Origin: a virus
Length of the DNA: 64,000 nucleotides
Reading direction: 5' to 3' (one strand)
Virus record (IMG/VR): IMGVR_UViG_3300032770_000012
Span: 37,194 to 101,193 of that record
Shown here: positions 1-64,000 of the stretch, in pieces
Position numbering within the stretch: the first letter of the stretch is position 1
Layout of the letters: each line of letters starts with the position of its first letter
Translations under genes and position numbers: made by a program
Notes under the pieces: generated by a model
Told to the model about the DNA's origin: nothing
Databases searched by the model: none
Seen by the model: the letters and a program-made list of their open reading frames with translations, nothing else

Positions 1-785
1 ACGCCAAAGCTTAGCCGCTGGCAGGCGCATTCCAGTCGGTAGAACGGCAGCGGCCAGCGAGCCAGTCTCCTGAACCGGGCCTCGCCCGATACAAACGGCG
101 TTCCCCACAAGACGAGCCTCTCTACTTCAAGCCCCGCCCGATCGGCGATCCGCGTCATCTCCTCGGGTGTTATCAGGTATAAGTGCCCATCGGCGTCAGG
201 TTTAAACTGTATCGCTTTGAGTGCCTCGACGTCTTTCACCTGGGAGTAGGTCGGGAGCCTGGACCTAAAGTACGCCCCATTGGGAGTCGTTAGCAAGATG
301 CGGCCTTCTGGGGTCAGCAAGCGCCGCAAGTGCTGTGCGAAAGCCACCGCATCTGCGACGTGCTCGATGATTTCGCACGCGGTCACTAGATCGAACTTTC
401 CGATGGTCTTCGGTTCCAAATCGAAGACGTTGCCGGGCAGAACCTCAACGAACTTTCCGTTATGGTAGTTGGCAATCGCGGCCCGCAGTGGTTCCGGTCT
501 GAGATCATTTGCTGCGACCCGACTGCCGCTCAACTGAAGGCACGCGCTCAAGGCACCGTCCCCGGCTGCAACCTCCAGCACTCGCTTGGGATTCAACTCC
601 CGTGCCATGTTCAGCGCAAGCAGCGCACGCAGCCGACCATAAGCTGCGTGAGACGGGAGATGACACGTACCGTAGTTCCAGCCGTCTACGTCTCCGGCCT
701 TGAACGATAACGGACGGATTGTCGATAGCCCGGACCGGCACACGTTTTCAAAGAGTTCTCCGGGCGGGAATGGTTTGGCTGTCAT
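1..785 (-). CDS. Class I SAM-dependent methyltransferase (3' end runs off the window)
   Basis: Not in the ORF track. Manual translation from ATG 785 (ATGA overlap with the upstream gene) gives motif I VLEVAAGDG, FDLVTACEIIEHV and GRILLTTPN, and the frame stays open to the window edge. Confidence 0.85.
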   Translation of the reverse strand, partial: MTAKPFPPGELFENVCRSGLSTIRPLSFKAGDVDGWNYGTCHLPSHAAYGRLRALLALNMARELNPKRVLEVAAGDGALSACLQLSGSRVAANDLRPEPLRAAIANYHNGKFVEVLPGNVFDLEPKTIGKFDLVTACEIIEHVADAVAFAQHLRRLLTPEGRILLTTPNGAYFRSRLPTYSQVKDVEALKAIQFKPDADGHLYLITPEEMTRIADRAGLEVERLVLWGTPFVSGEARFRRLARWPLPFYRLECACQRLSFG

Positions 786-1072
786 TCTGCAAGACCTTTA
801 TCGGGGACCCAGATCGGCCTGATGGGTTCCTCAGTGATACTGGACCAGCGGGAGAACCTTCCCGATTTACCGTCGATAACTCCGAAGATATCGATTTTGT
901 GATCCTGGCAGATCATGATGTGGTCGAATACCTGCCAGCCTTCCGGAAAACTCGGGGACGGGAGAGACATCCCGGCGTAGTAATAACCGAGCGGGATGTC
1001 CCTGGCGGCTCCGCAGACCGAGCAGGTGACCCTACAGATGACATCGCAGGGGAAGTTGATCACGGTGCTCAT
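782..1072 (-). CDS. Hypothetical phage protein (CxxC, possible Zn ribbon)
   Basis: 96 aa; ATGA-coupled to both neighbours. Confidence 0.65.
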   Translation of the reverse strand: MSTVINFPCDVICRVTCSVCGAARDIPLGYYYAGMSLPSPSFPEGWQVFDHIMICQDHKIDIFGVIDGKSGRFSRWSSITEEPIRPIWVPDKGLAE

Positions 1073-1302
1073 TGGGTTTTGTCCAGATCTGGACGTAATT
1101 CACAGGCGATTTCCTCGCGCTTTTCTATGGACCGGATAGCGCGCTGCACGGCGTTCAGGAATTCGTCGTAGGGGGCGTAGTATCTTGGCCGTTCAGACTC
1201 TTCGCGCCGGAGGATCTCGCGCCACTGCGCGATGGTGAACTCGGCAGTAACCTTCAGCCGGATGTCGTCGGGATTGGAGCAGGCCACGGTGACGTTAATC
1301 AT
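1069..1302 (-). CDS. Hypothetical phage protein
   Basis: 77 aa; translationally coupled chain of minus-strand genes. Confidence 0.65.
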   Translation of the reverse strand: MINVTVACSNPDDIRLKVTAEFTIAQWREILRREESERPRYYAPYDEFLNAVQRAIRSIEKREEIACELRPDLDKTQ

Positions 1303-1359
1303 GGTGAGTAGCCTTGGATTCGGGCGCGTCCCAGGCGAGTTTCAGAGCGGCGGGGTCGG

Positions 1360-1515
1360 TCATAAATGCTTTCCCCAGATCATCCAGCCGATCTCAATTC
1401 CGACGACGATCCAAGCCAATGACGCGAACCACCAACTGCTAAGGATGCGCTTCCAGGGGATTCTATGCCGTTGCTTAGACCAGCCTTCAATGTAATCTGG
1501 ATCGTCGCTTTTCAC
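1360..1515 (-). CDS. Small membrane protein
   Basis: Manual translation from GTG 1515: ...ILSSWWFASLAWIVVGIEIGWMIWGKHL, one TM segment; overlaps the upstream stop. Confidence 0.5.
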   Translation of the reverse strand: MKSDDPDYIEGWSKQRHRIPWKRILSSWWFASLAWIVVGIEIGWMIWGKHL

Positions 1516-1712
1516 TTCGCTCTCCCCTCTCTCCGCGCCTCACGCCTGCGCTTCTTGCCCCACAGGCGCTCCCGGCGCTTCTCCATCTCCTCGGCGGTCG
1601 GCACGCGCTCGGGTCCGCGACGGGTCCGCCAATCGGCAGGAAGGCGATTCTGCGGCGTGTCGCCCCAACCGAGTCTGATCATCTCGTCCAGTTCGTCAGT
1701 ATGGGTCATCAA
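1512..1712 (-). CDS. Hypothetical basic protein
   Basis: 66 aa in the coupled minus-strand chain. Confidence 0.5.
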   Translation of the reverse strand: MMTHTDELDEMIRLGWGDTPQNRLPADWRTRRGPERVPTAEEMEKRRERLWGKKRRREARREGRAK

Positions 1713-1908
1713 CGTTCTTTCTGAGGCCCGAAGTTTTAATCAACTGATCGTCGATCAGCTGCTGGATTCGTCTCTCGATGTACCACATCGGAACTGCGCC
1801 ATCACGCATTTCGACGAACTCCCCGCGCTTCTCTCCTGGTATCCAGACCCGCTTTTGCATGCCGCGCAGACCGATCAATGTTTCTAATTCTGTGCGCATA
1901 GCCGTCAT
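1696..1908 (-). CDS. Hypothetical phage protein
   Basis: 70 aa; start lies within the 22-bp junction repeat. Confidence 0.55.
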   Translation of the reverse strand: MTAMRTELETLIGLRGMQKRVWIPGEKRGEFVEMRDGAVPMWYIERRIQQLIDDQLIKTSGLRKNVDDPY

Positions 1909-1926
1909 TCCCCCGCCTTTCCCGGC
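1905..1926. repeat. 22-bp gene-junction direct repeat, copy 1 (copy 2 at 4993-5014)
   Basis: tcattcccccgcctttcccggc is identical at 1905-1926 and 4993-5014; on the minus strand it encodes PGKAGE-stop overlapping the next ATG. Confidence 0.9.
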
Positions 1927-1989
1927 CCGCCACGCAAATTAGGGCAATAATTAACTTGACAAATCCACGGTTTCGGCATACACTGAATC

Positions 1990-2967
1990 ATGGCCAGCGA
2001 ACCGAAAACTCTCCAAGAAGCGCTGATCTACTTCGCCGACCCGAAGAACTGCCGTGAGTACCTTGTCGCGCGGCGCTGGCCGAATGGCGTCACCTGCCCG
2101 CGCTGTGGTAGCGACAAGGTTGCATTCCTTGAAAAGTACAATCGCTGGCAGTGCAGTGCGAAAACTCATAAGGATCGGCAGTTCACTTCCAAAACCGGAA
2201 CGATCTTTGAAGACTCTCCGCTTGGCTTAGACAAATGGCTTGCAGCAATGTGGCTGCTGGTGAACTGCAAGAACGGCATCTCCAGTTACGAAGTGTCGCG
2301 CGATCTGAAAGTCTCGCAGAAATCCGCTTGGCACATGCTGCACAGAATCAGGCTCGCCACGCAGGATAAAGCGACTGGCGGGAAGCTGTCCGGGGAAGTC
2401 GAGATCGATGAGACCTTCATTGGTGGCAAAGCACGGAACATGCATAAGGGGAAACGCGAAGAGAACATCACCGGCACGGGCGGCAAAGACAAGACCGCCG
2501 TCATGGGCATGGTGGAACGCGGCGGCAAGGTTCGTTTGCAGGTAGTGGACAACCGGCGCAAGAAGGAATTGCAGAAGCAAGTTCGCGAACACGTCGAAGC
2601 TGGCGCGGCGATCTTCACTGACGAACTGAAATCCTACGACGGTCTGGAATCCGATTATCAGCACGCCGTCATCAATCACGCCGTTGAATACGCGGACGGC
2701 AACGTCCACACCAACACAATGGAGAACTTTTGGAGTCTCCTGAAGCGCGGATTGCACGGAACCTATATCAGCGTGGAACCGTTCCATCTTTTTCGTTACC
2801 TGGATGAGCAGGCATTCCGCTACAACAACCGCAAGGATAATGAGGGCGAAACGTTGACCGACAGTGACCGCTTTGATTTGGTCGTCCGACAGATCGTAGG
2901 AAAGCGCTTGACTTGGGCCGAAGTCACCGGCAAGGTGAAGGAAATTCCGCCGTCATCCGCTAACTAA
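1990..2967 (+). CDS. IS1595-family DDE transposase
   Basis: RWPNGVTCPRCG Zn ribbon, HTH, VEIDETFIGG, IFTDE, HTNTMENFWSLLKR, YLDEQAFRYN. Confidence 0.97.
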   Translation: MASEPKTLQEALIYFADPKNCREYLVARRWPNGVTCPRCGSDKVAFLEKYNRWQCSAKTHKDRQFTSKTGTIFEDSPLGLDKWLAAMWLLVNCKNGISSYEVSRDLKVSQKSAWHMLHRIRLATQDKATGGKLSGEVEIDETFIGGKARNMHKGKREENITGTGGKDKTAVMGMVERGGKVRLQVVDNRRKKELQKQVREHVEAGAAIFTDELKSYDGLESDYQHAVINHAVEYADGNVHTNTMENFWSLLKRGLHGTYISVEPFHLFRYLDEQAFRYNNRKDNEGETLTDSDRFDLVVRQIVGKRLTWAEVTGKVKEIPPSSAN

Positions 2968-3228
2968 GAAGGAATCAAAGCGCCAACAGCGCGGGAAACG
3001 CAAAAGGGTCTAGCACTCTCCAAAACGGAGTGCTGTTTTCTTGTTTGACACGATCCATCTCGGTAGTAGAATGGAGGATAGTCCTTGACTGATTGGGGAC
3101 GCCGTAGAAATTGGCGTCCCGCGCGGTAGGTAAGAAGGGCCTGAACAACCCAATCCTACCGTCCTCCCCCGCAAAAAGTCAAGCAATAAAATGGACGAGA
3201 GAACTGTGTCTGAATCGAAGGAGAGCAT

Positions 3229-3636
3229 ATGGCGATCACCCACAAATATACGTTGATCTGCGATGACGTGCGGCAAGAGAACAACGGCAAGCTTATTGTT
3301 ATTGGACTTTATCTACCGGACATCGCAGCTTTTCAAATCCCGGTATTGCTTCCTTCGCTAACGTTCATCCAGGCACTGGAGTCAGACCGTCCAGGCCAAT
3401 GGACGTTCCGTATGAAGTTGACACATCTAGAGTCGGGTCATCAGGTTGCTGAAGCAATGGGAGCAATCAATGTTGCGCAGCCCGGTCTTGCCGTCAGCGT
3501 GGTTAAGTTCGGCAATGTGACGTTTGATCGCCTAGGTACCTACAATATGACGCTGACAATTGAGGAGCACCGAGAGCCGATACTGGTATCGTTCAACGTT
3601 ATCCTCGCCCCTCAGCCACAGCAGCCAAAGCCCTAG
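3229..3636 (+). CDS. IS passenger, DUF6941-like beta-sandwich protein
   Basis: N-terminal LICDDVRQENNGKLIVIGLY signature; GGAG RBS. Confidence 0.7.
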   Translation: MAITHKYTLICDDVRQENNGKLIVIGLYLPDIAAFQIPVLLPSLTFIQALESDRPGQWTFRMKLTHLESGHQVAEAMGAINVAQPGLAVSVVKFGNVTFDRLGTYNMTLTIEEHREPILVSFNVILAPQPQQPKP

Positions 3637-4004
3637 CTAAAACATGGAACTTTTGGATTGGCCCCAACAGAGGTTGTACCCGATGATGTATAGCTGTGGC
3701 CGCCGTTGGACGCCACAAGATCCAGGATCTGCACTGGGTTGGGTTCTGCGTGTTTCTTGCTCAGAAAGGACAGATTCGTTTTTAAAACATCGCATGAGAT
3801 CTTGCCCTGCTCTGCATATAGAAACTGCCACTCGATTTGGTGAGCTAGAGTCTCTGCCTCTTCATCGTTCGATTGGTGGACATCGCGGAGGATCAAGGCG
3901 AACCAGTGGCGGAACGCTTCTGGTGTATCGTCTCCAGCAACGTACCGCGTCAACCGTTCCCTTATTTCATTCGTGAGCATCGCCATGGCTAGACCTCCAG
4001 ACAA
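3633..4004 (-). CDS. IS passenger, hypothetical protein (start may be 3987)
   Basis: Helical 123-aa ORF convergent on 3229-3636. Confidence 0.55.
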   Translation of the reverse strand: MSGGLAMAMLTNEIRERLTRYVAGDDTPEAFRHWFALILRDVHQSNDEEAETLAHQIEWQFLYAEQGKISCDVLKTNLSFLSKKHAEPNPVQILDLVASNGGHSYTSSGTTSVGANPKVPCFS

Positions 4005-4290
4005 GGTTCAAAGTTTATCAAAGACGGAGATGGAGCACAAGTTCTCAGAAGCGAACGCCTTCCTGGGAAACTGCAAACCACTACCAATCAGGTTCTCTCC
4101 TAATCGTATTGTAGTGCATAAGCGGGAACGAGGATTTAGGTACGTTCGCCTAGATGATCCTAGTGAAACCACTGTCGCTATTGTTTACTTTTACGTAGGC
4201 CCTGACGGAGAAGAGCAAAGAAGCGTCCGCTTGCTCGTGATCGATGATATTACGTACACGCTCGAAGCCATAGAACTGCCGCGCGAATAG
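3973..4290 (+). CDS. IS passenger, hypothetical protein (start uncertain)
   Basis: Protein-like composition; possible toxin-like beta fold, unverified. Confidence 0.45.
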   Translation: MSIAMARPPDKVQSLSKTEMEHKFSEANAFLGNCKPLPIRFSPNRIVVHKRERGFRYVRLDDPSETTVAIVYFYVGPDGEEQRSVRLLVIDDITYTLEAIELPRE

Positions 4291-4308
4291 CGTTACCATG
4301 GAAATCGG

Positions 4309-4473
4309 ATGAAACCAGCCCTTCCGCCTATTCAAGTCCCCGGCTCCACGCCCTTCCAGAAGATGGACAACTTATTCCGTGCCGTGATCTCGGTTCCTAA
4401 GACCGAGATCGACCGGCGCGAAAAGGAGTGGAAGCGACGGCGCAGCAAGAAACGGAAGGCAGCGAAACTATAG
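4309..4473 (+). CDS. IS-associated small basic protein (54 aa)
   Basis: Manual translation MKPALPPIQVPGSTPFQKMDNLFRAVISVPKTEIDRREKEWKRRRSKKRKAAKL; resembles small ORFs I recall near IS1595 ends. Confidence 0.6.
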   Translation: MKPALPPIQVPGSTPFQKMDNLFRAVISVPKTEIDRREKEWKRRRSKKRKAAKL

Positions 4474-4720
4474 CAGCCTTATGGACGAGCACCAGAGGAC
4501 AATGTGGAAGCGGCGTAGCATATTATCCGAGCTTACCTCGTTCGTACTCTACTGTTGCGCCCTGGTCCTGTTTTTCATGCTCATCGCAGGGGCTGCAAAG
4601 GATTGGCGCGCTGGTCTGCAAAAACTCCATAACGGGGCCGCCTTTGGCTCCAAATAACTAGCCACAACCAAATAGCTAGCCACAACCCGGCCTGTCACGC
4701 CGATCCCAGAGTAAGGCCGG

Positions 4721-4996
4721 TCACATGGATTTGTCAACGTAGTTATTGCCCAAATTAGAACAAATCGCGGCTGATAATTTCCAGAGGCCCCACACGATAA
4801 GAACCGCGCCGCAAGCCAGCCCCGCTGGGGTCATGACATTTCCGAAAAGCCACATGATTATAGCGGTCTTGTCGCTATAAGAAAACCTGGCGCTCCACCA
4901 TACTCTATCGGGGACCTTGATCACAACCAGCGACGCCAATCCTGCCATGAGCACGACGAACACTGTTGCCGTGCAAACCGTTTTACGCAGACTCAT
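4721..4996 (-). CDS. Small 2-TM membrane protein, C-terminus replaced by the IS insertion
   Basis: Removing the IS and one TSD restores ...CSNLRGGPGKAGE-stop at 1905, overlapping the ATG of 1696-1908. Confidence 0.75.
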   Translation of the reverse strand: MSLRKTVCTATVFVVLMAGLASLVVIKVPDRVWWSARFSYSDKTAIIMWLFGNVMTPAGLACGAVLIVWGLWKLSAAICSNLGNNYVDKSM

Positions 4997-5247
4997 TCCC
5001 CCGCCTTTCCCGGCTCAGCCATTGGTAATTTCTTTTGCCCCGCTGCTTCGCGTTCTTTCCGCTGATGACGCGCTAGTCTCCGGTTCATTTCCTCGCGGTA
5101 GGGACACTCGAAATCGCAATCCTCAGAACCGGCCATCGAGCATGCCCCGGTCTGATCGGCTCCGCAGTCGAAGTCCCATTCCTCTTCCCAATCGCCCTCA
5201 TCGTACTCGTCGTCATCAAAATACTCTTCCGGCATCGGCTCAGCCAT
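4993..5247 (-). CDS. Hypothetical acidic, Cys-rich protein
   Basis: 84 aa; DCG...CSMAGSEDCDFECPY. Confidence 0.7.
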   Translation of the reverse strand: MAEPMPEEYFDDDEYDEGDWEEEWDFDCGADQTGACSMAGSEDCDFECPYREEMNRRLARHQRKEREAAGQKKLPMAEPGKAGE

Positions 5248-6001
5248 TGGAGACCTCCAGTTGGGGCGTCTTGGGTATGGCGCCGAGCCTTACTAACTTT
5301 GCTCGCTCCCATTTGTGTCGTGGGCATCTAGTGCCACTCCAGCGACCGTTCGCTTTGTTTAGAACTTTTATAGCCAACTCCGTGCATCCAGGCTCGCAAC
5401 AAATAATCGCGTTAGTACGTTTTCGTAATGGCTCATTGTTCTCGATCAAAATCTCTCTTACGCGGGAGAGATTGCATCCCAAGGCTGCGGCCACTTTTTG
5501 TAGTGATAAATTTCTTCGGTAGAGTTCAATAACGAGATCTTGATCGATAGTCCTGATTGATTCAGCGAAACAGTCCTTTGAACAAAATCGAACCCGTTTT
5601 GATCTGACACTATTAGCCAACACGAATTGTCGTCCGCACTGTTGGCAAATTTTGGTCCACGCATCTGTCCCGCTAAGAGCCTTTTGCATGGCCGTGTCCA
5701 CCCTGGCGAGAGCGCGGTTATAATCTTCAAGCGAGAGACCCAATTTACTTTGAATCTTCGCATCGGCACGAAACTCGACAAGTTTCATTCTGGCGATGGC
5801 GCGCTCGTTACCGTGTAGGTGGGCTTTTGAGAATAATGCGAACAATCGCTGCCTGCGTGGCGCATCGGCGTTTCGTTTTACAGCATGTCGCTTTGTGTCG
5901 AGCGCCCTTTTAGACCTATAGAGGTCAGGGTTTTGAGCCCGTCTTCGCCGGGCCCCTTCAGCCGCCTTTTGTCTGGCAATGACAGGATCTTTATAGGGCA
6001 C
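5240..6001 (-). CDS. Zn-finger plus HTH DNA-binding protein (HNH-associated domains, no HNH core seen)
   Basis: Likely GTG start at 6001 (MPYKDP...); CQQCGRQF...FCSKDC treble-clef repeat; HTH LSLQKVAAALGCNLSRVREIL. Confidence 0.65.
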   Translation of the reverse strand: MPYKDPVIARQKAAEGARRRRAQNPDLYRSKRALDTKRHAVKRNADAPRRQRLFALFSKAHLHGNERAIARMKLVEFRADAKIQSKLGLSLEDYNRALARVDTAMQKALSGTDAWTKICQQCGRQFVLANSVRSKRVRFCSKDCFAESIRTIDQDLVIELYRRNLSLQKVAAALGCNLSRVREILIENNEPLRKRTNAIICCEPGCTELAIKVLNKANGRWSGTRCPRHKWERAKLVRLGAIPKTPQLEVSNG

Positions 6002-6881
6002 CACGCGCCTCCATGGCAGCCACTTCTTGTGCATACAGCGCCCGTAACAAAGCGCCCCCAAAATCTGTGGTGTCGGCGATAGATTCGCGGAGCAACTCCC
6101 CGTCCTCAAATTTTGGTTTGTCAATAGAGATCGGGCCCCATTTAGATTTGAATAAGCGGTAGAAACTGCGAATCCCGGCACCGCGCGCTCTCTCAAGGTC
6201 TTCGGTCGTTATGATTCCTCCAACTAACGCAAGGCACAGATCTTGGCACACATCGCAGCGCACGTCGTAAGGAAGTGACTTAGGCACGAAGTCATTTACC
6301 GCCTTGATAATCGGGTCGTCCGTGTTTCCGAACGGCCAGACTTCTGATAGCGGCTTCCACTCCCATTTCGATCTACCCCGTGGAATATATACGGATCTCC
6401 GCTGTCCGGCAAGCACTCCAGAGAAATGGGATCTTACAAAGGCTTGGCGAGCAGGGCTGTTTTTATATCGTTCCGCGCACCATCCTTTGTGGCCAGAAGG
6501 TTGGCCGCATCCACACAGCGGATTCATGCCAGCAGCTCTGAGTTCGCGCATATATTTCTGCGCCGTTCCTTTTGCTACACCCGCCATCTCAGATGCTTTT
6601 CGTATACTGTGCCCGTCGGTCAGAGCCTGAATCAAGGTTCTTTGTTTTTCGCTTTCAATGACCCGTCCAGTGCGCCCATCGGCGCGCGGTTCAGTCAGGA
6701 TGCGGCGATGGGCAGCGCATCTATATCTCTGCCTGCCGTCGCGACTAAAGCCGAAGCGGAGTGCCTCTATTTTGCAGATCGGACAGATCACTTGCGCTCT
6801 CGAACCTCCATCGAAACCTATAATCAAATTTTCTCGAACAACTCCCGCGAAACCCCATTGCTTTGGATCTCGATCCCCCAA
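5991..6881 (-). CDS. InsA-like Zn ribbon/HTH fused to a sigma-like C-terminus; putative regulator
   Basis: CPIC...FGFSRDGRQRYRC, HTH SIRKASEMAGVAKGTAQKY, CGCG...HKGWC, C-terminal ISIDKPKFEDGELLRESI. Confidence 0.6.
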   Translation of the reverse strand: MGDRDPKQWGFAGVVRENLIIGFDGGSRAQVICPICKIEALRFGFSRDGRQRYRCAAHRRILTEPRADGRTGRVIESEKQRTLIQALTDGHSIRKASEMAGVAKGTAQKYMRELRAAGMNPLCGCGQPSGHKGWCAERYKNSPARQAFVRSHFSGVLAGQRRSVYIPRGRSKWEWKPLSEVWPFGNTDDPIIKAVNDFVPKSLPYDVRCDVCQDLCLALVGGIITTEDLERARGAGIRSFYRLFKSKWGPISIDKPKFEDGELLRESIADTTDFGGALLRALYAQEVAAMEARGAL

Positions 6882-7041
6882 CTTTCTCGAACTTCCAAAT
6901 TCATAACCCCTTTGTTTCCGTCTCCGATCCTTGTAAGTGGTAGACTACAATTGATCCGACAGTCAATTGATTATCCGCCTATCCTGTTGATATAACATCA
7001 CTTCCTTCTGAAAATCCCCGAGGTTATTACGAGAAATCCGT

Positions 7042-7284
7042 TCATGCTGGATAGTTCCTTAGCTCTGCCGCATCTTCAGCAAGGTTCAACTTTCGAGCGC
7101 TCGCGACCATAGCTCCGTCCCAGACGCCCTGTAGGTAAGCCGATGCAGACAGATTGGTCAAATCCACTGTCCCTAGCGATGCGAGATTTGCGGCAAACTT
7201 CACGAAGGGCTCCATGCGCCGCACAGCAAAAGCGTAGTGCTCGTGCGGAACTTCGATACGCTCAATGGGTAATCTCTGTTTCAT
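7042..7284 (-). CDS. Hypothetical protein
   Basis: Probable ATG at 7284 (MKQRLP...). Confidence 0.55.
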   Translation of the reverse strand: MKQRLPIERIEVPHEHYAFAVRRMEPFVKFAANLASLGTVDLTNLSASAYLQGVWDGAMVASARKLNLAEDAAELRNYPA

Positions 7285-7483
7285 TTTTTTCGATCCGCGA
7301 GGCGGCCTCATGCAATGTCGTGAACGTATGATCCTGTCCCGGTCTGTAGTGCCCGGCCCATCGCTCCGCCCGTAAACAGAACCTGCCGTCCTCGATGTAG
7401 AAGCATGGCGGTCCACCGTTTTGACGAACCTGCTCCCAATCGGCAACCGCGCACGCCTCTAGAAACTCCTCTCTCTTGCTCAC
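7262..7483 (-). CDS. Hypothetical phage protein
   Basis: GTG at 7483 overlaps the upstream TGA; DWEQVRQNGGPPCFY...CLRAERWAGH. Confidence 0.6.
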   Translation of the reverse strand: MSKREEFLEACAVADWEQVRQNGGPPCFYIEDGRFCLRAERWAGHYRPGQDHTFTTLHEAASRIEKNETEITH

Positions 7484-7671
7484 TGCTTCACCCCTCCCGG
7501 CTCGTCGGCCCAGTGCGTAGGCTCGTAATACACGTACATGCTCTTGTCTGGAAAGAACCAGAGCCGACCGAACCGCACGAGCGGCTGGACGTTTCGCTCT
7601 CCATGCTAATCGTGAATCTTGGTGAGCACCTCGACATTCTCGGGCGCGGTGGCAATTGGTTGCCAGTTCAT
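7480..7671 (-). pseudogene. DUF551-like small phage protein with an in-frame TAG
   Basis: MNWQPIATAPENVEVLTKIHD*HGERNVQ...YYEPTHW; TAG at 7608-7606; WQPIxTAP and PTHW signatures lie in one frame on both sides of the stop. Confidence 0.8.
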
Positions 7672-8180
7672 TGGGCGTTTTGCTCCCTGAGCCATCGCTG
7701 CCAAGCTGCATCGCCCGGCTTTGCGCCTTCCGGTGGACCGCCAGGGCCCTTGGCCGGAGCGCGCTTCTTAACCGCAGGCGGATTCTCCACCGGGACCATG
7801 TTGCGCACCCGTGGCGGACTCACGGAGCGCTCAATGTTCTCGGCTATACCGGCCTGAATGCGCTCGATCTCAGGAGTTGGATCGGGCGGAAGCGCCTCTG
7901 GATTCGGATTCGCTTTCCTCGATCGCCTGTGCGGCGCTGGATCGTCATGACTACCCTCGGCAGCGCCCAAAAGAGCCCTGGGACTTCCCGTAGCCAACGC
8001 GAGAGGCTCTACAAACTCCGCCGTTAGAACCTCAGTCTTTGTAGCCAGCGAATCAAGCGCATCCTCCACTGCCACCCGGCACCAATCCGATATCGTCCGC
8101 CGCCCTCTACGCGCAGCCGCATTGATCCGCCCGTATACCTCAGGCTCTACCATGATCTTAATCTGGTTCGTTCTGGGCAT
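7668..8180 (-). CDS. Ribbon-helix-helix-type DNA-binding protein with Pro-rich tail
   Basis: ATG 8180: MPRTNQIKIMVEPEVYGRINAAARRGRRTISDWCRVAVEDAL. Confidence 0.7.
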   Translation of the reverse strand: MPRTNQIKIMVEPEVYGRINAAARRGRRTISDWCRVAVEDALDSLATKTEVLTAEFVEPLALATGSPRALLGAAEGSHDDPAPHRRSRKANPNPEALPPDPTPEIERIQAGIAENIERSVSPPRVRNMVPVENPPAVKKRAPAKGPGGPPEGAKPGDAAWQRWLREQNAQ

Positions 8181-8498
8181 GATTGTTACCTTTAGTACCG
8201 ATTGGTTACTAGCTGTGACTAGTATGGACCGATCGGGACAGAGTGTCAATATTTGTTACTTATTTTTTGTTGGGGGTGGGAGGTTAGGCCGCGCCGGGCG
8301 CGGCCATGGGTGGGCCCTAAACCTCTGTGCCTCTGTCTGGCTACCGGAGAATCGCCCGAGCGCTCGCGAAACGTAACAAAAAGGGTTCCAGATTGAGGAT
8401 AAGTAAGTCACCTGTTATCAACGAAAGAATCGTGTCGATGGCTATTAACAATATGGTCCCTTTGTGTTACACTGGCGAGCGAAAGGGGACAAACGACT

Positions 8499-9122
8499 AT
8501 GAAAGTCGCCATATATGCCCGCGTGTCCAGGGACGATAAGGACAAGGACGGGAAACAAGTACAACATCTTGAGAATCAATTACTTGCACTGAGGGAGTTC
8601 TGTCTAATGCGGGATTGGACCATCGTACACGAGTACACTGATATGGTCTCCGGAAAGTCCGGCGAGCGAGAGCAGCTAAAGGCAATGCTTACAGCGGCAT
8701 CGCGGCATAGGTTCAATGCTCTGCTGGTCTGGTCTCTTGATCGCCTGACACGCGAGGGAATTGGTCCAACGTTCGATTACATCAGGCGATTACAGGACTA
8801 CGGTGTAGACTTTATCTCATACAAAGAAGAGCACTTCCGTACTACTGGCGCAACCGGAAAGCTAATGCTAGCCATCGCTGCGTGGATTGCAGAGCAGGAG
8901 CGTCAGCGTCTTTCCGAGCGTACTAAGGCGGGTCTTGAAAGGGTCCGGCGGGCAGGTACAGTCCTAGGTCGTCCGCGATCCGTGGATATCGTCAAGGATG
9001 GAGCGTTGATACGTTCTCGCCGGGCGGGTGGTGATAGTATCTCATCTATTGCCAATGAATTAGGGGTATCTGGAATGACTATCAGGCGATACTTGGGGGG
9101 TTCCAGGTCGGTCTCAGACTAG
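8499..9122 (+). CDS. Small serine recombinase (resolvase/invertase) with C-terminal HTH
   Basis: AIYARVS catalytic Ser, SLDRLTR, ERTKAGLER...LGRP, C-terminal HTH. Confidence 0.95.
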   Translation: MKVAIYARVSRDDKDKDGKQVQHLENQLLALREFCLMRDWTIVHEYTDMVSGKSGEREQLKAMLTAASRHRFNALLVWSLDRLTREGIGPTFDYIRRLQDYGVDFISYKEEHFRTTGATGKLMLAIAAWIAEQERQRLSERTKAGLERVRRAGTVLGRPRSVDIVKDGALIRSRRAGGDSISSIANELGVSGMTIRRYLGGSRSVSD

Positions 9123-9186
9123 TTCTTCTCTCTGATCGTCTTAGTATGCTCTCTACGGTGTTGATTATAGGCGTAATATAGTCTTG

Positions 9187-9234
9187 CTAGGATGCAAGAA
9201 AAACCTTGCAAACATCGGGATACTTGTTTACACT
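9187..9234 (+). promoter_or_regulatory. Early sigma70-type promoter with upstream GATGCAAG box
   Basis: CTAGGATGCAAGAAAAA, then TTGCAA-17 bp-TACACT; near-duplicate at 12419-12463. Confidence 0.7.
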
Positions 9235-9255
9235 TATCTCTAGGAGACGGCTTCA

Positions 9256-9648
9256 ATGAGTTCAATCGATCTGGAAACCTTTGGGCAAGCTTACATCGGA
9301 TGTGCTTTGTGGGCATCCACTACCGAAAACGGCGAACCGCTGGACAGTGAACATGATTCAGGCGATATCGCGCCAGAAACCAAAGCTCAAATGCTGGCTG
9401 ACTGTGCCGACTTTCAAACCGCTAATACTGAACTACTTAGCCAGTGGTATGAGCAGTGCGGCGAATCAACAGAACGCGCTGGACATGACTTCTGGCTGAC
9501 CCGCAACCGCCATGGCGCTGGCTTCTGGGACCGATGGGCCAGCGGTACGCCCCAGGCTAAGATCGGCCAGCAATTGACCGATGCCGCACACGCCTACGGC
9601 TCCTATGATCTCTACATCGGAGACGATGGACTGATATACGGCCAGTAG
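9256..9648 (+). CDS. Conserved early phage protein
   Basis: AGHDFWLTRNRHGAGFWDR motif; AGGAG RBS. Confidence 0.85.
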   Translation: MSSIDLETFGQAYIGCALWASTTENGEPLDSEHDSGDIAPETKAQMLADCADFQTANTELLSQWYEQCGESTERAGHDFWLTRNRHGAGFWDRWASGTPQAKIGQQLTDAAHAYGSYDLYIGDDGLIYGQ

Positions 9649-9705
9649 CTCGCGTCCGCAGGGATTCTTACAAGTCCCTGCCATGAGAGCTATTTAGCCT
9701 CAATT
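9646..9705 (+). ncRNA. Structured intergenic element, copy 1 (copy 2 at 10868-10924)
   Basis: Outer stem tagctc/gagcta, internal loop GCGTCC/CATGA, 9-bp inner stem. Confidence 0.55.
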
Positions 9706-9716
9706 AAGGAGACGAA

Positions 9717-10226
9717 ATGACACTTTCAGAACTTCCAGCCGGTTTGACCGCAAGCCATACCAGTATGGCGATTATCGCGCGTACTAAAGATGCCATATTT
9801 GTACGCCTTCCCGAGTTCTTGCAGCGCTCCTGCGATGGTTGCTCATGCGACTATTGCAAGGCCCATCCGGATAAAACGCCTGCGTGGGATACCTTAGTCG
9901 TTCCTATTCGCTGCGATCCGCGCAAGGCCGACTTCACCTATACCGTGCATATGCCGGACCCGCAAACCTTTAAGGCTTACATGGCCAGCAAGAAGGCCGC
10001 TAAAACCGTTACCGATTCCGACGCTCCAACTGGGAAGGCCACTGCGTTCACCGCTCATGATGCCGATGGGAAAGCTTACCGCTGGACATTCTGGCGCGAC
10101 GGTGATTACTGGATGTTGCGCGATTACACCGGCTATCTTCGCACGTTGGAGCATACCTGGATCGACTCAGTACCGCGAATCAAGTCTATCCTTGAAGGCC
10201 ACGGAATGACCGCTGATATCAGCTAG
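9717..10226 (+). CDS. Hypothetical early protein (Cys cluster)
   Basis: 169 aa; AAGGAG RBS; CDGCSCDYCK. Confidence 0.8.
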   Translation: MTLSELPAGLTASHTSMAIIARTKDAIFVRLPEFLQRSCDGCSCDYCKAHPDKTPAWDTLVVPIRCDPRKADFTYTVHMPDPQTFKAYMASKKAAKTVTDSDAPTGKATAFTAHDADGKAYRWTFWRDGDYWMLRDYTGYLRTLEHTWIDSVPRIKSILEGHGMTADIS

Positions 10227-10297
10227 GTGAGTGACGCGCGCTAACCCACGCTACAGCGCAGGGTTAGTGGGATTCATTCCCAGAAAGAGGCAACACA

Positions 10298-10867
10298 ATG
10301 GCACGCTACCAAAAACAGCGAATCAATTATCCCATCGGTTCAATTAGCTCTGGAACCATGAATCCAGACGACTTGATTCCAACGTTTTGCAGTGAGTTGG
10401 AGTCTTTAGCCAAACAATCGGGCATCGTTCCGGCGAGACAGCGCAAGGCGCATTTAAAACTGGTTCGCGATATTACAAGCCGGATGGATGGCGAGAGCTA
10501 TCACGACTCCAAGATGACTTTCGCCGGGCTTAGCGGTGAAGAGTCCTTTGCCGATGACGATCTGGACGCGCTATTCGACGCACTCGGCGAGTATGCCGGT
10601 CCTTACTTCTATTTCGGTGCGCATCCTGGAGATGGTGCGGACTACGGGTTCTGGCTTAGTGAATCGTGGGATGAGGACTTCTATGACGCACCATGTTGGG
10701 GGCTCGAAAAGTCGCGTAAACAGCAGCCGTCATCAATCAAGGTAGAAGACTTGCCCGACGTTCCTTCATGGTTCCGTGGTGAAGTGGCAGTCGTCAACGA
10801 TCACGGCAACGTAACGCTTTACCGCAAGACTTCCCGTGCGCTCCATGAGATCTGGTCCATTGTCTAG
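10298..10867 (+). CDS. Conserved early phage protein
   Basis: GSISSGTMNPDDLIP and YFGAHPGDGADYGFW motifs; GAGG RBS. Confidence 0.85.
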   Translation: MARYQKQRINYPIGSISSGTMNPDDLIPTFCSELESLAKQSGIVPARQRKAHLKLVRDITSRMDGESYHDSKMTFAGLSGEESFADDDLDALFDALGEYAGPYFYFGAHPGDGADYGFWLSESWDEDFYDAPCWGLEKSRKQQPSSIKVEDLPDVPSWFRGEVAVVNDHGNVTLYRKTSRALHEIWSIV

Positions 10868-10924
10868 TGGCCTGCGTCCGAGCGCTCTTTAGGAGCGCTC
10901 CATGAAGGCCATTAGCTTTCAATT
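10868..10924 (+). ncRNA. Structured intergenic element, copy 2
   Basis: Outer stem tggcct/aggcca, same GCGTCC/CATGA loop, inner stem gagcgctc/gagcgctc. Confidence 0.55.
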
Positions 10925-11191
10925 CAACACTATCAGGAGAACTTTACTATGCTCGAAAACCCGATGTACCTGTCCAATCCTTCAGAACCGGAACACTTTG
11001 ACGAAGCACAAGTCTGGAAAGCGCAACATGAGCGATCTGTCGATTTAAAATAGACCGTGAGACTTGCCGGGCGCACACTTGAGGAAAAACCATGCAAACT
11101 AAAGGTTTAGAGCGCGAGTGATCTGTATCATACGGCATTCTGAGGAGTGCCGTATCAGGAGATTCACTCCATAGGAGACGATTTAAAAACC

Positions 11192-11512
11192 ATGAAAACA
11201 CAAGCTTTAGACTTGCATACTGAGATTCGATCCAACGGTAGCAAGTGGTACGGCGAAGAGCCGGACAACATCGAAACCCTGCTAGGAGTCCTCGCCGAGT
11301 GCAAGCTCGATGAGCGACACTTTGACGGGTTCATTCATCATGACGCGGGCTACCGTGAAGTGTATTTTTTCGGCAATTTTGAAGACGTTTCGCACGTCTT
11401 CAGTATCCATAGCAACGATCCGGCTGTAGTCGCTCCATTGACTAAGGCTATCGTGTCTAACATCTTGCGCCAGCATCCACGCATCAATGCGCGCATTCGG
11501 AGGGACTTCTAG
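11192..11512 (+). CDS. Hypothetical early protein
   Basis: ATG 11192 after AGGAG; SNGSKWYGE...FFGNFEDVSHVF. Confidence 0.75.
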   Translation: MKTQALDLHTEIRSNGSKWYGEEPDNIETLLGVLAECKLDERHFDGFIHHDAGYREVYFFGNFEDVSHVFSIHSNDPAVVAPLTKAIVSNILRQHPRINARIRRDF

Positions 11513-11514
11513 CC

Positions 11515-11709
11515 ATGATTACAACCGAATTGACCGCGCGCCAGCAGGCTATCATCGGCCTGCTGTGGGACTCCATGAAACGCGATCCAGAACACAAGGA
11601 CCGCGTGCGTACCTCATGGGGGACTAAGACTAAGCTGGGACTCGCCTTATGCGTTGAGCGCATTTTCGAAGAACACCCAGCCGGGAAGGAGTCACAAGCC
11701 AATGGCTAA
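11515..11709 (+). CDS. Hypothetical early protein
   Basis: 64 aa; RVRTSWGTKTKLGL. Confidence 0.7.
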   Translation: MITTELTARQQAIIGLLWDSMKRDPEHKDRVRTSWGTKTKLGLALCVERIFEEHPAGKESQANG

Positions 11710-12043
11710 GACAATTACGCGTGACTTCGCGCCAGCAGACCGCTATCTCTACGACTTCAGGTATTGCACCGTGGCGAACGGCTGGGCGCAAGTGGACACT
11801 TCCCAAGACGCGAGCTACTTCGGCCAATGGGTTAACCCTGTCAAACGTCAAGTCTTCGCTTATGTTGAGGGAGACTTGATTCTAACCCATGTAGACACGG
11901 ATTCCGAGCTACAGGCCGAATTCGCTGAAATGAAACGCTGGAATGAACAGCAAGGCCATAGATTCCTCGGAATCGATCCGGGATTCAGCGAGTCCCTGAA
12001 GGCTTCGCTAATCTCCGCTGGCCTGCAAGAATACTTGCACTAA
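11702..12043 (+). CDS. Conserved early phage protein
   Basis: DRYLYDF...GWAQVDTSQDASYFGQWVNP...YVEGD; AAGGAG RBS. Confidence 0.8.
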   Translation: MAKTITRDFAPADRYLYDFRYCTVANGWAQVDTSQDASYFGQWVNPVKRQVFAYVEGDLILTHVDTDSELQAEFAEMKRWNEQQGHRFLGIDPGFSESLKASLISAGLQEYLH

Positions 12044-12056
12044 CCGAGACTAGCGC

Positions 12057-12098
12057 GCCCGGTATCTCTTGCGCAAGAGGAATACCGGGCATTTTTTT
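12057..12098 (+). terminator. Rho-independent terminator
   Basis: gcccggtat...ataccgggc stem followed by ATTTTTTT. Confidence 0.8.
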
Positions 12099-12418
12099 GT
12101 TCGGGCACCTCCGACATGGCGCGCTCCTCTCCGCGCGTTCCTGGCCAGCGCCAGCGCGCGCAGTGAGCCTTTTAATCGCTGCGCGCGCCCGAGGTTCCAC
12201 GTGACACCTTGGCCGGTTTGTCCAGACTGGACGATTTTTTTTGCGCTCGCTCGGCGAGCTTGCCCAATTATCCGAAATCCCATGATGGTTCAAAAAAAAT
12301 CAACGGACTACGGAAGTTTAGAGCACTCCACCGCGCGGGGATTGCTTTCCAGAAAAATTGCCGCGACTAAGGTTTAGACTTCATACCGTTGAAAACATTA
12401 GATCCCAATGATTAGAGC

Positions 12419-12463
12419 GATGCAAGAAAAACATTGACAAGTGCGCTGATAGTTGTTTACAGT
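12419..12463 (+). promoter_or_regulatory. Second early promoter with GATGCAAG box
   Basis: GATGCAAGAAAAAC-A-TTGACA-18 bp-TACAGT; aligns with 9191-9237. Confidence 0.7.
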
Positions 12464-12482
12464 TATTTTAAAGAGAGACGAC

Positions 12483-12761
12483 ATGGCCCATAACATCGAC
12501 TACGTTGAGACTCATCGCGAGGAGTGGTTTGAAATCCAGGTATCGCGCGCCGGTACTCACGATTGGAACGCGACCGGCGAGCAAGCCGACACGTTGGCCG
12601 GGATCTTGGATAAACTCTCCAAACAGGACCCGCGCGGACAGAACGCTTTTGAATACCGGGCGGTTCTCAAGACATTGACGGAGCGAGTAGTTACGCTCAC
12701 TCAGATACCGCCCGCTGCACCACAGAAAGGAGGCCCTATAGAGAACAAATCAGTAGTCTAA
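12483..12761 (+). CDS. Hypothetical protein
   Basis: ATG 12483 directly after the promoter. Confidence 0.65.
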   Translation: MAHNIDYVETHREEWFEIQVSRAGTHDWNATGEQADTLAGILDKLSKQDPRGQNAFEYRAVLKTLTERVVTLTQIPPAAPQKGGPIENKSVV

Positions 12762-12828
12762 GCGCGCGCCTAGAGCACTTGGGGTGCTCTGGCTCGCGGG
12801 CGTTTAGGCCCAACAAAGGAGACGACTT

Positions 12829-13038
12829 ATGCATAGAACGTTTTGCATTGAACGCATTCAAACCGGGGAGCGCGGTATTCAGTACTGGCTTTCCTACGAT
12901 GACGAGATTTACACGCTCGCCGAAGGCAATGAGCGTATGCGTTTTCTCATTCAGAATCAGCCGGATTGCGACTTTAGGCTGATTGAGATTTTGAGTCACA
13001 GCGTAGACTTGCGGCAAGCGCACGGGGGTTCCCGATGA
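12829..13038 (+). CDS. Hypothetical protein
   Basis: AAGGAG RBS; ATGA overlap with the AAA gene. Confidence 0.65.
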   Translation: MHRTFCIERIQTGERGIQYWLSYDDEIYTLAEGNERMRFLIQNQPDCDFRLIEILSHSVDLRQAHGGSR

Positions 13039-14033
13039 CGCCAGCTTGCCCGGTTAAACCATCCGAACTCGTGCGCGCCTTAACGCTGCTCTATGAGGCC
13101 CGCCATCCGGCGCATGTCTGGGGAAGCCCAGGGACGGGGAAGTCCAGCGTTATGGCGCAAGTCGCTGACTCGCTTGGCATTCAGCTTATCGACGTGCGCG
13201 CCGTCCTGCTCGATCCGGTGGACTTGCGGGGACTGCCGCATATCAACGGCGGCGGGCGCTCGCATTGGGCCATCCCTGACTTTCTGCCGCGCGAGGGCGC
13301 TGGCATTCTGTTTTTCGATGAGGCCAACCGAAGCGCGCCATTGGTCCAGAACGGATTGCTTCAGATCACGCTCGACCGTCGCTTGGGCGAATACCGGCTA
13401 CCTGACGGTTGGTGTTGCATGCTGGCCGGTAACCGCGAGTCGGACGGCGGCGGCGTCACAAAGCTCAATTCGGCGCTGTCTAGCAGGTTGACTCACCTAG
13501 ACTTACAGGTCGATATGGACGATTGGTGCAAGTGGGCGCTGAGCGCCGATGTTGAGCCGCCCGTGGTAGCGTTCCTGCGATTCAGGCCGGAACTGCTGGA
13601 CAAGTTCGACCGCACCGCTCGCGCCTATCCTAATCCGCGCTCCTGGAGCTTTGTTTCCCGGATCGTGGCGAGCCATCCGGACGCTACCGTCGAGCACGCG
13701 CTATTTGCGGGCACGGTCGGCGAAGGTGCTGCTACCGAGTTCTCAGCCTTCATGCGGCTTTATCGGACCTTGCCAGACATGGATGCCATCATCGCGAAAC
13801 CGGACAAAGCGCCGGTACCGGATCGCCCGGAAACACTGTTTGCTGTAGCGTCCGCGCTGGCGCGCAAAGCTAACGTCCAAAACTGGGCGCGCATCCTGAC
13901 CTATGCCGAACGACTGCCGGAGGAATTTTCCATCTACATGGTGAAAGATTCCGTCATGATCCACCGCGAATTGAACGAAACAAAGGAGTTGACTAAGTAC
14001 CTGATCGCTCACAGCGACGTTGCCTTGGCGTGA
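13035..14033 (+). CDS. MoxR/CbbQ-like (AAA_5-type) AAA+ ATPase
   Basis: Walker A GSPGTGKS, Walker B ILFFDEANR, sensor 1 AGN, ALSSR, PNPRSW. Confidence 0.93.
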   Translation: MTPACPVKPSELVRALTLLYEARHPAHVWGSPGTGKSSVMAQVADSLGIQLIDVRAVLLDPVDLRGLPHINGGGRSHWAIPDFLPREGAGILFFDEANRSAPLVQNGLLQITLDRRLGEYRLPDGWCCMLAGNRESDGGGVTKLNSALSSRLTHLDLQVDMDDWCKWALSADVEPPVVAFLRFRPELLDKFDRTARAYPNPRSWSFVSRIVASHPDATVEHALFAGTVGEGAATEFSAFMRLYRTLPDMDAIIAKPDKAPVPDRPETLFAVASALARKANVQNWARILTYAERLPEEFSIYMVKDSVMIHRELNETKELTKYLIAHSDVALA

Positions 14034-14101
14034 GTGCCCGCTTGCAGCGGATTCCACGGAGTCCGCTGCCGGGGGACGCATTCCCCATACAGGAGACGAA
14101 C

Positions 14102-14949
14102 ATGGACAGTATTACTTCGAAAGCAATGCTCACATCGCTGAGCATCCGCGCTTGGACGGCGGTGAGGCATGACCGCAAGGTCAGTGCCGAAGTAGCGGCG
14201 GCGCATAACTCGGACGTTCACTTTGGACGTTACAATAAATCGCTGGTCGCGGCCAGCGCCCTGGAACAACTGAAAAAAATAGGCAGTGCCGCACGCTTAG
14301 AGCACTACCATCGCACGCTCCCCTGGTCAGAGGACGGCTACCGGATTTTGTCGAGCGCCGGGTATTTCCCCGCACTCAGTACGAGGCGGCAGTCCAAGAC
14401 TTTTGTTCGGCTTATCCGCAGTACGTGGCGGATGCCAAGCAATCCCTTAACGGTCTGTTCAACGAAGCCGAGTATCCCAAGGCCCACGAGATCGAGCGGA
14501 AATTCGGCTTTGAAATCACCGTGCGCCCGGTTCCCGATGCCGGGGACTTCCGCGTCGATCTGTCAGCGGATGAAACCAACCGCATTCGGCAAGAGATTGA
14601 GCTATCGGTCGAGAACACCGTGAAGGCCGCGATGCAAGACGCCTTTATCCGGCTCAGGGATGTGGTGGGCCATATGGCCGAAAGATTGACGCTCTATACC
14701 GAAGCGCCTAACGGCAAAGTGGTTAACCCATTCCGCGATACCGTTGTAACCAACATCACGGATTTGCTGGACGTCCTGCCGTCGCTCAACTTGACTGGCT
14801 CGCCAGAGCTTGACGCATTTGCCGATGAAGTGCGGTCCAAGCTGGCGAACTTCAGCCCCGACCAACTGCGCAATTCCGCCGTCATCCGCAATTCGACCAA
14901 AGAAGCCGCTGCCGAGATCCTCAAGAAAATGGAGGACTTCCTGAAATGA
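14102..14949 (+). pseudogene. DUF3150-like coiled-coil partner of the AAA/VWA module, split by a frameshift near 14368
   Basis: First frame ...HYHRTLPWSEDGYRILSSAGYF, then continues in the -1 frame as RTQYEAAVQDFCSAYPQYVADAK...LGLFN-like EYP...LNLTGSPEL. Confidence 0.75.
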
Positions 14950-15203
14950 ACGAGGCTTTCACGCACGCTCGTAAGGGCGACAAATTCTTTAAGTTCGTCT
15001 GGCTTTCGAATCTTGGCACGGAATATTCCAGCGGTCGCGACGTGGCTGAGGCCTTCGGAAGCGCCGGTTACAGTGCTGGAGCGCTAGCGGCTTTGGATTA
15101 TCACGCCGAAGTTTTCCCCTGTAAAGACTGCGATTTTATTGGGGATTCCAAGGCCGATCTGACAAAGCACAAGCGCTCTTGTGGAAAGAAGGTATCAGCA
15201 TGA
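14946..15203 (+). CDS. Small protein with C-terminal C2H-type Zn finger
   Basis: FPCKDCDFIGDSKADLTKHKRSC; ATGA overlaps at both ends. Confidence 0.65.
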   Translation: MNEAFTHARKGDKFFKFVWLSNLGTEYSSGRDVAEAFGSAGYSAGALAALDYHAEVFPCKDCDFIGDSKADLTKHKRSCGKKVSA

Positions 15204-17179
15204 CCAAATCACTCCCGATGGATGCTGCCAAGCTGATGAGCCGGGCGCGCACTAAGCTGATGCTCAACCATCCGTGGTTCGGTTCGCTCGCCATGCGCCT
15301 GAGAATGCAGGAGCGCTCCGACATCCCCACTATGGCGACCGACGGAACGTATCTGTTTTATAATCCTACGTTTACGGCGTCATTGAGTGAAGCGGAGCGC
15401 TTAGGCGTGGTTGCACATGAGGTAATGCACGCCTGTTTGGGTCATGTATTTCGTCGCCAAAACCGTGACCCGTATAGGTTTAACGTTTCCTGCGATCTGG
15501 CGATTAACCCGATACTGATCGAGGCGGGCCTGACTTTGCCCAAGGGCGTGCTGATAGACGACAAGTTTAAAGGCATGTCTGCTGAGGCGATATACGCCCG
15601 CCTTCCTATCAACCAGCAGGGGGGCGCTGGTAAGGGATCACCGCAATCCGGGGGCGCTCCTAGCGCCCCTAATGGCCGAAGATCGATGGGGAATTGTCCG
15701 ACTGGCGAGTTTTGGGACTCACCTTCTATCGGATCTTGTCCAGATCCGGACGCCATGACGGAGCAAGACTGGCGCATTGCGGCTGAGCAGGCTTGCCAGA
15801 TAGCCCGTAAAGCCGGTAAACTGCCAGCGAGTCTTGACAGGGCGGTCGAGCAGGGCCGAAAGAGTCGCACGGACTGGCGGGCGCTCTTGCGTGAGTTCAT
15901 ACAATCCACCACGCCGAGCGATTATTGCGTCGGGCCGGAAACGATGGTCCTACGAGCAGATCTCACATGGGCACGCGCTGACGAGATCAAGATCGGCGAT
16001 GAACTAATCGGGGTCGATGAACACCCCGCTCGCTCCGTTGACACCAATGTGTATGGGCGGAGACGCGTCCGCGTTTCAGTGGTTGAGTCCGCCCATACCT
16101 TCAATTCCACTAGACTCGCGGTGACTACGGATCGGGGGACAACGATTGTCACCCCCGACCATCGCTTTCTCTGTTTCAAGTCTGGCGGCAAACTCCATTG
16201 GAAGTACGCAAAGAATCTCCGCCAAAATGATCAAATCAAAATGCTTCTACAACCATGGACCGAGGATTTATCTGACTCATGGCTAGCCGGGATGCTTGAT
16301 GGTGAAGGAACATTGACAGCCAATCCGGCGACATCGCCCCGTTCCGGCCTGAACCTCCGCATTAGCCAAGCAGAAGGCCCCGTGCTTGACCGCGCTGTCT
16401 CTGAGTTTGCTAACTTTTCATCAGTTGCGAAACGGATAAAGATATGCAAACCGCCTAGACATCTCGGCTCTCAAGTGATCGGAGAAGTGATAGTCTGTCG
16501 TGTGGCAGATGTTCTCCGTATTATCGGCCAGCACCGACCGACTCGATTGCTGCCAAAAATGCTCGATATGATACGGCGTGGTTATTTTTCTCTGCCTCGC
16601 TTGGACAGGGCCACTGTGCGTAGTGTCACTCTTTGTAAACCTGGATCAGTTGTTGCCATTCAGACCACTACACGCACGCTCATAACTGACGGCCTAATCA
16701 GCCACAACTGTTGGTGCGCCCCCAGCAGGCGCTACATTTCGCAGGGTTTGTACCTTCCGGGGATCGTTAAGGAAGGCATGGGGCCTATTGTGGTGGCGAT
16801 CGATACCAGCGGGTCAATCACGCGCCGGATGCTCAACGTGTTCGCCGCCGAGCTATCGGAGATCCTGACAGAGTGCCGCCCGGAATCGGTGGAGGTCATC
16901 TATTGCGATGCGGCGGTCCAATCCACGGAGACATTCACGCCCGATGATGGCTTGGTAGAACTCAAGGCCAAGGGCGGCGGCGGCACGGCATTCCGGCCCG
17001 TTTTTGAATGGGTTGCGGACCATAACTTAGAGCCCGTCGCGATGGTGTATGCTACGGACCTGGAGAGCTTTGACGCGCCCGACGATCCGGGAAGTTATCC
17101 GGTTCTGTGGCTGACGCCGGAGGACGTATCGCGGGGCGTCCCATTTGGCCGTCATGTGCCGGTGGACGTGGAGGATTGA
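15200..17179 (+). CDS. DUF2201-type HEXXH metallopeptidase-VWA protein containing an intein
   Basis: TMATDG, AHEVMH, MIDAS IDTSGS, GGGGTAF, ATD. Confidence 0.92.
   Translation: MTKSLPMDAAKLMSRARTKLMLNHPWFGSLAMRLRMQERSDIPTMATDGTYLFYNPTFTASLSEAERLGVVAHEVMHACLGHVFRRQNRDPYRFNVSCDLAINPILIEAGLTLPKGVLIDDKFKGMSAEAIYARLPINQQGGAGKGSPQSGGAPSAPNGRRSMGNCPTGEFWDSPSIGSCPDPDAMTEQDWRIAAEQACQIARKAGKLPASLDRAVEQGRKSRTDWRALLREFIQSTTPSDYCVGPETMVLRADLTWARADEIKIGDELIGVDEHPARSVDTNVYGRRRVRVSVVESAHTFNSTRLAVTTDRGTTIVTPDHRFLCFKSGGKLHWKYAKNLRQNDQIKMLLQPWTEDLSDSWLAGMLDGEGTLTANPATSPRSGLNLRISQAEGPVLDRAVSEFANFSSVAKRIKICKPPRHLGSQVIGEVIVCRVADVLRIIGQHRPTRLLPKMLDMIRRGYFSLPRLDRATVRSVTLCKPGSVVAIQTTTRTLITDGLISHNCWCAPSRRYISQGLYLPGIVKEGMGPIVVAIDTSGSITRRMLNVFAAELSEILTECRPESVEVIYCDAAVQSTETFTPDDGLVELKAKGGGGTAFRPVFEWVADHNLEPVAMVYATDLESFDAPDDPGSYPVLWLTPEDVSRGVPFGRHVPVDVED
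15926..16708 (+). mobile_element. Intein (261 aa) with LAGLIDADG endonuclease motif
   Basis: Cys1 CVGPETMV, block B TPDHRF, WLAGMLDGEG, terminal His-Asn followed by Cys+1. Confidence 0.92.
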
Positions 17180-17523
17180 TTGACGCGGTTCGTTGTGATC
17201 TCGGAAGGTGTTACGTTTCGCGTAGATCGTGTATGGACGCAGATTGGCGAGGTTTATATTTTGTCAAGCGCAAACTGGGGCGCGCCGAGCGGGAGGCGCT
17301 CCCGAAGGTCCGCAACATCTACGACGGCAAACAGGTAACGGTAGAGGACTTACGTGGAATCCCCGCCGATGACGCCAGGGAACTCGCTATGAGGATCATG
17401 GTGTTCGGAGCGGAGATCCATATCGGCATCGATCTCAGCGTCCTGAACAACTACACTCAGAGATACTCAAAGGCAATGGATACGATCTACAAGACCTCTC
17501 CGTTGTACAAGCTGAAGTCATGA
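17176..17523 (+). CDS. Paralogous array protein 1 (start uncertain)
   Basis: VTVEDLRGIPADDARELAMRIMVFG motif. Confidence 0.7.
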   Translation: MIDAVRCDLGRCYVSRRSCMDADWRGLYFVKRKLGRAEREALPKVRNIYDGKQVTVEDLRGIPADDARELAMRIMVFGAEIHIGIDLSVLNNYTQRYSKAMDTIYKTSPLYKLKS

Positions 17524-17867
17524 TTATCGCGATGCAGAAGCGCGCCGGATTCGCTACCTACGGGGATAGCATTACAAACGCACTGTCCGATCAGACCTAT
17601 ACCGGCAGCAACTCTCGCGGGCCGTCCTGGGCGTACTTCGTTGTGACGGAGGAAAAGGACCCTGAGCGGATCTCGTGGCGCTGGCGCGCACATCAGCCGG
17701 AAGTTATGGTTTTCGAGGGATTTATTCCGAAACTGGAGCAACTCTGGGACGGCAAGGCCGTTACCATCGAGGACTTGCGCGCCGTCGAGTCGGGAGACAA
17801 AGAGGCGGCGGCGTTGGCGCTCCGCATCATGCTGCTCGGAAACGGACGCGACTCGCCACCATTTTAA
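17520..17867 (+). CDS. Paralogous array protein 2
   Basis: VTIEDLRAVESGDKEAAALALRIMLLG. Confidence 0.75.
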   Translation: MIIAMQKRAGFATYGDSITNALSDQTYTGSNSRGPSWAYFVVTEEKDPERISWRWRAHQPEVMVFEGFIPKLEQLWDGKAVTIEDLRAVESGDKEAAALALRIMLLGNGRDSPPF

Positions 17868-17903
17868 TCCGTTTTGACCTCCATTCTGATATACTGGTCG
17901 GAC

Positions 17904-18341
17904 ATGAAAATATGCTTTAAGTGTCATTCACTCAAACCTTTGGATGACTTCTATGAACATCCCAAGATGAAGGATGGTCATCTAGGAAAATGCAAGCAGT
18001 GCGCAAAGGATGATTCGAATGCAAGGCGCGCTGAAAAACTTGAATCTGTCAGAGCTTACGACAGAGAGCGCGCACAGAATCCTGCCAGAAAAGCGGCGGT
18101 ACGTCGCTATGTGAGGGCGCGAAACTTGCGCTATCCGCAGAAACGAAAAGCTAGAATCGCTGTCGGCAACGCTATACGGGACGGATTATTGGTCAAGCTG
18201 CCATGCGTTCGGTGCGGCGACGAAAACGTGGAAGCCCATCACCATGATTACTCAAAGCCTCTGGAGGTGATTTGGCTGTGCTACCTACATCATAGAGAAA
18301 TCCACGCAGAGATAAAACAACAGGCAATTTCAATGGTTTAG
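17904..18341 (+). CDS. HNH endonuclease
   Basis: KICFKC...DGHLGKCKQC Zn finger; CVRCG...EAHHHDYSKPLEVIWLCYLHH. Confidence 0.85.
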   Translation: MKICFKCHSLKPLDDFYEHPKMKDGHLGKCKQCAKDDSNARRAEKLESVRAYDRERAQNPARKAAVRRYVRARNLRYPQKRKARIAVGNAIRDGLLVKLPCVRCGDENVEAHHHDYSKPLEVIWLCYLHHREIHAEIKQQAISMV

Positions 18342-18344
18342 AGC

Positions 18345-18587
18345 ATGGGAATCTACGCAAAGAGCGGCAAGTACATGGATGTATATCGGGCTGAATTCTT
18401 CTCCGGTCACTGGCGCTGGCGCTGGCTGACAATCAGAAAACGCCAATCAACTTATTGCCTTAAAGCTAAAGTGGTTCATGGTGTCTATTCCGCCGCTTTT
18501 GTCACGGTCGAGCATCTCGCGCAATTCCCGCAAACTGATGAGGTTAAAGCGCTGTCCATGCGTATCCTGATGGGGATCGGACAATGA
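18345..18587 (+). CDS. Paralogous array protein 3
   Basis: VTVEHLAQFPQTDEVKALSMRILMG. Confidence 0.75.
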   Translation: MGIYAKSGKYMDVYRAEFFSGHWRWRWLTIRKRQSTYCLKAKVVHGVYSAAFVTVEHLAQFPQTDEVKALSMRILMGIGQ

Positions 18588-18982
18588 AACTGCCGAAATT
18601 ATACTGCCGGTCCGATGCCGGTCGAGTCTTTATGCTGGATTTGCGATACACCTACAATTTACACATTGAGTGGCGGCGGCATGGGGGGATCTTATTCCAA
18701 TCCGAGAGCCAACTACCATTTACTCCGGCTGCCGCCGTTTTAGTATGGTCTCCATTTTTGCTGCGCATTGAGGAAACCAAAACTATTGGAATCACACCGT
18801 TTATACGCATGCTTGAGGAAACCAAAACTATTGGAATCACACCGTTTATACGCATGCAAGACAGAGGAGAGCCGAATCCGGCAAATTCTGTTCTGTTCAG
18901 AATAGAGGACTTGAAGCACTTCCCGCAAACCGATGAACTGAAGGAATTTGCCATGCGGCTGACGTTGGGGTTGCCGGAATGA
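18584..18982 (+). CDS. Paralogous array protein 4 (15-aa internal duplication)
   Basis: FRIEDLKHFPQTDELKEFAMRLTLG. Confidence 0.75.
   Translation: MKLPKLYCRSDAGRVFMLDLRYTYNLHIEWRRHGGILFQSESQLPFTPAAAVLVWSPFLLRIEETKTIGITPFIRMLEETKTIGITPFIRMQDRGEPNPANSVLFRIEDLKHFPQTDELKEFAMRLTLGLPE
18768..18857. repeat. Perfect 45-bp in-frame tandem duplication
   Basis: ttgaggaaaccaaaactattggaatcacaccgtttatacgcatgc x2. Confidence 0.95.
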
Positions 18983-19245
18983 TATTGTGCCGGGACGCAA
19001 GCGGGGTAATTGTGCGCTTGTTTTCGGAGGAGGGGTTCTATTGGTGGGAGGCAGCATGGCTGGCGGCGGTCTGGTGTTCTCCGGAGGAAGCAATCCCTAT
19101 GGTAGAACAGATCTCTGTTCCGGACGATTGGCGTGGTCTTATGCGGTTTCCTGTCAAACTAGAACACTTAGAAACTTTAGAGCAGACCGACGAACTCAGG
19201 GAGGTCGCCATGCGGATCATGCTCGGGATCGGAGCGCCGGAATGA
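18979..19245 (+). CDS. Paralogous array protein 5
   Basis: VKLEHLETLEQTDELREVAMRIMLG. Confidence 0.75.
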   Translation: MILCRDASGVIVRLFSEEGFYWWEAAWLAAVWCSPEEAIPMVEQISVPDDWRGLMRFPVKLEHLETLEQTDELREVAMRIMLGIGAPE

Positions 19246-19541
19246 TGGATCTGCCGAAGTTATTCACGCGGGGCGGGGCGAACGGACCGTATTGGCAGCT
19301 TCAACGACTGGTACTGGATGCTCCAGACCGGCCCGTCCGCTTCGTCTTTCAATGGGCCAATGTGCAGCACGAATACTTCCGAACTGAAATTCTCAAGGGG
19401 GCCGCTGTTTCCCAAATGCTGATGCAGCGGTTGCCCAATAGGATTCACAACCCGTTCCGGCTGGAAGATCTGAAGGGCTTCCCTCAGACCAACGAAATTC
19501 GGGAATTCGCCATGCGAATTGCGCTCGGTTTGGAACCGTAG
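19242..19541 (+). CDS. Paralogous array protein 6
   Basis: ATG 19242 (ATGA overlap); FRLEDLKGFPQTNEIREFAMRIALG. Confidence 0.75.
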   Translation: MMDLPKLFTRGGANGPYWQLQRLVLDAPDRPVRFVFQWANVQHEYFRTEILKGAAVSQMLMQRLPNRIHNPFRLEDLKGFPQTNEIREFAMRIALGLEP

Positions 19542-19693
19542 CATTCTCGCCCTTTGACGGCCAAAATTCACGCCGATTTGTTGGGCACTTTTGGTCAAAA
19601 CTAGGGTTTCGATGCGTCCAAGGGGCCAGAAACGTGCCGAAAATTTGACTTCTTTGTTCTGGCGATGCTAGGCTTTGCCTAGCACCCAAAAAA

Positions 19694-20275
19694 ATGAATC
19701 TGGCAAAAAGAGAGCGGACGAAACTTGGACGACTTCTCCTCGAAATTCAAGTAAGACAATGGGAAGAGGAAAAGCGCCTGTTCAAAAAGCCCGTCGAATA
19801 TCACGGTCTCAGCGGGACTCCAGAATATAGATCCTGGAGCGCAATGATTTCAAGATGTCTCAACCCTAGAAACGATTCGTTTGACAACTACGGCGGTCGC
19901 GGTATCAAGGTGTGTTATCGATGGAGAGAATCCTTCGTTGCTTTCTACAAGGATATGGGTCCGAAACCAAGGCGCGGCCTGTCAATCGATCGCATTGACA
20001 ACAATGGTAACTACGAGCCCGGAAATTGTCGTTGGGCTGGTACTTTTGAACAATCTCGCAATATGAGGAAGAACATTCTTATTGAGCACGATGGTCGCAC
20101 GCACATCATCAGCGATTGGGCTGTTTTAAGCGGGATACCATTGAGTTTACTGAGCTACCGTCTCAAGCGTGGTTGGTCTTTTGATCGAGCTATTTCTACT
20201 CCGGTAGCCAAGTCTGTTCCGCGCCAGCGCCCTTCGCTTCAGTTGGACCCGGTGTGCGGTCCGATGACCGCTTAA
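19694..20275 (+). CDS. HNH homing endonuclease
   Basis: EYRSWSAMISRC...YGGRGIKVC...SIDRIDNNGNYEPGNCRWA. Confidence 0.9.
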   Translation: MNLAKRERTKLGRLLLEIQVRQWEEEKRLFKKPVEYHGLSGTPEYRSWSAMISRCLNPRNDSFDNYGGRGIKVCYRWRESFVAFYKDMGPKPRRGLSIDRIDNNGNYEPGNCRWAGTFEQSRNMRKNILIEHDGRTHIISDWAVLSGIPLSLLSYRLKRGWSFDRAISTPVAKSVPRQRPSLQLDPVCGPMTA

Positions 20276-20687
20276 CCGAGCCCTTCGTGTCCAGACTGGA
20301 CGGATCGAAGTAATCGGCTAGTTTGGGGGCCTTCTTACGGACCTTCTTGGACAGCATTTCCTCGCGGACTTTCTGGGTTCGTGCGATCATCTGGTCGGGC
20401 GGCAACTCCATGAAGGCTTCCATCAGGTAGTTGACCCGCTCCATGACGTAGACTAGATACTCGACCGACTCGGACAGCCAGCGTAGGCTTTGTTCGGTGC
20501 GGTGGGGTACCAGCACATGGGCGGCGACCTGCTTAACGTATTGCGGATGGCAACCTACAGCCTTAGCGATCTCTTCGTTCTTGACGCCCTTGTCCAGCAT
20601 ATCCCTAATCGCGGCGGCTCTGGACTCGTACTGACCCCATGGCTTCTTGCGGTTCCTGGGTGTTTTTTCTTGCATCCTAGCGGACAT
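20196..20687 (-). CDS. HTH transcription regulator (repressor candidate)
   Basis: AIRDMLDKGVKNEEIAKAVGCHPQYVKQV HTH; lone leftward gene divergent from the recombination operon. Confidence 0.7.
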   Translation of the reverse strand: MSARMQEKTPRNRKKPWGQYESRAAAIRDMLDKGVKNEEIAKAVGCHPQYVKQVAAHVLVPHRTEQSLRWLSESVEYLVYVMERVNYLMEAFMELPPDQMIARTQKVREEMLSKKVRKKAPKLADYFDPSSLDTKGSVKRSSDRTPGPTEAKGAGAEQTWLPE

Positions 20688-20707
20688 TCTACCACGGTTC
20701 ACTATTC

Positions 20708-20740
20708 TTGTTGACAACAATTACAGGATGCAAGTAAAAT
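20708..20740 (+). promoter_or_regulatory. Promoter with palindrome TTGTTG-A-CAACAA over -35 and a GATGCAAG box
   Basis: TTGACA-18 bp-TAAAAT; 28/33 identical to 43802-43834. Confidence 0.75.
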
Positions 20741-20762
20741 GCAGATGGAGACGACGTAACGC

Positions 20763-20966
20763 ATGACCCCTACAAAGAGCGTAATGCTGCGAGCGTTACT
20801 GGCGCAAATCTCTTACCGGCTGGCCGACACCTATCAGATCAGTTCCGGTTTAGGCGGGCGATCAGTGGACATCAACGAACTGGCGAGCACAATCCAGGAA
20901 TCGGCGGAGACGTTCGAGAAAGATAATCGCGGACAGTTTGAATTCAAGGCGGCTCCCCGTGCTTGA
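20763..20966 (+). CDS. Hypothetical protein
   Basis: GGAG RBS; first gene after the promoter. Confidence 0.6.
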   Translation: MTPTKSVMLRALLAQISYRLADTYQISSGLGGRSVDINELASTIQESAETFEKDNRGQFEFKAAPRA

Positions 20967-21268
20967 CGCGCTGGTCCCCATGCCGCCGTCACTCGCCGAT
21001 CCCGATGCGCTTTGTAAGTGCGGCAATCGGGCCGGGGACCATGTTATATCCGGCCATTGCGCATGGTGCGGATGCACCGGATTTGTACCTGCGGAGGCCG
21101 CATGAGCTTGGGCGATAAGATTGTCGATCATCCGAGTTTCGGAATGGTTGGAGCGAGTCATGTTAGCTCTACCGGCACAAAGGCCGAACAGGTCAAGACG
21201 ATTTTCGTAGAGCCTTACATTGCGCATACACGCGCCCTGAAACTAATCGAAAACAAGGAAGCAAAGAC

Positions 21269-22867
21269 ATGCCAGATATAACGGTGCGGCAACCGCAGCA
21301 ACAGATTACCGTGGAGCGGGGAAAAGATATGTTTCCCGACGACGCCGAGCTTTCCAAGATGTGGGACATGGCGCGCGCCTTTTCAACCACGAATCTTGTG
21401 AGGCGGCATCTTCAGAACAATGCGCCTGCGATCTTTTACAGCCTGAACATCGGGAAAGAACTCGGTATCCACTGGAGCCATAGCCTGCGCAGTCTGTACA
21501 TTACAGACAAGGGTGAGGTCGGCGTAGAAGGTAACATCATCGGATCTTTGCTTTGGTCCAAAGGATTCAAGATCACAATCAACGAATCCACCGATAAGCG
21601 CGCCGAAGTAACGATCACGCGGCCCAATGACGGTGGCTCCCATACCGATTCATTCACCATCGAGGAAGCGGCCAAAGCTGGTCTTACACGCCGCTGGAAC
21701 CGGGATAAGCAGGAATACGTTGACGACTTCTCTTGGAAAGCGTACCCCAAGGACAAGCTCTATTGGCGCGCCCTGATGCGAACCGCCCGGCGTGTCGCCG
21801 TCGATGTGATGTACGGACTTTATCTTGACGATGAACTTCGCGAGTCCGAGCGCGCCGAACGTGATGCGGCGCTAGCGTCTGGAAACGGAATGCCGTCCGA
21901 TTCGCAGTCGGAACAACTCGAAGCAGCCAACCAGTATTACGTCGGGAAGAAACAGCCATCCGTGGAAGCCGAAGCCGAGGCCCATATTGTTTCAGCCGAG
22001 CCCGCGCCGCCCGCTGGTTCCAATGCCGAATTTTCGCAAGCCGCCAAGGAACGTGCGGCTGCTAACAAGAAACCGGAAGCGCCTGCTACAACTGCGTCGT
22101 CTCCTGATAGTGGTTCGCAGGCCGCTCCGGTCGATCCGGGGAAGGGTCCTGGCGGGCTAACCGGGACGCAGTCACCTTCCCCGGAATCAGAACCTTCTAA
22201 GCCCGCCGCCGATCAGGGCATGGCTGCGGCTGTGAAGGCCAAGATTTTGGAGTTGACCGACAAATGGCCCACGCTATCGCCCGAAGTCGCTAAGCAGAAA
22301 CTTCAGCAGGCCGTGAAGGGATGGCACGGAGTCAACCGGCTTCCTACCGACCCCAAGGCGTATCTGTCTCCGCTTGCCGCCATTGAGTGCGCCATGAAGT
22401 TCGAAGGCGGCGTGATCGATCAACTACTGAAGCGGGAACCTGCGCAGTTTGGCAAAGCAGCCAAGACCGCTTTCGATCAGGTCAATGCGAAGATGGCCGA
22501 CTGGAAATGGCCGGGTCCGGTGCGGGCGCTGGCACTGGAGGTTTGGTACCTCCGCATGAGCCCGCTGGAGAGCGATGAGTTTATTGATTGGATTCAGAAT
22601 ACCCTTGAGATCTCCGGTCTGCCCGAGAAGGATTTGGCACCGTTCTTTGAGTGCGCCCTGATTTCCCGCCAATGTTTCCGGCTGGTGTTGCTATCGCGCA
22701 AGCTGAATCTGCCCGTCTCGGAGTTAGCAGGATCTTTCTTGCGGGATCAGCCGCATGAGGAGCGCGCTCTTACCAACTGGCTGGACGGTCTGGAAAAGCA
22801 GGACACCATCAAGACCGAGGATGACGCTCCTACCGATTCCCCGCAAGAAGCGCTGCCCTGGGAGTGA
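21269..22867 (+). CDS. RecT/Red-beta-like single-strand annealing protein with long C-terminal extension
   Basis: IGKELGI...SFTIEEAAKAGL...WKAYPKDKLYWRALMRTARRVAVDVMYGLY. Confidence 0.8.
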   Translation: MPDITVRQPQQQITVERGKDMFPDDAELSKMWDMARAFSTTNLVRRHLQNNAPAIFYSLNIGKELGIHWSHSLRSLYITDKGEVGVEGNIIGSLLWSKGFKITINESTDKRAEVTITRPNDGGSHTDSFTIEEAAKAGLTRRWNRDKQEYVDDFSWKAYPKDKLYWRALMRTARRVAVDVMYGLYLDDELRESERAERDAALASGNGMPSDSQSEQLEAANQYYVGKKQPSVEAEAEAHIVSAEPAPPAGSNAEFSQAAKERAAANKKPEAPATTASSPDSGSQAAPVDPGKGPGGLTGTQSPSPESEPSKPAADQGMAAAVKAKILELTDKWPTLSPEVAKQKLQQAVKGWHGVNRLPTDPKAYLSPLAAIECAMKFEGGVIDQLLKREPAQFGKAAKTAFDQVNAKMADWKWPGPVRALALEVWYLRMSPLESDEFIDWIQNTLEISGLPEKDLAPFFECALISRQCFRLVLLSRKLNLPVSELAGSFLRDQPHEERALTNWLDGLEKQDTIKTEDDAPTDSPQEALPWE

Positions 22868-22870
22868 TCG

Positions 22871-23281
22871 GTGCCAATCCTTTGCTCGTCCTTCATCAAG
22901 TACGCATGGGACTCTCGCCCTGGGTCAGGTCATTATACTGCGTTCCAGCTTGAGGCCGTATTCGATCCCAAACGGAGCGTCTGGTTGTGGCAAGAGGTCC
23001 GGGAGCACACACAGACTCAGATCAAAGACCCGGATAAGCTTTCTGCTGTCTGTTCGAGTTTGGGTCCGCTGATCTTGGATGTTCATCCCTTACAGCCGGT
23101 GAAACCCGAGCAGTTAGAGTTTCTTGGCAGCGATGAGGCCCGAGAACTCGCCATGCGTATCCTGATGGGGATCGGACCTAAAACCGAACCGGAGAAAGAT
23201 TGGTGGGATCGTCCAGATCTGGACAGCCGCACGCAGCGGCTGAAGCTGGCGAATCATCCTCGATTCAAGGTGAACGCATGA
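22871..23281 (+). CDS. Paralogous array protein 7 (dispersed copy)
   Basis: VKPEQLEFLGSDEARELAMRILMGIG. Confidence 0.75.
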   Translation: MPILCSSFIKYAWDSRPGSGHYTAFQLEAVFDPKRSVWLWQEVREHTQTQIKDPDKLSAVCSSLGPLILDVHPLQPVKPEQLEFLGSDEARELAMRILMGIGPKTEPEKDWWDRPDLDSRTQRLKLANHPRFKVNA

Positions 23282-23454
23282 AACCGCTGGTCCTTTTGGC
23301 GCTCCTTGCTTTCTCCGCCTGTCCCGGTTCGGTGCCATGTCCGATTGACGGCCTGAGTTCTACCTGGACCGGCAGGAGTCATTACGTCGATGGCGTCATG
23401 ATCGGCGCTTACCGCTGCCCGCGAGGGCACACGTTTGAGGTTGCATGCCCGTGA
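23278..23454 (+). CDS. Small secreted or lipoprotein-like Cys-rich protein
   Basis: ATG 23278: MKPLVLLALLAFSAC signal/lipobox-like; CPID...YRCPRGH. Confidence 0.55.
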   Translation: MKPLVLLALLAFSACPGSVPCPIDGLSSTWTGRSHYVDGVMIGAYRCPRGHTFEVACP

Positions 23455-23642
23455 AGAGGATCATTCGGGACATAGCGCTCGTTATCGCTTCAGTAGAGAT
23501 TTTGGTTTTGGTGTGCTTCAGCATCTTCCCGTCTCCTCTACCGGAATACGCAGTTTTGTCGGTTGGGTTTATCGGCGTGATAGCGGCTATTTTGGCTGGT
23601 AGCGGGAGGCACGAATGACTTTTGAGCAGCGCAGGGGAGACA

Positions 23643-23882
23643 ATGGCTGACACTTTCCCGATGGTCAATGTGTCATCGAGCAACATCCAGGCGGTCGGCT
23701 GGCAGGCCGAACGCGAGGGCGATGATGTCGGCACTCTGCGAGTAGCCTTTCGCAATGGCGCGGTGTTCGATTACTCGGATGTGCCGGGCGTGATTTACCA
23801 ACAACTGCTGGAATCCCCGAGCGTTGGCAGCTACTTTCACGGCAATATCAAATCGCATTACAACAGCACCAAGGTATCCTGA
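23643..23882 (+). CDS. KTSC-domain protein
   Basis: VSSSNIQAVGW...LRVAFRNGAVFDYSDVP...LLESPSVGSYFHGNIK. Confidence 0.92.
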   Translation: MADTFPMVNVSSSNIQAVGWQAEREGDDVGTLRVAFRNGAVFDYSDVPGVIYQQLLESPSVGSYFHGNIKSHYNSTKVS

Positions 23883-24250
23883 TGGCCCGCGATCTACTGT
23901 GCCAGAAATGCGCTCCGTTGGCTATCGAGAGGCGTTCGAAGATCCGCTTTCCGCTAGAAATGCGGTTGTCCTATAGCGCTATCCGAAGACATTCTGGATT
24001 CGGGAAAACAGTTGACGTGTCCAGTGCTGGAATGCTCCTCGAACTGGATGGCTTTGTTCCTGCCGGTACGAAGTTGCACCTCCTGCTAGAATGGCCCTGC
24101 CTGTTGGATTGGAGCGTCCCCATGAGCATGACGGTTGAGACGAGGGTCGTCCGCTGTATCGGGAACCGTGCGGCAGTACGGCTGCTTTCTTATGAGTTCA
24201 AGACTCGCAGGGGCCCGCTCCTCGCGCGAGAGAGAGCGATAGCCTCATGA
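23882..24250 (+). CDS. PilZ-domain (c-di-GMP-binding) protein
   Basis: RxxxR (RSKIR) and DxSxxG (DVSSAG) motifs; RVVR...AVR...YEF tail. Confidence 0.88.
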   Translation: MARDLLCQKCAPLAIERRSKIRFPLEMRLSYSAIRRHSGFGKTVDVSSAGMLLELDGFVPAGTKLHLLLEWPCLLDWSVPMSMTVETRVVRCIGNRAAVRLLSYEFKTRRGPLLARERAIAS

Positions 24251-24867
24251 TCGAATTCGACCCGGTTCGTCACGAGTACTTCTTGGATGACCGCCAGCTT
24301 TCCTCATTAAGCGAAGTGCGCCGGGCGGCTGGACTGGATGAATTCTTCAATATCGACCAGCAGTATCGGGATCGCGGCAATGCGGTTCACTACGCGACAA
24401 CTCTAATCGATCAGGGCGAGTATGATCCCGATACGACGCATCCCGAGGTCCATCGGTTTGCTTCCGGTTATCTGGCGTTCAAGCGCGAGCACCGGTTTGA
24501 GATTGAGGGTTCCGAGGAGATAGTGTGGTGCCCCTCCATGGGGGTTGCCGGGCGGTTGGACCGGCGCATCGTCATGACAGGGGAGCGGATCATCCTGGAT
24601 TTCAAAAGCGGTTCTCTACCGGCGCTGGTCGGCATCCAACTTAACGGCTACAAGTACTTGCTGGCATCCTCGCATTCGATCAAGGCCGATAAAGTGCGCT
24701 GCCTGTTGCTGCCGGGGGATGGCTCTTACCGGCTCGTGAGCCATGTCACGCTGGGAGGAAAGTCCGTCTCGCTCGATGACCCAATGTGGCTCCAGGCTTT
24801 TTTTGCGGCAACCAAATTGTACGGCCTTCGTAAGCAGGCCGGTCTGATCGGGAACGGAGCGCGATGA
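24247..24867 (+). CDS. PD-(D/E)xK Cas4-like phage exonuclease
   Basis: RGNAVH, AGRLDR, ILDFKSG, QLNGY. Confidence 0.88.
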   Translation: MIEFDPVRHEYFLDDRQLSSLSEVRRAAGLDEFFNIDQQYRDRGNAVHYATTLIDQGEYDPDTTHPEVHRFASGYLAFKREHRFEIEGSEEIVWCPSMGVAGRLDRRIVMTGERIILDFKSGSLPALVGIQLNGYKYLLASSHSIKADKVRCLLLPGDGSYRLVSHVTLGGKSVSLDDPMWLQAFFAATKLYGLRKQAGLIGNGAR

Positions 24868-25040
24868 CCTGCCAGCGCTGTGGCTCGACCCGCGTATTGA
24901 ACGTGAGGTTTGAGCATCGGATCGCAGGTAGCTCTCTTGCGCAGCATTGTCTTGACTGCGATACGGTTTACAACGAACGCACCTGGAAGGAAGGAAATCA
25001 GTGGCATCCAGTAAAGAACTCATTGGAACTTTCACCATAG
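24864..25040 (+). CDS. Small Zn-ribbon protein (58 aa)
   Basis: Manual translation MTCQRCGS...HCLDCD; ATGA overlap. Confidence 0.5.
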   Translation: MTCQRCGSTRVLNVRFEHRIAGSSLAQHCLDCDTVYNERTWKEGNQWHPVKNSLELSP

Positions 25041-25747
25041 ACCTGACCAAATCCTCATCGTCCATTACGGTGGACTTGGCGAGCACAGAACTGGCTAGCC
25101 GGGAACTTCAGGTCAATAGCGAGCAGGCGTTTGAAAATGCGGCGGCGCTGGTCGCCGTCTGCGCGAAGCGGGCCGAACAGGTCGCATCATTCTGGGAACA
25201 CGACAGAGATTTGGCGCACCAACTGCACCGCAGCATCACCGGAAAGATCTCCGCCCTACAGGCTCCTTGGATCAAGATTCGGGCCAGCCTTGAGGCCAAG
25301 ATGAAGGCGTGGCGTACCGCCCAGGAGCGCGAGCGCCAGAAGCGCGAGCAGGAGGAGCGCCAGCGTGCCGACGAGGAGCGCCGCAAGGTCGAGGAGCAAG
25401 CCCGAGCGCTCAAGATGGCCGGTGAGTACGGATTGGCTAAACAGGTCGTCCAGGAGGCCGAGACCGCCATTGCGCCGAGTTCGGTCCAGCCGTTTGCGCC
25501 CAAGTCTGAATCGGTCACCGAAAAGTGGCCCTGGATCGGCGAAGTCAACGATCTCATGGCGCTCATCAAGGCGATTGCCGAGGGCACGGTTCCGTTAGAA
25601 TATGAAATCAAGGGCGAGATGCGACCCCTGCTCAACGTCGATCAGAATGTGTTGAACCATCTGGCGCGGACCAGACAGGGCGATTTCTCTATCCCTGGAT
25701 GCAGCGCCAAGCAGGATCTTAGATTCTCCCGAAAGGCCGGAGTATGA
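25001..25747 (+). CDS. Coiled-coil protein of the recombination module
   Basis: Long E/R/Q-rich helix; C-terminal VDQNVLNHLAR...SIPGC. Confidence 0.75.
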   Translation: MASSKELIGTFTIDLTKSSSSITVDLASTELASRELQVNSEQAFENAAALVAVCAKRAEQVASFWEHDRDLAHQLHRSITGKISALQAPWIKIRASLEAKMKAWRTAQERERQKREQEERQRADEERRKVEEQARALKMAGEYGLAKQVVQEAETAIAPSSVQPFAPKSESVTEKWPWIGEVNDLMALIKAIAEGTVPLEYEIKGEMRPLLNVDQNVLNHLARTRQGDFSIPGCSAKQDLRFSRKAGV

Positions 25748-25935
25748 GCGAGCCAACATACAGGGACCTCTTTGACAAATACGGCAGTGAAGCGGCCATG
25801 GTTGACGCGTACTTGGATCACAGGATGACCGACGAAGAAGAAACGAGTGTACGTTTGCGTATGGGCACAGCATTCAACACGGCGGTTCTTCGTGCCGTTT
25901 GTGATCGATTGACCGCAAGCAAGGCCGATGCCTAG
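25744..25935 (+). CDS. Hypothetical protein
   Basis: ATGA overlap; 63 aa. Confidence 0.55.
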   Translation: MSEPTYRDLFDKYGSEAAMVDAYLDHRMTDEEETSVRLRMGTAFNTAVLRAVCDRLTASKADA

Positions 25936-25978
25936 TCTTAGTCGGTCGAGTCCATTCCGTTTGTCTCCTCGGTAGACT

Positions 25979-28822
25979 ATGGCGGACTATCTTAGACCCT
26001 ACCAGCGCCGCGAACTCATCAAGGCGTACCGATCCTGGAAAGCGGGCTGCACGCGGCAACTATGGTGTCTTCCAACGGGGGCGGGGAAAACTTTATGTGC
26101 CGCGATCATCCCGCAGTGGAAGATTCTGGGAGAAAAGGGCCAATTGTGGTTCCTGGTCCACCTGGACGAACTTGTAGGCCAAGCGGAGCGCACCTTTAAA
26201 CGGATCAACCCAACGCTGCGCGTCGGAATCGAAAAAGCCGAGCAATACGCAAGTCCAGATCTGGATATTGTCATCGCGTCTATACCGAGCGTGGAGCGTA
26301 ATGACTGCGAGCGCATCCGGCGCTTTGATCGCCGCCGCATCCGAGCCGTCGTATGCGACGAAGCTCATCACCTAGTCAGCAATCAGCACCGTGCCGTCGT
26401 GACGGCCTTAGGGGTCATGAAGGGCGATCCCGATGCCGATCCTTCCCGTTTGTTCGCGGGCATCACAGCGACGCCCCTGAGGAGTTCCGGGGAGGGCCTA
26501 GAGGCATTCTTTGACGAGATCACGATCTCGGTCGGGATGCGCGAACTGATGACAACTGGCCCAGAGATCAACGGCTCGATCTATCCCTGGTTGGCGGACG
26601 CTGTTGCTTACCAGATCAACACGGACATCGATCTCGATCAGGTCAAGATTCGGGCGGGCGACTTCATGCCGAAGGATCTTGGCCGTCTCATCAATACGCC
26701 GGAGCGCAATGCTTTGGTTGTGCGCAAATACCAGGAATTCGGATTGGGTTTGCCGGGATTGGCTTTTACTTGCAGCATCGAGCATTCGCATGATCTGGCG
26801 AGTGCCTTCAATACCGAGGGTCTCCCTGCCGTCGCCGTCAGCGGCAACACCTCTCGGCGCGAGCGCGACTCGATCATCGCCCGGTACAACACTGGCGAGA
26901 TAAAGGTGCTCACCAGTTGCTCTGTATTCGTGGAGGGATTCGATCTGCCGAGAGCTACCGTGAATGTACTGGCAAAACCGACAAGGAGTAACTTGCTTTA
27001 TTGTCTTGATGGGGAAACCGAGATCTTGTCTTCCGAAGGATGGAAAACGATTGGCAATATTATTCCTGGAGATATCGTATGCGCTGTTGAGCCTGAGGAT
27101 CTTAGGGCCCAATGGGTCCCCGCCGATTCAGTAATCGAACGGATAGTTTGTCCAGAGGAGAAAATGGCGAGCCTTGTGAGCGCCCGCATGAATTTTCGGG
27201 TTTCCGATAAACATCGCATGTTGTGTTTTGATCGGCATGGGAATCATCCAGATTTCGTACTCGCAGAACAACTTGCAGTTTGCTCGCATTCTTATAAACT
27301 TCCGGTTGCCGCCATCTCTTCTTTCCCGGACGCTCCGTTGACCGATGACGAACTGCGGCTCATCGGATGGTTCTTGACCGATGGATGTCACAACCGGAAG
27401 AATAATGCCATCAACATCTGTCAATCGATCACTCATCCTGAATATATAACAGAGATCAGGTCAATCCTCGACTCCTGCCGGATTCGATACGGAGAAGCCA
27501 AGCGAACGGGTTCCAATTTTGGGTCCAAATATGCGGACCGCATTGTCTTTTACTTCAGCAAAGGAGACCCGCGCAAAATCTCTGAGCGTAACAAGCGTGG
27601 ATGGTCCTATTTATCCGCGTACCTAGACAAATCCTTTACTGATTCACTGATGGCCGTATCTGACAGACAGCTTGGAGTGATGCTTGAGGCTATGAACAAA
27701 GGCAACGGTTCTAAGTGCCAAAAGATTACTTGGACGCGGCGCAGCTACGACATTTGTTTTGGCAACAAGAGGTTGGCCGAGCGCATTCAAATCGCCTGCA
27801 TAACGCATGGATTCGCTTGCAATCTGTCGATTATTCCCGCTTCCGAAAAGCGCAAGAGCGAATTTTACATGCTCCATATCAAAAAGAGGGCCTTTAGTAT
27901 CGTTGGTGGCACAACCCTATCACATGATCGACCAACGCTTGCGTTGGCGGACCCAAAACCTTCAGAACGAGTTTGGTGCGTCTCCAATCGAATCGGCACT
28001 ATTGTGACCCGCAGGAAAGGCAAGGTCTGTATTGTCGGTAACTGCCAAATGCTCGGACGTACCTTTCGGCCTTACCCGGCACCGGAAGACTACTTACGCA
28101 TGGTCGCGGCTGGTCAGCGGCCCGATTACATCAAGCCTCATGCGATCATCCTGGATTTTGCCGACAACTGCGGTCGCCACGCCGGGGCCTTAATGCAACT
28201 TCCAACGCTCTACGGCCTGCGCCCGGACTTCAACATGCGCGGCAAGAGCGTCACCGAGGTCGTGGAGGAAATCGAGCAGTTGCTTGAAGTCCAGCCCGCC
28301 ATCGATCTTCAGCACTGCCGGTCGATCGAGGATGTCCGCTCCCAGGTCGATTCGGTCGATCTGTTTGCCGTGCCGGTGATCCCGGAGAAGATCCGCAAGC
28401 TGGCAAAGTTTCACTGGTTCCAGCTTTGGAGTGATTCCTATCAGTTGCGAACTTTGGTCGGAACTGTCGAAATTCGTCAGAACTTGCTTGGGGCCTACGA
28501 GATCTACGTATCGAGGAACGGGCAGCGCGTCTTACGTAACAGCCTCAGCGATCTGCGCGAGGCCGTTCAATTCGGAGAGAGTCTCGTACCGCCCGAGGAG
28601 CGGACATTGCATCGTAAGTCGGCCAAGTGGTTGTCAAAAGAGCCGACGTTCGCCCAATGCGATCTCTTGAGGAATAAAGATAACCGTTTCCGCGCTCGTT
28701 TTGAATCCAGCAAAGAACTCTTCCGACACGTTATGTGCGAATTTCGAAACGGAAACAAAAGCTATTCTCGTGGTGGAATTTCCAGGGCCATAGATCGGAT
28801 GAGGCTTTCCGGCTTGAAATAG
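25979..28822 (+). CDS. Superfamily 2 (DEAH, ResIII/Irc3-like) helicase with an intein
   Basis: LRPYQ, PTGAGKT, DEAHH, TATP, VEGFD; motif VI Y|CQMLGR split by the intein. Confidence 0.95.
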   Translation: MADYLRPYQRRELIKAYRSWKAGCTRQLWCLPTGAGKTLCAAIIPQWKILGEKGQLWFLVHLDELVGQAERTFKRINPTLRVGIEKAEQYASPDLDIVIASIPSVERNDCERIRRFDRRRIRAVVCDEAHHLVSNQHRAVVTALGVMKGDPDADPSRLFAGITATPLRSSGEGLEAFFDEITISVGMRELMTTGPEINGSIYPWLADAVAYQINTDIDLDQVKIRAGDFMPKDLGRLINTPERNALVVRKYQEFGLGLPGLAFTCSIEHSHDLASAFNTEGLPAVAVSGNTSRRERDSIIARYNTGEIKVLTSCSVFVEGFDLPRATVNVLAKPTRSNLLYCLDGETEILSSEGWKTIGNIIPGDIVCAVEPEDLRAQWVPADSVIERIVCPEEKMASLVSARMNFRVSDKHRMLCFDRHGNHPDFVLAEQLAVCSHSYKLPVAAISSFPDAPLTDDELRLIGWFLTDGCHNRKNNAINICQSITHPEYITEIRSILDSCRIRYGEAKRTGSNFGSKYADRIVFYFSKGDPRKISERNKRGWSYLSAYLDKSFTDSLMAVSDRQLGVMLEAMNKGNGSKCQKITWTRRSYDICFGNKRLAERIQIACITHGFACNLSIIPASEKRKSEFYMLHIKKRAFSIVGGTTLSHDRPTLALADPKPSERVWCVSNRIGTIVTRRKGKVCIVGNCQMLGRTFRPYPAPEDYLRMVAAGQRPDYIKPHAIILDFADNCGRHAGALMQLPTLYGLRPDFNMRGKSVTEVVEEIEQLLEVQPAIDLQHCRSIEDVRSQVDSVDLFAVPVIPEKIRKLAKFHWFQLWSDSYQLRTLVGTVEIRQNLLGAYEIYVSRNGQRVLRNSLSDLREAVQFGESLVPPEERTLHRKSAKWLSKEPTFAQCDLLRNKDNRFRARFESSKELFRHVMCEFRNGNKSYSRGGISRAIDRMRLSGLK
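27002..28042 (+). mobile_element. Intein (347 aa) with LAGLIDADG endonuclease, inserted in helicase motif VI
   Basis: CLDGETEILSSEGWK, SDKHRM, LIGWFLTDG, VWCVSNRIGTIVTRRKGKVCIVGN then Cys+1 (penultimate Gly). Confidence 0.93.
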
Positions 28823-28845
28823 GAGCGAACTCCTCGTCCGCTCCT
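28821..28845. terminator. Hairpin between the convergent helicase and GGY array 1
   Basis: Minus-strand 10-bp stem aggagcggac/gttcgctcct with a 5-nt loop, directly 3' of the array. Confidence 0.65.
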
Positions 28846-28850
28846 CAATT

Positions 28851-29057
28851 GGGCCGTACCGATCCATACCGCACCATTGCCGGGCGATCCTTATCCAGCC
28901 AAGCCGGATCAAGCCCGACCAAGCCATTACCACCCCCTGCCGAGCCGGGCCTGACGCCGCCCCTGCACGCCGAACCCCGACCAGCACGACCGTACCGCAG
29001 CCAACAACGCCAGCGCCTTGCCTGTCCTGATCGTGCCTTGCCACTCCCGAACGAACC
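28851..29057 (-). repeat. GGY-NN pentamer array 1 (putative guide-like ncRNA)
   Basis: Minus strand reads ggttc gttcg ggagt ggcaa ggcac gatca ggaca ggcaa ggcgc ... ggctt ggtcg ggctt gatcc ggctt ggctg gataa ggatc ... ggtgc ggtat ggatc ggtac ggccc; starts 15 nt after the RAMP-like stop. Confidence 0.85.
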
Positions 29058-29071
29058 ACGGTTTATCCCGT

Positions 29072-29689
29072 TTACTCTACGACAAATTTGACTACCTGAA
29101 ATCTCCCAAAGCTGGGCCGGAAATCTCCGACGCCGACCAGACGTCCAGCGGATTGGAATACCTCGTTCAACAACTGATCCGAGATGTACTCCGGTAGTAC
29201 GCACTCTAGTCTGACCTTGATCCTCCAGCCAATCTGCATTGCTGGCCTGCTCCGCGTGATCGCGGACTTTTGAATCACTACTCGCCTACGGTCTAGGTAG
29301 TCCCAGTCCTTGACGCCCAACGAGCAGTACTCGTCCAGCGCGATGATGCCAGCCTTGAAGATGTCCATGGCGGACTTGCGCGGAGACCTCGGGTCCTGCT
29401 TGAATTTGGCGGCACCGATGATGGACATTCTGAAATACTCGCTCGGGATCGCCAGATTTCCTTTGGAATCGCGGTAGACGTAACTCTCGGTGTCGTCGGT
29501 CTTCTTGGCCTTGCTGCCTTTGGAGGCTCTGGCTTTTTCCTCCACTCCTTCCACGCTCCATCGATGGAACAGGAATGGGCTGGTCCCAACAATTTCGGCC
29601 TGGACCACATAGGGTTCGCTGAATGAAATGATCTTGCCGCCATCATTGCTGACAGGGGCCAAAACGGTGGCCTGATTTGATTTTGCCAT
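29072..29689 (-). CDS. Stand-alone Cas7/RAMP-like protein
   Basis: RRM beta1 VVQAEIVGTSPFLFH, LAIPSEYFRMSIIGAA (cf. IPGSSLKG helix), C-terminal Gly-rich loop AGRLVGVGDFRPSFGRFQV; GAGG RBS. Confidence 0.78.
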   Translation of the reverse strand: MAKSNQATVLAPVSNDGGKIISFSEPYVVQAEIVGTSPFLFHRWSVEGVEEKARASKGSKAKKTDDTESYVYRDSKGNLAIPSEYFRMSIIGAAKFKQDPRSPRKSAMDIFKAGIIALDEYCSLGVKDWDYLDRRRVVIQKSAITRSRPAMQIGWRIKVRLECVLPEYISDQLLNEVFQSAGRLVGVGDFRPSFGRFQVVKFVVE

Positions 29690-29708
29690 GTTTATACCTC
29701 GTATACCG

Positions 29709-29750
29709 ATACTACTTTAGTCTTGCAGTATAGTCAAGACTTGATATACT
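29709..29750. promoter_or_regulatory. Overlapping divergent promoters with operator-like inverted repeat
   Basis: Minus: TTGACT (29737-32)-17-TAGTAT. Plus: TTGCAG (29723)-16-TATACT with extended TG. IR AGTCTTG-N9-CAAGACT at 29719-29741. Confidence 0.7.
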
Positions 29751-29756
29751 GTTCAC

Positions 29757-29918
29757 ATGAAAGATTCGGATCGAGAGTTTTTGCACTTTCTGATACCAAA
29801 AAGGCTCCTCGAACGGATCGAGGAGTTTCGGTTTAAGAATCGTTTCCCATCAAGAGCGAGAGCGATCACTTGGCTCTTAGACTGGGCTCTATCCAACAAT
29901 CCTAAACCCGAACAGTGA
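29757..29918 (+). CDS. Ribbon-helix-helix (CopG/Arc-like) regulator, 53 aa
   Basis: Manual translation MKDSDREFLHFLIPKRLLERIEEFRFKNRFPSRARAITWLLDWALSNNPKPEQ; probably leaderless. Confidence 0.8.
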   Translation: MKDSDREFLHFLIPKRLLERIEEFRFKNRFPSRARAITWLLDWALSNNPKPEQ

Positions 29919-29938
29919 TTGATTTCGTGGACCGCCGA

Positions 29939-30190
29939 GGTTTACAGCGCTGCGGCAGTGCGGGGCGTAGGTTAGGCCGTCCATGGTACGTAAACGGCAT
30001 GGTCGTCTGATGCGAGGTCTGGCGGGGCGGTCTGAGATTAGGTTCGTTGCGGTCGTGCGTGGAAATCAGCGGTAAGGCGGGCAGATGTTGGGTACGCTAA
30101 GGCAAGGCTCTGTATGGCCCGGTATTGTTCGCAATGGTTATCCGGGGAATGGCAGACATAGGCTGTGTTAGCAGTGGCATGGAAAGGTCT
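29939..30190 (+). repeat. GGY-NN pentamer array 2 (putative guide-like ncRNA)
   Basis: 29996-30190 is 39 consecutive in-phase 5-mers: 19 begin GGY, 3 GGA, 6 TGY; further units upstream with two 1-nt slips. Confidence 0.88.
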
Positions 30191-30258
30191 ATCGTAACTA
30201 CTCGCGCGGCGGGATATCACGCGCCATTGATAGAATCAAGTTGGCGAAGGAAGGCTAG

Positions 30259-30459
30259 ATGATCCGCCACTTTCTCGCTCAAAACTCGTGCTACCGTCGC
30301 TGGAGCGGAGGAATCTGGTTCTACGTCAATCCAGAACCATTCCCCTATATGTTCTTCTGGCAAAGAGAGAAACCGAGCCACATCGAGCGTCTAATCGAAG
30401 TCGAAGCCGATGGCGTGGATATAACCTGGATTTACAAGGGAGTGATTCCGCAGGACTAA
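30259..30459 (+). CDS. Hypothetical protein
   Basis: AAGGAAGG RBS; 66 aa. Confidence 0.55.
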   Translation: MIRHFLAQNSCYRRWSGGIWFYVNPEPFPYMFFWQREKPSHIERLIEVEADGVDITWIYKGVIPQD

Positions 30460-30668
30460 CTGCGGGTCTTCTTCCGCCCTTTCCGGCGCTCCGCGATGGT
30501 CCTCATTGCCTTCGCGAAGGCCGCCCTCTTTGCTTCCTTGCCGCCCTTGGCTAAACCGCGTTTGATCTTTGATGGAGTCGCGGCCCCGAATTTACCCTCG
30601 GTCCCGCGCCGTTTCATAGAAGCCTTAGCCCGCTTTAGAAAATAACCGCTCTTCTCTCTTTTTGCCAT
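30456..30668 (-). CDS. Small highly basic protein (possible virion DNA-condensing protein)
   Basis: K/R-rich 70 aa; AGGAGG RBS. Confidence 0.7.
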   Translation of the reverse strand: MAKREKSGYFLKRAKASMKRRGTEGKFGAATPSKIKRGLAKGGKEAKRAAFAKAMRTIAERRKGRKKTRS

Positions 30669-31404
30669 CTGTCCTACCTCCTTGTGTCCTACCGAACCAA
30701 GCCGACATGCATCTCTTAGAGCAAAAATCAGCGAATCCTTTATGCTTTGATCGCTTCGCCATGAATGTTACGCCGCATTCAAAACATTGCATAATACTGC
30801 GCGCTTTAATGCCTTTGGCCTTTCCGCTGCACTTTTTCGAACAGTGCATTTGCGCCCTTTTTGGGGCCATGAATTCGCGGTTGCATATTGGACAGAGTTT
30901 TGGAAATTTAGGCTTTCTGTGCGCCCTGAGCAGGTACCCCACCTTTGGATGTTCCAAGACATGGCAATCAACGCAGAGCAGTTCGCCGTTACTAATATCG
31001 AACCTTAGTTCGGGGTGAAACGCCCACGGCTGCTTATGGTGGGCATGCATTTCGATATCGGATCGACCGCATCGAACGCACTCACGGTCTCGCTCCGTAA
31101 CCGCTCGCACCCACCGTTTGTATTCCGCCGTGTGACCAGTAGGACGATTAGTTGAACGTTTACGGCTAGCGTACATGCAAGCACGGGAACAGAACTGCTT
31201 TCTTTCTTGACCCTTCGTGTAGACCTTGATCTTTCCACACTGTTGGCATCTTAAGAACGTTATCGTAACCGTGCGTTTTTTGTGTTTGCTTGAACACTTC
31301 CGCGAACAGAACCGGGCACCATCAGCAATTGCGGACGGGTACCGCACAACTGTTGTGCCACAAGCGTCACATTGGATCGCTACGGCTTTTCCGCCCTTTG
31401 CCAT
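30625..31404 (-). CDS. HNH endonuclease with multiple Zn-finger repeats
   Basis: CVRCG...HAHHKQPW...DISNGELLCVDCH; four CxxC...(F/H)CSxxC repeats. Confidence 0.9.
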   Translation of the reverse strand: MAKGGKAVAIQCDACGTTVVRYPSAIADGARFCSRKCSSKHKKRTVTITFLRCQQCGKIKVYTKGQERKQFCSRACMYASRKRSTNRPTGHTAEYKRWVRAVTERDRECVRCGRSDIEMHAHHKQPWAFHPELRFDISNGELLCVDCHVLEHPKVGYLLRAHRKPKFPKLCPICNREFMAPKRAQMHCSKKCSGKAKGIKARSIMQCFECGVTFMAKRSKHKGFADFCSKRCMSAWFGRTQGGRTDGKKREERLFSKAG

Positions 31405-31432
31405 GTGGTGCTCCTGCGCAATACTACGGGAT

Positions 31433-32296
31433 TCAGCCGAGACTTGGCAATAGGTAGGAGTTGGCCCAACTCTGCACGCCGTCCTTGAACGCGATCCGGC
31501 CCCACGGGGTATCGGCGGTCGTTCCGATGGAGTAGTCGGCTCTCAGGCTCCAGCCGTGCGCTATCAATAGGCCGCGCAGCGCCGCCTCTATCTCAACGGA
31601 ATGGGTCGCAATGTGCATTCTGCGAACCTTGCTGTTGATGGCCGCGATTGAGTCCCGGATCGCGTCGAATTCCAAGCCCTGAATGTCGCAATCGATCAGG
31701 TCCACATGGTCTACGCCAGCGATCGCATCGGCAATGCTGATGGTCCGCACCATGATCGAGCCTTTCCCCTCTAAGTGCTTGCGCACCGGCAGGCCGCAGT
31801 AGTATCCACCGTCATCCCCGGTCGCACGATCCGTGTTTACGCTCTGGCCGTACCATTCGTCCGGAGTGAATCCTTTGAATTGAACGTAGAACTGCACGAC
31901 GTTGCCGGTGGCATCGGTGACCGCCCTTTGGATCAACGTGTGCTTCTTGGGCATGATGTTGTTGTCCAGAAGATGCTCATTGAGCCACGCATAATGCTGC
32001 GGCTCGGCCTCCACGCAGATCAAATGATAGGGCACCTGGCGCTGTTCGCACGCCTTAGCCGCACGTACCGCCCACCTTCCGTAGCCAGCGCCCAGTTCGG
32101 CGATGACGTAGCGCTCCTTTGCTGCGTCAACCGATTCCAGTAAGTCCAGCCATTCAAGATATTCTTCATCGACCGCAGGGTATTGGTCAAAGAGCAATTC
32201 TCTCCGGATGCGGCTTCCCACAAAGCTATCGGCTTGGAATCCAGGCGGACAGCATGTCGAGATCGGACGGAAGCGCGAGAACACCGAATGATGCAC
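31433..32296 (-). CDS. FkbM-family methyltransferase
   Basis: ELGAGYG, VEAEP, VDLIDCDIQGLE. Confidence 0.85.
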   Translation of the reverse strand: MHHSVFSRFRPISTCCPPGFQADSFVGSRIRRELLFDQYPAVDEEYLEWLDLLESVDAAKERYVIAELGAGYGRWAVRAAKACEQRQVPYHLICVEAEPQHYAWLNEHLLDNNIMPKKHTLIQRAVTDATGNVVQFYVQFKGFTPDEWYGQSVNTDRATGDDGGYYCGLPVRKHLEGKGSIMVRTISIADAIAGVDHVDLIDCDIQGLEFDAIRDSIAAINSKVRRMHIATHSVEIEAALRGLLIAHGWSLRADYSIGTTADTPWGRIAFKDGVQSWANSYLLPSLG

Positions 32297-32299
32297 CGG

Positions 32300-32998
32300 T
32301 CAATCCCTGAATCCGTTTGCTTCCCGCTTCTCAAGTAGCGCCGCCCCTACGTTGTATGCCTCGACGCGATGCTGAGAGTTGTACACATCGTCCCATGCGG
32401 CGGTGCCGTACTCCGGATGAAAGTGCTGGAAGAAAAGATCCTGCGCTTGTATCAGCAGTCCCGGCTGTTCGCGGTCGAGCTTTTGCGTCAGCAGGGTGAA
32501 ATCGTTGTCGGCTAGCATCCCGATATAACCAGGGTGAAACAACCCCGCATAGTTATGCTCTCGAATCAATCGATGGAAATAAGGCCGGGTCACGATGTTG
32601 AAGAACATGAGAGGGTCCGGTCCATCGCCCGCCGTGCGTACCCAGACGGCGTGCTCAGCCGTCACGTCGGGGATTCGATCTAAAAGTTCGGTGTCCCAGG
32701 CTTGGCAGGGATGCCAATCGTCGGCTAGTGATATCAACACGTCTCCGCTAGCGGACATCGCCGCGCAGTTCCAGGGCTCAGCCGCTCCTGGCAGGCTAGC
32801 CGTGTTGCGCACAATGCGGGAACGGGAGAATACCGGCCAACCTTCAATCCGATCCCGATCCCCTGGGTCCAAGCATAGGACGTGCTCAATGTTTTCTGGA
32901 TGGCATGCTCGATCGAGCCATGCTTCTGCGGCAGACCTCCACCAATGCTCCGTGGTCGGGGCAAGGCGCTTAGAGGCGTGACAGAGTGAAAACGTCAT
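32300..32998 (-). CDS. GT-A fold (GT2-like) glycosyltransferase
   Basis: FSLCHAS-R, WNCAA...GDVLISLADDW, YIGMLADNDF, HFHP. Confidence 0.8.
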   Translation of the reverse strand: MTFSLCHASKRLAPTTEHWWRSAAEAWLDRACHPENIEHVLCLDPGDRDRIEGWPVFSRSRIVRNTASLPGAAEPWNCAAMSASGDVLISLADDWHPCQAWDTELLDRIPDVTAEHAVWVRTAGDGPDPLMFFNIVTRPYFHRLIREHNYAGLFHPGYIGMLADNDFTLLTQKLDREQPGLLIQAQDLFFQHFHPEYGTAAWDDVYNSQHRVEAYNVGAALLEKREANGFRD

Positions 32999-33093
32999 AT
33001 GTAACCGTTATCCGTGCCGTGTGTCTGACAAAGGGGAGGGGTTTATGGATCTCGTGACGCTCATCATCATTCTGATCCTGTTCCTTCTAAAAG

Positions 33094-33318
33094 TCACCGG
33101 GCTGTACGTGCCGGGACCGTTGAAGATCGGATAGAGCCGATCTTCGCCGCTATCCAGCGGAATGGCGCGGCCAGCATGCGGAACAGCATTTCGGAGCGGT
33201 CCTGACAGGAACATGTCCGGACGGTATCCGGAATAGCTCCGTCGTCGCGATACTTCGCCCAAATCGGGGCGCTGCACTTCGGGCAGGTCGATACCAGAAA
33301 CCAAGCGTATTGCATCAA
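33094..33318 (-). CDS. Small Zn-ribbon protein
   Basis: CPKCSAPIW...TCSC; ATGA overlap. Confidence 0.5.
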   Translation of the reverse strand: MMQYAWFLVSTCPKCSAPIWAKYRDDGAIPDTVRTCSCQDRSEMLFRMLAAPFRWIAAKIGSIRSSTVPARTAR

Positions 33319-33509
33319 CCCTCCTTTGGCTCGCGTTCAGCCGGATTGTCCAGATCTGGACATTCCGGTTCTTCGATCAGGGCCTGTCGCTCAGCGTTGC
33401 TACCAGGAATGGTCCTCAGCAGGTGCAGTGTTGCTCTCCTGAGGATGTCCAGTTCGCTATGTTCGTCTTGTTCAGTCTTTTCGGCGAACCAGTGCTTTCT
33501 TCTTCCCAA
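33315..33509 (-). CDS. Hypothetical protein
   Basis: GGAG RBS; 64 aa. Confidence 0.55.
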   Translation of the reverse strand: MGRRKHWFAEKTEQDEHSELDILRRATLHLLRTIPGSNAERQALIEEPECPDLDNPAEREPKEG

Positions 33510-33521
33510 TGGTGCTCTCCG

Positions 33522-33929
33522 TTATGGCTTATGGGTTCCTTCAACACCGCGCGCCATGCGCTTCTTGGTGCGATCCTGGAGCGCTGCCAAGCCAGCTTTG
33601 AAGTGCTCCAGCGCGATCTGGTTTTCTTCGCAGGCGAACGGTCCGGACTGGAACGATTCCAGCCGGTCAATGATGATCGCGGCTAATGCCTCCTGGGTCA
33701 CTCCATTCACGGATGCCTCTAGGATCGGGCCATTCTGGAACCAGATTGGGATTCTCTTCTTGGCGATGAATTCCTGCCGAAATCCTGGTTGCGGCGGAAC
33801 CGGCTTCGGCTCCCACGATATTTCATAGGCGTGATTTGCGCCGCCTGCGCCCGGTTCATCGAGGACATCAATCTTTAGTTGATGGTTGGCGGCATCGCCT
33901 TCCACGGTATGACTGGTTATGGTTCTCAT
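33522..33929 (-). CDS. Acb2/Tad1-like hairpin-domain protein (putative cyclic-nucleotide sponge)
   Basis: FQNGPILEASVNGVTQEALAAIIIDRLESFQSGPFACEENQIAL...RTKKRMARGVEGT family signature, recalled not searched. Confidence 0.7.
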   Translation of the reverse strand: MRTITSHTVEGDAANHQLKIDVLDEPGAGGANHAYEISWEPKPVPPQPGFRQEFIAKKRIPIWFQNGPILEASVNGVTQEALAAIIIDRLESFQSGPFACEENQIALEHFKAGLAALQDRTKKRMARGVEGTHKP

Positions 33930-33938
33930 GGTTGCTCC

Positions 33939-34763
33939 TTATGCCAGCGCTTGCAGATCAGCGGTCAATTGAATCCAATTGAACCCATTTGGGGCCTTTT
34001 TGGTTGCTTTATCGACCGAATCCGGAGACAGCAGTGTGTATAGCTCACCGCCCTCGGATGGCGAAAGATAGCGCGGGAACGTCTCCCAAGTCATCGTCCC
34101 CTTAAGCCCCCACGTTCCGATCTGGACTCCGATGGAATCGAATCCAAAGCCGCAAACGTTATGCCCGTTGTCCGGATCTGGACTCCCTGCCACGTCCCAG
34201 ACGAAACCGGAGGCCGATGGAAATGGGGAGATCCAATCATCCGGCAACTCCAGGCCGATGTCCAGGTTCTCAAATAGCCACAGCGCCGTCTTCATCTCCT
34301 CGATGTTGTTCGGGTCCACCGACACCCATCCAGAGATTCTGTGCTTGGCGGGCAAAGCATGGTGGGGCATGAACCCGTGCGAGTGCTGGAAGGCCAGACT
34401 CGTTTGCATGTCGCACCCATTGTCGGTCGATGGATCTCCGGGAACGTAGCCGCCGATCATGGAGTAGAGATTAACGATCTGTCCATCGGTGAATTCAATC
34501 GGGGCACTCCCGGCATTACCGGTGAACACTCCGACCAGATGTGCTTGGGCCGCAATGACGCAATCTCCGACCGAGTCGTTCATGTAGACTTTTTTCAGCG
34601 CTGGCATGGCGGCGGCGGAATAGTCCACTGAAGCGGGCGGAGCGGGCAAGCTGCGCAACAAGTAGTTCTTCAGCCTCAGAGAAGGGAAGCGAACGGCTGG
34701 CCTCTTTCGGCCAAAGCACACAGTTTGTTTTGTGGTCGGATGCACGATCCGCTTGACTGGCAT
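33939..34763 (-). CDS. Papain-like cysteine peptidase
   Basis: ATG 34763; NDSVGDCVIA (Cys), NGHNVCGFGF (His), GTWG. Confidence 0.75.
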   Translation of the reverse strand: MPVKRIVHPTTKQTVCFGRKRPAVRFPSLRLKNYLLRSLPAPPASVDYSAAAMPALKKVYMNDSVGDCVIAAQAHLVGVFTGNAGSAPIEFTDGQIVNLYSMIGGYVPGDPSTDNGCDMQTSLAFQHSHGFMPHHALPAKHRISGWVSVDPNNIEEMKTALWLFENLDIGLELPDDWISPFPSASGFVWDVAGSPDPDNGHNVCGFGFDSIGVQIGTWGLKGTMTWETFPRYLSPSEGGELYTLLSPDSVDKATKKAPNGFNWIQLTADLQALA

Positions 34764-34777
34764 TTTATTCCTCCCCT

Positions 34778-35359
34778 TCAGATACCGTCTCCGGCACCCT
34801 GCAACTCGCGGGCGGCTTGATCGATCGCAAGATCTCCAGAATACCGGCGAACAGAAACCTTTTCGCGGATGTAGTCCAGAATCTTTTGCATGCTCTCCTC
34901 GGGCGTCTCCCGACCGGCCATGCACTCGACTTCGGGATGAAGCGGGGGCTCGTAAGGATCAGACACGCCGGTAAAGGCCGGTATCTCTCCGGCGCGCGCC
35001 TTGGCGTACATGCCCTTCACATCCCGGCGCTCGCAAATTTCAAGCGGCGTGTTTACGTAGACCTCCACGAACCGCACGTCCTGTTTGCGAATCTCATCGC
35101 GAATCGCCCGATACGGCGAGATCGCCGCGACGATTGCGATAATCCCATGACACGACAGAGATTCGGCCATTATTCCGAGCCGCCGTATGTTTTCGTCGCG
35201 CTCGGCCCGCGTGAACCCCAGTTCCGGCCACAGACGGGCGCGTATTTCGTCGCCATCCAGCAACTCGGCGGCGCATCCATCTTGCCTCAGTTGAGACAAT
35301 AATGCCCTGCCGATGGTTGTTTTTCCGGAGCATGGCAATCCCGTCAAAAACACAATCAC
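34778..35359 (-). CDS. cysC: Adenylyl-sulfate (APS) kinase
   Basis: FLTGLPCSGKTT, LDGDEIR, ENIRR, ISPY, CERRDVKGMYAKARAGEI, FTGVSDPYEPP. Confidence 0.96.
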   Translation of the reverse strand: MIVFLTGLPCSGKTTIGRALLSQLRQDGCAAELLDGDEIRARLWPELGFTRAERDENIRRLGIMAESLSCHGIIAIVAAISPYRAIRDEIRKQDVRFVEVYVNTPLEICERRDVKGMYAKARAGEIPAFTGVSDPYEPPLHPEVECMAGRETPEESMQKILDYIREKVSVRRYSGDLAIDQAARELQGAGDGI

Positions 35360-35559
35360 TTACCGCCCTCCTCTGAGTGCATCAAGGTCACTCGCGATAC
35401 CGGAACTCGGACCATGTTGCCGTGTTCCGTCCTGACCTCCAGCATCAATTCCTGCTCAATTACTTCTCCGGTCAGCGCTGGATGATCCTCGTGTCGTTCG
35501 ATCAACACCCGCTTGCCAACGTAATTACGCCGCATTCTCCGTTTGAATTGTTTTGCCAT
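35356..35559 (-). CDS. Hypothetical protein
   Basis: 67 aa; coupled to cysC. Confidence 0.6.
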   Translation of the reverse strand: MAKQFKRRMRRNYVGKRVLIERHEDHPALTGEVIEQELMLEVRTEHGNMVRVPVSRVTLMHSEEGGK

Positions 35560-35587
35560 TTAGTCCGCCTTTCTAAACCTTCGTTTT

Positions 35588-36985
35588 TCACATTGAACTC
35601 CAGAAGTCGCCGCCCTCCACCTTGCCCTTGGTGGGATTCCTAATCGGGTAAGGAGCATCAGGTGCGGGAACTCCTAGAAATCCGCACAATTCGGTCCAGC
35701 CGGTAGATGCGTCCATATCCATCACCAACAGATCTCGCGGGCGATCTCTGAAATATTCTTTGACTTCCGCGTTGTGGCGTCTATAACGCGCCAGGAATAT
35801 TCGCGGGGAAAAATCCTTTTGGCCATACAACGCTGTATGAATCCGATTGGTGAACGGATAAATATCCCAGAGTTTGCGCGTGGGGTTGTGCTTATAGCTC
35901 CACAGTCCCTCCACGCTTTTGAGCCAATCACGCTCGTTCCGTATGGTCAGAATGAACTTCGATCCGGGATAAGCCCGGTCCAGTTTCCTGTAAAGCAGCG
36001 GAATCGGAAGATCGGACAGCGCATACCACTGCTCCAATGTTTTGGAGCGACCGAGAGCATTCATTTCCTGCCAGATCAACGGGGATTCTCCATTTCCCCA
36101 ATGAAAGCTGTCGAATCCCAGGAGTTGCAACGCTGCGTGGAGAGAACTGGTAGCCGTTTTGTGCATACCAATACCGAATATTCGCGTCGGAATGGGCTTG
36201 AGTTCAATGGGCGTCGATTCGAAATTGCGGTATACAACACCTACTCCGAATTTTCCGTAATTTACGACGGTTTCTGTCCTGGATTCAATGGCTCTCCACT
36301 CCTGGTTATTTTCGTACTGTCTGGCGTGCGGATACTCTTTGAAGCGCACTTCTGCGCTGTGCGGAATAGCATTCAGGTACCGGTTTTCAATGTGCCGCAT
36401 CGAGTAGCCCATGCGCCTGAGGCGATTTATCATGTCGATGTCTTCGCCGTGCCAAGTATCAAAGCTCTCGTCATATCCACCGGCCTTTATGAAGGCGCTG
36501 GACCAGACGGCTAAACGCCCGGCATATCCGCGCTGCGGGCGCTCGGGGCCATGCGGAAGGCTCTTGATGAGCGGGAAGTCCGGACAGAGGAAGATGCCCG
36601 GTACCATTCCTGGTTCCTGGAATTTTTCGGCCACGAATTGGGCGAAGTTCGGTCCTGTGAAGTTGTCGGCGTCCAGCGTGACCAGGATTTGCGCTCCCTC
36701 CAGTATGCCGCAACGGGCGGCTGTATTTTTCGCATGCGAGACGTGAAAGGGGCCTTCAGTAGGGTGAGAGTAGACGACCAGACGGCCAGCCGAGATTGCA
36801 TCGGGGTGTTTGGATCGCAGGCAGTCCAGCAGGCCATCCTTGTCACCGTAGTCCAGAACCACAAATTTGAGGTTCGGGTAGTCGGAGTTGTCGGCTAGGT
36901 TGCGTGGCAGGGTTTGCTCAAGGTGCTGCATCCGGCCCTTGCATGTCGTCGCGAACGCTATGCGCGGAGTACTCATTGAAGCCAT
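35588..36985 (-). CDS. Glycosyltransferase (GT2/GT7C-like) fused to a PAPS-dependent sulfotransferase
   Basis: LDADN DxD, GGYDESFDTWHGEDID; C-terminal 5'-PSB IGMHKTATSSL and 3'-PB FILTIRNERDWLKS. Confidence 0.88.
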   Translation of the reverse strand: MASMSTPRIAFATTCKGRMQHLEQTLPRNLADNSDYPNLKFVVLDYGDKDGLLDCLRSKHPDAISAGRLVVYSHPTEGPFHVSHAKNTAARCGILEGAQILVTLDADNFTGPNFAQFVAEKFQEPGMVPGIFLCPDFPLIKSLPHGPERPQRGYAGRLAVWSSAFIKAGGYDESFDTWHGEDIDMINRLRRMGYSMRHIENRYLNAIPHSAEVRFKEYPHARQYENNQEWRAIESRTETVVNYGKFGVGVVYRNFESTPIELKPIPTRIFGIGMHKTATSSLHAALQLLGFDSFHWGNGESPLIWQEMNALGRSKTLEQWYALSDLPIPLLYRKLDRAYPGSKFILTIRNERDWLKSVEGLWSYKHNPTRKLWDIYPFTNRIHTALYGQKDFSPRIFLARYRRHNAEVKEYFRDRPRDLLVMDMDASTGWTELCGFLGVPAPDAPYPIRNPTKGKVEGGDFWSSM

Positions 36986-37503
36986 TCTGGAACAACTTCG
37001 CGGCTAACAAGTTCCGGGTAAGAAGAATTTTTTATGACAGACTCGATTACAAAATCCCGCATCGCCATGCCGCGCTTGGCGGCTTGATATTTGATGGACC
37101 ATAAGAAATCTTCGGAAACACGCACGGCCAGAATCGAATCCCCAATACCCCTAGCGGAGCGTAGCCTTTCGCCTTCATTAGCGGGCAGGCGGTCCAGGTA
37201 CTTCTCCGACGGACTTTGATTGTTACGCTTTAGACGGTTCGCGAGCGGCCTATAAATATTCATGGCCGTTAACTCGGCCTTTAGGGCTTCGCGGCTATCA
37301 GCGTACCATCCGAGTATCGTGACATAACAAACGCATTCGCGCACCGTGCGCCACCAAGTCGCGTTCCTCCCGCCACTAGACATGGCGCGCAAAATGCTCC
37401 CTTTGCCGATATAAACGAACCCAAGCTCCTCGCAAACATGTGCGTAGACGCAATAGTTTGCCCAAGGCGGGGCATGGAAGGATCTTTTGGATGCTCGGGC
37501 CAT
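36973..37503 (-). CDS. GIY-YIG domain fused to a C-terminal RHH domain
   Basis: YCVYAH...FVYIGKG...RA...EALKAE...PLAN; tail KYQAAKRGMAMRDFVIESV. Confidence 0.75.
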   Translation of the reverse strand: MARASKRSFHAPPWANYCVYAHVCEELGFVYIGKGSILRAMSSGGRNATWWRTVRECVCYVTILGWYADSREALKAELTAMNIYRPLANRLKRNNQSPSEKYLDRLPANEGERLRSARGIGDSILAVRVSEDFLWSIKYQAAKRGMAMRDFVIESVIKNSSYPELVSREVVPEWLQ

Positions 37504-37505
37504 CC

Positions 37506-37700
37506 TCAGTACTCTCCTTGGCTGTTCTTAAGAATTGATTCAACCACCCATTCTCTGGCAGTCATATCGCGCTTGGCCGATTCGATCTTGACGATTTGGA
37601 GTAGAGCAGAACGAACGCCAGCGATCGCCAGCGTGCGCCTGCCTTTATCTTCCTGCTCAAGCAGAAACTTGTGAACTTCGGACCTAGTGGGATTTTCCAC
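37506..37700 (-). CDS. Ribbon-helix-helix regulator
   Basis: TLAIAGVRSALLQIVKIESAKRDMTAREWVVESI. Confidence 0.65.
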   Translation of the reverse strand: MENPTRSEVHKFLLEQEDKGRRTLAIAGVRSALLQIVKIESAKRDMTAREWVVESILKNSQGEY

Positions 37701-37970
37701 GTCGGAAGCACGAGTCTAACGCCGCCGTTGACTAAAGTCAACGGTCTATTGTCTGTCACGAAAGTGAAATTATTTCTCCTTTCTTTTCAGTGACGATTTC
37801 CGGCTAAGTTATTGATCCATTCCAGAACCGCTATCACCGGACCCAATGTTCATCGCATTGCAAGTGCCAGCTTTTGGCCGATAAGTCTTTTACTTGCATC
37901 CTAGCGGAGAGTAACTATCCGTGTTTTCATGGACCTGTCCGTATAATAGAGCAGGAGATGACACAGCTTT

Positions 37971-38195
37971 ATGACAACACTAGGATGCAAGATAAAGAGG
38001 CAACTGCCGAGGCCGATCGACCGGCGAGACTGGGTTATAGAACTCGATCCGATCGGCATTGCCTTCCGGCGCAAGGGCAGCCCCAGGCGGTTCCTGATCG
38101 GATGGGACTCGGTCTGGAACCGCGCCATGGAGATCGCTGCCGAGCAGCTTCGCAAGGAGCGAGCCGCCGCGCGCAAGGCACGGAGGTCCAGATGA
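37971..38195 (+). CDS. Hypothetical phage protein
   Basis: AGGAG RBS; TATAAT at 37942. Confidence 0.7.
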   Translation: MTTLGCKIKRQLPRPIDRRDWVIELDPIGIAFRRKGSPRRFLIGWDSVWNRAMEIAAEQLRKERAAARKARRSR

Positions 38196-38782
38196 TCAGA
38201 CTGTACAACCATACGCGGTACTCGGACTCCTTGCTGCGAGAGATCTTTAACTTTGCGGCGCGATGCGCAGGAGTGTCCGGAGACGTGCCGGTAAAGATCA
38301 ACTATTGCAGGCGACGGCTATGCGGCGCGGGCTATGCTTATCGGAACTATCCGTACCGCAAGACGCTGATCGGCAGGCCCAGCACAAGTCGCGACAAGCG
38401 CTTGCTTAAATGCCCTGTCGGTTGGATCGAGATGCGTCTTCCGTGCGTTCTTGTGGATGCTTGGCACAAAGCCAACAATACTAGTCTATCCGATCCGGAC
38501 AAGAATGCGTTGGTCGCCGCCGAATGGTTCGTGGATGTGGCGATTCACGAGATGGCGCATATCCGGCAGTTTCGGGAAGGGACGAAGCCTGTCGGCTATT
38601 ATGGCAAGCGGGTAGCGGGCGGGACGCGCCGCGACCGGCATGACTCTCGACCCTGCGAGGTTGACGCCGAGAATACCGTGGATGCCGTTCGGGATAATCG
38701 CTCACGCGATCGGCGCCGTCAGGAGTTGGCCCTTAAGCTAGCCTTGGAGTTGCTGGCGGCTGATGTTGGTACTACTTCCTAG
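38192..38782 (+). CDS. HEXXH zincin-like metallopeptidase
   Basis: ATG 38192; AIHEMAHIRQ with downstream EVDAE. Confidence 0.7.
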   Translation: MIRLYNHTRYSDSLLREIFNFAARCAGVSGDVPVKINYCRRRLCGAGYAYRNYPYRKTLIGRPSTSRDKRLLKCPVGWIEMRLPCVLVDAWHKANNTSLSDPDKNALVAAEWFVDVAIHEMAHIRQFREGTKPVGYYGKRVAGGTRRDRHDSRPCEVDAENTVDAVRDNRSRDRRRQELALKLALELLAADVGTTS

Positions 38783-38815
38783 TTGACACAGCGGCGGTTT
38801 TCGGGCAATCTGGAG

Positions 38816-38892
38816 TTGCCGACCGCTCTAACAAGCACCAAGTTCCGATGAGAACACGCCCGGTCAACCAAAGGCCGGGCGTTGGTGTTTTT
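38816..38892 (+). ncRNA. Putative C4-like antisense small RNA
   Basis: TTGACA-17-CAATCT upstream; three-way junction ending in a GC stem and T-run; 5' 19 nt complementary to 38973-38990. Confidence 0.55.
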
Positions 38893-39024
38893 GGGCGCGT
38901 AAAATTTTATTATTGACACGTTTCAGCGAGCGGGGGTAGACTGTTTTCCGTAGCTAATTTCATCTCTCTGTTTTGTTAGAGGGTTGGCAAACCAACAAAA
39001 CAGACCGGTCGGAGGAGTGTCTCT

Positions 39025-40251
39025 ATGGCACATGTCGGGGAGCGGTATTGTTCTCAAGAACTTCAGGGGTTCACTCCTATTCCAGATTGGATCTCTCGAA
39101 TACCAGAGGAGCGTCTGTGCTGGAACGAGAAAGCACTTCTGGCTAGGTTGCAGCGTTACGGTCAGGCGACTGGAGAAATTTTCCCGGCCATAGAGTCCTT
39201 GGCTCGTGAACTCGGGTTGAGCCAACGTACGATCTGGAGATACCTCGGGTCGCTCAAGGGCAAGAAATTCATTGAGCGCGAAAGGTGCCAGAATTCTCCA
39301 AGCCGTTTCTTCCTTGTCCGAACCTCGGAAACTCCTGAAAACACAGAAACCGCCAACCCTGGCGGTTCTGGTTTGGCAACTGCCAACCCTGGCGGTTCGG
39401 AACTGCCAACCGTGGCGGTTGCTACCATTAGTAGTGAAGATACAAGCCTAAAAGAGAATACCCCCTATAAGCCCCCCTCCCAGAAAATTCAGAATCAAAA
39501 CCTAATACCGGGAGAAGCAAACGCCTCTGGAGAGGAAGTGTGTAATGTGCTCAACAGGACTCCCCGCATCAAGCGTCTGAACAAAGCTGAGCGCACAGCC
39601 GTAGTTGAGCGGGCTTCAGCCGTTCTCATTCCGGTTTCTGACTGGGAGCGCCACGCGACGGCGTATGCACTCTCCGATTTCGCCCGCGAGCATGACTGGA
39701 AAATCCATTTTTTCTTGAAAAACCCGACATCCTGGGTCCCATCTTACGAGCCTTCCCCTCAGCAAACCCCCAATCCCGCTGTTGCGCCCGCCCCAAGGCT
39801 GCCGGATTCACCGGAGCCCCAAGCATCGCCCAGTCATCTCCCGGCTCAGGTGACCGTGCCAATTGGCGAGAGCGGGTTGCCGGTGCCGGTCGAGATGTGG
39901 AATCGATTGGTTCCGTCCGGGGTTAAAATCACGTTCTGGGAATTCTCCAACGGCAACCATGCCGCCCTGAAAGCCGCGTGGTCGAACGAGCGGTACCGGT
40001 CGAACTTTGAGACGATGTGCGTGAAAGCCGAGCCGATTATCAAGGCCCTGGGACCCGAAGTCTGGTGGTTAAATTTCTTCTGGCTTCTCAGGCCGGACAA
40101 CTGGCAAAAGCTGCTATCCGGAGTCATGGACGGTATGCCGAAGAAGAATCGCCAGCAAGCGCCAGCCAGACTATCGCGAGAGGCCGAGGGTCTAGCGGCG
40201 ACCGAGCGCGCCAAAAAACTAGTGGAGGAGCAATTCAGTGGAAGCAAGTAA
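39025..40251 (+). CDS. Phage replication initiator (N-terminal winged HTH, HTH_36-like)
   Basis: FTPIPDWI...IFPAIESLARELGLSQRTIWRYLGSL...FIER; upstream of dnaB; GGAGGAG RBS. Confidence 0.85.
   Translation: MAHVGERYCSQELQGFTPIPDWISRIPEERLCWNEKALLARLQRYGQATGEIFPAIESLARELGLSQRTIWRYLGSLKGKKFIERERCQNSPSRFFLVRTSETPENTETANPGGSGLATANPGGSELPTVAVATISSEDTSLKENTPYKPPSQKIQNQNLIPGEANASGEEVCNVLNRTPRIKRLNKAERTAVVERASAVLIPVSDWERHATAYALSDFAREHDWKIHFFLKNPTSWVPSYEPSPQQTPNPAVAPAPRLPDSPEPQASPSHLPAQVTVPIGESGLPVPVEMWNRLVPSGVKITFWEFSNGNHAALKAAWSNERYRSNFETMCVKAEPIIKALGPEVWWLNFFWLLRPDNWQKLLSGVMDGMPKKNRQQAPARLSREAEGLAATERAKKLVEEQFSGSK
39348..39420. repeat. Three palindromic 20-bp iterons (probable origin inside the initiator gene)
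   Basis: AACYGCCAACCSTGGCGGTT at 39348, 39378 and 39401; A-rich tract follows. Confidence 0.85.
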
Positions 40252-40627
40252 AGAAAATATCGGCATGTTGCTTGACCGCCTCAGTATGCTGGCGGCTTTG
40301 CCGAATTACCCCAAGGACGAGAGGATTCTAGCGGACATCGCCCGCCGTATGTGCAAGTTTCTGCACAACCGCGACCGCAACGAAGTCGTCCGCGAATTTC
40401 GTCACAAAGAGGGCCTGGATGTTTTTCCGGAATTGCGGATACCCGAGATTGAAGGCCCCGGACCGAACGACATCGATCAGTTTTTCGACATACTCAGCGA
40501 GACGTGCGAGTTTTTTCCGCCACTCATCAAAATGCGCGAACTTCACGAACGGGTCTGTCGGAATGCCGATGGAGTGACAGCCGGGGAACTGCTCTCCAGA
40601 TACCACTCGGTGAGCGAAGGCGAATAA
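40238..40627 (+). CDS. Hypothetical replication-module protein
   Basis: Overlaps the initiator; CEFFPPLIKMRE recalls loader-type proteins. Confidence 0.65.
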   Translation: MEASKENIGMLLDRLSMLAALPNYPKDERILADIARRMCKFLHNRDRNEVVREFRHKEGLDVFPELRIPEIEGPGPNDIDQFFDILSETCEFFPPLIKMRELHERVCRNADGVTAGELLSRYHSVSEGE

Positions 40628-40630
40628 ACC

Positions 40631-40954
40631 ATGGCGTCCAGATCTGGATTTTCGCTACAAGCGTTCGCCGAGCGTCCGGTGACCCTATCCATCCTTCGGG
40701 ACAACGGCGGTCTTTCTGGGCGATGTTATTGCTGCCGGGCAGCAGGTTTAAGCGGCAAGCGCGACGGCTTTCCGTGCGGTTGCAACCATGCACCGGACGG
40801 GGATTGTCCGGTATGCCGCAAATGTTCGGTCCATTGCCACTGCCGGAAGGCGGACATCCTGGAGCGGCTTCGGCGGGCCGTGCGGGACGGAAGATCCGGC
40901 ATGGAGAGCAGATTGAGGCAGCACCTGGAGCGCCGGGGAGGACACAGGCAATGA
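40631..40954 (+). CDS. Cys-rich hypothetical protein
   Basis: CYCC, CGCNH, CPVCRKCSVHCHC. Confidence 0.6.
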   Translation: MASRSGFSLQAFAERPVTLSILRDNGGLSGRCYCCRAAGLSGKRDGFPCGCNHAPDGDCPVCRKCSVHCHCRKADILERLRRAVRDGRSGMESRLRQHLERRGGHRQ

Positions 40955-41241
40955 AGATCAAGGCCGTAACGAAGTTTCAAGCCACATCGGGGAATACGTG
41001 CCTGGTGGGCGTATTCCAAGCTGCCGTGAATCACAAGACCGGACAGTACCGCATGACGCTGGTGGTCGAATGGGAGCACCAATCGAGTCCGCAGGACGAC
41101 AAGGAATTCGAGGTGTGGTGGCAACAGGCGACACATTGCAACGTGGAGGCCAACGTGAAGGCAAGCGGTTTGAGAGAGGTTTCCCAGATCGCTTCGCAAT
41201 TCGCGCTGACCGGCAGGGCGTCGAACCCGAAGATGAACTGA
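40951..41241 (+). CDS. Hypothetical protein
   Basis: ATG 40951, ATGA overlap. Confidence 0.6.
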   Translation: MKIKAVTKFQATSGNTCLVGVFQAAVNHKTGQYRMTLVVEWEHQSSPQDDKEFEVWWQQATHCNVEANVKASGLREVSQIASQFALTGRASNPKMN

Positions 41242-41525
41242 CATGACTGACCTGAACAGAATCCGAGAACTCTACCGGGATGGCGCATCCCTGGGTGATT
41301 TGATGCGCGACTACGGGCCGGACCAAGTTGAGCGGGCCCTGGGCGCAAAGACCATTGAGGACCAGATCGCGATACCGGATGATGAGGTAGACATCGATGG
41401 ATAATAACGATCTTGCCGGGCGTGAGGCGAATCCGGATCTGTCACCAGGGGCGATTGACAGACGCCCGACCGGAGGAAGTACCGCGCCCGGCAAAGGGGC
41501 CGCAAAGGCCAGATAGCCCCTTGCG

Positions 41526-42920
41526 ATGGCCTCTAGGAAACGTGATGAATTCAGCGCCGCTACCGCGCCTGTCGATCTCGCTCTTGATCGAGGCTGGCCC
41601 CAAAACCACGATGCCGAGCGCTACGTTTTAGGCGCAATCCTGATGGACGAGCAGAACTACTCCCAAGTCGCAAGCGCGCTGAAGCCTCAGGCTTTCAGTC
41701 TTGAATCTCATCGCCGCATCTTTCTGCGCATGGGGGAGCTTTACGAACGCCGCGAGAAGATCGACCGCGTCACGCTCGCCAACGAACTGAAGCGGAAAGG
41801 CCAGCTTGAATCGGTTGGCGGGGTGACGTATATCGTTTCTCTGGACGATGGCTTGCCGGTTCTATCGAATCTCGACGCCTATATCCGGATCGTGAAAGAG
41901 AAGGCCGAACTCCGATTGGTCATTATGACGGCGCAGAAGTCGATCGATCGGGCGCTCACCGATAGCGAATCGGCCAAGGACATCTGGGAGTCGGCCCGCG
42001 AGGAATTGCAGGACCTGGGTAGCAACGGGGACTCTTCCGGGCTGAGTTCCCCATCGGCCATTGTGGAAGACTTCGCGGGCGGAGTGAACGTTTTCCTCGA
42101 TCCCATCAAGCGGCCAGCGGGAGTAAAAACCGGGTTTACCAAGTTCGATGAGATGACGGGCGGGCTGCGAGGGGGAGAACTGATTATTGTAGGCGCAAGG
42201 CCGGGACACGGAAAAACCGCCTTTTGTTGCAACATCGCCACGCACATATCCATTGGATCGCAGGGATTGGCTACAGCCATCTTTTCTTTAGAAATGAGCA
42301 AGCCATCTCTCCTGGATCGAATGGTATGCGCGGTCGCCAGGGTAGATAGCCAAAAGTTTCGGGCTGGATATTTGAGCAAGGATGAACGGGCGCGTCTGAT
42401 GAAGGCGCTGGCCCAATTATCACAATCCCCTCTTTTCATAGACGATAACTCCTCTACCTCTTTGGCTTATTTGGAATCTCGTGTTCGCAAATTGCAACGC
42501 GAGAAACCTATAGGACTCGTTGCGGTCGATTACCTGCAATTGATGAGCGTGCCGGGAAGATTCGAAACCCGAACGCTTCAGGTTGGGCATTTGACTCGCG
42601 GCCTCAAGTTGCTGGCTAAAGAATTGAACCTGCCGTTCATGGTGTTGAGCCAACTTGGTAGATCCGCCGAAAAGCGAGGAATAAAAGAAAGGCCGGTCCT
42701 TTCCGATCTCAGAGAGTCGGGCTCTCAAGAAGCCGACGCGGACGTGGTTGTCCTGCTTTTCAGGGAAGAACTTTACAAGCCCTCCGATGAAAATCGCGGC
42801 CTTGCTGAGATAGGACTTGTCAAGCAACGATCCGGGCCAACCGGCTGGTGGAAGATGACGTTTCTGGCTAATATCACCCAATTTGGAGATTACGCTAGGT
42901 ATGATGAGCCCCCTCAGTAA
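41526..42920 (+). CDS. dnaB: Replicative DNA helicase DnaB
   Basis: AERYVLGAIL, GARPGHGKT, FSLEM, VDYLQLM, LSQL, RPVLSDLRESG, KQRSGPTG. Confidence 0.97.
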   Translation: MASRKRDEFSAATAPVDLALDRGWPQNHDAERYVLGAILMDEQNYSQVASALKPQAFSLESHRRIFLRMGELYERREKIDRVTLANELKRKGQLESVGGVTYIVSLDDGLPVLSNLDAYIRIVKEKAELRLVIMTAQKSIDRALTDSESAKDIWESAREELQDLGSNGDSSGLSSPSAIVEDFAGGVNVFLDPIKRPAGVKTGFTKFDEMTGGLRGGELIIVGARPGHGKTAFCCNIATHISIGSQGLATAIFSLEMSKPSLLDRMVCAVARVDSQKFRAGYLSKDERARLMKALAQLSQSPLFIDDNSSTSLAYLESRVRKLQREKPIGLVAVDYLQLMSVPGRFETRTLQVGHLTRGLKLLAKELNLPFMVLSQLGRSAEKRGIKERPVLSDLRESGSQEADADVVVLLFREELYKPSDENRGLAEIGLVKQRSGPTGWWKMTFLANITQFGDYARYDEPPQ

Positions 42921-43365
42921 GACGGTCGCATACGCGGTTCGACGGGATCGGGAAATGCAGGCGGTAGCCCGCGAGGAGCGCCAGTCCAGGTCGCGCCGGA
43001 ACGCCACGCCGGATCAAGATCTCTGGAAGATCCTGGAGACGCTCAGGACCGACCTGAATAGCGCCATCGATCGTGCCCTGGCATCCATAGCCAGGGAAAG
43101 AAGCAAACGCACCGCAATCCCCGGTCACGTCATGGACCTTATTGTGGCGGCTGCGGGCCTGGAGCGCGTACCGGTCGAGCTTGTCATTCAGCCACGCGGC
43201 AGAGGACGCAATTACGATCCGGTTGTACAGGCCCGCCGAAGGGTAGCCATGGCCCTGCGAGCGAAGGGGTTGTCCTATCCGCTCATCGGGAGCTATCTGA
43301 ATGTGCATCACAGCAGTGTTATGCACTTGTGCAAGGAGACGAAATGTCCAGATCTGGACAAATGA
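42901..43365 (+). CDS. DnaA C-terminal-like HTH protein
   Basis: VVQARRRVAMALRAKGLSYPLIGSYLNVHHSSVMH. Confidence 0.8.
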   Translation: MMSPLSKTVAYAVRRDREMQAVAREERQSRSRRNATPDQDLWKILETLRTDLNSAIDRALASIARERSKRTAIPGHVMDLIVAAAGLERVPVELVIQPRGRGRNYDPVVQARRRVAMALRAKGLSYPLIGSYLNVHHSSVMHLCKETKCPDLDK

Positions 43366-43676
43366 TCGACATTGCCTGCAAGGACGGAATCGAGCGCACT
43401 AGGGCTCGGGTAGTCGGGAATCTAGCGGTACACTCCTCGATTTCGCGAGATGACTCGTGCTCTATAACGCACGTACCAACCGGCCTGCGGATCGCTAAGG
43501 CCAAGGATATCTCGGAGGCTGACTATATCCTGATACGGCTCTCCGCGTTGGACTGGGGATTTAAGGACCCTACCCTCTGTCCGCATGAAACCAAGGCCGA
43601 GGTTAGCCGGATACTAGGGGCCACCTTCATGCCGACTGCGCGGATTCTCGAATGGAGAAGACTGCATGCACGATAG
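43344..43676 (+). CDS. Hypothetical phage protein
   Basis: SITHVPTGLRI motif; AAGGAG RBS. Confidence 0.65.
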   Translation: MSRSGQMIDIACKDGIERTRARVVGNLAVHSSISRDDSCSITHVPTGLRIAKAKDISEADYILIRLSALDWGFKDPTLCPHETKAEVSRILGATFMPTARILEWRRLHAR

Positions 43677-43801
43677 ACCTGACACACGCACCATCAAGGG
43701 TGGGCTCGTTGAAGGTGAGGGCGTGATTCGTACCGACTGGGGACTGGCTACAGTCCGATGCGCTTACGAAATGGAGCGCGAGGATCATCCGCCAGTGATT
43801 T

Positions 43802-43834
43802 TTGTTGACAACAATCCTGCGATGCAAGTAAAAT
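43802..43834 (+). promoter_or_regulatory. Second copy of the TTGTTGACAACAAT-N5-GATGCAAGTAAAAT promoter
   Basis: 28/33 identical to 20708-20740. Confidence 0.75.
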
Positions 43835-43856
43835 CACGGACGGAGATGGATAGACC

Positions 43857-44741
43857 ATGAGCGACGAATCCACAGGCAAACAACTCATGAAAGACGGTGT
43901 TTGGCAGGTCCCTACCAACGAGCGTCCTGCCGGTTGGGAAACCATGGGCGGTCGAGAGCCGATTGCGGCATCCACCGAGGTAGTCGTTCATCAAGCTCAG
44001 GAAGTGACCCACGTCAACGCCGAGCGGATCGAGGATCTCCCGAAGATCCAGGGTACACTGATCGACTGGGTTCGCGAGAAGATCGAGCGCACCAAGGCTG
44101 AAGCGAAAGAACTTTGGGAAGCCTATCAGCACGCTCTAGCGAGAAAGTGGAAGGCCGGAACGCTCAAGAAGCACTGGAATCTGGCGGTAGGCAGGGCCGA
44201 GTATTACGAGAAGACCCTGGAGGCTCTTGAGGCGGGGTACTGTCTGTTCCCGGCGCTCCAGTGCGAGATCTTCGCGGTACGGACGGAACGCGATACGCCG
44301 ACCTACCGACATAGTTGGTTTCGATGGAATTACCACCCAGATTGGGAAGAACAGGCCGAGTTGCTTCCGACCGGAACGGGTGAATACGTTAATCCGGTTC
44401 CGCCCAAATATAGCTACGAGGATGAGCGCCAAGAGGGACAGGCAAAAGTGACCGGGCGTTCCTACAGCACTCTCTCGGAATTTGACAAGATTGCCTTCCC
44501 GTTTTCCATGTCCAAGGCGCACATCATGGATGCCGTGGGGAAAGCCATGGCCCTGAAGATCTTCGATGAGATCGGGATCATCGGGGATAAGGTGGTCAAC
44601 CGCACCAACGCCAAGCGCCGTGCCGACCCGATCATCGTTGGCCGGATTATCCATCCGAAACGCGAGGGGTTGGCTAATGGCCGGGAGAGGGCGCTGAACT
44701 TTCTGATCTCGTGGCATATAGACACTAAGGACCTGGAATAG
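43857..44741 (+). CDS. Conserved hypothetical phage protein
   Basis: 294 aa; AMALKIFDEIGI...DPIIVGRI...FLISW. Confidence 0.8.
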   Translation: MSDESTGKQLMKDGVWQVPTNERPAGWETMGGREPIAASTEVVVHQAQEVTHVNAERIEDLPKIQGTLIDWVREKIERTKAEAKELWEAYQHALARKWKAGTLKKHWNLAVGRAEYYEKTLEALEAGYCLFPALQCEIFAVRTERDTPTYRHSWFRWNYHPDWEEQAELLPTGTGEYVNPVPPKYSYEDERQEGQAKVTGRSYSTLSEFDKIAFPFSMSKAHIMDAVGKAMALKIFDEIGIIGDKVVNRTNAKRRADPIIVGRIIHPKREGLANGRERALNFLISWHIDTKDLE

Positions 44742-45446
44742 ATGGCTGAAAAAATCCTCAAGTTCAAACCCGACGAAGAAAAGCTACTCCAAACCCTGGT
44801 GCTCTCAGACTCCTCGCGGATCTCAGAAGTCATCCCTAAGACCATAACGGCGGAGGAACTTCACGAGAACCTGACGGTGTGCTGCCGTGCGCTCGGCAGG
44901 CTGGACCGGGCCAGCAATGTCCTGAAGCCCCTGATTGGCCGGATGCTCCTGATCGTCAAGGAGACCGAGGCGCACAAGGACATGGGGTACGCGACCTATA
45001 GCGCGTTCATCGAGGAAGAAGTTTGCGGAAAACTCGGATTGTCTCGCAGCAATCTGTACGAAGCCAGAAAGATCATCTCGGCGTTTCCCTCTCTAAGCCT
45101 GGAGCGATACGAGAAAGTCGGCCCGACCAAACTCCTGATCGCCGCTAAATTCAGCCGCCAGAGTGATACCAGTTCGACCAAATTGCTGGACAAGGCTGAA
45201 TCCATGCCGGTCAAGGAATTCCGCCAGTACGCCGCCGAACAGGGAGCCGTGGAGCCCGGCGACACGCAGGGCGGGACCATTGTGATCCAGACCAGTCTTG
45301 CGATCGCCCGGCGCTGGAAGGAATTCATCGAGAACCCCGCAGTGATCGACTACTGCGAATCTTCCAATGCCGGTTGCATCCTGGAGTGCATGTTGGATGA
45401 ATGCTCGGTGGAATTTGAGCGGGGTGTGGCGACAGGGAAGAAATAG
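44742..45446 (+). CDS. DUF3102-like HTH DNA-binding protein
   Basis: IGRMLLIVKE...GYATYSAFIEEE...LGLSRSNLYEARKI. Confidence 0.65.
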   Translation: MAEKILKFKPDEEKLLQTLVLSDSSRISEVIPKTITAEELHENLTVCCRALGRLDRASNVLKPLIGRMLLIVKETEAHKDMGYATYSAFIEEEVCGKLGLSRSNLYEARKIISAFPSLSLERYEKVGPTKLLIAAKFSRQSDTSSTKLLDKAESMPVKEFRQYAAEQGAVEPGDTQGGTIVIQTSLAIARRWKEFIENPAVIDYCESSNAGCILECMLDECSVEFERGVATGKK

Positions 45447-45450
45447 CCCG

Positions 45451-45813
45451 ATGGCGATGACCCTTCGTTCGGTCGAGAAGATTACCGGACTGGAAGTCAG
45501 GCGGCTTCCCGGCGCAGGAATGCCACTGTTCGGAGCGTACAACTCAGAAGGGTCTGCCGTTACGGTTCGATCTGGGAGAACCGAGAAAGAGGCCCTGCGG
45601 GAACTGGTCAGCGCCGTGTACAAGATCAACCGCGAAGAGGCCATGATTCGCGCAAAATTTAAATGCGAGAACTGTGGATCGCGCAAAGACCTGGAAGCGC
45701 ATCACAAGAAGTTCCGTTCGCACGGCAGGAACGACCGCGTAGAAAATCTTGAGGTGGTATGTCGTCTATGCCATGAGATTAAGCACGGTGTGGGGGGTTC
45801 GAGCCTTGGGTAA
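45451..45813 (+). CDS. HNH endonuclease
   Basis: CENCG...LEAHHKKFRSHG...VENLEVVCRLCH. Confidence 0.85.
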   Translation: MAMTLRSVEKITGLEVRRLPGAGMPLFGAYNSEGSAVTVRSGRTEKEALRELVSAVYKINREEAMIRAKFKCENCGSRKDLEAHHKKFRSHGRNDRVENLEVVCRLCHEIKHGVGGSSLG

Positions 45814-46537
45814 GCCATGGACGCAAGACGAGATCGATATCCTCAGAAGATACTTAGAGGAGACTCCTTCTCGGCAAAGAGACCCTCGCGTCATCGCGGA
45901 GAAGCTTGGAAGGACGTATGTCTCCGTTACCTTAAAGGCTAATCGGCATTTAGGACTCCGGTTCTCTCAGTTCTCGCCTGAAGAATTAGAACAGATCAGA
46001 TCTTATTACCAAACAACTCCGGTCAGGCAGTTCAATCTATCCGAGATAGCCTCGCGTATCGGCAGGCCTCGAACTAGTGTGTCGGTTATCGCCCATAAAT
46101 TAGGCCTGTCGGATCTAAAGAGACCCAAAAGAATCGTGAGACATGGAGAGCAGCATCCTGGGTGGAAGGGGGACTCTGCTACTTGTCCGGCAGCGGGGCA
46201 TAGGCGCGCTCGGGTGTTGTATCCAGATTTGGGACCTTGTGAACGCTGCAAATTGAAGCCAGCCGTCGAGCGCCATCACGTTGACGGAAATACCCTAAAC
46301 AACGCCCCGAACAACATTCAAAAACTATGTCGCCGATGCCACATGATCGTTGACGGGAGGCTGGTTAAGTTTTCCTGTCGTGAAGATGCATTAGCGTCCA
46401 GAATTTCATGGCAAACTGTCAGGGATATACGGGCTTCTATGTTGCCTCGGAGCCAATTGGCGAAGAATCACGGGGTATCTAAAACCACAATTTCTCGCAT
46501 CAAAAATAACGAGATATGGAAGGAAGCTCCCGTCTGA
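45806..46537 (+). CDS. HNH endonuclease with Myb-like and HTH domains
   Basis: WTQDEIDIL repeats; CERC...HHVDGNTLNNAPNNIQKLCRRCH; C-terminal HTH. Confidence 0.85.
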   Translation: MGKPWTQDEIDILRRYLEETPSRQRDPRVIAEKLGRTYVSVTLKANRHLGLRFSQFSPEELEQIRSYYQTTPVRQFNLSEIASRIGRPRTSVSVIAHKLGLSDLKRPKRIVRHGEQHPGWKGDSATCPAAGHRRARVLYPDLGPCERCKLKPAVERHHVDGNTLNNAPNNIQKLCRRCHMIVDGRLVKFSCREDALASRISWQTVRDIRASMLPRSQLAKNHGVSKTTISRIKNNEIWKEAPV

Positions 46538-46559
46538 TTTATCCAGACTGGACAAACCA

Positions 46560-47042
46560 ATGCCGCATCGCGTGATACCGATTGACAAATACGTTCCAGG
46601 GGATGGCGCTGTAGGGGCCGTGCATCCTCCAGGAAAGCTCTTTACGGGCAGCTTCTTTGGCCGCCATGCCTGGTCAAACAGCCACATTGTGCTGACAGGA
46701 CCAAAGCCGCTCGACCTTGAGGCCGAACCGATCCTGCCGGAAAAGTGGCTGCACGCTCTCTCGCTAGCGACGGTTGGAGACAACCCGAAAGAACAGGCGA
46801 CCCCGATCTGTGTTCACAACGCCTACGTATGGTTCGCCGAGGGATGCGTCATTGCGGTGGCCTACTACGATGCCGCCGTGACGCGCTGGCCGAACTGCAC
46901 ATTCCACTGGGACGGAAAGACCGCTGGAGTCTGGATTAGGCATCAGGGCCAACCGGCAGGCATCATCATGAGGATCAGGATTAAGGACGACGATTGGCCG
47001 GGTTGCGTTAAGGCGCTGCTACCGGCAAAGGGGCCCGCATGA
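46560..47042 (+). CDS. Hypothetical protein
   Basis: 160 aa in the plus-strand operon. Confidence 0.65.
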   Translation: MPHRVIPIDKYVPGDGAVGAVHPPGKLFTGSFFGRHAWSNSHIVLTGPKPLDLEAEPILPEKWLHALSLATVGDNPKEQATPICVHNAYVWFAEGCVIAVAYYDAAVTRWPNCTFHWDGKTAGVWIRHQGQPAGIIMRIRIKDDDWPGCVKALLPAKGPA

Positions 47043-47263
47043 TGACATTGATTCTGTATTCCTTCATAGCGATCGGATCGCTGGCTGCGCTGGTCGGCGC
47101 ATGGAGGCTGTGGATTGCCGGGAATGAACCTAGGCGCACAACCTACAAGCTACGCGAATTGATCGGGCAGGAGCCGCTGGAGGCCAAGGCGCACGCGAGA
47201 CTACTCGATGACTCGCATGTCGTTGTTCTGCCGCGATCCATCAGGAAGGCCAAGAAACGCTGA
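47039..47263 (+). CDS. Small membrane-anchored protein
   Basis: N-terminal TM; ATGA overlap. Confidence 0.55.
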   Translation: MMTLILYSFIAIGSLAALVGAWRLWIAGNEPRRTTYKLRELIGQEPLEAKAHARLLDDSHVVVLPRSIRKAKKR

Positions 47264-47279
47264 AGGGCGACCGCTGGAG

Positions 47280-47741
47280 ATGGTGCCGATGGCCGAATTC
47301 TCTTTCCCGCTCTTGGGTAAAATTCCAGCAAAGAAGAACCGGTACCGTCCCAAGCGCAAAGGATTCTACAAAGATAGAACCTTGCAGCTTGAGTTGGATC
47401 GGCTAGGCCAGCAAATTCCAGCCGAAGTCAGAGATCTAGGACTGATCCATCCCTCAATCTGTCTGCAATTCTACAAACCTCGCAATGCTGGCAGATTCGA
47501 CAAGGACAATGCGGACGTGACGATCATGGATCTACTGGTCCAGTACGGGGTATTACCGGATGATTCTACGAAATGGGCAGACGGAACGAAGACTGTCCTG
47601 CCATCCATCCCGTCCGACGAATGGAAGACGGTCATCACACTAGTGGAATCCGAGCACGGACGTTTAGGCAAGGCCGAAATGGAGCGCAGGCGATTCGAAC
47701 AGATGAAGAGGACGGCGAAACGCAAGCGGTCAGCGCGTTAG
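47280..47741 (+). CDS. RusA-like Holliday junction resolvase
   Basis: IPAKKN, RFDKDN...MDLL...GVLPDDS. Confidence 0.8.
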   Translation: MVPMAEFSFPLLGKIPAKKNRYRPKRKGFYKDRTLQLELDRLGQQIPAEVRDLGLIHPSICLQFYKPRNAGRFDKDNADVTIMDLLVQYGVLPDDSTKWADGTKTVLPSIPSDEWKTVITLVESEHGRLGKAEMERRRFEQMKRTAKRKRSAR

Positions 47742-47909
47742 AGAGCGCTTCTTTTTGCGCTTGCTGTCCGTCTCCGGCAACCTTCCAAGTTTTCTACCGT
47801 GGGCTTCCTGGATGGCTTCCTTAGCGGCTTTGCGGGTCTTCGGGTTGGGATCGTTCTTAGCGGCCCACCGTGCCCATCGGTTCTGGCGCTTCGACTTAAT
47901 AACTGGCAT
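47730..47909 (-). CDS. Small basic protein
   Basis: MPVIKSKRQNRW...LPE; GAGG RBS. Confidence 0.6.
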   Translation of the reverse strand: MPVIKSKRQNRWARWAAKNDPNPKTRKAAKEAIQEAHGRKLGRLPETDSKRKKKRSLTR

Positions 47910-47913
47910 GAAG

Positions 47914-48258
47914 TCACCTCTGCGTGAACATTCTGATGTTGCTGTGCCGGTAGTGAGAAACCGGGCCGTTAGGGGCCGGATCGAACTTCCGGTCTGGATT
48001 GGCATAGGCCGTCAGACTCTTCATCCACCTCACCATGCCGATACCAGAGGGAACGATCTGGAGCATCCTGGTGCCGCTTTTAGCGATCAACAGAGCGATA
48101 TCCGATATTTGGCTCTCCAGAACTTCATTGTTCGCCACGTTGACCTCATCGATTACGCTGAGATCCTGGCGGAGCATCTTGATGACGATCGGAAACGATT
48201 TGTGCCGGGTGGCCTGCGCACAGATGGAGCGTAGCGCATTCGTCGCCGCTGTCGTCAT
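47914..48258 (-). CDS. Hypothetical protein
   Basis: ATG 48258, ATGA overlap, GGAGG RBS. Confidence 0.6.
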   Translation of the reverse strand: MTTAATNALRSICAQATRHKSFPIVIKMLRQDLSVIDEVNVANNEVLESQISDIALLIAKSGTRMLQIVPSGIGMVRWMKSLTAYANPDRKFDPAPNGPVSHYRHSNIRMFTQR

Positions 48259-49610
48259 GGGCGAACCTCCGGGGCTTTTACGGATGAGCGCCACAACTTC
48301 AGCATCCTCTCGATGGATTGCTTGCCGCGTTCATCATCGTAGTAAGGCCGGTAGCTCTTTCCGCCAGATTTAGCAGCCTCTTTGAGCCATTCGTTCTTTT
48401 GCGCGATCGAAGCCTTCTCGAATTGCTCTGGCGTCACACCTTTTGATTTCAGGTGCGCAATGATGGATTGATCCTTGGCGGTCGCGGCCACGTCCAATTG
48501 ACCGGCACGCTGAGCGGCCCACTCCGATAGTTCCTTAGACGAGCTGGGCTCGGGTACCTTGCTTGCAGGAACGCTTTTCTCCGTTGCGGCAGTTCCCCCT
48601 TCTGACAGCGGGCGCATTTGGGATGCCGTGCGGCTGGTGGACCCTTTTGGCGCGGCTGGAGCCGGTGGAGGCGGCTCGGGCTTGGGCGCTGGCGGGGGAA
48701 CGGTTGATGCTGAGCGCGGCGGCGGGGGCGGCGGAGGCGGAGGTTCTGGTCTTGGGCTAGGCGGGGGAACGGTTGATGCTGAGCGCGGTGGTGGTGCCGG
48801 TGGTGCTGGCTCTGGCTTGGGTATTGGCGCGGGCCGAATACTCGGCGACATGGGGGCAGGCTGCGGTTTGGCGGCTGCGGTTTGGCGCGGCGCTTTTAAT
48901 TGAGCCTGGAGTTCCTTGATCGCGGCGACGCGATCCCCGGCAGTAGATGGCGCTTTGCCATGAGTTTCCTCGAATAGCTTGAAGGCTAATTCGTCACGCC
49001 CTGATTTGGGAACTCCCTCCAGGGCTTCTCCAAATTGACCCCGCAGATGGTCTAGGACCTCCAGGGCCGTACCGCCTCCCGGCATCCTGCGGATTAGGAA
49101 TCTGGCTACGGCGTTCATCTTCGGCAGTTTGCTTACGACCGCCCTGGAAGCATCCGCAGCTTCTGTCGCTACTTTTCCACCCCGCTCCATGAGGCCACCG
49201 ATACCAGCTACCGCTCTGCCAGCGTAGGGCGCTCCAGACATGAACACGTCGTAGGCGGGACCAGTGTCTATATCGGAAACCGGGGCCTCGGGATGCTCTC
49301 GGTTATACTGCTCTACCATTGGGCTGGGTCCTGTCAGAGCCTTTCGGACGGTCTCCGCTCCGCGCTCGACGTACCCAATCGGCTCTGGCGTCATACGAAC
49401 GCTTGGGCGTGTCCCTCCGCGAGGCAGCGGACCAGACCAACCTGGAGCAATATCTTCTCGAACCATGGGCTGCACATCTACGAACTGAGCGTACTGCGGG
49501 TACTTGGCCTTGACCATACGACCAAGATCCACGTTCGAGATTCCTTCGTATGCTTTTGGGTATTTCTCTTTAACGAGTTTTCCCAAATCTTCGATGGTCT
49601 GTTGCGCCAT
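48255..49610 (-). CDS. Putative internal virion/ejection protein with Pro-rich linker
   Basis: Position after pilot genes; duplicated PPPRSASTVPPP (29-bp repeat at 48691 and 48760). Confidence 0.6.
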   Translation of the reverse strand: MAQQTIEDLGKLVKEKYPKAYEGISNVDLGRMVKAKYPQYAQFVDVQPMVREDIAPGWSGPLPRGGTRPSVRMTPEPIGYVERGAETVRKALTGPSPMVEQYNREHPEAPVSDIDTGPAYDVFMSGAPYAGRAVAGIGGLMERGGKVATEAADASRAVVSKLPKMNAVARFLIRRMPGGGTALEVLDHLRGQFGEALEGVPKSGRDELAFKLFEETHGKAPSTAGDRVAAIKELQAQLKAPRQTAAAKPQPAPMSPSIRPAPIPKPEPAPPAPPPRSASTVPPPSPRPEPPPPPPPPPRSASTVPPPAPKPEPPPPAPAAPKGSTSRTASQMRPLSEGGTAATEKSVPASKVPEPSSSKELSEWAAQRAGQLDVAATAKDQSIIAHLKSKGVTPEQFEKASIAQKNEWLKEAAKSGGKSYRPYYDDERGKQSIERMLKLWRSSVKAPEVRP

Positions 49611-51883
49611 TACTGTTTCTTTAGCACTCCAAGCGGATCGTTTGTGTCGCCAGCGCCTGCCCCCCTGACGGCCTTGCCGATCGGGGATTCCTGCATTTCC
49701 TGAATGATCCCTTTAATGGAGTCCTTGAAGCCCTGTTGTTCCAGCTTCGCTTCGACGGCGATCTGATCCACCATGGCCTTGACATCGCTCATCTTGGCTT
49801 CGCTGTTCATGAGCCGATCCACGTCCTGCTGGACGGTGACCGGCAGCATGGCTCTCGACAGACCGCCACCCGCCGTGACGGTGCTGTATTGACGACGCAG
49901 GGCGTTCCAGGCAAGCCAGTATTTGCGCAAATTCGGGTCCCCAATGGTCTGGGCCGTAAGTTCTCGGAATGGCCGGTTCAGCAGTTGCATACCGGTATCG
50001 CTGATCTTGGCTCCGGTGTCGATAACCTGCTCGCCATCGAGCGTGATGATCTTGTTCAGCCGGTCGGTCGCTACATACCGCTCCATGGTGTCGGCGATGC
50101 CCTTCGCCATGCCCTTGTTGGTAATCAACGCTCCTTGCAAGCTGATCGGGTCCAGGCCGGTCAATTCGGCCAGTTTCTTCAGTCCGATCTGGACACCGGC
50201 CTGAGCCGCCTTGCCGCTTTGCGGGATAGTTCCCGATAGAGCCGAAAGTGCCTGATTGATATTGGCGGCATCCATGCTACTGATCGGCGGTTTGGGGCTC
50301 CCCGGAGGGCGCTTCTCCGGCTTCTCCTCGCCCCTGACGGAGGGAGCCTGCGGCTTTCCTCCGCCCGCTTCCGTTCCGATTCCTGGGATATTCAGGCCCG
50401 GCCCGATTCCGATCCGACCTCCAGATAGCGCCTCATCAAGTAACGCTTGTTGCTGGATGCGCCCAAGATGAATGTTTTCCCGTTCCGTGACGGCTTGACC
50501 GGCTAGTTCACGCGCCTCAAGGTCGGTTTTACCCATCTTCTTGAAAGCATAGTAGTAAGCCTGCACCATGCCGTATAGGCGCTGTTGCGTCGGGGTTGCA
50601 ACTCCTTTGGTCCCGTCTGGCATCAAATTGCCGCTGATGTCGGTGTAGCCTTTCTCTCCAGGACTCACATAAGCCTGTTCGGGCTCCTCGGCTCCGGGGC
50701 GTTGGACCCAGACCAGTTTCTTACCGGCTAACGATTGAGCCTCGGTGACTTCTCCGGAAACCCGCTGCTTGGTCTGTGGATTCCAGTATCCATCGGCCTT
50801 GCCAGCGCCGGTAATCAGAATCAGATCCGGAGCGGGTTTGCCATCAACGAGCGGCTTCTTAACCAGCACGCCCTTTGCCCCGCTTTGCGGCAATCCGATA
50901 TAGCGCTGTGCCGTGTCGTACAGCGCCGCTTCATTAGGCTGTCCAGATCCGGACGTGGCCTCTGGACGCACGGCGGGCGGCAATTGGGGTTCTCGGACCG
51001 GTGGAGGCGCGGCGGCAGCGCCAGCGGTCTGCGGTGCCTCGCCGCGTACCTGCGGTACACCGGTCTGCGCTTGCTCTGGAGGGCGAACGGCTGGTGGAGC
51101 GCCAAGTCCAAGTTCTCCGCCTAGTCGCATTCGTTCGGATTCGGAGCTTCCGGCTGCTGGGCGCACATCGAACGGTCCGAGCACGCCCTGAATGGCCGTT
51201 TGATAGCCCTTGGGATCGTATTGCTGAAGGATCTTTTCGGCCTGCTGGAATTTCGGGTTGGCCGCGATCTCTTGCTGGAAGGGTTGCCGTCCAGTCTGTT
51301 TGGTTGTTTCCTGGACCGCCTCCTGCATTAGTTGGTTTGCCCGGTTGGTCCAATTGGACTTCTGAGCCTCCGGGGCCTTACCGGCCTTCTCGCCGGTCGT
51401 CATCAGGTCGATCAGAGTGTCCTTACTGATCGCCTCACCCTTCAGTGGTCCGCCGATCATTCCCTCAAGGATCTGACTGAAGGCATGGCCTACCGGGTTG
51501 GACTGCTGGCCCTTCTTGCCCTTGCCGCCACCATCCTGAAGGTTCTCAAGGACCGATCCGGCAGCGATCTTGGCGAACTTGTTTGTGATGTCCGACTTGA
51601 ACTCGTCAGTCTTGGTGGGATCTTTAACTTGGGCGTCAACCCACTGCGCAACCCGAGATAGCGTGGAGACCTTCTCGGCCTCGCGCCGCTGGTAAGCCGC
51701 CAGCCTGCCCTGTTGGAGTCCAGAGAGGAACTTAGCGGCCAGTCCGCTAATGATTCCTAGCCTGCGCTCGTATCCGGTGAAGCCTTGATTTTGCGCCTGT
51801 TGTGCCGATTGGCTGACTTGCGGCGTAATGGCTGGAGTGAACGGCCCTTCGGTCGGAGCAAACGGATTGGGTTGAGAGGCCAC
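49610..51883 (-). CDS. Putative DNA ejection (internal virion) protein
   Basis: 757 aa, A/Q/G-rich and helical; podovirus gp20/gp16-like position. Confidence 0.6.
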   Translation of the reverse strand: MASQPNPFAPTEGPFTPAITPQVSQSAQQAQNQGFTGYERRLGIISGLAAKFLSGLQQGRLAAYQRREAEKVSTLSRVAQWVDAQVKDPTKTDEFKSDITNKFAKIAAGSVLENLQDGGGKGKKGQQSNPVGHAFSQILEGMIGGPLKGEAISKDTLIDLMTTGEKAGKAPEAQKSNWTNRANQLMQEAVQETTKQTGRQPFQQEIAANPKFQQAEKILQQYDPKGYQTAIQGVLGPFDVRPAAGSSESERMRLGGELGLGAPPAVRPPEQAQTGVPQVRGEAPQTAGAAAAPPPVREPQLPPAVRPEATSGSGQPNEAALYDTAQRYIGLPQSGAKGVLVKKPLVDGKPAPDLILITGAGKADGYWNPQTKQRVSGEVTEAQSLAGKKLVWVQRPGAEEPEQAYVSPGEKGYTDISGNLMPDGTKGVATPTQQRLYGMVQAYYYAFKKMGKTDLEARELAGQAVTERENIHLGRIQQQALLDEALSGGRIGIGPGLNIPGIGTEAGGGKPQAPSVRGEEKPEKRPPGSPKPPISSMDAANINQALSALSGTIPQSGKAAQAGVQIGLKKLAELTGLDPISLQGALITNKGMAKGIADTMERYVATDRLNKIITLDGEQVIDTGAKISDTGMQLLNRPFRELTAQTIGDPNLRKYWLAWNALRRQYSTVTAGGGLSRAMLPVTVQQDVDRLMNSEAKMSDVKAMVDQIAVEAKLEQQGFKDSIKGIIQEMQESPIGKAVRGAGAGDTNDPLGVLKKQ

Positions 51884-52225
51884 TCAGTCGCCTTTGTATG
51901 ATGAGCGTTGTAGGGAGTCCTCGAATTGCTGCCGAAGAGTGTCCAGCGCTTTTGACACGGAATCAACCTGCGACTCAAGTTTTGCGGCATGAACAGAGCC
52001 GTGCTGCTCCAGATTTTCGATCCGCCTGCCGTATTCTTCGGTCTTGACTTCTGACCGAACAGAACGCTCCGTGTTGGCGTTTAACTGGGTCTGCATCGCG
52101 GTCAGGGCTTGCATGGCATTCTTGGCCGCTTCTGACATGGTCCGAATCCCCCAGAATCCGACGACCACGATCGCCATCAGGTTGATGGCCGGAATGTATC
52201 CAATCCAGTTCTTCAGATCGTCCAT
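51884..52225 (-). CDS. TM plus coiled-coil protein (holin-like or membrane protein)
   Basis: N-terminal TM followed by coiled coil. Confidence 0.55.
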   Translation of the reverse strand: MDDLKNWIGYIPAINLMAIVVVGFWGIRTMSEAAKNAMQALTAMQTQLNANTERSVRSEVKTEEYGRRIENLEQHGSVHAAKLESQVDSVSKALDTLRQQFEDSLQRSSYKGD

Positions 52226-52231
52226 GGAGCT

Positions 52232-52789
52232 TTATTTTTTGATGGCTGCGCCAATGCCACCTGCGGCGGCTCCGGCGAGAGTACCGAGAAAATCCAAGGT
52301 GCTGCTTTTTCCGGCACCCTGCATGTTTGCGAGCGCCTGATTGGACGACGACGCCCCGGTCAACCCCGAGAGCGCAGCGCCGGTCTCCTGAAGGCTGAAT
52401 GATCCCAGGCCCGCCCCGATATTCGCCAGCTTGTCGAGCGCCCCGGTAAACGTGGTGTTCTTCAGATTCGCGACCGAACTCTGCGTGTTCTGTTCCAGGT
52501 TGGACAATGCCAGATCGCGGGCCGCGCCGGGAGAAGTGGTATCCAGGATTTGCTCTTTGGCGGTAGTCGCGCCAGAAGTAACATTTGATACAAGTGGAGC
52601 GAGAGCGGTCATCAAGCTCGTGCGATCACCCGAAGTAACGCCTGTCAGAAAGTTGATGGCTGGCGCTTCAAGTTTATTTCTGCGAGCAACGTCAGCTTCT
52701 GATTGCGCTTCCTGGGCTTTAGAAATGTCAAGTTGCTGAGAAGTTATCGCCGCCTGTTGGTTCTGAGTAGATTGCGATGGCCCGCCCAC
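52232..52789 (-). CDS. Putative pilot/DNA-transfer protein (P22 gp7-like position)
   Basis: MGG start, Q/S/A-rich, C-terminal Gly/Ala hydrophobic segment. Confidence 0.65.
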   Translation of the reverse strand: MGGPSQSTQNQQAAITSQQLDISKAQEAQSEADVARRNKLEAPAINFLTGVTSGDRTSLMTALAPLVSNVTSGATTAKEQILDTTSPGAARDLALSNLEQNTQSSVANLKNTTFTGALDKLANIGAGLGSFSLQETGAALSGLTGASSSNQALANMQGAGKSSTLDFLGTLAGAAAGGIGAAIKK

Positions 52790-52792
52790 GAT

Positions 52793-53386
52793 TTACACCG
52801 CGCCTTCTTGTCCCGTTGATGGTCTCGATTCAAACCACTGATCCTTGGTCAGATAACCCAACTGAGCCTCCGCTGGCTCGCCTTTCCAGGTTGTGAAGAA
52901 CGGAACCGTACCAACGACCGTAAAGCCAACTTTTCGGTAAAATAGGCAGGCCACATGGTTAACCACAGGCGTGGTCCCGAAGACGGCCACTAAGCCAAGA
53001 TTCTGAAACCCCCAATCAAGGCAGAGATTAGAGAACTCCTCTGGCATTCCCCCAACCCACGCTTCCTGGAGGAAGACCATGCCGACTTCACTGACCCACT
53101 GATCTTTACCGACCTGTCTCCGATTGCAGGACCAAGCCAGTCCCGCCACGCTCGCCATCGTTCCCTGATCGGACTCGATCCCGCAGACAAAGAAGCAGTT
53201 TTTATCCTGGTCATGGTTCAATGCCAGCAGAGTTTGGAGGTCCATCGGACCGGCGTGCCATACGACCTCATCCAACTTTTCGGTGCGGAGCAAGATCCAG
53301 GCTCGCGCCAGCAAATCGTCGCTCGGTCGCGCGATGATATGCAGCCGCACGCCTTTGTCGTTGATCTGGACCGACGTTTGGGCCAT
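52793..53386 (-). CDS. GNAT-fold virion assembly protein (P22 gp14-like position)
   Basis: VFGTTPVVNHVACLFYRKVGFTVVG GNAT motif B. Confidence 0.75.
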   Translation of the reverse strand: MAQTSVQINDKGVRLHIIARPSDDLLARAWILLRTEKLDEVVWHAGPMDLQTLLALNHDQDKNCFFVCGIESDQGTMASVAGLAWSCNRRQVGKDQWVSEVGMVFLQEAWVGGMPEEFSNLCLDWGFQNLGLVAVFGTTPVVNHVACLFYRKVGFTVVGTVPFFTTWKGEPAEAQLGYLTKDQWFESRPSTGQEGAV

Positions 53387-53455
53387 TGGCGTTTTGTTTT
53401 AGTCTACTCCTCAGTGCGGCACCGGTAAAGGGCTATATACTTGTAAACAATAATC

Positions 53456-53484
53456 TTGACTTTGGGACCGGCAGAGCCTACGAT
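53456..53484 (+). promoter_or_regulatory. Sigma70-type promoter of the antisense moron
   Basis: TTGACT-17 bp-TACGAT. Confidence 0.65.
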
Positions 53485-53500
53485 TGATTTATCGCAAAGG

Positions 53501-54049
53501 ATGGACGGCCTTAATCTGATCGTGACGAAGCGGACGGACCCATATCTCCTCGGCTCTTTGCGCCGTCACTATTCGCAACCGGATGGATTTGTTGGGCGGA
53601 ACATTTGCTACGCGGTCATTTTCGACTGGATCTACTACGGCCACATCGTTGGTGGATCGGCCACTAAGCATCTCCCTGCCCGCAATGAGTTCTTCGGCAC
53701 GGAAGACCTGAATAGCATTGTCAACAATGGTTTTTTTCACATCGAGAAGCACAATGGAACCTACCCGGCCCGGAACTTCGCACAAAAAGTGTTGAAACGC
53801 TGGCGCGAACAGATCCGAGAAGATTGGTTAAGGAAGTACGGGGATTCAATCGTTGGCTTTGAGAGCCTTGTGGAACTTCCAAGGACCGGTGAAGTTTACC
53901 GGCGCGACGGCTGGGCATTGATCGGGGAGACCAAGGGCTTCACTTGCAAGCGCGTTGCCGGGAAGGGCAGCGATACCTGGACTGGTAAACGGGTATGGAA
54001 CACTACTGATCTCCGTCCCAAGCACGTATTTGCAAGATTATTAGACTAG
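53501..54049 (+). CDS. DUF4338/DruA-like (Mom-related GNAT-fold) putative DNA-modification protein
   Basis: RRHYS...GRNICY, NNGFFHI, NFAQKVL...DWLRKYG...FESLVE...GEVYRRDGW..IGETKG. Confidence 0.7.
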   Translation: MDGLNLIVTKRTDPYLLGSLRRHYSQPDGFVGRNICYAVIFDWIYYGHIVGGSATKHLPARNEFFGTEDLNSIVNNGFFHIEKHNGTYPARNFAQKVLKRWREQIREDWLRKYGDSIVGFESLVELPRTGEVYRRDGWALIGETKGFTCKRVAGKGSDTWTGKRVWNTTDLRPKHVFARLLD

Positions 54050-54058
54050 GAGAATAAC

Positions 54059-54409
54059 ATGGCAAAGACGCTCTCCCTCACCGTCCAACAGCGCGTGAAT
54101 CTATGCAACATATTCGAGGTCAGGCCGACCCGGAACGTTGGCGAATACCGGACGTTCAACAAGATTCTGACCAAGTTGGAGCTATCCAAGGAAGAGACCG
54201 AGCACGCCGGGATCACGGAGTTTCATGTCGGCGATCCGAACGGAGTATCGTTTATCAACAAGAAGTGGAAGGACAACTTTTCGACCGACATTTCGTTCGA
54301 AGACGCCGAGCACGATGCCATCAAGAGCGTGTTGGCAGGCCCGGTAGAGGGGCTGAATTTGACCAGCCGGATATGGCTGAATCCATTGTTGGATCAATTG
54401 GGATTATAA
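54059..54409 (+). CDS. Hypothetical protein
   Basis: AGGAG RBS; 116 aa. Confidence 0.7.
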   Translation: MAKTLSLTVQQRVNLCNIFEVRPTRNVGEYRTFNKILTKLELSKEETEHAGITEFHVGDPNGVSFINKKWKDNFSTDISFEDAEHDAIKSVLAGPVEGLNLTSRIWLNPLLDQLGL

Positions 54410-54491
54410 GGCACTAAGAGTTATCAAACCGCCGTGTCATGTATTGTTAGGCGATTAACTTGGAATCATGTTCTTGAGAATCAGATACTTA

Positions 54492-57400
54492 TCAGGAAAT
54501 TCCAACCACGCAACCGCCCGCGATTTCGATGTTGTGATAGGTGACGGCTCCTATGGTGAACCCCGTGGCCCAATTCAGCATGTAAGGCCCTAAGGCCCCG
54601 GTATATTGAATGCCCCCAACGAACGGATTGAAGTCAGCCGCTGTGACTCCGTAACTCGGACAGTAGACGCCTTCTCCGACAAACCTGTGGTTATTGTCTA
54701 TCACGACCGTGCCGTTCGAAGTGAGATCGTTCACGTTCGCTCCCGATCCACCGGAACCCGCAGAATTTTCCCTGACCGCCAACCCGCCCGCCGTCGAGAT
54801 GGCGTTGAAGGCGGTGGAGAAGCAGTAGATGGCTCCGCTCGAACCAGATCCCAGTACCACGTTGGTCGGTAGCGAAATAGTGACGCCTCCGGTCGCGGCT
54901 GAAACGGTGACCTGATTGGTCGTTCCCGCAAGTGAAGTGACTCCGGCATTCGTCACCGTCACGCTCGCCCCACCGGCTGCTACCGTGATGCCGGTTCCGG
55001 CTGCAATACTGACCGCACCGGTCAGGCCATTGAGCGAAGTAACCCCGCCGCTTAAAGCGGCAAGATTCACGGTAGACCACGCGCTCGTACTCGGATTGTA
55101 GTACCACCACGTAGAGCCGCTGTTGTGCGCAAAGGCCGCATAACCGGCTCCTGGAGGATTGGGTGAACTGGAGAGAGTTTTCGAATACAACGCTTGATCG
55201 ACGGTTACCCCAAGCCCCAAATGCGCTCCTCCTGCCAGGGCCTTGAAGGTATCAAAGGCGCTACCGGCAGAATAATAGCCGACTGTCGCGCTGACAAACC
55301 CGGTCATTTGTAGAACCGCGCCCGATGAATCGTCCACCGTTGCGTTTATTAGTACATGCCCTAGTCCGGTAATTCGAACATGCTCCAGAACGCTCGTGCT
55401 CCCAGCGGCAGTTGTGTAGAACGATAGGTAAGTCTCAGCGCTTATGGATGTCCAGTTTGATCCCGCTATCAAAGCGAATTGACCGCCGAATGCCTTGGCG
55501 GACCCGGCCCATCCGAAACCGCGAAAAGACATTAGGCTGTCTCCGGCGACTGTCGATGAGGGGCTTATAGCGCTGCCGCGATAGGAGTAGCCATCGAGCA
55601 GTGTCCCAATATTAAAGCCGCTTCCGGAGTACGAGAATCCCCTAAAATTGGCGTAGGTGTTGGCAACTCCAGCATTGCTGACTACGTCCAGCACCGCCAC
55701 GGCGCTGCTTTCTATCACCGCCGCCGATGCAGACGCCCCTTTTACGTGAAAGGTTTTATTGGTGTAATCCCAATAAAAATTCGCATCTGCCCCGAATGCG
55801 CCCGCATGATTGTATTGAATCTGTTGATCGGAACCGGCGACGGCTACCGATCCCAGGAGGTCCACGTAGGCCGCGCCGTTCTGAGAAATTCTGACCTTAT
55901 GGCTGGTCGAGTCCATATAGAGGCGGGTTTGTCCGGACGCAGACAATGCCGGGGCCGCTTCCTGCACCAAGAACCACGAATCGGTCGCTATCAGTAGCGC
56001 CGCCGTGACGCCTCCGGAAGGGGCCTGGATCGCATTCTGATTCGTGTTGTTGGTTAGGAACCCGCCATCGGACTGAATATAGGCGGTGTGCGGGGAGTTG
56101 GAATCCGTCACGAGCAGCGCCGCGTAAGCAGCCACTCCGGTCTTGCCCTTAACCGTGAGAGCTTGGCCGGTGTAATCCCAGGTCAGGTTGCCATCGGCCC
56201 CGAAAGATGACGATGAATTGTACTGCAACATTGTGTCGGAACCGGCGACGCTGCTTGCGCCGAAGAGATCCCGATAGGCCGCGCCGTCCATCGACACCTT
56301 GACAGAGTGGCTGGTCGAATCCATATAGAAGCGGCTCTGCCCGGAAGCGGACAGCGCCGGGGCGCTTTCGGCCACCAGGAATAATGAGTCGCTAGCGATC
56401 AGCCATCGCGCCGTGACCCCTCCGGCCTTGGCCTGGATGACATCCGTATTGTTGTATGGGGCGCTGGCTGTATTGGGCACAGCGAAGCCGCCAGCCGCCA
56501 TGATGAAGGCATTGGTTTGGAGCCCGTATGTGCTGTTGGGCGTTACGGTGGAATTCGTGGCCGAAGCCCACAACAAAACATCGTTAGCCCCGAACGATCC
56601 GAGTCCATTCAGCGGTGCGGGGAAATTAGCGTATCCCAAAACCTCAAAGTCGATGTACCCGCCAGTGCTGCTATACGGCACGATGGCATGACCGGCCAAA
56701 TACGCACCCGCTCCCTGCGCGCCGCCGTTGATGGACTGCCAGGAATTGAAGTTGGAGAGAAGCCCGCCGTCGAATCGCGCGTAGGCCGTGTGCGGAGTAT
56801 TTAGATCGGTGACCACAAAGGCGGCGTAACTCGAAGCGCCGGTCTTGCCTCGAATGCTCATGACCTGATTGGTATAGTCCCAGAGCAGGTTGCCGTCTCC
56901 GCCAAATGCCGAAGAATTGTTGTACTGGATGCTCTCGTCGCCTCCCCCCGGACTTCCGCCGCCTCCGGCCCCGATTGTGTTCCAGACTCGAAGTCCGCCT
57001 GATGTGGAGTAGGAAATCTCAAACACCCCGCCACTCCCGACACCGCCCGTCCTGCGGTACCGGATCAGGCCGTAACTGTCATTGAGACTGTTCGCCTCGG
57101 TGTCGTAAAAAGACGTGCTGGCGTTGTACATCCCGTAGACCGAGTAGCCGTCCACAATGGTCTTGCCGACATAGAGATAGTCCACCAACGAACCGAAGGT
57201 GCTGCGGCTGGCCGTTACCAACGCCCCGGTGTTGGCTGCGCCGTTCTGCGATACATTCAGAATGCCGGTGTCCCCCAGTTGCATGAGCAGGGTAGCTACG
57301 TTGGTAGCGAGATTCTGGCTATAAACCTTCCATGCTCCTTGCGTGCTGACGCCTTCGCGCTGAACGATATTACGGGCCAAGTTCGCCTGCGGCGTGCTGG

Positions 57401-59195
57401 ATAGGCCGCTATTGGTGTGGAACAGGTAGGAACTGTTTGACCCACCGGCCAATCCCCCGGAACTCGGCAGAAATTCTCCCAGGTTTGAGCCAAGGATTCG
57501 ATTATTGTAAACGTAGTTCGGACCGTCCACCGTGCCGTAGGTATCCACTTCGGCCACGCAGTACTGGACCCCGGCGCAATCGTAATTGATGGTGTTGCCG
57601 GTGATGACGTTCAGCTTGTTGTGCCGTGGTGGGCTCACGTAGGGCGACCCGGTACTGGCCGAGGTCCCTAGCAAAACCGGAACCCCGATCGCCGTTGCCC
57701 CCAGACTCGAATTGCCGGGATGCCAGATGCTGTTTCCGGTGACCAAATCGTTCTGCGCGTTGAACAGGTTCACCGCCATGTTACCCATGTTCTGTACGGT
57801 GTTTCCGATAATAGTTACACGCTGCCCGCCTCGCGGATCGTAGGTCGCGTTAGTCTGAATCCCGGTGGTGATATTTTGGGCCGCGCCGGGCGAGTATCCG
57901 TAATTGGCGATTTGGTCGGTCACATACAGTGGGTCGGTGTTCCAGGAGATCATCATGCTGTTATTGCTGACTTCTCCGCTTGTGAAGCCGTCTAGATCGA
58001 TACACTCGCCATTGACGTTCAACATGGCGTTGCCGGAATATTTCCCGTTCTGGCAATATCCCGAGGTATCGATCGCCACCGCGTTCTGTCCTGGATAATA
58101 GGCCGGGGAGCCCGCAACGTACCCGATCCGATAGTAGTAGTTGTTGTTGACGGTGAAGTTTTGCACATCACCCATCTCGGTTCCGTCGCGCCCGACATCG
58201 GAGAACAGGCTACCGAACACCGAGAAATTCTGGTGCAGGTTGGCAGTCGTGTACGTGTAACTCCAGACACAATTCCCGGTGATGTTCTTGAAGGTGCAGT
58301 TGCTGACGACCAACCCCTGTACTTGCGTTGCGGCGTAGACCTGAGAGTTATAGCCGTAGGGATTTGTTCCGTCTCCTCCGCCCGCCGCAAAGATTCCTCC
58401 GACCCAGGAACCAACGCCGTGATAAGTGTGCCCCCCGGTGGTGCCGCCATAGACCAGCGCGATATTGTTCTGGAATATGCAGGACAGCACGTTCATCCCG
58501 ACCAAATTCTGCATTCTGGAATCGAGCAGAAGCGCGTAGCCGCCACAATCCTGCACGATCACGTTATACAGGTAGAATGTTGACGCTCCGTTCGACACCC
58601 AAATCATCGAGTTATTCGTTAGAGTCGGGTGCATCGGATCGCCCGCCATGGTGCCGAATAAAACAGAGAAGTCGAGTTCGGTCGATGACGTGATGCTGCC
58701 TTCCAGCAATAGGGACTGGATTGAGTTATTGTTGGCCGTGACCTGAACCACCCCGCTGGCAAATGTGCTTGCGGCGTTTACCTGAAAGATTGTTCCCGGA
58801 CCGTCTCCGAATAGCAGAATATTCGGTTTGTTCATCAGGATCGCGCCGTTGATCTGCCACGCCCCAGCCTTGCAGTGAATGGCCGCTCCTGCTGTGGGGG
58901 CGGACTGGATGGCGGCATTGATACAAACGTCGCTCAGTCCTCCGCCGCCGCAAAACTGGCTGGCCTCGATGATTGTGCTGAAATTGCTGGGACTCGGCGG
59001 GGTCGGCGTCGGTCCTGCGCCACTGCTGACCGATGGGGTCGTTACGGCAGTCATCGCCGCCGTGGTGGTCTTCAGCCCTTTTTGTGCCGCAAGAATCTGC
59101 GCGGCCAACATGCCAAAGTTCTTATTTAGCCGCGTCAGCTTAGGATCGGAGAGATCTGCGGGGCTGATGTCCAGAATTTGAGCTTGCGTGCCCAT
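54492..59195 (-). CDS. Tail fibre/tailspike with pectate-lyase-like parallel beta-helix
   Basis: INAAIQSA...GAWQIN...LFGDGPGT then PbH1-type Asn ladders; three QYNxxxxFGxDxNxxWDYT repeats; GVTSLNGLTGAV repeats. Confidence 0.85.
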   Translation of the reverse strand: MGTQAQILDISPADLSDPKLTRLNKNFGMLAAQILAAQKGLKTTTAAMTAVTTPSVSSGAGPTPTPPSPSNFSTIIEASQFCGGGGLSDVCINAAIQSAPTAGAAIHCKAGAWQINGAILMNKPNILLFGDGPGTIFQVNAASTFASGVVQVTANNNSIQSLLLEGSITSSTELDFSVLFGTMAGDPMHPTLTNNSMIWVSNGASTFYLYNVIVQDCGGYALLLDSRMQNLVGMNVLSCIFQNNIALVYGGTTGGHTYHGVGSWVGGIFAAGGGDGTNPYGYNSQVYAATQVQGLVVSNCTFKNITGNCVWSYTYTTANLHQNFSVFGSLFSDVGRDGTEMGDVQNFTVNNNYYYRIGYVAGSPAYYPGQNAVAIDTSGYCQNGKYSGNAMLNVNGECIDLDGFTSGEVSNNSMMISWNTDPLYVTDQIANYGYSPGAAQNITTGIQTNATYDPRGGQRVTIIGNTVQNMGNMAVNLFNAQNDLVTGNSIWHPGNSSLGATAIGVPVLLGTSASTGSPYVSPPRHNKLNVITGNTINYDCAGVQYCVAEVDTYGTVDGPNYVYNNRILGSNLGEFLPSSGGLAGGSNSSYLFHTNSGLSSTPQANLARNIVQREGVSTQGAWKVYSQNLATNVATLLMQLGDTGILNVSQNGAANTGALVTASRSTFGSLVDYLYVGKTIVDGYSVYGMYNASTSFYDTEANSLNDSYGLIRYRRTGGVGSGGVFEISYSTSGGLRVWNTIGAGGGGSPGGGDESIQYNNSSAFGGDGNLLWDYTNQVMSIRGKTGASSYAAFVVTDLNTPHTAYARFDGGLLSNFNSWQSINGGAQGAGAYLAGHAIVPYSSTGGYIDFEVLGYANFPAPLNGLGSFGANDVLLWASATNSTVTPNSTYGLQTNAFIMAAGGFAVPNTASAPYNNTDVIQAKAGGVTARWLIASDSLFLVAESAPALSASGQSRFYMDSTSHSVKVSMDGAAYRDLFGASSVAGSDTMLQYNSSSSFGADGNLTWDYTGQALTVKGKTGVAAYAALLVTDSNSPHTAYIQSDGGFLTNNTNQNAIQAPSGGVTAALLIATDSWFLVQEAAPALSASGQTRLYMDSTSHKVRISQNGAAYVDLLGSVAVAGSDQQIQYNHAGAFGADANFYWDYTNKTFHVKGASASAAVIESSAVAVLDVVSNAGVANTYANFRGFSYSGSGFNIGTLLDGYSYRGSAISPSSTVAGDSLMSFRGFGWAGSAKAFGGQFALIAGSNWTSISAETYLSFYTTAAGSTSVLEHVRITGLGHVLINATVDDSSGAVLQMTGFVSATVGYYSAGSAFDTFKALAGGAHLGLGVTVDQALYSKTLSSSPNPPGAGYAAFAHNSGSTWWYYNPSTSAWSTVNLAALSGGVTSLNGLTGAVSIAAGTGITVAAGGASVTVTNAGVTSLAGTTNQVTVSAATGGVTISLPTNVVLGSGSSGAIYCFSTAFNAISTAGGLAVRENSAGSGGSGANVNDLTSNGTVVIDNNHRFVGEGVYCPSYGVTAADFNPFVGGIQYTGALGPYMLNWATGFTIGAVTYHNIEIAGGCVVGIS

Positions 59196-59203
59196 GTCTG
59201 AGG

Positions 59204-62200
59204 CTAGGCTACACCTTTGGGAGAAAGTGCTTCCCAGATCATATGCTGGTCGTAGTCTCCCCGCTGGTTCCCGCTCATCAGTAGCGATTCAATGCGCGAT
59301 CCGTCTCCGTAGATCTTGAACGGGGCGCTTGAATTAACAGCCGCGATGGTGAACCGGAAGCGCTTGGACTTATTGAGCACGGAGCCCACTGCCTTAGGCA
59401 GAAAGAACCGTTCCGTGTCTCGATAGCTATGGGCGGCGAGCGTTGTCTGGTAGAACTGCGTGTTGCCGGATACGTAAATGGTGAGAGTGATTCCGCCAGT
59501 GCATAGGTATTCCACCCAGATTTGCTTGATGAATCTGAAGCCCACCGATCCCAGGACCAACTCGGAGGAATCCCACCAGGTTAGATACTCCGGCTCTCTC
59601 CAAGCGTCCCACTTTACGTCGAAGACCTGGGCCTTGCCGCCAGTTCCGGGAGTGTAAACCAGATTGAACATCTTGCCAAGCTGGTTGGGGTTTACAGTGA
59701 GGATTCGGACTCGGTCCGTGCTGGTCGTATTCACTGTGAAGTTCTGAACTGTGGTGCCGTCCACTCCGAGCGCCACGTTGCAATTTACGCCCCCGGTATC
59801 AATCGTGAGCGTGATTGCCCGCAATACCTTTTCGGCGCTCCATCCCAGATTGCTCCAGTCCGTGAACAGGCTGATGTCTGGTGGATACTTGATGAAATCA
59901 AAGTGGTACTTCCAACTCTTGAGCGTTCCTGGGTTCGTCCCTCTCGCCTGGACCCGGACCATCTTAACTACCTGCCCATCCGCGATAGCGAACGGCTGCT
60001 TGGATCTTCCGGTTCCCGTCAAGGTGACAGTGAATGCCGGGGTCGTAACGGAAGTCCCGTTGAAGCCGCTGATTGTGTCCACATCGACCACCAACGCGCC
60101 GCCAGCATGGTCGTACTCCATGGATAGTTCGGTCAACTTCTTGTCGTAAGGGTAGCCCAGATCGTCCCAGTCGCTCGTATGACTGACAGCGCCTTTGTCG
60201 GCTGGCTGCACGACATAATTCAGCGACCATAGCTGGAACATCGCCCCGCTCGTAAGCGGGGTTGTCAGTAAGATCCTGAATTTCTTTCCAACGATCGGAG
60301 AGTTGAGCGTGTAGGTGAATTTCCTCGTGCTCAACGTGGTATTGACCGTGATGGTTTCCTGGGTGGTCCCATCGGCTTGGATCTGGACCGATACGTTGAA
60401 CCCGTTCGTGTTCACGTCGAATACGATCTGCTGGAGATACTTGTCATAGGCGTAATCGACATCGGTGTATTCGGTGAAGTACACCACGTCCGGGGGATAC
60501 TTTTCGAATGGCTCGAAAACCGGCGATCCAAAGATCTCAAAGTCCGCGCTTGCAACGTTAGGTCTGAGGCGGACTGCCTTTACGACTAGGCCGTCGATTA
60601 GCGGATAGACCTGCTTGCTTCGTCCAGATCCGGACAGACTAAAGGTTTGGACGCCAAACGTGGCGTTCGCTCCTCCAACGCCGTACAGAATATCGAGCGA
60701 GAGCGTGATGGTTTGACCCTTTGCATCGTACTCCAGCGTCATCGTGAACAGGTGCTTGTCGTAGGGATGCCCGAGGAACATCCAGTCGGTTATCTGGCCG
60801 CGCTGAATATCCGCGAGTGGATTGTATCGAAATTCGACACCATGCAGGATCAACGCGGCGGTTGCCGATCCGGTAAAACGCAGGGCTATAGCCTTAGCTT
60901 CTTTGCCCCAACTCTGAGACAACGTTTGTTGCAACGGAAGCGGGACCCATCTCCGGCCTGCCGCTGGAGCGATGGTGAACGTATCGGTCGAATCTCCCGT
61001 ACTCGAATAGTCGTAGTAAAGCTGAACTGTGATATTGTCACTCGGGTTCTCTACTTCGAGGGCAATGTCAGTAAACTCCTTGATTGTCGTTCTGGATTCA
61101 GGCGCATAAAAGCCGGTGAAGGCCGCGAAGCTGATGGCCGTCCCGCTTGTCGGGGTAGACACCCAGGATTCGGTCGTACCTTGTTCGAACTGCTCCAGAT
61201 ACGCCGAGCCTGGGCCGTTGTCGAACACCGCTCCTATCAATCTCCCGGTGTCTTTCTCGCTCAAAAATGAAAGCATTACGCTACCGAACTGCACCGCGCA
61301 TGGCTCCCAACGCTTGTAGACCAAGTGGTAACGCAGTATGTGATTTCCGGCGCTGGTGTCGCTGTAGATGAAATAGACGTAGGAATCATGGCTGACCAGT
61401 TTGGCTGGAGCCTGACCTGGCACGCCTTCCAGAGTCGCGTAATTCAGCGGAGCCAAACTCCCAACCTGCTGGCCGTTGAATACCCAATCGATGGCCTCGG
61501 TCATTTTGATGCTCTCGCCGCCCGACCACGCATAAATTCCGTCGTAGGACAGGTACCAGATCGAGTCGCCAACCCGCGTCCATAGGTGCTTAGCCACCAT
61601 GCCGCGATTTACAGGAGCTTCTTGTATGTTCCAGATCGCTCCGTTCCACAGTTGGAACGTATAAATCTTATAGAGGCACAGGACGACTATTTCCCCGCGA
61701 TGCTCCACCAATCCGGTGATCGGATTGTCCGGGGTTGTGATGTTCACGATATGAGCGTTGCCGTCTTCTAGATCGACTGGCGGATAGGCGTTGACCTGAG
61801 CACTCTTGCTCTGGTAGATTTTGTGCGGGTTATTAGGGTCCCCGGCCAGAATCAGCGTGTCGCCAGCCTTGCACAGAATGTCGCAGGTGGCGTACATGTA
61901 GTCGGAGTTCAGGTTCTCTCCCGGAGAGTGAATCCTTTGCAGATAGATCGTAATTTGTGTTGCGGTCACCGACAAAATGATGCAATCTTCGTCGTTAACA
62001 CCGTTCCCGATATGAATATTCCCGCCTGGGCTCAACGCCGTTCTCAAATCGCTTATTCCGGAACTGGCTGGCGCGAACGTTGTCAATCCGGTCTGCGCTG
62101 GCATACCGCTTGGAGTGAGCGCGGCGAATACGATGTCGGATGGGACGGGCGCAAAATTGTCTAATACCAACTGATCGTTCCCTGCTATCGCATCGTCTGG

Positions 62201-63850
62201 TTGATTATCCACGAAGTCCACCGGCAAAGGAGTGCCGCTCGAAACCCCTGGATTGCTTGTATACCCGACGAAGCGGTATAGCGCGTCCGCAAATGTTCCG
62301 CCCGCCCGATAAATGGCAATTGAGCCGAACCCCTGCAAGTCTGGGTTTCCGGTAATCCCGGCATAATCGGTGCCCCAACAGCGAACGTTGATGGCCTGCA
62401 CCTGAACGTCTATCCAGTTCTCCGGGACCAGCGATGTGGAAGGATTACCGATCTCTCCAGTTACCGGATTCCTGTAAACGTACCGGTACCTGTAAGGCGC
62501 GGCGGTTGGCTGAGTGATCGAATCCGGTCCCTGACCGCCCCTCGCATAGATCGCTCCGACTTCTACCTGATATGTTGGCCCTCCGGCTACTTGGTTGGTG
62601 ATGACGTAGATCTCAACCATGCTGACGTTCTTCCAGGAGAACGCCCCTTGCCCGGCCTGCCCTACAGCAAGAAACGTGTTCTTTGGGATGTCGTACTCAT
62701 ACCAGGTCGGGGTTTCGGTCACAGGCGGAACTTCGATTGGCTGCACCTCGATATAGGTCTGGTCTCCTTTGGCTGCAAAATCCTGAGCGCTTTGGGCTGC
62801 GATCGCCGCTGCCGCCGCATTTGCCGCCTGCTCGGCTGCGATGTAGCTCGCGCTAACCGGCATGGCGATGGCCTTCTCGTAATAGTCGGAACCAGATCCA
62901 TTCACATAGACCCTAACGCGGATCTCGGAGGTATAGGCGATGCTTCCGATCCACAGGCCAACGTGAACAATGTCGGCGCTGCTATAGCCAGTCGCCGGAG
63001 TCCCGCTAAAAGACCAATCGAGCGAAGCGCTGTAGTCCGCTTTGTAAGCGTTCCCGTCCGCTGTAATCTGAGTGACCGGAGAACCCCCGGCGTCTTCGTT
63101 GACAAGCGTATAGAACGAATCGATAGCCCCGGAGGGAGTGCTGGCGCAGATGGCGAAGAACGTTGTGCTGGTAACGGACTGGACCAGAACAAAGGTCGGA
63201 CTCCCGCCAATGGTCATCCGAACATACATCCCGGCTAGGATGTTCGACATGTCGGACGGCGTGATCTGGTAGTAGTTGCCGGATACGAGCGTGGCCGATG
63301 TAACCGTAACGCCGGTCAAACGATTGGTCCCGCCCGATTGATCCGCCATTACGCTAAGGCTTGGAGAGCCGAATCCCAGGACAGCGGGGAGCGCGGGAGG
63401 ATAGATGCCCCACGGATGCGCAATCGAAGACGCCCCGTCGTCCTTCAGCATGATGTCGGGTGTGGCGAAGTAGAAGTAGGGTTTGCCGGAACTCGTTGCC
63501 GAATATGCCTGGCCTTCCCATCGCTTGCCCGATATTGGGTAACCAGTGGTGATGTCGGTGTAGCTGGAGTATGGCCCTGTGACCCGCGTAATCGAAGCTC
63601 CCTGCCCGATGTACCTCAGGTCCGCCGAATCCGCCCCGCCGAGGGCCATTTTGTACATCGTGTGCAGACCGGCATCGAGGTTTCCGCTGGCTGTATCCAG
63701 CCGCTTAGAGCCAAAGCGGACTTGAATATTGCCCTGCTGGATGCTGGTGACATTCAAGGCTTCTTGAAGTTGTCCGGGCTGAAGACTGCCTGGATCAATT
63801 TTTGTAAAAACGCCCTGAAAATCGAAGGGGAAGGCAAGGCGCTTCGGCAT
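59204..63850 (-). CDS. Large tail hub/tube-like structural protein (P22 gp10/T7 gp12-like) with expanded C-terminal repeats
   Basis: LQEALNV...IQVRFG N-terminus, beta-propeller-like centre (IWYLSYDGIYAWSG), repeated TDW..LGY.YDK.L domains. Confidence 0.7.
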   Translation of the reverse strand: MPKRLAFPFDFQGVFTKIDPGSLQPGQLQEALNVTSIQQGNIQVRFGSKRLDTASGNLDAGLHTMYKMALGGADSADLRYIGQGASITRVTGPYSSYTDITTGYPISGKRWEGQAYSATSSGKPYFYFATPDIMLKDDGASSIAHPWGIYPPALPAVLGFGSPSLSVMADQSGGTNRLTGVTVTSATLVSGNYYQITPSDMSNILAGMYVRMTIGGSPTFVLVQSVTSTTFFAICASTPSGAIDSFYTLVNEDAGGSPVTQITADGNAYKADYSASLDWSFSGTPATGYSSADIVHVGLWIGSIAYTSEIRVRVYVNGSGSDYYEKAIAMPVSASYIAAEQAANAAAAAIAAQSAQDFAAKGDQTYIEVQPIEVPPVTETPTWYEYDIPKNTFLAVGQAGQGAFSWKNVSMVEIYVITNQVAGGPTYQVEVGAIYARGGQGPDSITQPTAAPYRYRYVYRNPVTGEIGNPSTSLVPENWIDVQVQAINVRCWGTDYAGITGNPDLQGFGSIAIYRAGGTFADALYRFVGYTSNPGVSSGTPLPVDFVDNQPDDAIAGNDQLVLDNFAPVPSDIVFAALTPSGMPAQTGLTTFAPASSGISDLRTALSPGGNIHIGNGVNDEDCIILSVTATQITIYLQRIHSPGENLNSDYMYATCDILCKAGDTLILAGDPNNPHKIYQSKSAQVNAYPPVDLEDGNAHIVNITTPDNPITGLVEHRGEIVVLCLYKIYTFQLWNGAIWNIQEAPVNRGMVAKHLWTRVGDSIWYLSYDGIYAWSGGESIKMTEAIDWVFNGQQVGSLAPLNYATLEGVPGQAPAKLVSHDSYVYFIYSDTSAGNHILRYHLVYKRWEPCAVQFGSVMLSFLSEKDTGRLIGAVFDNGPGSAYLEQFEQGTTESWVSTPTSGTAISFAAFTGFYAPESRTTIKEFTDIALEVENPSDNITVQLYYDYSSTGDSTDTFTIAPAAGRRWVPLPLQQTLSQSWGKEAKAIALRFTGSATAALILHGVEFRYNPLADIQRGQITDWMFLGHPYDKHLFTMTLEYDAKGQTITLSLDILYGVGGANATFGVQTFSLSGSGRSKQVYPLIDGLVVKAVRLRPNVASADFEIFGSPVFEPFEKYPPDVVYFTEYTDVDYAYDKYLQQIVFDVNTNGFNVSVQIQADGTTQETITVNTTLSTRKFTYTLNSPIVGKKFRILLTTPLTSGAMFQLWSLNYVVQPADKGAVSHTSDWDDLGYPYDKKLTELSMEYDHAGGALVVDVDTISGFNGTSVTTPAFTVTLTGTGRSKQPFAIADGQVVKMVRVQARGTNPGTLKSWKYHFDFIKYPPDISLFTDWSNLGWSAEKVLRAITLTIDTGGVNCNVALGVDGTTVQNFTVNTTSTDRVRILTVNPNQLGKMFNLVYTPGTGGKAQVFDVKWDAWREPEYLTWWDSSELVLGSVGFRFIKQIWVEYLCTGGITLTIYVSGNTQFYQTTLAAHSYRDTERFFLPKAVGSVLNKSKRFRFTIAAVNSSAPFKIYGDGSRIESLLMSGNQRGDYDQHMIWEALSPKGVA

Positions 63851-64000
63851 GCCTTCTAGTAAACGACAGGTTCTAGCGTTTGTCCAGACTGGACTGGAGT
63901 GTTATGACTTAGCGTAGTTAGGAAAGAGTCCCCGCATCGCAACACCAGCTTCTCTACGATACATAAAACCAATTACATCACGCTTCTGTTCGAAGGTGAA

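What the first reader, a model, noticed from the sequence alone, without database searches (positions are those of the whole stretch)
29939..30190. Array 2 keeps strict 5-nt phase over 39 units; the NN string is a decodable candidate target code
Seen: 29996-30190 parses without indels into 39 pentamers (19 GGY, 3 GGA, 6 TGY, 11 more degenerate). Positions 4-5 read at cg ga ga ct gg gg ga ta tc gc cg gt aa gc aa gg ga tg ac aa aa tc at cc at tc at ta gg at ag ta tg ta gt at aa ct. They are diverse and non-repeating, unlike a slippage microsatellite. Inference: the phase is under selection while NN carries information. I did not find or search for a target.
Basis: partly seen in the sequence, partly recalled or inferred. 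Interest (0 to 1): 0.85.

Follow-up and report, generated by a model that had tools for sequence, protein, structure and literature searches.

The report
Phage VIPR guide-RNA array (vrRNA)

Summary
Positions 29996-30190 (+) parse into 39 in-phase pentamers: 19 GGY, 3 GGA, 6 TGY and 11 degenerate, with near-random NN. No shuffle reaches this phasing.

The adjacent 205-aa gene (29689..29072, minus strand) is a Vipr protein. A family profile hits the solved SUSP1 Vipr (PDB 36pp) at E 6e-11. The GGY-binding residues are kept and the predicted fold is Cas7/Csm3-like. The cassette is therefore a VIPR system (bioRxiv 10.64898/2026.04.26.720920 and .720927).

In 228 related loci, GG-phased arrays lie within 1 kb of vipr, 546 on its strand and 18 opposite. 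Unit position 3 is 79% pyrimidine and positions 4-5 carry 2.00 bits of entropy each. I retested the published 1-nt-skip code on 432 arrays of this clade. Matches of at least 19/20 numbered 19 with a 1-nt gap, against 0, 0 and 2 for gaps of 0, 2 and 3, and 1 for shuffled NN. Seven of the 19 lie in rival vipr genes.

For array 2 itself no target is established. The best candidate is units 25-35 matching 22/22 in an intergenic site of three IMG/VR contigs (about 0.06 expected by chance).

This scan has already noted VIPR loci in at least 276 other genomes. Verdict: a real new member of a known kind.

The parts
29996..30190 (+). Array 2, in-phase part: 39 GGY/NN-type pentamers. Probably about three concatenated vrRNA guides.
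   Evidence: parse and shuffle test. The RNA folds no better than shuffles, z +1.43, as expected for a protein-coated single strand.
29939..29995 (+). Leader part of array 2: about 11 weaker pentamer units in two other phases, each offset by one extra base.
   Evidence: Read directly from the sequence.
30116..30170 (+). Units 25-35 of array 2, a candidate single guide. It matches 22/22 NN bases under the 1-nt-skip rule in an intergenic site of three IMG/VR contigs, with sharp edges on both sides.
   Evidence: Chance expectation is about 0.06. Unproven.
29757..29918 (+). 53-aa ribbon-helix-helix-like repressor gene, a candidate vap-type accessory or regulator. It is probably co-transcribed with array 2.
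   Evidence: Matches phrog_4738 (transcriptional repressor) at E 8e-6. Homologues occur only in L152 and L113, where they are also divergent from vipr and sit next to opposite-strand arrays.
29690..29756 (.). Divergent promoter region with the inverted repeat AGTCTTG-N9-CAAGACT (29719-29741), a possible operator.
   Evidence: Two promoter-like sites on the minus strand. The inverted repeat was read from the sequence. Function is inferred.
29072..29689 (-). vipr gene: a 205-aa stand-alone RAMP (Cas7-like) protein.
   Evidence: Family profile against PDB 36pp 'SUSP1 Vipr protein', E 6e-11. AlphaFold2 pLDDT 84. Foldseek top hits are Csm3/Cas7/Cas7-11, E 3e-6 to 1e-4. Matches phrog_4652 at 4e-20. 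More than 5,500 unnamed homologues.
28851..29057 (-). Array 1: GGY/NN pentamers directly downstream of vipr, in three phase-shifted blocks (28958-29057, 28877-29011, 28851-28935).
28821..28845 (-). 10-bp hairpin closing array 1, a likely terminator or 3' cap.
   Evidence: Fold energy -26.1 kcal/mol, z -3.2, and 0 of 200 shuffles fold as well.

Best explanation
The tract is a vrRNA guide array of a phage-encoded VIPR (Viral Interference Programmable Repeat) system. It is transcribed from the divergent promoter together with the small RHH gene. On the RNA, one Vipr protomer (the 205-aa RAMP encoded next door) binds each pentamer. The protomer flips out and holds G1, G2 and Y3 and presents N4 and N5. 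The resulting helical filament pairs the NN dinucleotides with double-stranded DNA that reads NN-x-NN-x (one skipped base per unit) and represses transcription of the bound locus, most likely in a rival phage or mobile element.

The 39 units are most likely about three concatenated guides of 10-16 units rather than one 117-bp guide.

Shown here: Vipr homology and fold, conserved GGY-contact residues, the array statistics, conserved linkage of vipr and arrays on the same strand, hypervariable NN, and the 1-nt-skip signal in this clade.

Taken from the papers: filament formation, R-loop triplex and silencing.

Inferred: transcription of array 2, guide boundaries and the identity of the target.
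For: Protein evidence:
- The family profile hits PDB 36pp_D 'SUSP1 Vipr protein' at E 6e-11 over residues 27-196.
- SUSP1 residues shown by cryo-EM and mutagenesis to bind GGY or DNA align to invariant or near-invariant residues here: H17=H42, K33=K57, E71=E84, K82=K95, K88=R101, R138=R148, and D177-W178-R179=D189-F190-R191.
- The predicted fold is Cas7/Csm3-like.

Array evidence:
- 39 in-phase units, beyond any shuffle.
- In 228 related loci, arrays lie within 1 kb of vipr, 546 on the same strand and 18 opposite.
- Over 11,675 units, position 3 is 79% C/T and positions 4-5 have 2.00 bits of entropy.

Code evidence:
- For 432 arrays searched against 2.05 Mb of vipr-linked loci, best 10-unit matches of at least 19/20 numbered 0 (gap 0), 19 (gap 1), 0 (gap 2), 2 (gap 3) and 1 (gap 1 with shuffled NN).
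- No such hit appeared in about 1 Mb of unrelated IMG/VR DNA.
- Matches run 10-16 units with sharp edges inside longer arrays, and 7 of 19 fall in other phages' vipr genes. One example matches the FLFHRW motif with the skipped base at the wobble position.
- No self-target occurs in the phage's own 101-kb contig, as the paper also reports.
Against: - Only 22 of 39 units start with GG, whereas related arrays such as L001 have about 50 of 60, so array 2 may be partly decayed.
- No structured 3' tail follows it (z 0.13), unlike the pseudoknot tail of type II vrRNAs.
- It lies on the strand opposite vipr, which is true of only 3% of arrays in relatives.
- No statistically secure target was found for any window of array 2.
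- Expression and RNP formation are untested.
Confidence: 0.9

Rival explanations
1. Array 2 is a decaying or retired vrRNA array. It derives from a VIPR array, but with 44% of units lacking GG it no longer assembles a full filament or guides anything.
For: 17 of 39 units lack GG. No secure target was found. It has the rare opposite-strand position.
Against: Strict phase is kept over 195 nt with no indel, which neutral decay would break. In confirmed guide-target pairs of relatives, degenerate units still match their target at NN (profiles). The paper notes frequent internal degeneracy of functional vrRNAs. The RHH-plus-opposite-strand-array module recurs in L152 and L113.
Confidence: 0.12
2. 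Array 2 acts as a decoy or redirecting vrRNA. It loads a rival phage's Vipr protein and diverts it, as satellite-encoded solo vrRNAs do, rather than guiding the phage's own Vipr.
For: The third VIPR preprint describes stand-alone vrRNAs that redirect another element's VIPR (abstract). Array 2 sits in a separate transcription unit from vipr.
Against: It lies 250 bp from the phage's own vipr inside one compact divergent cassette. Nothing distinguishes its units from those of array 1. No decoy site was found in 401 Acidobacteriota genomes for units 6-19.
Confidence: 0.07
3. The tract is not a guide at all. It would be a G-rich structural or slippage element (two-tier G-quadruplex DNA or RNA, or a TRAP-like protein-titrating RNA) that sits next to the RAMP gene by coincidence.
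For: GG-N3 periodicity could in principle form G-quadruplexes. This was my first working idea, before the PDB hit (statement).
Against: The tract is linked to a Vipr homologue on the same strand in more than 200 independent loci. Pyrimidine preference at position 3 is not needed for G-quadruplexes. The 1-nt-skip matches to real genes in relatives show that NN is read as sequence. Tandem Repeats Finder finds no slippage repeat.
Confidence: 0.02

Closest known systems
VIPR systems (Vipr + vrRNA + vap); reference type II system of Escherichia phage SUSP1 and a Pseudomonas fulva prophage (bioRxiv 10.64898/2026.04.26.720920, 10.64898/2026.04.26.720927, 10.64898/2026.10.15.759431)
   Same: A stand-alone RAMP protein with the same GGY-contact residues. 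GGY/NN pentamer RNA genes flank it in a phage genome. NN is hypervariable. The 1-nt-skip code is seen in this clade. Guides are aimed at relatives, including their vipr genes. There is no self-targeting.
   Different: The protein is only distantly related to SUSP1 Vipr: E 6e-11 by profile, roughly a quarter of aligned residues identical by eye in the alignment, and tblastn of the phage collection shows one close homologue at 55% and one at 25%. Its type (I-VII) could not be assigned. The arrays are long and tail-less: 39 units here and 60 to about 130 in relatives, against 9-16 units plus a pseudoknot tail per vrRNA. Array 2 is on the opposite strand behind a 53-aa RHH gene. The RHH partner is present in only 3 of 229 loci.
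Class 1 CRISPR backbone proteins (Cas7/Csm3/Cmr4, Cas7-11)
   Same: RRM core, G-loop and thumb fold. Foldseek top hits have E 3e-6 to 1e-4 and TM about 0.5. One protomer binds per fixed RNA period, with flipped bases.
   Different: No CRISPR repeat-spacer array and no other cas genes. The period is 5 nt with 3 bases sequestered, rather than 6 nt with 1 flipped. Guides are genomically hard-wired and are not acquired.
VIPR 'staggered' vrRNA arrays (fig. S18 of 10.64898/2026.04.26.720920)
   Same: Contiguous vrRNAs without intervening tails or ribozymes. Phase shifts of one base occur between blocks in array 1 and in the 29939-29995 leader.
   Different: In 29996-30190 no phase shift marks guide boundaries. 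The figure itself is not available as text, so the comparison rests on its legend only.

Membership tests
VIPR system | Stand-alone Vipr protein: a minimal RAMP with RRM core, G-loop and thumb, homologous to characterised Vipr | tested here: met
   The family profile hits PDB 36pp_D SUSP1 Vipr at E 6e-11 over 170 residues. The AlphaFold2 model has pLDDT 84. Foldseek finds Csm3/Cas7 folds.
VIPR system | Residues that recognise G1, G2 and Y3 and contact the DNA (SUSP1 H17, R138, D177, W178, R179, K33, K82) | tested here: met
   These align to H42, R148, D189, F190 (W to F, still aromatic), R191, K57 and K95. All are invariant or at least 90% conserved in 35 family members.
VIPR system | Tandem GGY/NN (YNNGG) pentamers, at least 4 units, in intergenic DNA flanking vipr | tested here: met
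   Array 2 has 39 in-phase units and array 1 has three blocks. The same linkage holds in 228 related loci.
VIPR system | GGY conserved while NN is hypervariable between related systems | tested here: met
   Position 3 is 79% Y and positions 4-5 have 2.00 bits of entropy over 11,675 units. The window's NN strings match no other array better than shuffles do.
VIPR system | Targets follow the 1-nt-skip rule (NN-x-NN) | tested here: inconclusive
   The rule is met for the clade: 19 arrays score at least 19/20 with gap 1, against 0, 0 and 2 for the other gaps and 1 for shuffles, with a negative control. For array 2 itself there is only one candidate, a 22/22 match of units 25-35 with chance expectation about 0.06.
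VIPR system | Accessory vap gene next to vipr | tested here: inconclusive
   A 53-aa RHH-like repressor gene is adjacent, but homologues occur in only 2 other loci. An SF2 helicase follows vipr in 28 loci and lies convergent to it here.
VIPR system | Structured 3' tail capping each vrRNA (described for type II) | tested here: not met
   No significant fold lies 3' of array 2 (z 0.13), and only array 1 ends in a hairpin. There is no conserved 3' flank across 519 arrays and no ribozyme or other Rfam family. The paper describes tail-less architectures in other types, so this argues against type II, not against VIPR.
VIPR system | vrRNA is expressed and co-purifies with Vipr; the complex represses matching DNA | not testable with these tools
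   Requires sRNA-seq, pull-down and reporter assays.
CRISPR-Cas (class 1) | Repeat-spacer array and a cas operon (Cas5, Cas6, large subunit, adaptation genes) | tested here: not met
   No CRISPR-like repeats. Neighbours are phage helicase, exonuclease, HNH and methyltransferase genes.

The most novel reading that the evidence does not exclude
This very large, unnamed Vipr clade (more than 5,500 proteins) may use an architecture not characterised in the VIPR papers. It has long, tail-less, strictly phased arrays (39 units here, 60 to about 130 in relatives) that are read as several 10-16-unit guides. Guide boundaries would be set by something other than a 3' pseudoknot or ribozyme, or by one continuous multi-guide filament. 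An optional second array would be driven from a divergent RHH-regulated transcript. Units 25-35 of array 2 would then silence an intergenic control region of an unrelated rival phage (L253/L255/L257).
Probability: 0.3. Interest if true: 0.5.

Novelty: new member of a known kind. Interest (0 to 1): 0.3.

Why it matters
The locus is a genuine example of it. The class was published in 2026 and this scan has already flagged it in at least 276 genomes, so the locus adds breadth rather than a new principle. It places VIPR in a 101-kb uncultured phage, possibly of Acidobacteriota. It belongs to a clade of more than 5,500 unannotated proteins, one of which is mis-annotated in GenBank as an HTH regulator. 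The clade analysis gives an independent replication of the 1-nt-skip rule and of VIPR-against-VIPR targeting outside Enterobacteria and Pseudomonas. The long tail-less arrays raise a concrete open question: how guide boundaries are set.

Tried and rejected
Ideas considered and dropped:
- A TRAP-like or G-quadruplex reading (my first idea). I dropped it after the PDB hit to Vipr.
- Known RNA families or hammerhead ribozymes. None was found at gathering threshold or at E<1.
- A slippage repeat. Tandem Repeats Finder does not report the tract.

Target searches that gave nothing above background:
- Self-targeting in the phage's own 101-kb contig under gaps 0-3: nothing above shuffles.
- The window's arrays against 2.05 Mb of vipr-linked loci: nothing above shuffles.
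- A codon-level match to 121 Vipr proteins: none.
- Exact 1-nt-skip seeds in IMG/VR: units 1-10 gave 0 hits. Units 17-24, units 32-39 and array 1 block c gave only chance-like extensions.
- Units 6-19 with up to 3 mismatches: 0 of 401 Acidobacteriota genomes.
- Convergence of other guides on the 22/22 candidate contigs: none. Those contigs carry no vipr and share no genes with this phage.

One hit rejected as chance:
- Units 6-19 match 25/28 in the VapE-like primase gene of Burkholderia proviruses. About one such hit is expected in a database of this size. The skipped base is not the wobble position. The host (67% GC Burkholderia) does not fit a 55% GC phage whose helicase is nearest to those of Tunturiibacter (Acidobacteriota) phages.

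- The VIPR type (I-VII) could not be assigned from the paper text or its supplement.

Full report
**Observation.** Positions 29996-30190 on the plus strand parse without indels into 39 pentamers. Of the 30 GG dinucleotides in the tract, 22 fall in one phase. In 20,000 shuffles the best-phase count averaged 8.5 and never exceeded 16. Information per unit position is 0.95, 0.77, 0.54, 0.11 and 0.07 bits. Tandem Repeats Finder does not call the tract, so it is not a slippage repeat. The stretch 29939-29995 holds about 11 weaker units in two other phases. A second array lies on the minus strand at 28851-29057, in three phase-shifted blocks.

**Context.** The two arrays flank a divergent gene pair. 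A 205-aa gene (29689..29072, minus strand) is followed by array 1 and a strong hairpin (z -3.2). A 53-aa RHH-like repressor gene (29757-29918, plus strand; phrog_4738) is followed by array 2. An inverted repeat (29719-29741) and promoter-like sites lie between the two genes. Neighbouring genes are phage replication and nuclease genes. The whole record is a 101-kb virus contig.

**Identification of the protein.**
- The 205-aa protein has no Pfam family and matches only phrog_4652, of unknown function.
- It has more than 5,500 unnamed homologues.
- A profile of 35 family members hits a single solved structure, 36pp 'SUSP1 Vipr protein', at E 6e-11 over residues 27-196.
- The AlphaFold2 model (pLDDT 84) resembles Csm3, Cas7 and Cas7-11.

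That name led to three 2026 preprints on VIPR systems. These describe a lone RAMP protein, Vipr, that polymerises on vrRNAs built of alternating GGY and NN. It holds GGY and presents NN, and the NN bases pair with double-stranded DNA while skipping every third target base. The result is silencing of rival phages and satellites. The SUSP1 residues shown to bind GGY or DNA align to invariant residues here: H17=H42, K33=K57, E71=E84, K82=K95, K88=R101, R138=R148, and D177-W178-R179=D189-F190-R191.

**Family-level tests.** I fetched 228 related loci from viral, genome and metagenome collections.
- GG-phased arrays lie within 1 kb of vipr in nearly all of them, 546 on the vipr strand and 18 on the other.
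- Over 11,675 units, position 3 is 79% pyrimidine, although position 3 was not used for detection. Positions 4 and 5 have maximal entropy.
- The window's NN strings match no other array better than shuffles do. Near-identical loci do share NN strings, which serves as the positive control.

Best 10-unit matches of at least 19/20 numbered 0 for gap 0, 19 for gap 1, 0 for gap 2, 2 for gap 3 and 1 for gap 1 with shuffled NN. Against about 1 Mb of unrelated IMG/VR DNA there was no such hit, and gap 1 behaved like gap 2. The matches run 10-16 units with sharp edges inside longer arrays, so long arrays are concatenated guides. Seven of the 19 fall inside other phages' vipr genes. One example covers the FLFHRW motif with the skipped base at the wobble position. 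This independently replicates the published code and the VIPR-against-VIPR targeting in a different clade.

**Array 2's own target.** No target is established.
- There is no self-target, no hit in the 2-Mb local set, and no codon-level hit in 121 Vipr proteins.
- Exact 8-10-unit seeds tiled across the array were scanned in IMG/VR.
- A 25/28 match in Burkholderia provirus primase genes is consistent with chance and with the wrong host.
- Units 6-19 with up to 3 mismatches were not found in 401 Acidobacteriota genomes.

The one notable result is that units 25-35 match 22/22 with sharp edges in an intergenic, repeat-rich region of three contigs. Two of these are 99.8% identical and the third is about 80% identical in the flanks. 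The only difference inside the site falls on a skipped base. From dinucleotide frequencies calibrated on the seed counts, I expect about 0.06 such hits by chance. The contigs carry no vipr, share no genes with this phage, and attract no other guide. They do share genes with other VIPR-carrying phages, which 11% of control contigs also do. I treat this as an unproven candidate.

**Differences from the characterised systems.**
- There is no structured tail after array 2 and no conserved 3' flank in the clade.
- There are no ribozymes.
- Array 2 is on the strand opposite vipr, behind the RHH gene. This arrangement is seen again only in L152 and L113.
- Only 56% of units keep GG.
- The VIPR type could not be assigned.

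**Verdict.** It is already explained by published work, and the scan has noted VIPR loci in at least 276 other genomes.

Noticed in passing
L015:2863-2932 against L011:3100-3141 and L028:144-184; also L111 to L205, L139 to L187, L190 to L188, L199 to L193, L179 to L204, L142 to L185: vrRNA arrays of one phage match, under the 1-nt-skip rule (19-20 of 20 NN bases), the vipr gene of another phage. In the one pair checked (L015 to L011), the site is the conserved FLFHRW strand that holds the G1-binding histidine, and the skipped base falls at the codon wobble position.
   Followed up: partly
L001:2685-2984; L042:2350-2849 (minus strand); L071:3563-4232; L075:3634-4298; L222:7125-7624: Relatives carry very long in-phase pentamer arrays of 60 to about 130 units with no visible tails or spacers. 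In L001 the array runs up to the ribosome-binding site of vipr, so it would be the 5' UTR of the gene.
   Followed up: partly
window 25979-28822 (+); 28 related loci, e.g. L049:4221-5195: An SF2 (ResIII/DEAD) helicase gene lies directly after vipr and its downstream array in 28 loci, mostly from Planctomycetota. In the window it lies convergent to vipr. In several of those loci the helicase gene start is itself a vrRNA target (L044, L052, L053 and L056 to L049:4269-4336). It may be an accessory gene or simply the usual insertion neighbourhood.
   Followed up: partly
L337 (GenBank OR003939.1, Phage DSL-LC04) 2501-3118: A cultured or named phage encodes a 55%-identical Vipr homologue annotated as 'helix-turn-helix transcriptional regulator', which looks like a mis-annotation. 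A 320-bp unannotated gap lies just upstream of it.
   Followed up: no
window 37221-37300: An array of the related phage L011 (2789-2923) matches this phage at 18/20 (17/18 over the first 9 units) under the 1-nt-skip rule, inside the ORF 36973-37503 (minus strand). The score is at the upper edge of background, so this is only a lead that the window phage is itself targeted.
   Followed up: no
window 48620-48900: A Gly-rich coding repeat (GGC/GGT runs, with 14-nt and 6-nt tandem repeats) gives a secondary peak in the GG-phase scan. It is unrelated to the VIPR arrays.
   Followed up: no
L255:3600-4100: The candidate target region is a 750-nt intergenic stretch upstream of a small-terminase-like gene. 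It has repeated TAAGTTATTGATA and AGAGTCT motifs and looks like a regulatory, origin or packaging region.
   Followed up: partly

Follow-up and report, generated by a model that had tools for sequence, protein, structure and literature searches.

Phage P4 blocks the expression of its replication genes with the CI RNA, which pairs with sequences in the leader (PMC4825925), and the c4 RNA of phage P1 is a trans-acting repressor of Ant synthesis (PMC8546580). The two RNAs thus provide a precedent for the control of phage replication and regulatory genes by co-oriented RNAs acting in trans. The c4 RNA is processed from an operon transcript, and its target includes the ribosome-binding site (RBS) of icd, to the translation of which that of ant is coupled. 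Enterobacterial small RNAs with a 5′ seed (RybB, OmrA) or derived from 3′ UTRs (CpxQ, SroC) combine a single-stranded seed, a stable structure, and a Rho-independent terminator. In phage lambda, the oop RNA is transcribed antisense to cII, and in pSC101, P1 (RepA), F (RepE), and R6K, autorepression of the initiator via iteron-like inverted repeats at its own promoter is established. To our knowledge, small RNAs and phage regulation are almost entirely unexplored in Acidobacteriota, and the sRNA biology and Hfq dependence of these bacteria have barely been studied.

The locus considered here lies in the last 64 kb (the window) of a complete virus record of 101,193 bp with terminal repeats. A sequence-only reading had proposed that a small antisense RNA, transcribed from its own promoter, controls the replication initiator in the manner of P1 C4 and P4 CI, and every sequence feature that it described is present. 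We put the probability that pairing at the RNA level regulates initiator synthesis at about 0.4, with about half of this falling to an independent transcript from the candidate promoter P1. The anatomy of the unit, the energetics of pairing, and the rank of the initiator leader as the best target in the genome speak for the proposal, whereas the weakness of P1 and the lack of a predicted effect on the RBS speak against it.

The likeness to P4 CI is that of a small, stable, structured RNA that is encoded ahead of the replication genes under its control, in the same orientation, and pairs with short complementary sequences in the leader (PMC4825925); in our case, the unit occupies 38816–38892 and the initiator gene (rep) 39025–40251, both on the plus strand. 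CI, however, is processed from the leader transcript itself and pairs with seqA and seqC on either side, causing premature termination, whereas the phage locus has one main site downstream of a separate strong promoter. The c4 RNA of P1 and P7 (Rfam C4 antisense RNA) is likewise a trans-acting RNA of about 77 nt from the same strand, encoded just upstream of the gene that it represses (PMC8546580). The unit differs from it in having its seed as a 5′ tail and its target 35–52 nt ahead of the AUG; no change in RBS access is predicted. It therefore falls outside the C4 family on two counts, having no covariance-model match and a different target geometry: the target neither covers the RBS, as with c4, nor triggers nearby termination, as with CI.

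By analogy, the layout appears closer to that of the enterobacterial 5′-seed and 3′-UTR-derived small RNAs than to the C4 family, with a seed, a structure, and a terminator at the 3′ end of a coding operon, and a unit in this position could therefore arise by processing without a promoter of its own. The differences are that there is no homology to these RNAs and that the phage target is a leader hairpin rather than an RBS.

The initiator gene, its promoter, and its leader

The downstream gene (39025–40251, plus strand) encodes a lambda-O-like replication initiator of 408 amino acids, which agrees with its earlier assignment. The protein matches Pfam HTH_36 (3.5e-6) and PHROGs 270, 391, and 678, annotated as "replication initiation O-like"; its DnaD_N match is below the curated cut-off. 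Three 20-bp palindromic iterons AACYGCCAACCSTGGCGGTT lie inside the gene at 39348–39420 (3 matches versus 0.01 expected), in the inter-domain linker of the initiator, where they encode the repeated peptide ANPGGS. From its sequence, this cluster is probably the origin. The N-terminal HTH domain and the repeated palindromes inside the gene are those of a lambda-O-type initiator with an intragenic origin, so the layout of the locus is lambda-like.

The comparison with O and ori-lambda extends to the position of the iterons in the linker of the initiator's own coding sequence, with the difference that there are three of them in the phage and four in lambda. As with lambda oop, an RNA unit of about 75 nt that ends in a terminator adjoins the initiator gene, in the phage locus on its upstream side. 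Unlike oop, the phage unit is co-oriented with rep and antisense to no gene. The term "antisense" fits only loosely, since the RNA would be encoded in trans and on the strand that also carries its target.

Transcription of rep is served by the promoter P2 (38913–38942, plus strand; TTGACA-18-TAGACT, 10/12 match), already recognized in the sequence-only reading, which is the best promoter-like site in a 3-kb scan of 37500–40500. Just upstream of its −35 is the AT-rich palindrome TAAAATTTTA (38900–38909), unique in the genome, which may be a UP-like element or a coincidence. The center of this palindrome (38904.5) is within about 1 nt of the center of the inverted repeat formed by the tail and its target.

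The leader is about 76 nt long and folds with −30 kcal/mol (z = −2.1). It contains a stem-loop at 38967–39004 (plus strand) with a perfect stem of 11 bp, as had been described, the arms of which (38967–38977 and 38994–39004) are 100% complementary; inside it are the inner pairing GGUU/AACC and the apical loop GGCA. No U-run follows the hairpin in the sequence, and no terminator follows the target. The Shine–Dalgarno (SD) sequence GGAGGAG (39011–39017, plus strand) is located 7 nt before the ATG at 39025. The region of the P2 −10 and start (38928–38950) can also form a G-U-permissive helix of 19 bp with a partner 80–240 nt downstream, near the beginning of the rep coding sequence; only about 11 helices of this kind, this one included, exist in the genome.

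The upstream operon, its terminator, and the candidate promoter P1

Rightward transcription departs from a divergent control region at about 37700–37970 and enters the upstream operon (37971–38782). The listed ORF of 302 amino acids (37874–38782) is, judging from its sequence, probably an over-extension of what are really two genes on the plus strand: an ORF of 74 amino acids (37971–38195), which encodes a basic protein, and a gene for an HExxH protein of 196 amino acids (38192–38782), a putative metallopeptidase with the motif HEMAH. The stop codon of the former overlaps the ATG at 38192 as ATGA, and GGAGG is found 6 nt before this internal ATG. Neither protein belongs to a Pfam or PHROG family; the 74-aa ORF has no Pfam match, and the sole Pfam match of the 196-aa protein is weak (DUF6782, E = 0.053). 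Divergent from the operon, at 36973–37700 on the minus strand, are two leftward genes whose products have C-terminal segments resembling ribbon-helix-helix domains; one of them, a protein of 176 amino acids, looks GIY-YIG-like at its N-terminus on visual inspection and matches CopG weakly (E = 0.12). These genes may be early regulators of the module.

Downstream of the operon, a Y-shaped three-way structure at 38835–38887 is followed by UUUUU at 38888–38892 (plus strand). Its core (38835–38890) has a folding energy of −28.2 kcal/mol (z = −4.37), and none of 200 shuffled sequences folds as well. The inner hairpins GUUC/GAAC and ACGCCCGGUC/GGCCGGGCGU are enclosed by the outer stem GCACCA/UGGUGU, in which 6 bp are formed, including one G-U. 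The unit of about 75 nt with an outer stem, two inner hairpins, and a T-run therefore folds as proposed, except that the outer stem has 6 bp and not 7; the seventh pair was dropped because it would compete with the inner hairpin for U38882.

A terminator scan matched 38856–38882, followed by TGGTGTTTTT. This stem of 10 bp with 8 G-C pairs is located downstream of a co-oriented gene (stop codon at 38780–38782), as in an intrinsic terminator, and since it is closed by the outer stem, the UUUUU at 38888–38892 directly follows the helix. The primary role of the structure at 38835–38892 is that of an intrinsic terminator for the two genes of the upstream operon, and it possibly also serves as the body of a small RNA. 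Both this structure and the 11-bp leader hairpin clearly exceed chance.

Assignment to a described RNA family was not obtained. The whole window gave no Rfam match at the gathering score, and a search of 38600–39200 with permissive filters and E up to 10 returned only two chance-level matches to unrelated families (E = 7–9). The comparison with the Rfam C4 models by Infernal, suggested together with the original proposal, thus gave no match to C4 even at E up to 10, so membership in C4 or any other Rfam family is ruled out. No tRNA or tmRNA was found, and these identities were dropped; the unit is single-copy in the genome, which rules out a repeated element.

The candidate promoter P1 (38783–38811, plus strand) has a perfect −35, TTGACA (38783–38788), which directly adjoins the 3′ side of the TAG stop codon of the upstream ORF (38780–38782). 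Its −10, CAATCT (38806–38811), at a spacing of 17 nt, is poor, with 2/6 consensus matches (A2 and T6) by sigma-70 criteria, from which the host consensus may differ. P1 was not called by the promoter scan of 37500–40500. In three related phages, the rep promoters are TTGACA-17-TAGCAT, TTGACA-17-TACCGT, and TTGACG-19-TACTGA; all have a −10 of the form TAnnnN, so a −10 beginning with TA seems to be the norm among these phages. From its sequence, P1 is doubtful as an independent promoter: the claim that TTGACA at 38783 drives the unit is right about the −35 and falters at the −10.

Possible pairing of the tail with the leader hairpin and competing explanations

Between the stop codon and the terminator is a 19-nt tail, the putative seed ttgccgaccgctctaacaa (38816–38834, plus strand), which is complementary to the target ttgttagagggttggcaa (38973–38990, plus strand) in the apical half of the leader hairpin, 35–52 nt before the AUG. 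The helix consists of 9 bp, a one-base bulge, and a further 8–9 bp including one G-U (18 bp). In other words, there are two differences between the target and the tail's reverse complement, an extra base and a position that gives the G-U; the tail segment CUCUAACAA has its counterpart in the target segment UUGUUAGAG. The pairing, with its one bulge and one G-U, had been noticed from the sequence, and it is also listed by the repeat search. The 9-mer CTCTAACAA occurs in the whole genome only at the tail and target sites, and the tail, the target, the hairpin arms, and the AT-rich palindrome are each unique, which rules out a dispersed operator motif.

The tail/target duplex has an energy of −26.5 kcal/mol, and opening costs 5.7 kcal/mol for the tail and 12.4 kcal/mol for the target, most of which is buried in the stable leader hairpin, leaving a net value of about −8 kcal/mol. 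Cofolding gives −71.8 to −74.4 kcal/mol compared with −59.9 to −65.1 kcal/mol for the separate RNAs, a gain of 9.3–11.9 kcal/mol. According to these calculations, pairing is predicted to be thermodynamically favorable after the opening costs. With a transcription start near 38817, the whole tail is predicted to be single-stranded.

When a 23-nt tail was scanned against both strands of the whole genome, the initiator leader was the best non-self site (−29.0 kcal/mol), with runners-up close behind (−28.7, −28.0, and −27.9 kcal/mol). Random 23-mers paired with the 160 nt located 80–240 nt downstream reach −29 kcal/mol or better in 27 of 5988 cases (0.45%), and a helix of at least 18 bp, with G-U and one bulge allowed, was found at 1 of 3994 random positions. 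A full scan of the 101-kb genome finds about 11 comparable helices of at least 18 bp at the spacing of 80–240 nt, most of them inside genes, and the tail/target repeat is therefore not an outlier in itself. Its placement is unusual: the left arm sits in the stretch of about 50 nt that separates the stop codon from the terminator and has no other explanation, and the right arm falls in the apical half of the leader hairpin. Based on how densely such helices occur across the genome, we estimate the chance of this joint placement at roughly 0.01–0.05.

The target ends 21 nt before the SD sequence, and in a constrained fold with the target held unpaired, the opening energy of the SD/AUG region stays at 11.6 kcal/mol. 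Direct RBS occlusion is therefore not supported and was rejected, and the parallel with P1 C4 drawn in the sequence-only reading fails on this point. A second, weaker complement of the tail, AGACCGGUCGG (39002–39012, plus strand), overlaps the first two G of the SD sequence; its duplex of −14.7 kcal/mol, set against opening costs of 8.7 (site) and 5.7 (tail) kcal/mol, is unfavorable alone and too weak to matter.

We propose that the 19-nt tail and the terminator would form an RNA module of the "seed plus terminator" type. The module would be the released 3′ terminus of the upstream mRNA or a product of its processing; a primary transcript of about 75 nt from the weak P1 is a less likely origin. 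If such an RNA accumulates, its seed would act in trans in vivo: by pairing with the apical half of the stem-loop that forms in the 76-nt leader of the P2 mRNA, it would open this stem-loop. Because the target lies 35–52 nt before the AUG and no effect on RBS access is predicted, remodeling or destabilization of the leader is the likelier effect: the change in initiator synthesis would probably follow from altered leader structure, mRNA stability, or processing and not from occlusion of the ribosome, and its direction is not predictable. As a candidate, the small RNA is reasonable but unproven.

Several observations weigh against RNA-level control. The −10 of P1 has two consensus matches, while the rep promoters of relatives follow TAnnnN; the terminator is fully accounted for by the upstream operon; the energy of the leader site is only marginally ahead of the runners-up; and there is neither an Rfam match nor homology in the upstream regions of relatives. 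Much the same evidence suits an ordinary gene boundary, made up of a terminator, a sigma-70 promoter, and a structured leader, with fortuitous complementarity between tail and leader and no regulatory small RNA. The terminator and P2 are both well formed and P1 was not called, helices of this length and energies of this size recur at the frequencies given above, no effect on RBS access is predicted, and neither an Rfam family nor conservation in the relatives examined was found. What such a boundary does not explain is that the left arm sits exactly in the unexplained gap of about 50 nt and the right arm in the apical half of the leader hairpin, or that the 18 bp contain only one G-U and one bulge, with the G-U on the transcribed strand. 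We consider this account somewhat unlikely; were it correct, the locus would still be a clean example of a lambda-like origin-within-initiator module.

The two arms could also act as DNA, being inverted protein-binding sites that flank P2 and through which the initiator or another phage regulator autoregulates rep or assists the origin, possibly by looping. Counted from the P2 start, their positions are about −124 and +33, and the center-to-center distance of 157 bp corresponds to approximately 15 helical turns. Read on the opposite strand, the target core AGGGTTGGCA agrees exactly with the iteron core TGCCAACCCT, a match for which we estimate a chance of about 0.03 for an independent 10-mer, and the repeats may therefore be Rep-binding DNA sites. 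The tail carries TGCCGACCG, which resembles TGCCAACCG in the third iteron, and 4 of the 6 TGCCRACCS sites in the 64-kb window are clustered within 38817–39412, although the pattern was partly derived from these sites. Autorepression by the initiators of iteron plasmids (pSC101, P1 RepA, F RepE, R6K) is a precedent, and the related phage L192 has direct repeats of 13–14 nt flanking its rep promoter. However, each site here has only half of the palindromic iteron, the shared 9-mer is without an iteron counterpart, and the L192 repeats do not recur inside the L192 rep gene. The plasmid operators are alike in having an inverted iteron-like sequence near the initiator promoter, but their half-iterons are adjacent and overlap the promoter, whereas the phage arms are widely separated and neither overlaps the −35 or the −10. 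The sole mismatch is a G-U on the transcribed strand and would be C-A on the other, so that reading the repeat at the RNA level is mildly favored, and the bulge, a 1-bp indel in the DNA, shifts the register between the two sub-motifs of the copies, which an RNA helix tolerates better than a protein site does. On this balance, action as DNA sites is unlikely. Pairing in cis is very unlikely: with a leaky terminator, read-through transcripts from the upstream operon would carry both arms and form the helix between 38816–38834 and 38973–38990, enclosing the terminator and P2 and marking read-through initiator mRNA, e.g., for processing. Both arms are on the same strand, 138 nt apart, and the P4 CI system operates inside a single transcription unit, where targets flank the RNA on both sides (PMC4825925), but the MFE and centroid folds of 38783–39045 keep the local hairpins and lack the long-range helix, and P2 looks strong enough to supply rep mRNA without read-through.

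A combined form of RNA-level control is improbable in its full extent, namely that an RNA of about 75 nt belonging to no known family, with a 5′ seed, a three-way body, and a terminator, arises from its own promoter or from a 3′ UTR and invades the initiator leader hairpin, while the invaded 10 nt would also serve as an iteron-like half-site and thus be shared by RNA pairing and initiator binding. If regulation by RNA pairing is real, a large, otherwise uncharacterized phage of soil Acidobacteriota would control its replication initiator through an RNA, and the short list of co-oriented trans-acting phage RNAs (P1 c4 and P4 CI) would be joined by a family that is unrelated in sequence and differs in target geometry.

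The host and related phages

The phage DnaB (41526–42920) is 58% identical to the cellular DnaB of Bryobacteraceae, and homologues of the N-terminal domain of the initiator (39025–39500) are present in 43 of 401 Bryobacterales genomes, where they probably reside in prophages or other mobile elements. On the basis of these two similarities, the host is probably an acidobacterium of the Bryobacterales (Acidobacteriota). As the relatives of the DnaB are cellular Bryobacteraceae helicases, its matches were rejected as a guide to synteny and are useful for the host only. In the 43 genomes, the regions upstream of the Rep N-domain homologue show no similarity to 38783–39024.

For the RNA to serve immunity or copy-number control, as suggested, the phage would have to be temperate or live as a plasmid. 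No tyrosine integrase was detected in the phage, and ParB is matched only below threshold. The only recombinase found is a small serine recombinase (8499–9122; Resolvase, E = 9e-36); the phage could be lytic, a plasmid-prophage, or of another lifestyle.

Searches of viral, metagenome, and genome collections with single-protein, three-sequence-alignment, and 27-nt DNA-pattern queries returned no relatives of the initiator, and phage and plasmid collections contained no near or distant DNA matches. A full HMMER scan gave 234 distant initiator homologues. The closest of them (P0002–P0005) are 31–41% identical to the phage Rep over roughly the full length, and another (P0006) sits on a contig of 101,058 bp.

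The terminase places the phage in a clade of IMG/VR phages of 95–106 kb (L107–L186 and L187–L198) with 36–52% identity and one outlier at 27%. Rep homologues occur in 9 of the 19 terminase-related records; their C-terminal domain is common, while the N-terminal DNA-binding domains are swapped, and most of them have an HNH-like gene directly upstream. None of these nine Rep-bearing phages has a homologous upstream unit, and their best tail/leader helices are only 11–14 bp long.

In one of the related phages (L187), 330 nt upstream of the rep start (locus position 1353), TTGACA-17-TACCGT is followed by a long hairpin, the 3′ side of which ends in UUUGUUUU. There is no obvious second promoter, and the sequence is not homologous to 38783–39024; the hairpin has the appearance of an attenuator in the leader or of a small RNA. 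Given this promoter and the long terminator-like hairpin before rep, structured terminator-bearing leaders may be a theme in the group. The direct repeats of L192 (reverse strand) have the sequence GTGGG(G)CGTTTCGCA and are located at −181 and −77 from the rep start, on either side of the rep promoter. Several of the related terminases carry intein domains (PF14890, PF14528).
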